A stretch of 33,654 nucleotides of DNA, from positions 17,739,204-17,772,857 of the forward strand of contig NC_068984.1 in assembly GCF_001194135.2 (NCBI RefSeq). Direction: 5' to 3'. The position numbers and the translations under genes were made by a program. This DNA is from Octopus bimaculoides. Taxonomy: Eukaryota. Positions within the stretch are counted from its first letter, which is position 1; every line of letters begins with the position of its first letter. Shown here piece after piece: positions 1 through 33,654 of the stretch. The notes beneath the pieces are model-generated. The model did no database searches. It saw nothing but the letters and a program-made list of their open reading frames with translations, and was not told the origin of the DNA.

Positions 1-260
1 CATTGTCATCGTCATCGTCATCACCATCGTCATCATAATCATCGTCATCATCATCATCCTCATCGTTTCCAACAATAACCACAACAACAACTGCAGCAGC
101 AGCAATGCATTATCAGCAATAATACCGGTTTTTGAAGCTGAAGTGTTGGTGATTGCAATAAACATGACATTGGCAGGAGTGTTTATAGTGTTGGTCATTG
201 TTGGAACGAACTTGACGTTGTTGCTGTTGTTGTCGTCATCATTGTTGTTGTTGTTGTTGC
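1..260. repeat. Mosaic of trinucleotide microsatellites (CAT/CGT, CAA/CAG, GTT)
   Basis: Directly visible; explains the low-complexity ORF 143..337. Confidence 0.9.
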
Positions 261-784
261 TTAGTAGCTATGGTCAGTTGTGTGCCAGCATACGCAAGGC
301 ACAGACTCAGCCAAATGGACACCATGGATCAATGTGATTATCCTGCTCTTTGAATATGCCATTTTTCATGTCTGTTTTTGGAACAATGCTGAACTACATA
401 AATATTCCATGCAATAATTGGTCATGTGGAACGTAGTAGAATAGTCAGCGCATGCAGTAACTGTTTTCGTCATTCTCTTGCCTGAATTTTCTTGTGTGAT
501 CGAAGATTCTGGTCATGGCAACAGTGAAGGTAAATGAAGTGGAGTGATTCAATATATACGAAACAAATCAATATGGAGCAAATAACACAAAGGGATTTTG
601 TGTAAATATTTAAGTTGCATAATTTATCTTCCAAATCTCAATCTGATATCCACTTCACTATTGTCAAGCCAGAAACTACTCCTGGGTAAAGTCTAAAATC
701 TTTTCAGGGTATCTTTACCTCAAAGACTGAATCATCATCATCAGCAACAACAACCCTGGACTCTATTGTCTCAAATCCAAGGAC

Positions 785-1258
785 TCATTGGGCAGGTTAC
801 ACCTGATTTCCATGACATACGAGTGACAGAGATCACAGCTGTTCCCTCAAATGGGATGCCATTCCATTGCAGATTAATCATTCAAAGCCGAGAGGAATGG
901 GCAACATGAAACGAAGTGTTTTGTTCAACTACTCAATGCACCACCCATGTGGGTGAGAAGACTCGACAAGCCAAGTAAAAGCATTTCTTTGGCCGATGCC
1001 AGTGTCACATAAATGGAATCTGTGCTGGTGACATGTAAAAAGCACCCATTTCACTCTTGGAATGATTAGTGTTCGGAAGGGCATCCAACCATAAAACCTA
1101 TACCAAATCAGATTGGAACCTGTTGCAGCTCTCCAGACTACCAGCTTCAGCCAGACCATCTAACCCATACAAGCATGGAAAGGAGACACAAATGATAATG
1201 ATGATGATAATTTTGCAATTGTGAATGCAACACTCTAACCACAAAGCCATGTATCTTC
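785..1258 (-). mobile_element. Degraded tRNA-derived (CORE/V-like) SINE interrupted by a family-A SINE
   Basis: A-box-like TGGCTTTGTGG (reverse complement of 1239-1249). The body resumes near 945 with a degraded match to the GTGTCCTTGAGCAAGACACTT...TTTCACGTTGCTCC motif seen at 31452-31490. Confidence 0.45.
990..1208 (+). mobile_element. Family-A SINE (RTE-type tail, (GAT)n end), diverged
   Basis: Carries the family motifs GGAAGGGCATCCA, AAATCAGATTGG and AACCCAT..AGCATGGAAA followed by GAT repeats, as in the other copies. Confidence 0.8.
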
Positions 1259-1875
1259 CGAAGACTGAATGACCATCGCTGAAATCCTAGGTGCATTATA
1301 CGATTCAGTTTAAGGCAATATGCAGGTAGCTATGTATTTTCTGAGAAAGTGTATAAAATATTTATAGGCGAAGAGAAGATCTGTTAGCTACTTCTGCTGC
1401 GCTAATTGGTTATATCTTTGTTGAAGATCACTGAAAAATGTAAAATCATGGAGAATATGGAAGAAACCATTTGTGGTTACATTTCAGGAATTACTTGACA
1501 GGAACAATATAAAAGTTAGTCACTTTAGAATGCTTTGTTTAAGAGAAATCATTTTGTTTTGCAGCATCAAAAAAATCATTCAGCTCAATGCAAATAGAAT
1601 GAGTAAAAAAAAACTGCAATTGCTAAAACGCTGAATCATGGCTCTCGGATAACCAGTGTGTGAGTAATGGCATCATGTATTGAGCCACAACAAATGAAAA
1701 AAAAATAAATAAAATAAAGGCACAAAAAAAACTACAACATGATAATAAAAAAGAAAAACATTACAGCAGCCTAACAAAAAATGCATTTAAAAGCAGACTA
1801 AACAAACACATGTAGTCTTTCAAATACCTTCACAAGGAAAATATTACAACACTCTTGAAACACATGACAATCCGC

Positions 1876-1902
1876 CCCTCCTCCTCCTCCTCCTCCTCCT
1901 CC

Positions 1903-1938
<36 letters not shown>
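1876..1938. repeat. (CCT)n-(CAT)n microsatellite
   Basis: Directly visible; source of the poly-Ser in ORF 1855..2115. Confidence 0.95.
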
Positions 1939-1939
<1 letters not shown>

Positions 1940-2109
1940 TTGGGGAAAAAGAAACTGAGAGAGAGAGTACCTTTGATGCCTTAGAGTCAGCAGAAGAACT
2001 TGGGTTTTTCTGTGTGGCTGAGGGTTCCCTCCAAATTATTTTAGGTGGCCTACCCTGTTCCGGGGGAATTCAGTTATTTATATATATACAAAGCGCAGCA
2101 CGCCTATCC

Positions 2110-2354
2110 CAGTGACATGTAAAAGGTATCTGTGCTGGTGACACATTAAAGGCACCTGTGCCAGTGACAGGTTAAAGGCATCTGGTGCATTCTATGGAGT
2201 GGTTGGCATTAGGAAGAGCATCCAGCCATAGAAACCAAGCCAAAGCAGACCGAAGCCTGATGCAGCTCTCCAGCTTACCAGTTCCAGTCAAACCATCCAA
2301 AACCCATGCCAGCATGGAAAATGGATGCTAAAGGATGATGATGATGATGATGAT
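2110..2354 (+). mobile_element. Family-A SINE with about three ~26-nt internal units
   Basis: TGTGCTGGTGACAC..AAAGGCACC units, then GGCATTAGGAAGAGCATCCAGCC, AACCCATGCCAGCATGGAAAA and (GAT)n. Confidence 0.85.
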
Positions 2355-3317
2355 CTTTTATTCAATTTATATATCTTTAGTTATATGCTTAAACTGTTGT
2401 TTTTAAATCCTACAGCGTCTATAATAGCATGAGTTAAGGAAAATAACTTAGTTGAACCAATGGCATGAATTTAAATATACAAATTTCAAGGGTGATTTGT
2501 TGAATAACGCACACAAGAAATTCTCAGTTGAGATTACTCATGGTTGTAGAAAAGAAATCAAAACCTAGTGGTCATTATTAGTAATTCTCAAAGAAAGGGG
2601 GAGATAATTTCAAAAGATTGAGAACTACTTTGACAGCAGCCTCACATTTTACACCTTTCACATTTTTGGTGAAATAGGTTACATTAACAAATGTTTTATC
2701 TTGTAACTTTGAAATCTTAAGATCCCCAAATAATAAAATTGAATAAAACAAGAAAGAAACAAATAAACAAATTCACAATGTTATTCTGAAAATACATGGT
2801 ACTGTAAAAATAAGCAAAATGTCCCCAGAACAGAGGATGCCAGGATACGTTATCCACTAGGATAATGTAGTTAGAATGTCAATAAAATAACATTGCTTCT
2901 TAGAAACATGTTCTTTTATTTATTTATTTGTTTGTTTGTTGGCTTATTTATTCATTTTGCTTTCACTGGAGAAGACAAAGAAGAAGATATAAAGTTAGAG
3001 AGAAGACAGTTCACTAGAAATATTAACCAAAAGTAATTTTACTATTTGACAGATCTGTTAGCATCCATTTTGTGTGACTTTCTTGGACTGTGTAGACATT
3101 GTCACTTGTTTCATGTTTCCTTCTTATTTCATGCAGACATCTCTTTGATATTTACACAGAAAACACCAAGTTTCTTTCGTTTTTCTCTTCTTTGTTTTTT
3201 TGGCTATTTGATCCACTGGTTTAGTGGAGTGTTTTTTTTTTAGCTCTTATCTGTTGTCCACGATGTCTAGTGCAGTTCATATATATAGATGATATAAAAG
3301 TAAGCAGTGGGAGATTA

Positions 3318-3341
3318 ATAGATAGATAGATAGGCAGATAG

Positions 3342-3375
<34 letters not shown>

Positions 3376-3399
3376 ATAGGCAGGTAAATAGATAGATAT

Positions 3400-3448
<49 letters not shown>

Positions 3449-3461
3449 CAGGCAGATAGAA

Positions 3462-3552
<91 letters not shown>

Positions 3553-3597
3553 CAGACAGATAGAAAGACAGACAGACAGACAGATTGATAAATAGAT

Positions 3598-3663
<66 letters not shown>

Positions 3664-3690
3664 GTGGAGAGATAGAGAGAGAGAGAGACA
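3318..3690. repeat. (GATA)n/(GACA)n microsatellite
   Basis: Directly visible; source of the SIYL-repeat ORF 3315..3911. Confidence 0.95.
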
Positions 3691-4013
3691 GACAGTGAGG
3701 AAGGCAAGGAGGGGGTAAAGTCTAAAAATGAAATAGAGATGTAGAGAAAGAGATGATGCGAGAGAGAGTGAGACTTGAAAAAAGAGATGTGAAGCATAAG
3801 GAAAGGAAGAAATAACAAAGGTGTTGAAGATGAATAGGAGAGGAAGAGGAAAAGAGGAGAAAGTGAGTGTTGGAGAGAATTAGAAAGTGGAATAAAGGAA
3901 TAGACTGACAAAGAAAAGGAGAGACCTGGAGTAAGAGTGAAAGAAAGGATGGAAGTAAATTAGAAGAGATAAGAGAGATACTGAGTTTAAGAATGTTTAG
4001 AGAGTGAGTGAAA

Positions 4014-4060
<47 letters not shown>

Positions 4061-4335
4061 AGAGAAAGAGGGAAAGAGAGAAGGAGAGAGGGAAAAAAAG
4101 CAGCTAAAAGAGAGGATGAAAAAGGTAAGATGGATCCAGTGAGAAAAAAAGTAATGAGGACCAAGATAGATAGGCAGACTGTTTGTGTGAGAGAGAGAAG
4201 GAGAGAGAGATAAAGAGAGAGAGAGATGGGGAGAGAGATAAAGAGAGAGAGAGATGGGGAGAGAGAAAAAGAAAGAGAGAGAGATGAAGAGAGAGATAAA
4301 GAGAGAGAGAGAGTATGTGTGTGTGTGTGTGCATA
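3691..4335. repeat. GA-rich low-complexity tract with (GA)n and (GT)n
   Basis: Directly visible; source of the overlapping Ser/Leu- and Glu/Arg-rich ORFs. Confidence 0.9.
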
Positions 4336-4466
4336 AAATAAAGGCACAAAGAAATTGAGAGACCGTGTATGTGTGTGTACATGTTGTGCATGACTGTGTC
4401 TGATTATGTTTCCAAATTTTTCTTTGAGACATACCCTTGGAATAAACATTCCCTCCTGTTACACCA

Positions 4467-4597
4467 AATTCTGCCAGATCAGATTGGAGTTTGGTGCAGC
4501 CTTCTGGCTTGCCAGTCCTCAATCAAACCATCCAACCCATGCCAGCATGGAAAGTGGACGTTAAATGATGATGATGATGATGATGATGACGATGATG
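4467..4597 (+). mobile_element. Family-A SINE, 5'-truncated
   Basis: CTGCCAGATCAGATTGGAG...AACCCATGCCAGCATGGAAAGTGGACGTTAAA(TGA)n. Confidence 0.9.
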
Positions 4598-4642
4598 AAC
4601 TTGTACCTTGAGGGGAAGCCCTGATACATCTTCACATCCCAT

Positions 4643-4674
<32 letters not shown>

Positions 4675-4842
4675 CTCTGACCAAGGTAACCATGTAACTA
4701 TCTCTTCTACAGCAAGAAATCTCTTTCTGCCCTTCTATTGTAGTTTAACCTCTCGTCAACCAACACAAAGCCACCTCTCTCAATACTACAGCCCCCTCTC
4801 AGTTGTGGGGCCTTTGTGCTTTGCATATTACTTGGTAACCTC

Positions 4843-5031
4843 ACTGGTACTGGTGTGCCATGAAAAAAGTACCCACAGGCTGGGCATCCAAGCATAGGAA
4901 ACATACCAAAGCAGACAGAAGAATTTGGCACAGTGATTTGGCTAGCCAGCCCCTATCAAACGATCTAACCCATGCCAGCATGGAAAATAGAAATTATGTG
5001 ATGATGATGATGGTGATGGTGATGGTGATGA
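4843..5031 (+). mobile_element. Family-A-related SINE, diverged
   Basis: GGGCATCCAAGC and AACCCATGCCAGCATGGAAAA with a GAT/GGT tail. Confidence 0.7.
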
Positions 5032-6154
5032 TAAGAACGTTTTTTTAGCAGTTGTTGATTCATCATGAAGAAGACTACTTGAAATTTTATAAATACTTAA
5101 ATTTTGATAGCCTACTTTTGTCTGTGATAAAGAAATATTAATATTCTAAGTACAGATTAGATTAATCTTGGTCTAATAAATATTTTAAATTTCAGTACTG
5201 ATAAACCATCTTCAATTATGTATGCAGTATAAATCGCCAAGAAAAGAATGGACTTAGAGGATTAAGCCTGAATCCAGAATGTAATCTTAAGTAATTATAT
5301 AAAGTCAGTGAGAAGCGTAGGCTTGATTTTTGTCTGGTAATCACATGCCATATTTATTTGTATATAAGTGACACTCATGTGTAAGCTGCACTCATAAGTT
5401 GCACTCATATGTAAGCCACACCCTTAATTTAGTGTTAAATCTTGGTACAAAATCTGCTGATATTAGGGGTTGCGTTCTATACCTTGACCTGAGCATAGAA
5501 CAGGGCTCACCCCTTTGAGCTAGGAAGTGAATGAAATGCCTGATGTGTGTCTTGTAGCTACCCAACTCCTAAAGATAAAATGGAGAAAAGGCCTGGGTAG
5601 ATGTATACGGGTATATGTATATGTATATGGGTATATTTACAAAATCTTTATCCTTCATGGATTTTACTTTCATCTGAAATATTGGTTCCTCAATTTGAGA
5701 ATTCAGGAACTGAAACTGCAGTCTGAATGGTTCTGTAAACTTCTTACCTTTGTTTTTTGGATGTGTACTCAGAGACTTGTTTTATGAGTCAACTTATTGA
5801 CCATCTCGGGTCAAGATTGGTTCAACTGAGATAACCCACAAAATATCTTTTGTTTGCTGAGAACTAGTTAGCTTGGAAATTGTTATAAATATGGAACTCC
5901 AACAGAATTCTTCCTCACTCTCATTCTTACCTGTTCTCTCCCCACTTTTGACACCTGTAGCATGCCTGCTTTCTTTCCTCAAATCTGTGTCTCTCTCTCT
6001 TTGCTGGGTGCTTGCTGCAGAGGTGACATGCTTCTCTTACCCTTTCTACTTAACAGCTTTCAAAGAGGTCAATTCTCTTACTTTCCCTTTTACATTTTCC
6101 TTCAGACACATAGTTGTAAATAGCACTGATTATGATGGACAACAAAACCAGTCT

Positions 6155-6639
6155 TTATTTATTAGTTTCAAATTTTGATACAAGGCCAACATCATCATCA
6201 TTATCATCGTTTAACGTCCACTTTCCATGCTAGCATGGGTTGGACGATTTGACTGAGGACTGGTGAACCAGATGGCTACACCAGGCTCCAATCTGATTTG
6301 GCAGAGTTTCTACAACTGGATTCCCTTCCTAACACCAACCACTCCGAGAGTGTAGTGGGTGCTTTTACATGCCACCGGCACGAAGGCCAGTCAGGAGGTA
6401 CTGGCAACGGCCACGCTCGAAATGGTGTATTTTACGTGCCACCTGCAAAGGGGCCAGTTTTGGAGAAAACTGTAAGTGAATTACATCGACCCCAGTGGTC
6501 AACTGGTACTTATTTTATCAATCTTGAAAGGATAAAAAAGTTGTCCTCCTGTTGCATTTGAATTCAGAAGGTAAAAATGCTGCAAATGCTGCTAAGTATT
6601 TAGTCAGGTGCAATAACACACCTGCCAGCCTGCTACCTT
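6155..6639 (-). mobile_element. tRNA-derived SINE with Nin/Deu-like central domain, interrupted by a family-A SINE
   Basis: Reverse complement of GATAAAATAAGTACCAGTTGACCACTGGGGTCGATGTAAT at about 6480-6520; degraded head near 6620-6639; tail GGCCTTGT..AAATTTGAAAC near 6165-6189. Confidence 0.7.
6190..6458 (-). mobile_element. Family-A SINE, well preserved
   Basis: (CAT)n-CGTTTAACGTCCACTTTCCATGCTAGCATGGGTTGGACG..., the reverse complement of the family 3' end. Confidence 0.92.
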
Positions 6640-6821
6640 GATGTTGAAGTAAAAAGGTAAATGTAAACCCTGGATTCTGTAACTTAAACCACAGGATACT
6701 AGCAGACTTTCTATATTCACAACTTGAAGCAGTTGTGTATCTTGTAATGGTAAATAAACACCAATTTAACTATTATTTATTTCTTCTATCAATTATACCA
6801 CAGATTTTAAAATAGTGTCAC

Positions 6822-7150
6822 CTTACTGGCACATATGCCGGTGGCACGTGAAAATCAGCATTCGGGCATGATTGTTGTCAGTGCCGCTGAACTGGCTCCC
6901 ATGCAGGTAGCATGTAAAAACACCTTTTGAGCGTGGTCGTAACCAGAACTGCCTGACTGGCCTTTGTGCTGGTGGCACATAAAAAGCACCCACTACACTC
7001 TCGGAGTGGTTGGTGTTAGGAAGGGCATCCAGCTGTAGAAACTTTGCCAGATCAGATTGAGCTTGGTGCAGCCTCTGGCTCACCAGTCCTCAGTCAAACC
7101 ATCCAACCCATGCCAGCATGGAAAGCGGATGTTAAACGATGAATGATGAA
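6822..7150 (+). mobile_element. Family-A SINE with ~65-bp internal units
   Basis: Same layout as 20931-21408; ends GCATGGAAAGCGGATGTTAAACGATGAATGATGAA. Confidence 0.92.
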
Positions 7151-7345
7151 CATCAGTTTGTTACATCCATATAAGTTTTTGCCCAGTATTTTCAGTTAAA
7201 ATCAAGTATTCACGAGTTAATATGCTATACTTGGTCTACTTTGAGACGAAGAAATTTTCACCTCTTCCCCAATACAAGGAAATCTTTTTTCTTTTTTCCT
7301 GTGCCAGAGCTAAAAACCCCTGTTCATGATAAAACATCTCAAAAT

Positions 7346-7512
7346 ATTTATTTCTTTATTGTCCACAGGGGACTAAACATAGAGGGGACAAACAAGGACA
7401 GACAAAGGGATTAAGTTGATTACATCGACCCCAGTGCGTAACTGGTACTTAATTTATCGACCCCAAAAGGATGAAAGGCAAAATCGACCTCGGCGGAATT
7501 TGAACTCAGAAC
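7346..7512 (-). mobile_element. Nin/Deu-domain SINE, 5'-truncated and well preserved
   Basis: Reverse complement reads GTTCTGAGTTCAAATTCCGCCGAGGTCGATTTTGCCTTTCATCCTTTTGGGGTCGATAAATTAAGTACCAG. TAT lies at both junctions. Confidence 0.85.
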
Positions 7513-7575
7513 ATAATGTTTCTGCCAACTCATGGCCTTTATCTAAAAACATTGTACATATTTGGATACCACTTT

Positions 7576-7612
7576 TGGTTGTATTTCCAAAACTGTTTTG
7601 GAAATACAACCA
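7576..7612. repeat. Perfect 37-bp palindrome (18-bp arms, 1-nt centre)
   Basis: TGGTTGTATTTCCAAAAC-T-GTTTTGGAAATACAACCA. Confidence 0.97.
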
Positions 7613-7648
7613 GCATAATTCCTGTTTTCCTTTTGCAACTATTGCATC

Positions 7649-7709
7649 CTGTCAAACTGTCCAACCCATGCCAGCATGGAAGATGGACATTAGAAAAAAT
7701 GATGATGAT
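7649..7709 (+). mobile_element. Family-A SINE 3' tail only
   Basis: CTGTCAAACTGTCCAACCCATGCCAGCATGGAAGATGGAC..(GAT)3. Confidence 0.85.
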
Positions 7710-7904
7710 ATTGCCAGGTGCGCACGCCAATCATTCTCATCCAGTTAATGGTGCAATGGGTTCCTTTATTGTTTTTAAAATTTTCCTCATTCCTTCCTCA
7801 GTTCCAACACCTAAATCAAAATTTTTCCATGGGACAATCAACAAATCTTCTAGTGAAGTATATTTGTTAGGTATTGGTATTCTGATTTTATGTCTTTTAT
7901 TTTT

Positions 7905-8690
7905 ATGGAGTTCCCAATGTGTACCGCTTCGTTTGAAAACAACTCCATATAGTTCTTTGCGTAAAATCAGTATCAATCAACATTATACCTGGATTTTTCT
8001 GTTTAATTACAATTGCCAAGCCTCCCTTGGTGCTCCGTATAAACCGCAACACAAGAATCCCATTAAATCTCAACCATTTCCAAATTCTCAGACAAGATTT
8101 GAAAAATATCATCTCTAGTAGGTTCGTCAAATTCCTGGCAAAATAGAAACCATGTGAATATTTTGTTGTTGTGAATGAATTGATAGAGGCAGCCAGCTGT
8201 GCATTTTCACTAATGTCAGTCAATACATCAACACGAATAGCAAATTTAGAATTCTTTATACTTTCAAAAAAACACTTCTCAATATTAGCTGATACATCAG
8301 TTATCCTTCTCTGTATTGTATTCTCAGACAAAACAATTTTCATAATTTTTTGCTCAGCATCATCACCACACAATGAAAATGCTTGCAGGCTGAATCAATT
8401 CTTCTGCTATTGTATATGGTTTTTTGTCTATTGAGGAATCAATTCAGCCACTTGCTAAGACACAATCTGCATATTACCTGAGACTGAAACTTGTTTTTCT
8501 ACTGTCCAAAATGTCTTTCAAAATAATGAACGTCTTTGTTTGTCAGATGTTCGTATTTCTATCACAGACTCTCTTTTTGTCTTGCTTGGACCTGTATTGG
8601 AAATGGATAACTACACTCAACAGCTTAAACATATTCACTTGTTCATATTTTCATCTTCTGTTCATGAGAATTCAAGATTTTTGTAGTTAC
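7905..8690 (-). mobile_element. hAT (Buster/Charlie, ZBED5/ZBED8-like) transposase relic
   Basis: Frameshifted peptides QVAELI, KKPYTIAEELIQPA, VLSENTIQRRITDVS, FAIRVDVLTDIS (cf. FALQxDESTD), WDSCVAVYT and KQKNP. TIR-like GTTCCCAA at 7910-7917. Confidence 0.8.
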
Positions 8691-9134
8691 CCATTGATCC
8701 ATTCATGCATTTTCATCACCCACTATTCCTGGAAGTCTTCTAGCAGCAGAGTCCTCAGGCGCTTTTTCTACAGGGTCTTATCAGAAGCAACTGTCATTAC
8801 TCTTTCCTGTTGGATTCTCATGCATGACCAACTGAAACTATGAATATTATCCAATCATCATGTTCTTGATCTACCCCGAGGCCTCGTCCTCTTTGTAGGC
8901 TCAGCTTGAAGAATTTGTCTTGTGATCTTTTCCTGTAGCATTCTTACCACTTTTCTGTAATACTAGAGCTATGATCTCCCAATGCAAAGAAGTAAAAGCT
9001 TAACCTTGTGAGACTCCCTGATCTCTGTTTTATGCACCCTGTTATGTAACATTACTCCAGAGAACCTTCAAAGGAATCCCATTTCAGCCCCTTCTATTTG
9101 CAGTTGTACTCTTCTGGTCATTGCTCAACATTCA
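8690..9134 (-). mobile_element. RTE-clade (Expander/Rex3-like) LINE 3' fragment, pseudogenised
   Basis: Translation MTRRVQLQIEGAEMGFL*RFSGVMLHNRVHKTEIRES...RPRGRSRT matches the RTE C-terminus pattern IQAAEMxFLRR...RPRGRPRTRW. Multiple stops. Confidence 0.88.
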
Positions 9135-9470
9135 TCATCATCATCATCATCGTTTAACGTCCGCTTTCCATGCTAGCATGGGTTGGACGATTTGACTGAG
9201 GGCTGGCGAACCGGATGGCTGCACCAGGCTCCCATCTGATCTGGCAGAGTTTCTACAGCTGGATGCCCTTCCTAATGCCAACCACTCCGAGAGTATAGTG
9301 GGTGCTTTTACGTGCCACCGGCACGAGGGCCAGNNNNNNNNNNTGTGCCACCGGCACGAGGGCCATCCACGCGGTACTGGCAATGGCCATGCTCAAAATG
9401 GTGTATTTTACGTGCCACCTGCACAGGAGCCTGTCCAGTGGCACTGGCAACAACCTTGCTCGAATGACTT
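9131..9470 (-). mobile_element. Family-A SINE, well preserved (10-N gap with artefactual overlap at 9334-9343)
   Basis: (CAT)n-CGTTTAACGTCCGCTTTCCATGCTAGCATGG...GGATGCCCTTCCTAATGCCAACC. Confidence 0.92.
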
Positions 9471-9922
9471 TAAATGAAGATTGGCACAAAAACTAATTTG
9501 AAGATAACAAGTTTGACTTTTTTTACCAACTTCTCTTCTTCTGAAACATGAATGCTAAAATTGTCAAGTTACAATCTCAACACCTGCAATTTTAGCATCC
9601 ATTGGTTATCAACAAAGTTTAATTTTTTGGAAGGTATGCTTTCATTTACCAATTGCTTAAATTTCAATAGCTTGTCTTCAGCGCTCTGTTCTATTATTGG
9701 TTCTAATTCACTTCATGAACTCGAATCCTCTTCAGCATCATTTGTTTTGGAGAAACATTTATCTATGATCCATGAAAATGGGAAAAAAAAAATTATTTTA
9801 TTTCTAATACTAAACATAAATTTTGGTGAATAAATGTGATTTTCTTTGAATCTTCCTGTGCCACAGTTGTCATCTTTTCACACCGCATCAGTATGTGACT
9901 CATTGCCCCCTTTGGGAGCCAT
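9470..9922 (-). pseudogene. Unidentified degraded reading frame (MAPKGG...), possibly the 5' part of the 5927-7904 relic
   Basis: 150 codons from ATG (context ACAATGG) with 3 internal stops and no frameshift. Identity unknown. Confidence 0.35.
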
Positions 9923-10460
9923 TGTATTATATAAAGAGAACATACTACACAAACAAACAAACAAACACACACACACGCACGCGTGCGCACACACAAACAT
10001 TTGTGCATACGAGGAGAAATGATAATAAGGAAGACATTATTTTATATCAGCTCCTACTTTACTGAACTGATAACAATTCTCATACACATGTGATATTGTC
10101 TGCAAATCATTGATATATCTAAATGGAAAGCAATGATGGCTAAAACATAAAAGCACCATAGAACATGATATCGCAGAAGGACTTTTTTTTCTTTCAGAAA
10201 ATAGCCAGAAGAGACATATTACCAGTTTAAAATGGGGGAAAGTAAAAGTTCCAATTACAAGTGCAATGTGACTGAAATACGATTCCTTTGTCTATTTTTG
10301 TTTTTTCTTTTTGGGGTTTTGTTGATTGGTTGTTTTTTTTATAAATGTTCAGAGTTTTGCATTTAAAAAACAAAACAAAACAAAACAATATAGATGTGAA
10401 ATGTTTTCACATCCATCCAACATTAGACAACATGGCTGCTAAGATAAAAGTAAATGTGCG

Positions 10461-10511
10461 TTACTACTACTACTACTACTACCACCACCACCACCACCAC
10501 CCACCAACACC

Positions 10512-10543
<32 letters not shown>

Positions 10544-10562
10544 TACTACCGCTACCACCACC

Positions 10563-10593
<31 letters not shown>

Positions 10594-10603
10594 TTGCTGC
10601 TGC
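10461..10603. repeat. (CTA)n/(CCA)n/(CTG)n microsatellite mosaic
   Basis: Directly visible. Confidence 0.95.
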
Positions 10604-10604
10604 T

Positions 10605-10735
10605 GGAGGCTCTTTATGCAGGTGTTCATCATGCAAGAAATAGCAGCTGAAACTCACTCACATGACAGACTTCAGTATCATAGAAACAGGAAGGACACAT
10701 TAGATAATGTTGTCATCGATACATAGTCCTACATC
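10605..10735 (-). mobile_element. Unclassified dispersed repeat (family E); related copies at about 20150-20390 and 23270-23440 on +
   Basis: Shared degraded motifs ACATTATC(C/T)AATGTGTCC..., GCTATTTCT(A/T)GCA and AGACCTAT(G/T)(A/G)TCAAAG. Confidence 0.5.
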
Positions 10736-10910
10736 TAAGAAGGAAGGAAGGAAGGAAAAGCTGGGACGGTTAAGAATGGAAACCTTTGAAAGTAGGACGC
10801 CTGGATCAAGGTTGAATACAAGCTAAAAAAAACTACTACCGCTGCTACTACTATTACTATCATCATCGCTACAACTGCTACTACTACCACCGCTACCACC
10901 ACCACCACTA

Positions 10911-11320
10911 TGGCTGTGTGGTAAGTAGCTTGCTTACCAACCACATGGTTCTGGGTTCAGTCCCGCTGCGTGGCACCTTGGGCAAGTGTCTTCTACTATA
11001 GCCTCGGGTCGACCAAAGCCTTGTGAGTGAATTTGCTAGACGGAAACAAAAAGAAGCCCGTCGTATATATGTATATATATGTATATGTATATATATATGT
11101 ATGTATGTTTGTGTGTCTGTGTTTGTCTCCCCAACATCACTTGACAACCGATGATGGTGTGCTTACATCCCCGTAACTTAGCGGTTTGGCAAAAGAGACC
11201 GATAGAATAAGTACTAGGCTCACAAACAATAAGTCCTGGGGTCGATTTGCTCGACTAAAGGCAGCGCTCCAGCATGGCCGCAGTCAAATGACTGAAACAA
11301 GTAAAAGAGTAAAAGAGTAA
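10911..11320 (+). mobile_element. Family-B composite tRNA-SINE (tRNA head, CORE-like segment, internal (TA/TG)n, Nin-like second half, (AGTAAAAG)n tail)
   Basis: A box TGGCTGTGTGG at 10911-10921, B box GGTTCAGTCCC at 10954-10964, CCTTGGGCAAGT motif. Near-identical copy at 24117-24525. Confidence 0.9.
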
Positions 11321-11413
11321 ATATGTAAACCTCCACACCTTATGTCTGTCTCTGTATTGTTCCTCTCATTCTCCGCCCTGGTGGCAAATAAATGAAATCA
11401 TTATCATTATTAT

Positions 11414-11818
11414 ATGTTTGACTTTTGCTTTACATTTGTACCAGTTGGTTCCAAGTCTCACCCAGAGACCTCAAGAGACAACAAATTAGAAGTTCATGTT
11501 GGTATTATGCCTAGGGTGCCATGTATTTGGTTTTGTTCATAGTCTTGTTCTTGAGAATGTTTAAGAAACCATAAGAAAATTATGTGTTTGTTTTAAAATT
11601 TGAGATTACATAGACAGTATTTTACATAGGATAAGAGCAGTTCTCATGAGCACTATCTTTTGAATTTCTGCCATTTTGGGGTTTCCTGATATCTGAGTTA
11701 GGTAGCAAACAGCCCCCTTTTGCTATCATTCCTAGGGCACCTATGACAACAGGTATTATTTTAGTCTTCAGGTTCCACATTTTGCTAATTTCTATTTCAA
11801 GATCTTTATACTTGCTCA

Positions 11819-11819
<1 letters not shown>
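11414..11819 (-). mobile_element. R4/Dong-type non-LTR retrotransposon 3' fragment (end of restriction-like endonuclease domain plus 3' UTR) in (TAA)n
   Basis: 11819-11606 translates LSKYKDLEIEISKMWNLKTKIIPVVIGALGMIAKG, then a +1 shift in a G5 run, then AVCYLTQISGNPKMAEIQKIVLMRTALILCKILSM*. TAA repeats on both sides. Confidence 0.85.

Positions 11820-11820
<1 letters not shown>

Positions 11821-11880
<60 letters not shown>
11821..11880. repeat. (TAT)20 microsatellite
   Basis: Directly visible. Confidence 0.98.
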
Positions 11881-11881
<1 letters not shown>

Positions 11882-12071
11882 AAAGACAGCGAGCTGGCAA
11901 ATTCGTTAACACACCTATACCACTATGTTCTGAGTTCAAATTCTACCAAGGTCGACTTTGCGTTTCATCCTTTCAGGGCCGGTAAATTAAGTGCCAGTGA
12001 AACACTGGGGTTCAATGTAATTGACTAGCCCTTCCCCCAAGTTTCAGGCCTTGTGCTTTTAGAAAGGATTA

Positions 12072-12124
<53 letters not shown>
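11882..12124 (+). mobile_element. Nin/Deu-domain SINE with (ATT)n tail
   Basis: GTTCTGAGTTCAAATTCTACCAAGGTCGACTTTGCGTTTCATCCTTTCAGGG...AAATTAAGTGCCAG...GGCCTTGTG, then (ATT)n. Confidence 0.85.
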
Positions 12125-12127
<3 letters not shown>

Positions 12128-12519
12128 CAGTAAAAGTTACAGAAGGGACTCAAATTCTTTAAGCTTCTTGCACAACCACTAATAATTTATACACACACAC
12201 ACACACACATATATACACATGTATAAATAGACATTTACACACATACATACACACATGCACATATGCACAGACACTGGGAAGGAAAGCAGTGGGGAAAAGG
12301 GTGAGGGCATGCGTTTAAATGAAAGACAGAAAGAAGAAAAAGATAAAAAGAAAGAAAGAAAGAAAGAACCAATATATGACATTCGTAAATATGCTGACAG
12401 AATCCTCTGATCCAATATTTTCCATCATCTTCCTTTTATCTTTTCCTCCACCTCCTCCCCCCTTCCTCTTATCGTCACCCCCCTTCACTCTTCCTTCTCG
12501 TCAATATCGTCACCAGCAT

Positions 12520-12571
12520 CAACTTCAGCAGTAACAGCAGCACCAGACGCAGTTACAACAAGGTGGTAGTA

Positions 12572-12605
<34 letters not shown>

Positions 12606-12897
12606 CACGGTGGTGGTACTAGTGGTGGTGGTGGTTGTGGTGGTTATAGTATCACTTGCCGTCATTGTTGCTGTTGTTGTTGTTGCTGTAGTGGTGGTTG
12701 TACTGGTGGTTGTGTTGGTAATGGCAGTAGTAGTGTAGTCATAGCAGTAGTACTGGTGATGGTTATGGAGGTAGTAGTAAGAGCAGTAGTAGTAGTAGGA
12801 GGAGGAGGAGGAGGAGGAGGAGGAGCAGTGGCAGCAGTGGTGTAGAGGTGGAGGTCGTGGTAGTAGTAGTAGTGGTAGTGGTGATGGCGGTGGTGTA

Positions 12898-12938
<41 letters not shown>

Positions 12939-14085
12939 CACGGTGGTGGTACTAGTGGTGGTGGTGGTTGTGGTGGTTATAGTATCACTTGCCGTCATTG
13001 TTGCTGTTGTTGTTGTTGCTGTAGTGGTGGTTGTACTGGTGGTTGTGTTGGTAATGGCAGTAGTAGTGTAGTCATAGCAGTAGTACTGGTGATGGTTATG
13101 GAGGTAGTAGTANNNNNNNNNNNNNNNNNNNNNNNNNNNNNNNNNNNNNNNNNNNNNNNNNNNNNNNNNNNNNNNNNNNNNNNNNNNNNNNNNNNNNNNN
13201 NNNNNNNNNNNNNNNNNNNNNNNNNNNNNNNNNNNNNNNNNNNNNNNNNNNNNNNNNNNNNNNNNNNNNNNNNNNNNNNNNNNNNNNNNNNNNNNNNNNN
13301 NNNNNNNNNNNNNNNNNNNNNNNNNNNNNNNNNNNNNNNNNNNNNNNNNNNNNNNNNNNNNNNNNNNNNNNNNNNNNNNNNNNNNNNNNNNNNNNNNNNN
13401 NNNNNNNNNNNNNNNNNNNNNNNNNNNNNNNNNNNNNNNNNNNNNNNNNNNNNNNNNNNNNNNNNNNNNNNNNNNNNNNNNNNNNNNNNNNNNNNNNNNN
13501 NNNNNNNNNNNNNNNNNNNNNNNNNNNNNNNNNNNNNNNNNNNNNNNNNNNNNNNNNNNNNNNNNNNNNNNNNNNNNNNNNNNNNNNNNNNNNNNNNNNN
13601 NNNNNNNNNNNNNNNNNNNNNNNNNNNNNNNNNNNNNNNNNNNNNNNNNNNNNNNNNNNNNNNNNNNNNNNNNNNNNNNNNNNNNNNNNNNNNNNNNNNN
13701 NNNNNNNNNNNNNNNNNNNNNNNNNNNNNNNNNNNNNNNNNNNNNNNNNNNNNNNNNNNNNGTTGCAATAGTGGTGGTGGTGATAGTGGTGACAACAGTA
13801 GTGGCAGTAGTTGTGGTGGTGGTGGTGGTGGTGGTGGTGGTGGTGGTGGTGGCAGTGGTTGTGATGGTAGTCAGAGTGGTGCTACTTGTGGTGGTGGTGC
13901 TGCTATTAATACTGCTACTGCTTCTAGCAGTGGCATTGTTGTTGTAATTGTCGTAGTGGTGTTGGTGTTGGTGTGGTGGTAGTGATGGAGATAGTGATAG
14001 TGGTGATGATTTGGTGGTAGCTGTAACGAGGATGGTGATAATGATGATAACAATGATGATGATGATGATGATGATGATGATAAAT
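12520..14085. repeat. Complex GTA/GTG/GTT/GAT trinucleotide tract with an identical ~205-bp tandem duplication (about 12575-12779 and 12910-13112) and an N-gap at 13113-13761
   Basis: Directly visible. Confidence 0.9.
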
Positions 14086-14120
14086 ATATATTAATAATAT
14101 TAATAATATTAATAATAATA

Positions 14121-14649
14121 GTTGGCTCTCATGGCTTCTGATCTTAACTGATTGGAAGTGATATCATGTACATTTTCTTGTCTTGGTATAAATATTCTGC
14201 TCAATACCACAAATTTGCTTGCTAGTTGTTTGACCTTAGCCAGTTGAGCATGCCCCTTAGTGGCTGATGATATGTACATCTCTGATCATGAGCAGAAGTA
14301 GTGGGGGAACATCATAGCCATGTGTTGAGAGGAATTCTTTGGGGGTTTGGATAATTCACCTCTGGAAACATGGTTGTTTCGTTCATCATCCTGAAGCAAA
14401 CCTTATTCAGGTAACTTTTGAACAAGATGGGCTACTCAACCTGAAGATAATTCTAACTGGGCCCCCACCTGCAAGGTCATGTGTTGCTTATCTTGATATG
14501 AGATCACCAGGCCATGCACATATGAGTGTGATGCATGTGCCTGATCTACCCTTATCAGACGGGTAGTCATGATGGGTATATTGGTCTTCATCTATTTTTA
14601 TCCTAGAGTCATTTTGATGGTGTGTGCTGCTCTCTCACTCAACAATAAT
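14121..14649 (+). mobile_element. Unclassified retroposon-like repeat (family D) ending CTGCTCTCTCACTCAA(C/T)AATAAT
   Basis: Homologous to 15574-15961. Both copies share the 3' end and differ in 5' start. AAT-rich flanks. Confidence 0.7.
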
Positions 14650-14717
14650 CTTTACCTTATTTTCCACAAGAACTCAAAGAGATGCAATATATATATATCC
14701 AATATATATATTTACAT

Positions 14718-15156
14718 GGAGGCGCAATGGCTCAGTGGTTAGGGCAGCGGACTCACGGTCATAGGATCGCGGTTTCAATTCCCAGACCAGGCGCTGTCAG
14801 TGTTTATTGAGCGAAAACACCTAAAGCTCCACGAGGCTCCAGCAGGGGATGGTGGCGAACCCTGCTGTACTCTTTCACCACAACTTTCTCTTACTTNNNN
14901 NNNNNNTGGCGAACCCTGCTGTACTCTTTCACCACAACTTTCTCTTACTTCCTGTTTCTGTTGTGCCTGTAATTCAAAGAGTCAGCCTTGTCACACTGTG
15001 TCACGCTGAATCTCCCCGAGAACTATGTTAAGAGTACACATGTCTGTGGAGTGCTCAGCCACTTGCACATTAATTTCACGAGCAGGCTGTTCTGTTGATC
15101 GGATCAAATGGAACGCTCGACGTCGTAAGCGACGGAGTGCCAACAACAACAACAAC
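14718..15156 (+). mobile_element. Family-C tRNA-derived SINE, full length, (CAA)n tail, 10-bp target-site duplication
   Basis: A box TGGCTCAGTGG at 14728-14738; B-box-like GGTTTCAATTCCC at 14771-14783; ATATTTACAT at 14708-14717 and 15157-15166. Confidence 0.92.
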
Positions 15157-15384
15157 ATATTTACATATACCACCCCAATATTAACCTCCACATATATTGT
15201 ACCCCTCTACACACCACATGCACACATAAAGGCCTCACGAATTTAACCAGTACATAAAAGAGAGGAAACATTAATGAACGCAGATGTGTATGCCCCTCCC
15301 CCGCAAAGGTAATACATATAGTACCACTACACAAATTCCGTTTCCAAAAAAACACCAACCTTAAAGACACCCACATTTCCCACA

Positions 15385-15570
15385 AACTTTTCCAGAAAAC
15401 TCTTTCATCTTGCAACAAAACCACCCCCAGCTTCAGTATTCTGGTACCAAAGGACATAAACTATTAACTCAGTCCCCTGTTCAATTCATTTCAGCATCTA
15501 TTTCACAGCAACCACAAACCACATGTGTCTATTCACCTTCAGCAATTGAGATCATTCACCATATTTTATT
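15385..15570 (+). repeat. Unclassified dispersed repeat (family F); second copy at about 31935-32095
   Basis: Shared TTTTCCAGAAAACTCTT, TACCAA(A/G)GGACATAA, CCCCTG(T/C)T and CACCATATTT. Confidence 0.6.
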
Positions 15571-15573
15571 TTA

Positions 15574-15961
15574 CTTAACCAGTTGAGCATGTCCTGTGGT
15601 GCCTGACAATATGTGCATCTCTGATCATGAGCAGAAGTAGTGGGGAAGCATCATAGCTATGTGTTGAGAGAACTTCTTTGGAGTTTGAATAATTCACCTT
15701 TGGAAATATGGGTGTTTCGTTCATTATCCTTAAATAACCGTTATTCATGGACTGCTTGAGTAGGATGGGGTACTCGACCTGAAGAAAATTCTAACTGGGC
15801 CCCATCTACAAGGTCATGTTCTGTTTATCTTGATATGAGATCACCATGTCGTGTACATATGGTTGTGATGCATGTGCCTGGTGTACCCTTATCAGATGGG
15901 TAGTCATGATGGGTGTAATGGGCTTTGTATATTTTGCCCTGGTGCCACTGCTCTCTCACTC
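15574..15961 (+). mobile_element. Family-D repeat, second and more truncated copy, followed by (AAT)13
   Basis: CCAGTTGAGCATG...CCCTTATCAGATGGGTAGTCATGATGGG...CTGCTCTCTCACTC. Confidence 0.7.
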
Positions 15962-16002
<41 letters not shown>

Positions 16003-16008
16003 TAACAG

Positions 16009-16295
16009 ATCTTTAGGAATGATAAAAAAAGGTACTGAAACCTATTTGAAAATGATACCAGGCTTACCATCCTTACAGGAAGTTCAAAAAATCGTGTTAA
16101 CTGGAATGACTCATGTACTGAGAAGAGCATTATCGCTTTGAAAACAACATCCATTCATGAATTTATTTATTTATTATTTTTTTTTTAAATACATATTTTA
16201 CCTGTGAATTTGCGTGTGTAAAGTGGGATTGCATATAATGAGCTTCTCAGCGAGAAATGGAAGAAAATTTGAAGAAAGAAGAAAGAAAACACAAC
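16009..16295 (+). mobile_element. R4/Dong-type 3' fragment (second family) between two (AAT)n tracts
   Basis: 16013-16141 translates LGMIKKGTETYLKMIPGLPSLQEVQKIVLTGMTHVLRRALSL*, which aligns with the 11606-11819 peptide. The 3' UTR is different. Confidence 0.8.
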
Positions 16296-16308
16296 AATAA
16301 TAATAATG

Positions 16309-16342
<34 letters not shown>

Positions 16343-16689
16343 GGATTACTTTTTTAACCACAGTGGCCCCAAGACTGTGGGATCAATACAAAGGTGAAGT
16401 ACATAGGAAAACAACAAACAACCAACAAATTGCAAGGGATTTACAATGAGTTAAAAGAATGAGATGAACTTTAACACTAAAACATAATGATATTAATAAC
16501 AATAATAACAACATACTGTAACAATATAGAATAAGAGTATAGATAAACATTATAAGAATAAGAAAAAAATGAATGGAGCAACCCTTGCAGTGATTTCTTG
16601 AGATACTTGACAGTCAACCCTGGGTTACTGCAAAGACAAGGGCCCTTTCTCAGCACAGGTTGTTTAGTATGGTGCCATTTGGCTATACC

Positions 16690-16923
16690 AAAAGGAGGCG
16701 GTGGAGGAAGAGGAAAAGCAGAAGGAAGAGGAGGGGGAGGAGAAGAAGGAGGAGAGAGAAGAAGAAGAAGGAGGAGGAGGAGGAGGAGGAGGAGAAGAAT
16801 AAGAAGGAAGAGAAGGAGAAGAAGGAAGAGAAGGAGAAGAAGAAGAAGAAGAAGAAGAAGAAGAAGAAGAAGAAGAAGAAGAAGGAAGAGAAGGAGAAGA
16901 AAAAAAGGAGGAGGAAGAAGAAG
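16690..16923. repeat. (GAA)n/(GGA)n tract running into N-gap 16924-17656
   Basis: Directly visible. Confidence 0.95.
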
Positions 16924-17844
16924 NNNNNNNNNNNNNNNNNNNNNNNNNNNNNNNNNNNNNNNNNNNNNNNNNNNNNNNNNNNNNNNNNNNNNNNNNNNNN
17001 NNNNNNNNNNNNNNNNNNNNNNNNNNNNNNNNNNNNNNNNNNNNNNNNNNNNNNNNNNNNNNNNNNNNNNNNNNNNNNNNNNNNNNNNNNNNNNNNNNNN
17101 NNNNNNNNNNNNNNNNNNNNNNNNNNNNNNNNNNNNNNNNNNNNNNNNNNNNNNNNNNNNNNNNNNNNNNNNNNNNNNNNNNNNNNNNNNNNNNNNNNNN
17201 NNNNNNNNNNNNNNNNNNNNNNNNNNNNNNNNNNNNNNNNNNNNNNNNNNNNNNNNNNNNNNNNNNNNNNNNNNNNNNNNNNNNNNNNNNNNNNNNNNNN
17301 NNNNNNNNNNNNNNNNNNNNNNNNNNNNNNNNNNNNNNNNNNNNNNNNNNNNNNNNNNNNNNNNNNNNNNNNNNNNNNNNNNNNNNNNNNNNNNNNNNNN
17401 NNNNNNNNNNNNNNNNNNNNNNNNNNNNNNNNNNNNNNNNNNNNNNNNNNNNNNNNNNNNNNNNNNNNNNNNNNNNNNNNNNNNNNNNNNNNNNNNNNNN
17501 NNNNNNNNNNNNNNNNNNNNNNNNNNNNNNNNNNNNNNNNNNNNNNNNNNNNNNNNNNNNNNNNNNNNNNNNNNNNNNNNNNNNNNNNNNNNNNNNNNNN
17601 NNNNNNNNNNNNNNNNNNNNNNNNNNNNNNNNNNNNNNNNNNNNNNNNNNNNNNNNACTCATCTAGGAAGCTACTTAGAATCTCTTTGCCACTGTCTAGA
17701 AATGGTCCATTGTAATGTGAATAAAAACTACTTATTTAGTTCAAAAGCTTCCTCTGTGAAGCCATCTTCTCTTTTGTTCTCCAAGTAAAAAGAATTTACG
17801 TTGATTTTTTTTTTCCTTTTTCCTTTTTTGCGAAAGAAAATATC

Positions 17845-18160
17845 TGTTTTGTTTCACTCATTGGATTGCAGCCATGCCGGGACACCACCTTGAATAAATT
17901 TTAGTCAAGCGAATTGACCCTAGCAGTTTTTTTTTTTAAGCCTGGTACTTACTTATCTTTTACTTGTTTCAGTCATTGGACTGTGGCCATGCTGGGGCAC
18001 CACTTTGAAAGGGCTAGTCAAACTAATCAACCCTTATTCTTATTTTAAAGTCTGATACTTATTTTATCGGTCTCTTTGCCAAACTGCCAAGTTACAGGGA
18101 TGTAAACAAACCAGCACTGGTATGGAAGTGGGACAAGCTCAAAGATACACACACACATAA
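17845..18160 (-). mobile_element. Two tandem degraded copies of the 3' half of the family-B SINE
   Basis: TCTTTTACTTGTTTCAGTCATTGGACTGTGGCCATGCTGG and TATCGGTCTCTTTGCCAAAC are reverse complements of 11150-11320 motifs. Confidence 0.75.
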
Positions 18161-18210
18161 ACAAACATTTAGATGAGTTCAAATATTTTAATTTATACAT
18201 TTGATGTGTC

Positions 18211-18273
18211 CAAAAGCCGTATTCACTGCTAATTTACTGTGGGGAACCCTTCTCGCAGTGAATATGGCCTTTG
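18211..18273. other. Hairpin, 19-bp stem (one mismatch, one G-U) with 25-nt loop; pre-miRNA-like geometry
   Basis: CAAAAGCCGTATTCACTGC pairs with GCAGTGAATATGGCCTTTG. The structure is certain; any function is unproven. Confidence 0.4.
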
Positions 18274-18506
18274 TACCACACACGTTCAAAGCTTATTTGA
18301 ACAGATCTAAGCATTTGTTTATTGACACACCTGCACTTGTTGGATAATTAAGATGAAATAGGATGAGATTGACCTAATCTGAATCCTTTTTGTCATAAGT
18401 CTGTTGAATCTTGGGAACTAAACCACATCAATATCAGGTATCTTAGATGACCTTAACAGAGTCAATTCCATTGTAAATAACCACTTTTGATTTGAGGATA
18501 CTCTTC

Positions 18507-18818
18507 TGTGTTGCTGCCATATAAAAAGCACCATAAAAAAGGTACCCCTGCTGGTGCCACATAAAAGAGCACCCATGGTGGCACCATGTAAAAGGCACCT
18601 GTGCTGGTTTCATGTATAAACTACCCATGCCAGTGTCACATGTACAGCACCCTGTACACTCTGTAAAGTGGTTGGCATTAAGAAGGGTATCCAGCCATGG
18701 GAACCATGCCAAAACTGACAGATGGAGCCTGGTGTAGCTCTAAGGCTTGCCAGTTCTTGTCAAACTGTCCAACCCATACCAGCATGGAAAACAGGTGTTT
18801 TTGTTGGTGATGATGATA
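18507..18818 (+). mobile_element. Family-A SINE with 5-6 internal ~25-nt units
   Basis: Repeated (T/A)TG(C/G)TGGTG..CATGTAAAAGGCACC, then GGCATTAAGAAGGGTATCCAGCC and the family tail. Confidence 0.85.
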
Positions 18819-18825
18819 ACTTCTA

Positions 18826-18895
18826 GGTTTTCCTTTTACTGGCTCCAAAAAGATGAAAGACAAAGTTGACCTCGGTGGGATTTGAACTCAGAGCC
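18826..18895 (-). mobile_element. Nin-domain SINE fragment
   Basis: AAGATGAAAGACAAAGTTGACCTCGGTGGGATTTGAACTCAGA matches 7470-7510. Confidence 0.7.
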
Positions 18896-19629
18896 TGCTC
18901 TCCCACCAATCATGGAGGCTCTGTAATGATTCATGGGCATTGCCATCCCACTTAACAAAAAGCTAAGAGGACAAAATCGCATATTCAGAAAGGGTGGCNN
19001 NNNNNNNNNGGGGGGGGGGGGGGTTATTATTTGTTCTCTTTGATCCTGTCGCCTACAAATTTCTGCATTAGAATTTTATGTCTATAAATAATTTTATCCT
19101 AATTAATGTGGAACAAGTCTTGTCATCATTTCATCAGCTTGTGACAGGATGGAGACGAACATGAACCTGAACAAAGAGAAACAGAGAGAAGAGACAGACA
19201 GACAGACACACACACAGTGAGAGAGATTAAGTGAGAAAGGAAGGGAGAGAAAGCAAAAGAGAGAGAATTGTGTAATCACCAAGGTGATAGTTGTCATTGA
19301 CAACAAAACAACAGATGAATTGTTAATGGCTCTGAACAACTTAAAATTGTTCTACCTCAGAAATATTTCATAAAGTCTCACTAATGACCTGAGCAATTAG
19401 GAAATATTTCCTATATCAAGTTATTTGATCACAAGTGAGTCAACTTTAGATGAATTCAGTTTTTTTTGTTTTGTTTTTTTCTGGCCTGTCCTCAGAACAT
19501 CCAGTATTGGTAACTCTATGGCTTACTGAAGAGGTCTAATAAAGCTGGTATATGTCTTGAGTTGTCATTGTACTAACAAGCATCAGACACAAACACACTC
19601 CCCACTCCATGTTCTATTTGATAGTTCAT

Positions 19630-19787
19630 TAAGGTGGTGAGATGGCTGAATTGCTTTGTGACATTTTATCTATCAGGTTCTGAGTTCAAATACTGCCAAG
19701 GTCAACATTGCCTTTCATCCTTTCAGGGTCAATAAAATAGATACCAGCTGAACACTGGGGTCGATCTAATCAACTTCCCCTCACCCA
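19630..19787 (+). mobile_element. Nin/Deu-domain SINE lacking its usual tail
   Basis: GTTCTGAGTTCAAATAC..GCCTTTCATCCTTTCAGGGTCAATAAAAT..CTGGGGTCGATCTAATC. Confidence 0.8.
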
Positions 19788-19910
19788 GGTTCGAAATTTC
19801 CCCAAGACACCTGACAAAGGCTGGAGGGTATATCAGCCGAAACATTGTGTTAACAACAAACAAGATGAGGACAAATATCCGTCGAATGTAAATAATGCAA
19901 ATAATGTACA
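19788..19910 (+). mobile_element. Probable Penelope-like element terminal fragment
   Basis: Contains a minimal type I hammerhead motif of the kind carried by PLE termini; ends in AATGTAAATAATG-type repeats. No RT or GIY-YIG sequence seen. Confidence 0.55.
19807..19850 (+). ncRNA. Decayed minimal type I hammerhead ribozyme
   Basis: Stem I ACAC/GTGT; core CTGACAA (consensus CUGANGA); extra A; stem II GGCTG/CAGCC; GAAAC; ATT in place of GUH. Confidence 0.7.
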
Positions 19911-20747
19911 GTAATCTTTGTTCTAACACAACCTTTGCATAAGGTTGGATATCATGTTTACTTTTAGTATTAATACTGTTTTTGTTGTTATCAATTATTA
20001 AGTATGGCGTCACTTTGTTAAACTAGACTCTTCAAGACAATACCTTAGCATGGCCACAGTCCAATGAGAGAATTAAGTGAAAAATAAAAGAAGAAAAGAC
20101 AGATCAGTATGATTTCCTTGGCATTTGTGAACAGCCCATAAACCCTTATTTGATTCAGGGCATCTATACTGTGTAGTTCAAGACCAGTCCAGCTAAAGTA
20201 GACCTATTGTCAAAGACATCCCTGTCATGACCATTCCATCTTTTTTACCTTTGTTGATTTTGTTGTCTTTCAGACAGAAATTATTATCCAAAGCATCGTT
20301 TCCTTTTTAAGATGTTGGGTACTATCATTGAGATGTTTAGGTTACTATTTTTAGCAGGTCAAGCAACCACATAACATCTGCCTCTCATTGGCTCATTTTA
20401 ATGTGATGTATCTTTCTCTCCTATTATAAGTTGTACAATATCTAGAGTGGTTAATAGGAATATTAAACTCTCCTGCTAATCTCCTGTTCTGGATAGATCT
20501 AATCTTAGGTCAAACACCTCAATACTGTGAAAACATAAAAAAAGAATTTGGTAGTTCATATCAGAATCCTTTAATTGGTTATATCTAAAATAGCATGTCG
20601 TAGGTGGTTGAGTCATTTACAGTGCAAACTTATCAGTTACACTTTTAGCCTGTATCCTGTCACTGATAAATGACAGTCTGTCTTTACCAAAGACACTGAT
20701 CAACCAGTTCATCAAGCTGTAAATAGATTAGCATAGAGTACATAGGT

Positions 20748-20905
20748 ACAGGTGTTGCTGTGTAGTTAAGAGGTTCCTTTCCCAGCCACATGGCTTCAGG
20801 TTCAATCCCACACCATGTGACCTTCAGCAAATATCTTCTACTATAGCCCCAGGCTGGCCATCTAGTAAGTGGATTTGGGAGACAGAAACTGAAAGAAACA
20901 CATTA
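20748..20905 (+). mobile_element. Degraded 5' half of a family-B-like SINE followed by (ACAT)n
   Basis: GGTTCAATCCC B box, TCTTCTACTATAGCC and GAAACTGAAAGAA motifs shared with 24117-24280. Confidence 0.75.
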
Positions 20906-20930
20906 CATACATACATACATACATACATAC

Positions 20931-21408
20931 CGTAATTGAACCAAATTCAATGACTGGCACCTGTGCCAGTGGAGTGCTAACAGCACCATCCGAGCGTGAT
21001 CATTGCCAGAGCAGCTGTCTGGCTTCTGTGTCAGTGGCACATAAATAGCATCATTTGAGCGTGATCATTACCAGCATCGCCTTACTGGCACTTGTGCCGG
21101 TGACACGTGAAAAAACATTCGAGCGAGGTCATTGCCAGTACCGCTGGACTGGCTCCTGTGCTGGTGGCATGTAAAAAACACCATTTGAGCATGGCCGTAG
21201 CCAGTACCGCCTGACTGGCCCTCATGCTGGTGGCACGTAAAAGCACCTAGTACACTCTCAGAGTGGTTGGCGTTAGGAAGGGCATCCAGCTGTAGAAAAT
21301 CTGCCAAATCAGATTGGAGCCTGGTGCAGCCATCTGGTTCGCCAGTCCTCAGTCAAATCATCCAACCCATGCTAGTATGGAAAGTGGACGTTAAACAATG
21401 ATGATGAT
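20931..21408 (+). mobile_element. Longest family-A SINE in the window, with five ~63-66-bp internal units, inserted in (ACAT)n
   Basis: Units begin CTGGC at 20954 and recur to about 21247; canonical 3' part follows. Confidence 0.92.
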
Positions 21409-21447
21409 ACATACACACATACATACATACATACATACATACATACA

Positions 21448-21478
<31 letters not shown>

Positions 21479-21522
21479 GGTACCCAGAGCCTCCACTGGC
21501 TCTGCAAGTTAAATTAGGTTAT

Positions 21523-21532
21523 ATACATACAT

Positions 21533-21563
<31 letters not shown>

Positions 21564-21630
21564 TGGATAGATGAATGGATGAATGGATGAATTGATGAAT
21601 GGATGGATAGATAGATGGTTAGACAGATAG
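21523..21630. repeat. (ACAT)/(GACA)/(GATG) tetranucleotide mosaic
   Basis: Directly visible. Confidence 0.9.
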
Positions 21631-21872
21631 TTATATTATCATCATTAACAGGAGATTGGCCAGTGGGAGGGCTGGACCAGGCTCCAATTGTCCATCTTGG
21701 CATGGTTTCTATGCCTGGATGTCTTTCCTAACATCAGCTATTTTATAGAGTATAGTGGGTGCTTTTCACATGGGTGCTTTATATGTAGCACCAGTACAGG
21801 TGCTTTCATGTGGTACTGGCATCGGTGCTTCTACATGGCACTGGCATGGATGCATTTTATGTGATGCCAGCA
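21630..21872 (-). mobile_element. Family-A-related SINE, old, with ~25-nt units
   Basis: CCAGGCTCCAAT, GGATGTCTTTCCTAACATC and repeated GGTGCTTT. Confidence 0.7.
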
Positions 21873-22090
21873 GAGAAACCATCTGTAGATATTAGTTTGA
21901 ACATGATTAATAAAGGAATTAAAGACATGATGGCAAAAAGAAAACAAAAAAAAAATGACTCAAATTCTTCATGGATAAGATAAAATAAAACCATAAGCAT
22001 CATCTGATGGAATGATACAAAATTCCATAACTTCTTTGTACTGAAGGCTTGTACTTTGTACTGGAGGATTGGTTTCGAACAAATAAACTT

Positions 22091-23096
22091 TCAGGTCATT
22101 AAGAATGAAATGTCTGATTTTGAACTAAAAGTTTATTTTACTTTATCTCAACAAAAAGCAATGCAGTTAATCAAAGTATGTATCTAAATTATCAACACAA
22201 TTTTGCCATTTTATTGGTAGCTTATGTTTGCCAGAAGCGAAAAATTCTGGAGAGCAAGTAGTGAAGAAATCATGAAAGGCTGTTTTTACATCTTCTTCAG
22301 ATTTGAAGATTTTACCTTGCAAAAAGTTGTCTAATGCCTGGAAAACATGATAGTCAATTGGTGCAAGGTCTGGTGAATATGGTGGATGACAGAGTACTTC
22401 CAAGTTCAGTTCTTGTAACTTGGGTAGTGTTCTTTGTGCAACATGTAGTCGAGTATTGTCTGGCAAGAGAATTGGCCTGTCTCTATTGACCAATCTCGTT
22501 TGTTTAATTGCATATTCACTCATCATTTCATCCATAACAATACAATGCAAAAATGGTTTGCTTTTATGCCGTGACAGCAAAGAACAGCAAGTTTCAAGAC
22601 AACGTGTCATTTGATACTCGTTCAGTTCATGTGGTACCCACCTGTCCAGCTTCTTTACCTTGCCAATTTGTTTCAGATGGTCCAATACAGTTGGAATTGA
22701 AACATCAAACCTTGCTGCTAATTCATGCATAGAGATGTATCCGCTTCCACTACAGTTTCCAGCTCATCATTATCCACCTTGGTCTCAGATCTATCACGGG
22801 GCTGATCTTCACCAAACACCTCATTGATGTTTCAAGATGTCTGGGATGTATTGGTTCCACGACGGAACTCATATTCATAAACAACACAAATTTTTGATCT
22901 AGCCATGAGTTCACAAAAATTAATTTACAAGAGAAAACTCACAATATAATCAGACACAATGAATTGCATTTCGGAAAGTGATGATGTAACCCTTCACTGC
23001 AGCAAAAACAAAGAATTGTCACCATAAAACATTTGAGTTAATGACTGTCAAATTTGGTGCATAAGAAAATCGGACATTTCATTCTTAATGACCTGA
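22091..23096 (-). mobile_element. mariner (DD34D, Hsmar1/cecropia-like) element, internally deleted
   Basis: 31-bp TIRs TCAGGTCATTAAGAATGAAATGTC(T/C)GATTTT at 22091-22121 and 23066-23096. TA on the right flank, TT on the left. Confidence 0.92.
22167..22906 (-). pseudogene. mariner transposase pseudogene
   Basis: MARSKICVVYEYEFRRGT start; WVPHEL and HPPYSPDLAP motifs; D34D spacing intact; stop at 22832-22834; frameshift near 22735; two internal deletions. Confidence 0.92.
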
Positions 23097-24116
23097 TAAA
23101 AGTACCATCAACCAGCTTTACCATTTTCTTTAGCTTTACATCTTATTATTTATTTCTTTTAATGATTTTGACTAAGGGAAAAGATGGTGTCCAGGGCTTC
23201 CACTGGCCCTGCAAGTTAAATTAAGTTATTTAAGAAGAACCATTGTCAAGTAACACAAAGTTTGTATTACTGCTTAGCCTTAGATGAGAGCTGAATATAC
23301 AGACCTATGATCAAAAGGTGTTCTTGTCCTGCCCATAGCACACCTAAGATTACATTGTCAAATAAATCATTCCTTTTTTTTAAGACAGTAGGATGTGACT
23401 TAAGGTAGGTAAGCTTAGCTTCTATTTCTAGCAACTTGAAACAAAACAGTGTTGCCCTGTAGTTTAGTGCGGTGTCTGGTTGTATTTGATACTCAGTATT
23501 GCAAGCAAAATGGAGATGCTGAATTCGGTAGAATTATGTTTAGTTAATTCACTTGGTACTAAGCTTCCATGTGGTTGATATAAGGTAGGGGTAATTGGAC
23601 AGCAGTGAGTGTCTGGGAAATGCTAGGAGGGGACAACGTTGATACTGTCAACATGTGAGGCTGATGGATTGTGACAAGGTCACGCATATACAAAGGTAAA
23701 ATGAACCAGATGAGAGGATAGAGCCTCGTATTATTCTGTTCAGGAAATTACAAATTCAGAATCTGTTGTTATTGTACTCCACATAGACTTACAAGGACTG
23801 ATCAAAAAGTATCAGGACTATTGTTATAAAAAGGAAAAGTCCAACACATATCAATTCAGCATTCAATCTTCTTCGGAGTAGTCCCCTTCTGAAGTCACAC
23901 ACTTTATCCAGCATTGTTTCCTTTAATGGAAGTGTAAAGGACTGTGTGATCAGGAGATGGTGACAAGGAATGGCTCCTTTAGGCCATCACACAGTCAATA
24001 CAAATAAAAAAACACGAAAAGAGCAATATAAATGAGTATGAGTGCCAAAAAGGAAAAGAGAGACACAACCAGTAGAAGGTTTAAGAGAAGATTTTATTGA
24101 TATGTCAACATGTATA

Positions 24117-24525
24117 GGCGTAGGAGTGGCTGTGTGGTAAGTAGCTTGCTTACAAACCACATGGTTCTGGGTTCAGTCCCACTGCGTGGCACCTTGGGCA
24201 AGTGTCTTCTACTATAGCCTTGGGCCGACCAAAGCCTTGTGAGTGGATTTGGTAAACGGAAACTGAAAGAAGCCCGTCGTATATATGTATATATATGTAT
24301 GTGTGTGTATATGTTTGTATGTCTGTGTTTGTCCCACCAACATCGCTTGAAAACTGATGCTGGTGTGTTTACGTCCCCGTAACTTAGCGGTTCAGCAAAA
24401 GAGACCGATAGAATAAGTACTAGGCTTCCAAACAATAAGTCCTGGGGTCGATTTGCTCGACTAAAGGCGGTGCTCCAGCATGGCCACAGTCAAATGACTG
24501 AAACAAGTAAAAGAGTAAAAGAGTA
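24117..24525 (+). mobile_element. Family-B composite tRNA-SINE, full length
   Basis: GGCGTAGGAGTGGCTGTGTGG head; colinear with 10911-11320. Confidence 0.92.
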
Positions 24526-24544
24526 TTATGCCTGTGTGTGGGAG

Positions 24545-25339
24545 TGTGACATAATAAACACTATAATAGACAGGCCGTCATGTAAACAAAGTGTATGTGC
24601 AAAAACTTGTGTGTGTGTGAGGAATATAGAGCATAGAAAAGAGTCTATAATGAAGTTAGAAGAATGTCCAGACACAAGGATGGAAAATACCAGTTCGTAG
24701 TCAAGGTACACAGTGGTTGAAGTGCTGAATCAAGAAGTTGTGACAGCAAGGCAGAGCCAAGAAAAGATACTGTCGCACGAGAAATTGCGGCTTTGATCCT
24801 GCGGCCGCTTACTTGGTACAGGAGGTCTCACAGGTTGTACTCGCTGTTAACCATGGTGAAGCATTTCACTAACAGTGTTGAGAGAACCTGTGCAGGTGCT
24901 GTTGGTGGTGTATACGTAGTGAAGTTGGTGTTGACGCTAAGAAGCTGGAAGTGGTGACAAAGATGGAGTTGCAGTAAGCTGTTAAACGAAGTGTTGACGA
25001 GTCTCCATGTGTTGTGTTGTGTCGTGTCATCACTGGAACTGGCTGTGTGCTCTGGTCAGCGGCTTGACCTCGGAAGGTCTGAAGCCAACTGACTGACTGT
25101 GACGGTGAAAAGCTAGCTATTTATAATATCCTATCAACTCAAACAGGGGTTCGGAAAGACAGTCCTACGTAACCTTATCTGAAGGCTGCAATTGGTTGGG
25201 TTGCACCCTGGTGCGAAATAAAACAGGAGACAAAAATGTGCCAATACCAACCAATCAGAGTGGTGGACACAACAGGGTCCAAAGATGCGGCTGAAGGCTA
25301 GTGGTTATCGACTACGTCGGTTTCCATGTATATATAACA
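24545..25339 (-). mobile_element. Putative solo LTR (left boundary uncertain; may extend to about 23940)
   Basis: TG...CA ends, CpG-richer than the flanks, no ORF, promoter-like motifs. No clean TSD (GGGAG vs GAAAG). Confidence 0.4.
25087..25125 (-). promoter_or_regulatory. TATA box (TATAAATA) with initiator-like TCAGTC/TCAGTT about 31-35 nt downstream, within the putative LTR
   Basis: TATTTATA at 25118-25125, GACTGA at 25091-25096, AACTGA at 25087-25092. CCAAT/ATTGG motifs near 25190 and 25252. Confidence 0.4.
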
Positions 25340-26232
25340 GAAAGAGAGAGAAATATGCTACGGAAGCATTTCTGGACTCCTTTTTTGAGATAATGAACAG
25401 CTGCCTCATTGCATTCTCTTAAATTTCCTTGAAGTCTTGAAATCCTTTAAAGAGGAATTCCTTTCAAACCTTGGTTTTGGGATCGTAGCCATTGACCCAT
25501 GATTCATCACCTGTTAGGACTGTTTTCAAAAAGTTTTCATCTTCCTCGACATGATCAAGGAAATCCTGCACAACTGAAACTCAATCTCCTTCTTGAGATG
25601 ATCACACTCTACACACTTTAATTCCAAGCACTAATGAAAGTACGTGAGAATTTTATAGCTTAGCGTGCATAAGTTTAAGATCAATCTGTACCAGGTGGCT
25701 TCACTCTGCTTACTTTAGCTTTGTTGCCATAACAAAAGTCCTGATATTTTTTTTATCAGACCTTATATATAAATTTGTGTGTTCTTTTTAACAATTGCTT
25801 TGAGTTTTCTTTACAGATAGGAAAGATAAAAAGGTGTCAAAATCTTTGCTGAAATCTAAGGTAGTTAAAATGACAAATAATAAAAATACTAAAAATTTTG
25901 TTCAATATTATCTTAACAACATTCACAGCACACAAAGATGACATTGTTAAGAAAGCAAAGCAATGCATAAATATTGTAATGATACTCGTGGACATCACAT
26001 TTGGTGAGCATAAAGAAACAACCATGTTAGCATATAAGCAATAAATTAGACACAGCATAACGCTTCTCTCTGCTTTCACCAATCTTTCTGCCAAAAAGAA
26101 AAAAACTCACACCTAACTATAATTATCATGAAATAGTGCATTTTGCATCTATACAGGCTGCGCATACAGATCCTACGCACAGATCACCTACAAAATGAAA
26201 CAACAGATTCATAAAATGAATATCAACTACTG

Positions 26233-27113
26233 CAGTGGTTCCCAAAGTGGGCAGTACTGCCCCCCTGGGAGTGGTGGAAAGACTCAGAAGGGTGTTGAAC
26301 AAAAGTGGGGTGATAATGGGGTGGCCATAATGCGGCAATGGATGTAAAAAAAAAGCCCCAAAATAACGGGTTAATTAAGTTAACTTTTATTTGTGAAATA
26401 TTGTTGCTTTGAATTTGCTGCAGAAAGTGGTCGATGTTTGTAGTGGTGAGTCTGGTGTGTGTGTGTNNNNNNNNNNNNNNNNNNNNNNNNNNNNNNNNNN
26501 NNNNNNNNNNNNNNNNGGGGGGGGGGCGCTGGGAATGTGGCCTGGTTGCCAGTGGGGCAGCAGCCTGAAAAGGTTTGGGAACCCAAGTGAGATTATTGCC
26601 AGTGCCGCTGGACTGGCTCCTGTGCAGGTAGCACGTAAAATACACCATTTCGAGCATGGCCATTGCCAGTATCGCCTGACTAGCCTTCGTGCCGGTGGCA
26701 CGTAAAAGCACCCACTACACTCTCGGAGTGTTTGGCGTTAGGAAGGGCATCCAGCTGTAGAAACTCTGCCAAATCAGATTGGAGCCTGGTGTAGCCATCT
26801 GGTTCACCAGTCCTNNNNNNNNNNATCCAGCTGTAGAAACTCTGCCAAATCAGATTGGAGCCTGGTGTAGCCATCTGGTTCACCAGTCCTCAGTCAAATC
26901 GTCCAACCCATGCTAGCATGGAAAGCGGACGTTAAACGATGATGATGATGATGATGATGAAGTTACGTTTTATTTGTGAAATACTGTTGCTTTGAATTTG
27001 CTGCAGAAAGTGGTCGATGTTTGTAGTGGTGAGTCTGGTGTGTGTGTGGGAGCGTTGGGAATGTGGTCTGGGTGCCAATGGGGCAGCAGCCTGAAAAGGT
27101 TTGGAAACCACTG
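26233..27113. mobile_element. hAT/Charlie-type MITE containing a SINE insertion and an internal duplication
   Basis: Ends CAGTGGTTCCCAAA and TTTGGAAACCACTG (13/14 inverted match). The 8-bp flanks do not match each other. Confidence 0.55.
26584..26959 (+). mobile_element. Family-A SINE, well preserved, flanked by ~150-bp direct repeats (10-N gap with artefactual overlap at 26815-26824)
   Basis: Canonical body and (GAT)n tail; flanks 26377-26583 and 26960-27109 are homologous. Confidence 0.9.
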
Positions 27114-27119
27114 ATCTCG

Positions 27120-27200
27120 AGCATTTAGCTGCAGAAAATCTGCCGCAACAAATTCTGTCTGACCTAGGCAAGCATGGGAAAATGAATGTTGAAATAATGA
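27120..27200 (+). mobile_element. Short RTE-tailed SINE fragment of a different subfamily
   Basis: GAAAATCTGCC..AAATTCTGTCTGACCTAGGCAAGCATGGGAAAA followed by a GAT-like tail. Confidence 0.55.
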
Positions 27201-27331
27201 TGGTGAAGATTAGAATGGTTAATTATAGTTAGCAACATGATCAGAGATGTTGTTGATGTAAAGTTTGTTGTGGCTAATAATGAAATAATGATGGTTAGAG
27301 TATTTATGATAATAGTGGTGGNNNNNNNNNN

Positions 27332-27671
27332 CTGATCAACGGAACAGCCTGCTCGGTAAATTAACATGCAAGTGGCTGAGCACTCCACAGACACTTGTAC
27401 CCTTAATGTAGTTCTCGGGGGAGATTCAGCATGACACAGAGTGTGACAAGGCTGGCCCTTTGAAAAACAGTTACAAGAGAAGCAGTAAGAAAGAGTGAGA
27501 GAAAGTTGTGGTGAAAGAGTACAGCAGGGTTCGCCACCATCCCCTGCCGGAGCCTCGTGGAGCTTTAGGTGTTTTCGCTCAATAAACACTCGCAACGCCT
27601 GGTCTGGGAATTGAAACTGTGATCCTATAACTGCAAGTCCGCTGCCCTAACCACCGGGCCATTGTGCCTTC
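27332..27671 (-). mobile_element. Family-C tRNA-SINE (3' end lost in N-gap)
   Basis: Reverse complement of 14718-15110. Confidence 0.9.
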
Positions 27672-27712
27672 ACATAGATAAATAGGTAAATTCTGTAATG
27701 GTTAAACTGAAA

Positions 27713-28035
27713 GCATGTGGTCAAGTGGTTAAGGTATTCAGTTTATGATCATAAAAAGTCATGAGTTCACTACCCAATGACACATTGTGTCCTTGAGCAA
27801 GATTCTTTATTTCATGTTGCTCCAGTCCACTCAGCTGGCAAAAGTGAATCATATCTTGTAATTCAAAAGGGCCAGCCTTGTTACATCTTGTACCATGCTG
27901 AATCTCTCTGAGAACTTCATGAAGGGTACAGGTGTTTGTGGAGTACTCAGCCAGTTGTGCATTAATTTCATGAGCAGACCGTTCTGTTGATTGGGTCAAC
28001 TGGAACATTTGTTGTTGTAACCGAGAGAGTGCCGA
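27713..28035 (+). mobile_element. Family-C2 SINE (tRNA head, GTGTCCTTGAGCAAG CORE/V-like segment, family-C 3' body)
   Basis: TGGTCAAGTGG A box; CAGCCTTGT...GAGAACT...GTGGAGTACTCAGCC...GAGTGCC shared with family C. Confidence 0.8.
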
Positions 28036-28129
28036 TCTTTTTTAATTTCTTTTATTTTGTTTTATTTTTAGATAGATTCTGTGATAGTCAAACTGCAGAA
28101 TAATGATAGTTACTATGGTAACGATGATA

Positions 28130-28135
28130 ATAAAG

Positions 28136-28170
<35 letters not shown>

Positions 28171-29523
28171 GAGAGGAGTAGGAGGAAGATGAGGAAGGAG
28201 GAGGAAGAGGAAGAGGATGAGGAAGTGGAAGAAGAGGAAGAGGATGAGGATGAGGATGAGGAAGAAGAGGAGGAAGTGGAAGAAGAGGAGGAGGAAGAGG
28301 AGGAGGAAGTGGAAGAATAGGAGGAAGAATAGGAGGAAGAATAGGAGGAAGAGGAGGAGGAAGTGGAAGAATTGGAGGAAGAATAGGAGGAAGAATAGGA
28401 GGAAGAACAGGAGGAAGAATAGGAGGAAGAATAGGAGGAAGAGGAGGAAATGGAAGAAGAGGAGGAGGAAGAAGATTGGGAAAAAAAGGCGGAATAAGAA
28501 GGAGGAGGAAGTAAAGAAGGAGGAGGAGGAGGTGGAGGAGGAGGAGGAAGAAGATTGGGAAAAAAAGGCGGAATAAGAAGAAGGAGGAGGAAGNNNNNNN
28601 NNNNNNNNNNNNNNNNNNNNNNNNNNNNNNNNNNNNNNNNNNNNNNNNNNNNNNNNNNNNNNNNNNNNNNNNNNNNNNNNNNNNNNNNNNNNNNNNNNNN
28701 NNNNNNNNNNNNNNNNNNNNNNNNNNNNNNNNNNNNNNNNNNNNNNNNNNNNNNNNNNNNNNNNNNNNNNNNNNNNNNNNNNNNNNNNNNNNNNNNNNNN
28801 NNNNNNNNNNNNNNNNNNNNNNNNNNNNNNNNNNNNNNNNNNNNNNNNNNNNNNNNNNNNNNNNNNNNNNNNNNNNNNNNNNNNNNNNNNNNNNNNNNNN
28901 NNNNNNNNNNNNNNNNNNNNNNNNNNNNNNNNNNNNNNNNNNNNNNNNNNNNNNNNNNNNNNNNNNNNNNNNNNNNNNNNNNNNNNNNNNNNNNNNNNNN
29001 NNNNNNNNNNNNNNNNNNNNNNNNNNNNNNNNNNNNNNNNNNNNNNNNNNNNNNNNNNNNNNNNNNNNNNNNNNNNNNNNNNNNNNNNNNNNNNNNNNNN
29101 NNNNNNNNNNNNNNNNNNNNNNNNNNNNNNNNNNNNNNNNNNNNNNNNNNNNNNNNNNNNNNNNNNNNNNNNNNNNNNNNNNNNNNNNNNNNNNNNNNNN
29201 NNNNNNNNNNNNNNNNNNNNNNNNNNNNNNNNNNNNNNNNNNNNNNNNNNNNNNNNNNNNNNNNNNNNNNNNNNNNNNNNNNNNNNNNNNNNNNNNNNNN
29301 NNNNNNNNNNNNNNNNNNNNNNNNNNNNNNNNNNNNNNNNNNNNNNNNNNNNNNNNNNNNNNNNNNNNNNNNNNNNNNNNNNNNNNNNNNNNNNNNNAAG
29401 AAGAAGAAGAAGAAGAAGAAGAAGAAGAAGAAGAAGAAGAAGGAGAAGAAGAAAGAGGAGAAGAAGAAGAAGAAGAAGAAGAAGAAGAAGAAGGAGAAGA
29501 AGAAGGAGGAGGAGGAGGAGGAG
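28130..29523. repeat. (GAT)n, (GAG/GAA)n and GAGGAAGAATAG units around N-gap 28594-29397
   Basis: Directly visible. Confidence 0.95.
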
Positions 29524-29777
29524 TATAGTGAGAAGGTTGCTTCTCAACAAGACTTACACTTAGTTATTTCACTAATTAACTACACCATTTAGGTCTAGTT
29601 GATTATAATAAACTAACACAACACTACAATAATAACAGAAGACATGAAATGGTTGTGTTCATCTTTTCAAGTCCCTCCTTAAGCATTATGTCTGTTCCTT
29701 CCTCTCTTGAACAACAGGTCTTTGGAATTCTTTCCCTGCATGATTTTCCTGCTTTTACCAACTTGTAACTCCTTTAA

Positions 29778-29995
29778 CCCTTTAGCATTTAAACCGACCA
29801 TATCTGGTCAAAACATCCTGATTGTTCTATTAAAACTGACCAAATCTAGTTTCTTAATTCTATTCTAAAATGTCATTCTAAAAATAAACAGTCACATCGG
29901 GAAAATCTAAAAGCCACGAGATAAAGTATTATTATTTCAGAACTTTGGGAATAAACAAGCATTACATTTCAGGGAGCAGTCTGAATGCTAACTTG
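29778..29995. mobile_element. piggyBac-type MITE, older copy with degraded right TIR
   Basis: TTAA-CCCTTTAGCATTTAAACC start; colinear with 31590-31810. Confidence 0.7.
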
Positions 29996-30654
29996 AATAT
30001 TAAATGCATCAGTTTCACCATTCTTGTAGGGTCTAGTAAAGGCCATAGGTACAGCCTCTTCTTCCAGACCAAACCAGCAACAGATAAATAAATAAATAAA
30101 TGAATGAATGAATGAATGAATAAGTAAATGAATGAATGAAAGTATGAATTGATTAATAAAGATGAAAAGAAAAGCAATGTAACAGAATCTTCAAGTTGAT
30201 TAATCAAGTTAAGAGGGAGTCAATCATTGCAAAGTTTGTGTAAGGTAGGGGTTGTTTAGATATGATGTAAAGAAACTATAGAAGGTAGATCTCTGGTCAC
30301 AACCATATTTCATAGAATTTCAAACTATTGTTTCTAAAGCACTGGTTTGTTTATAAATATCATATGTACTATTAGACGGTTTCAGTATATATGCGTAAAA
30401 TTTGGCTGAAATTGATCGGTGAGTGTTTGGCCCAGTCGGATGCACATGTAACCATGTAAGTGTTGATATGTGGAATCGATTCTGGCTAGGGTTAGCTCAT
30501 CATTTTCCAGTAAATTTGTTTAGATATAAGTATTGCTTTAAATCAAAGAATATATATTATCATTATGTTATATCATTATAGTTATTATTGTACTAATAGA
30601 CTTCCATAGTCGCTTTCTCTCCATAACATACAAAGCCTTCTGATATGTTTATAA

Positions 30655-31108
30655 ATATTATATATATATGTATGTATGTATATATATATATATATATATA
30701 TATNNNNNNNNNNNNNNNNNNNNNNNNNNNNNNNNNNNNNNNNNNNNNNNNNNNNNNNNNNNNNNNNNNNNNNNNNNNNNNNNNNNNNNNNNNNNNNNNN
30801 NNNNNNNNNNNNNNNNNNNNNNNNNNNNNNNNNNNNNNNNNNNNNNNNNNNNNNNNNNNNNNNNNNNNNNNNNNNNNNNNNNNNNNNNNNNNNNNNNNNN
30901 NNNNNNNNNNNNNNNNNNNNNNNNNNNNNNNNNNNNNNNNNNNNNNNNNNNNNNNNNNNNNNNNNNNNNNNNNNNNNNNNNNNNNNNNNNNNNNNNNNNN
31001 NNNNNNNNNNNNNNNNNNNNNNNNNNNNNNNNNNNNNNNNNNNNNNNNNNNNNNNNNNNNNNNNNNNNNNNNNNNNNNNNNNNNNNNNATATATATATAT
31101 ATATATAT
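30655..31108. repeat. (TA)n flanking N-gap 30704-31088
   Basis: Directly visible. Confidence 0.95.
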
Positions 31109-31381
31109 AGTTTTAGGGAAAATAACCAATTTTCAAGAACTTATCGATGAAAATCCACTATCACATATAGAAAAATTAATAATTAAAAGCACAATAAATG
31201 AGTATAATATAAAGTAAAGTAAATATCATAAGATAAAATTCTTGAAAGGCAGGGCCCCAGCATGGCTTCAGTTTAATGGCTGCAACGAATAAAAGTATAA
31301 AAGAGTTATCAGCCGACATCATGTTTTCCTTAGAATTTAGAACATAACCTAAAGACAGGCTGGAAATATTTAGGGAAGGAA

Positions 31382-31925
31382 CATGGCTCATAGGTTCGAC
31401 GTAGTCAGCTGAGGATCATAAGGTTATAAGTTTGATATCTGGTGGTGTGTTGTGTCCTTGAGCAAGACACTTTATTTCACGTTGCTCCAGTCCACTCAGC
31501 TAGCAAAAATGAGTCATACCTGTAATTCAGAAGGGTCAGCCTTGTTACATTGTGTGTTAAGCAGTATATCTCCCTGAGAACAACATTAACCCTTTAGCAT
31601 TTAAACCAACCATATCAAGCCAAAATATTCTACATGTTCTATGTTCAAACAGGCCAGATCTGGCCTCTCACACCTATCCTACAGTGCCATTCTAAAAATT
31701 ATACAGTCACATTATTGAAATCTCGAAGCTGTGAGATAAAGCATGATTAATTCAAAAGAATGAGAATAAATAAGAATTACATTTAACAGAGTAATCTGGA
31801 TGCTAAAAGGTTAACGCTATACATGTCTGTGGAGTACTCAGCCACTTGCATGTGGATTTCACAAGCAGACTATTCCATTGATGAGATCTGCTGGAACCCT
31901 AGTTGTCATAACTAACAGAGTGCCA
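31382..31925 (+). mobile_element. Family-C2 SINE interrupted by a piggyBac-type MITE
   Basis: Head and CORE-like segment at 31382-31585; body resumes at 31815. Confidence 0.8.
31590..31810. mobile_element. piggyBac-type MITE, 221 bp, TTAA target-site duplication
   Basis: TTAA at 31586-31589 and 31811-31814; TIRs CCCTTTAGCAT / ATGCTAAAAGG (1 mismatch). Confidence 0.88.
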
Positions 31926-32820
31926 ATTATTAAATAAACTCTTTTCCAGAAAACTCTTGTTGACTTGATACCAAGGGACATAACTCTTAACATAATCCCC
32001 TGCTTGATTCATTTCGTCACTTTTTTCAAAGCCACCACAAATCAGATGTGCCTATTGACCTCCAACAATAGAGAGCGGTCACCATATTTCATTTCATAAC
32101 ATCTACCTCTGAAGAGTGCAGGAGGGTTACATAATCGGACTGTTACCTAAAACTGCATTGAACTGCTGGTGCAAAACTGATTAGTAAGATCAGGTATAGT
32201 GGATATATTATACAACACACTTCAATTAATATATATTTCTATATATGCATATATTTATACACATACACACACAGACACACACGCTCGTACACATTCACAC
32301 ACAAATTTTTTTAACCATCTTTCATCTTCTCTTTTCTTGCCTTCTTCACTCTCCTGGACTTTACCATCCTAAGAAGTGCTATGTCCAAAGCATAAAAGCC
32401 TTTACTTTTTCCATTCTTCCATCAAAATTTATTGATGTCAGAAAAAAGCCAAAAGAAGGTTGTGATGTTTTATAACCTTTTAAAGAGTTTTAGCTATTAT
32501 AATTTATATAGAGGGAAAAGCTGAAATTGTGATTTGAAACCTGATAGCAAAACTCTCTTAGAAGCAGCTTTAAAGAGTTTGTGGCTTAAAAATACATACA
32601 TACATACATACATACATACATTCATACATACAAACATACACATAAAGTGTATGTATACATACATTTATGTGTGTGCATGCATGTGTGTGTGTATGTGCAT
32701 GTGTGAGTGTTTGTGTATATGCATATAAATTGATTTTGTTTATGTAAAGATATGGCTCTTTCTTTCTTATCTTAGTGTCTAAAGAAGGTTTTAGAATAAA
32801 TCCATTGAGACATACAGACA

Positions 32821-33236
<416 letters not shown>

Positions 33237-33654
33237 AAAGAGAGAGAGACACACATATGAAAAGGAAGATAGAGATGTTATGATACAGAGATAAAGAAAA
33301 AGCTCGATGTTTCAACATTTTCAATGGTGATTGAATATATTTTTGCATATGTGATTTTTGTGCTTAAACAGATCTGAGAAGGAAACAGATAAATAAGATT
33401 TATGCTTATAATTTCGAAATTTGATAGCTTTACAAAAGGTAGTGTGCATGAGTGAACTTATATGATTCATTAATCATTAGCAAAGGTATTCAAGGAAATC
33501 AAATAGATAAAGCCCCATTTATAATAATTGCTGTGTTTTACATTGTAAGTTTGATTATGTCGCTTTAGTAAAATATATTTGCATGCAAGGCTACATCTTT
33601 CTGGTGGAGTATAAAGTTCCCCTATAACATATATATGTATATATATATATATAT

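What the first reader, a model, noticed from the sequence alone, without database searches (positions are those of the whole stretch)
5927..7904. Hidden fossil reading frame that rejoins in frame once four SINE insertions are removed
Seen: after deleting 7649-7709, 7346-7512, 6822-7150 and 6155-6639 at their natural SINE boundaries, the minus strand reads KNKRHKIRIPIPNKYTSLEDLLIVPWKNFDLGVGTEEGMRKILKTIKEPIAPLTG*E*LACAPGN/DAIVAKGKQELCWLYFQNSFGNTTKSGIQICTMFLDKGHELAETL/YFEMFYHEQGFLALAQEKRKKISLYWGRGENFFVSK*TKYSILTREYLILTENTGQKLIWM*QTD/GDTILKSVV*LIEEINNS*IGVYLPLQDTQLLQVVNIESLLVSCGLSYRIQGLHLPFYFNI/RLVLLSIIISAIYNYVSEGKCKRESKRIDLFESC*VERVREACHLCSKHPAKRERHRFEERKQACYRCQKWGENR*. That is about 310 codons with 7 internal stops and no frameshift inside any piece; a rough expectation for DNA this AT-rich is 15-20 stops. 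The ORF track cannot show it. Inference: an old intronless coding sequence, such as an endogenous viral element, an unrecognised transposon ORF or a retrocopy. I do not recognise the family. Stop-poor frames continue to about 5400 but the correct frame there is ambiguous. Caveats: I picked the best frame in each piece, junctions have 1-3 nt of microhomology ambiguity, and purine skew lowers stop counts.
Basis: partly seen in the sequence, partly recalled or inferred. Interest (0 to 1): 0.78.

Follow-up and report, generated by a model that had tools for sequence, protein, structure and literature searches.

The report
Dead hAT transposon gene, misread frame
The stretch holds the decayed remains of an ordinary cut-and-paste (hAT-type) transposon gene, later riddled with SINE insertions, as is common in octopus-like genomes.

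Summary

- **What it is:** a decayed hAT-superfamily transposase gene of the Buster / ZBED5 / FAM200 type.
- **Solid part:** It matches residues 39-402 of ~596-residue comparators (profile E 1e-21) and carries about 6 frameshifts and 12 in-frame stops.
this is the only piece with significant homology, and the homology is in another frame. That frame has seven stops (hhalign P 1.4e-7).
none shows significant homology in any frame. There are only weak, collinear hints.
- **SINE-type repeats:** the four are real.
- **Stop poverty is not diagnostic:** 34% of control piece sets from the same window do as well, and the opposite strand does better.

Verdict: an ordinary dead transposon copy of low interest.

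The parts
5460..8670 (-). Decayed hAT-superfamily (Buster/ZBED5-FAM200-type) transposase gene, from first to last recognisable base. It is solid for about 7690-8670 and probable for about 5460-5740.
   Evidence: Exhaustive HMMER search gave 162 hits at E<=1e-3. Full-length hits carry zf-BED, DUF4371 and Dimer_Tnp_hAT. Sources name them ZBED5-like, FAM200A/B-like and SCAND3-like, and the nearest are Octopus fragments. Supporting alignments: tblastn, profile of 127 intact comparators at E 1e-21, frameshift-aware alignment.
8500..8670 (-). N-terminal region of the fossil, corresponding to the BED-type zinc-finger part of the comparators (profile positions about 12-90).
   Evidence: P0134 residues 39-98 align here. 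The profile match 12-212 starts at about 8680. The zinc ligands were not checked one by one.
7690..8500 (-). RNase-H-like catalytic core with its inserted helical domain (comparator residues about 90-402).
Evidence: Piece 1 alone scores 24.3 against the profile with 0 of 300 shuffles as good; hhalign gives probability 94% and P 1.4e-7 at profile 329-378. 15 of 29 family-invariant columns are retained.
5460..5740 (-). Probable C-terminal (hAT dimerisation) region of a hAT transposase, matching comparator residues about 477-587.
   Evidence: tblastn best score 29.3 bits, reached by 1 of 200 shuffles with all 127 comparators. Frameshift-aware score 62 against a maximum of 46 in 100 shuffles. Profile methods place it at the same positions but are not significant: HMM p 0.09, hhalign P 0.24.
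5927..7904 (-). It holds five non-repeat pieces separated by four SINE-type repeats. Only the piece nearest 7904 is demonstrably part of the fossil gene.
9112..9471. Neighbouring SINE-type repeat copy upstream of the fossil, outside the gene.
   Evidence: It recurs up to 10 times in the window and in L001.

Best explanation
**What is there.** The minus strand carries the dead remains of a hAT-superfamily DNA transposon's transposase gene, of the Buster family type. Vertebrate annotators call relatives of this type ZBED5, FAM200 or SCAND3.

**How it worked when alive (inferred from established knowledge of the hAT family, not shown here).**
- A roughly 600-residue enzyme has an N-terminal BED zinc finger that binds the element's ends.
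- Its RNase-H-like DDE core, interrupted by a helical insertion domain, cuts and pastes the element.
- A C-terminal domain mediates oligomerisation.
- Insertion makes 8-bp target duplications.

**What is shown here.** The copy is inert.
- The N-terminal two thirds (about 8670-7690) still align to intact relatives at about 35% identity.
- That part carries about 12 in-frame stops, about 6 frameshifts and about 10 small indels.
- Four SINE-type retroposon copies and about 0.75 kb of unassignable sequence follow.
- A probable C-terminal remnant lies at about 5740-5460.
- About 75-95 codons of the family's middle region are unaccounted for.

The continuous 310-codon frame is mostly a by-product of taking the most stop-poor of three frames in each short piece of purine-rich DNA. 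It coincides with the weakly hinted frame in at most two of five pieces. In the one piece that can be tested, it is the wrong frame.
For: - **Search.** An exhaustive HMMER search with window:7906-8394:- gave 162 hits at E<=1e-3.
- **Domains.** Full-length hits of about 590 residues carry zf-BED, DUF4371 and Dimer_Tnp_hAT.
- **Names.** Sources call them ZBED5-like, FAM200A/B-like or SCAND3-like. The nearest are fragments from Octopus bimaculoides and O. sinensis.
- **Collinear alignments in three phases.** P0005 residues 105-379 and P0134 residues 39-402 align collinearly.
- **Profile.** A profile of 127 intact comparators gives E 1e-21 over profile positions 12-212, with further segments up to position 381.
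- **Piece 1.** The true frame scores 24.3 with 0 of 300 shuffles as good, and hhalign gives P 1.4e-7.
- **Conserved columns.** 15 of 29 family-invariant columns are kept, against 37% identity overall.
- **C-terminal remnant.** 1 of 200 and 0 of 100 shuffles match it.
- **Insertions.** The four are interspersed repeats.
- **Structures.** The comparator profile weakly reaches the Hermes hAT transposase structures 2BW3, 6DWW and 4D1Q (E 0.045-0.07).
- **Literature.** ZBED5 is Buster1 of the Buster family of hAT (PMC3606216). hAT families and abundant SINEs (11.6% of the genome) are reported in Octopus vulgaris (PMC13282606).
Against: - No terminal inverted repeats or 8-bp target duplications were found, so the ends of the element are not defined.
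- Pfam itself does not score any frame of the window.
- The C-terminal remnant rests on pairwise alignments to a few comparators. Profile methods place it correctly but without significance.
- Pieces 2-5 remain unassigned.
- Only distant paralogues (about 60% DNA identity over 270-410 bases) could be fetched. Copy number and family limits are therefore unknown.
Confidence: 0.85

Rival explanations
1. There are two tandem hAT fossils in the same orientation, each internally deleted.
Pieces 2 and 3, read in one shared phase, would hold its C-terminal dimerisation motifs.

For: Each hint is weak, but they are collinear and correctly spaced.
- Piece 2 matches profile 519-533 (P 0.14).
- Piece 3 matches 547-563 (P 0.049), in the same phase as piece 2.
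- Piece 5 matches 53-64 (P 0.094).
- About 5890-5830 matches 381-400 (P 0.5).
- About 5740-5460 matches 477-587.

tblastn with many comparators puts the hits at tight protein positions.
Against: - None of the hints in pieces 2, 3 and 5 beats shuffles (p 0.08-0.5).
- There is no DNA similarity between the parts that would be duplicated.
- The motif in piece 2 lies inside a perfect 18-nt inverted repeat, so half of it is a copy of the other strand.
- The first fossil's recognisable part ends at profile position about 379. The stretch at about 5890 starts at 381. That fit suits a single copy split by inserted material equally well.
Confidence: 0.3
2. It is a pseudogene of a domesticated, host-owned hAT-derived gene (a FAM200/ZBED5-like gene) rather than a dead copy of a mobile element.
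For: - The nearest named proteins are annotated as host genes: FAM200A-like and ZBED5-like in Octopus.
- No transposon ends were found.
Against: - The octopus relatives are short fragments scattered over different chromosomes and scaffolds. Two broken pieces lie side by side in L002. That is the pattern of a repeat family, not of a single-copy gene.
- Those names are transferred automatically from vertebrates.
- hAT families are reported in octopus repeat libraries (PMC13282606).
Confidence: 0.1
3. One continuous frame of about 310 codons, restored by removing four SINEs, belongs to an endogenous viral element, a retrocopy or an unknown transposon ORF.
For: - The translations and stop count reproduce.
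- Only 2.2-2.5% of dinucleotide shuffles are as stop-poor.
Against: - The frame in piece 1 contradicts significant homology in another frame.
- 34% of real control piece sets are as stop-poor, and the opposite strand is more so.
- No viral or host-gene homologue appeared. Every hit examined is hAT-type or a chimera containing hAT.
- Pfam finds nothing in any of the six frames.
Confidence: 0.03

Closest known systems
Buster family of the hAT transposon superfamily (ZBED5/Buster1, ZBED8, SCAND3/ZBED9, FAM200A/B and their transposon relatives)
   Same: All best full-length hits are of this type. They are about 590-600 residues long with the domain order zf-BED, DUF4371 / FAM200-ZBED5 RNase-like, then the hAT C-terminal region. 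The fossil aligns collinearly to residues 39-402, and probably to 477-587. PMC3606216 places ZBED5 in the Buster family.
   Different: This copy is dead, with many stops, frameshifts, insertions and at least one internal deletion. Its ends (inverted repeats, 8-bp duplication) were not found. No tree was built, so placement in Buster rather than Ac rests on best hits only.
Octopus 'FAM200A-like' and 'ZBED5-like' gene models (XP_014779403.1, XP_014779908.1, XP_029656088.1, XP_029654477.1)
   Same: These are the nearest relatives found, at 41-57% protein identity over 65-90 residues. They come from the same kind of genome and are themselves fragments of hAT transposase genes.
   Different: DNA identity is only about 60% over 270-410 bases, so they belong to different and older-diverged families.
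Hermes transposase (Musca domestica; PDB 2BW3, 4D1Q, 6DWW), the structural reference for hAT enzymes
   Same: The profile of the fossil's intact relatives reaches Hermes weakly. One match runs collinearly across the core and the C-terminal region (profile 144-565 to chain 71-497; E 0.045-0.07).
   Different: Hermes belongs to the Ac family. Similarity is at the limit of detection, and the fossil itself was not compared with it.
Octopus SINE families (reported as 11.6% of the O. vulgaris genome, PMC13282606)
   Same: The four removed stretches recur 7-10 times in 33 kb plus one unrelated 20-kb octopus locus. Identity to other copies reaches 90-97%.
   Different: ARAGORN and Rfam found no tRNA-like head or known RNA family in them.

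Membership tests
hAT superfamily transposon (Buster family) | Transposase homologous to the hAT RNase-H-like core with its inserted helical domain | tested here: met
   Profile of 127 intact comparators gives E 1e-21, with further segments to profile position 381. tblastn sum E is 2e-19. hhalign P is 1.4e-7 for profile 329-378. 15 of 29 invariant columns are kept.
hAT superfamily transposon (Buster family) | N-terminal BED-type zinc finger | tested here: inconclusive
   Comparator residues 39-98 align at about 8670-8500 within a significant HSP and within profile 12-212. The individual zinc ligands were not scored.
hAT superfamily transposon (Buster family) | C-terminal hAT dimerisation domain (PF05699) | tested here: inconclusive
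   The comparators have it. In the window, about 5740-5460 matches residues 477-587 with shuffle p about 0.005. Profile methods are not significant. Weak alternative hints lie in pieces 2 and 3.
hAT superfamily transposon (Buster family) | Readable DDE catalytic triad and open reading frame (an active member) | tested here: not met
   There are about 12 in-frame stops and about 6 frameshifts in 321 alignable codons. Four repeat insertions and a missing middle segment add to the damage. It is a fossil, not a working copy. This does not bear on descent from the family.
hAT superfamily transposon (Buster family) | Short terminal inverted repeats flanked by 8-bp target-site duplications | tested here: inconclusive
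   An inverted-repeat scan of 4900-9200 found only repeat-to-repeat pairs and weak pairs of 72-79% identity. The ends cannot be located without close copies.
hAT superfamily transposon (Buster family) | Groups with Buster rather than Ac relatives | tested here: inconclusive
   All named best hits are ZBED5, ZBED8, SCAND3 or FAM200 types, which PMC3606216 assigns to Buster. No phylogeny was made.
Endogenous viral element | Homology to a viral protein | tested here: not met
The exhaustive search of 1.84 billion representatives returned hAT-type proteins wherever hits were examined. Pfam found nothing in any of the six frames.
Processed retrocopy of a host gene | Homology to an intron-containing host gene, with a poly(A) tail and target duplications | tested here: not met
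   The only homologues are transposase-derived. No poly(A) tract bounds the region in the sequence read.
SINE (the four removed stretches) | Short interspersed repeat present in many dispersed copies | tested here: met
   There are 7-10 further copies in the window and in L001, with up to 97% identity between copies.
SINE (the four removed stretches) | Head derived from a small RNA gene (tRNA, 5S or 7SL) with a polymerase III promoter | tested here: inconclusive
   ARAGORN and Rfam at gathering thresholds found nothing in 4000-10500. Degenerate heads would escape both.

The most novel reading that the evidence does not exclude
It could be a separate, still unclassified element that landed inside the hAT copy before the SINEs did. 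This stretch includes a perfect 18-nt inverted repeat. Alternatively, the locus could record a tandem pair of deletion derivatives of one hAT family.
Probability: 0.08. Interest if true: 0.2.

Novelty: new member of a known kind. Interest (0 to 1): 0.1.

Why it matters
Biologically it matters little. A dead hAT copy overrun by SINEs is what repeat-rich cephalopod genomes are made of.

Its value is methodological.
- Choosing the most stop-poor frame piece by piece in purine-rich DNA picked a frame that homology contradicts in the one piece that could be tested.
- Ordinary pieces of the same window, and the opposite strand, look as good or better by that measure.
- Phase continuity across removed insertions is not evidence when the boundaries are chosen by eye.

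Tried and rejected
- **Pfam.** A scan of all three minus frames of 5300-9800 and all three plus frames of 5300-7910, with stops marked X, found nothing relevant.
- **Word-indexed protein search.** A search with 7906-8394 found nothing. The exhaustive search was needed.
- **Profile of intact comparators against each piece.**
- **tblastn of 127 comparators against each piece.** With 200 shuffles, only piece 1 and 5300-5926 passed.
- **Frameshift-aware alignment of C-terminal halves.** Only 5300-5926 passed. Run with whole proteins, it gave scattered positions at scores of 46-51, so those scores are noise.
- **Octopus paralogue loci L001-L004.** They are too distant, and they show nothing for pieces 2-5.
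- **DNA comparison between putative duplicated parts.** No similarity.
- **Inverted-repeat scan for transposon ends.** Nothing convincing.
- **tRNA and Rfam scans of the repeats.** Nothing.
- **A possible N-terminal piece at 9470-9800.** This lead came from memory and was not supported.
- **Coding on the plus strand.** Considered because that strand is very stop-poor. Rejected because there is no homology and the translation is pyrimidine-driven.
- **Handling of profiles and consensus.** The alignment tool printed a majority-consensus line of the comparators unasked. It was not used as a query and is not copied here. A local scoring profile was deleted after use.
Full report
**Setting.**
The window is repeat-rich, AT-rich DNA with many copies of a few short interspersed repeats and long microsatellite blocks. 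The nearest protein relatives of anything coding in the region come from Octopus bimaculoides and O. sinensis. One repeat copy is 90% identical to a copy in an unrelated O. bimaculoides locus. The source is therefore very probably an octopus or a close relative. The exact species was not determined.

**Check of the observation.**
- The five minus-strand pieces translate exactly as quoted. They hold 8 stops in 311 codons, which is 7 internal and the final one.
Each recurs 7-10 times elsewhere in the window or in locus L001.
Three differ by roughly 20-60 bases.

**Is the stop-poor frame more than chance?**
For that procedure, dinucleotide shuffles give 13.6 +/- 2.4, and 2.2-2.5% reach 8 or fewer.
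- Sets of real pieces of the same lengths, drawn from the rest of the window without simple repeats, reach 8 or fewer in 34% of draws.
- The opposite strand of the same five pieces has only 3 stops in its best frames.
- That strand has no homology to anything, and its translation is simply pyrimidine-driven.
- Stop poverty therefore does not identify a coding frame here.
- The phase agreement is not an independent test either.

**What is there.**
- Reading the minus strand just upstream of the finding suggested the middle of a hAT-type transposase. That lead came from memory.
- The test was an exhaustive HMMER search of 1.84 billion representative proteins with the stop-free stretch 7906-8394. 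It gave 162 hits at E<=1e-3.
- Full-length hits are about 590 residues long. They carry zf-BED, DUF4371 and the hAT C-terminal dimerisation domain.
- Their sources call them ZBED5-like, FAM200A/B-like, ZBED8-like or SCAND3-like.
- The closest hits, at 41-57% identity, are short octopus gene models.
- PMC13282606 reports hAT families and very abundant SINEs (11.6% of the genome) in Octopus vulgaris.

**Anatomy of the fossil.**
- Intact comparators were aligned to the window as it stands. They match collinearly from about 8670 to about 7690 on the minus strand, in three different phases.
- A frameshift-aware protein-to-DNA alignment covers residues 39-402 of the 596-residue P0134 at 35% identity.
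- That alignment has about 6 frameshifts, about 12 in-frame stops and about 10 gap openings. Other comparators, over shorter spans, give 2-5 frameshifts and 1-9 stops.
- 15 of the 29 family-invariant columns in the aligned range are retained, against 37% identity overall. Real descent followed by neutral decay would give this pattern.
- No repeat insertion lies inside this part.

| Piece | Result |
|---|---|
| 1, homologous frame (seven stops) | profile score 24.3, 0 of 300 shuffles as good; hhalign probability 94%, P 1.4e-7, profile 329-378 |
| 2-5, any frame or strand | shuffle p 0.08-0.5, by profile, by 127 pairwise comparators, or by frameshift-aware alignment |

- The hints in pieces 2, 3 and 5 are weak but positionally sensible.
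- The motif in piece 2 lies inside a perfect 18-nt inverted repeat, which weakens it further.

**Downstream of the finding.**
- The minus strand at about 5740-5460 matches the C-terminal region of several comparators (residues 477-587).
- The best tblastn score is reached by 1 of 200 shuffles when all 127 comparators are used.
- The frameshift-aware score of 62 exceeds the maximum of 46 in 100 shuffles.
- HMMER and hhalign place the match at the same profile positions but without significance.
- I rate this as a probable C-terminal remnant. It carries 1 stop, no frameshift and 4 gaps.

**Two models of the whole locus.**
- **Model (a), one fossil.** Its recognisable N-terminal part ends at profile position about 379. 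It resumes near 5890 at position about 381, though that resumption is itself only a P 0.5 hint. About 1.8 kb of later material splits it, made of the four repeats and pieces 2-5.
- **Model (b), two fossils.** Two tandem, internally deleted copies. Pieces 2-3 close the first, and piece 5 opens the second.
- The putative duplicated parts share no DNA similarity.
- No transposon ends were found.
- The octopus paralogues that could be fetched are too distant to delimit the element. They show about 60% DNA identity over 270-410 bases, all inside about 8030-8590.
- I favour (a) or an undecidable mixture, and give (b) about 0.3.
- Under either model, about 75-95 codons of the family's middle region are unaccounted for.

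**How it works.**
- It no longer does; that much is shown by the break counts.
- What it once did is inferred from established knowledge of hAT elements. They move by cut-and-paste transposition using a BED-finger, DDE-type enzyme that makes 8-bp target duplications.
- The profile of its intact relatives reaches the Hermes transposase structures only weakly (E 0.045-0.07).

**Verdict.**
- The frame spelled out, its extent and the in-frame rejoining are not supported. The endogenous-virus and retrocopy options are not supported either.
- The object is an ordinary dead member of a known transposon family.

- Breaks are counted, not located.
- The alignment tool printed a consensus line of the comparators on its own. 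It was neither used nor copied.
- A local scoring profile was deleted after use.

Noticed in passing
It is unique in the window and in the four octopus loci fetched. It makes both strands of that piece read alike and partly creates the 'FW' motif hint. Its origin is unknown.
   Followed up: partly
window about 8750-8950, minus strand: Just upstream of the hAT fossil, one frame reads like the C-terminal tail of a non-LTR retrotransposon ORF. This recognition is from memory only. If real, it bears on where the hAT element's 5' end lies.
   Followed up: no
window 22194-22478 and 25470-25620, minus strand: There are weak protein matches (E 2e-5 to 7e-3) to parts of chimeric transposase-containing proteins from the first search. 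The second place matches the region next to the Tc1/mariner-type helix-turn-helix domains of P0052. These are probably other transposon fossils.
   Followed up: partly
window 30679-31109: A long, almost perfect inverted repeat has arms of about 213 nt that are 97-100% complementary and 1 nt apart. It sits in a very AT-rich block.
   Followed up: no
window 10911-11319 and 24127-24525: Two direct copies of a roughly 400-nt repeat (90-91% identical) lie 13.2 kb apart. This is a different repeat family from those inside the finding.
   Followed up: no
window 12560-14000, 16700-18000, 28100-31000: Large microsatellite or minisatellite blocks show extreme GC skew or very low GC content (down to 12.5%). 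At least one run of N is visible in a repeat copy starting at 13759.
   Followed up: no
L002 10001-10918 and 12079-13131 (Octopus sinensis VCDQ01013367.1): Two adjacent gene models both match the same middle part of hAT transposases (residues about 148-449 and 160-474 of P0134). This looks like another broken or duplicated hAT fossil annotated as two genes.
   Followed up: partly
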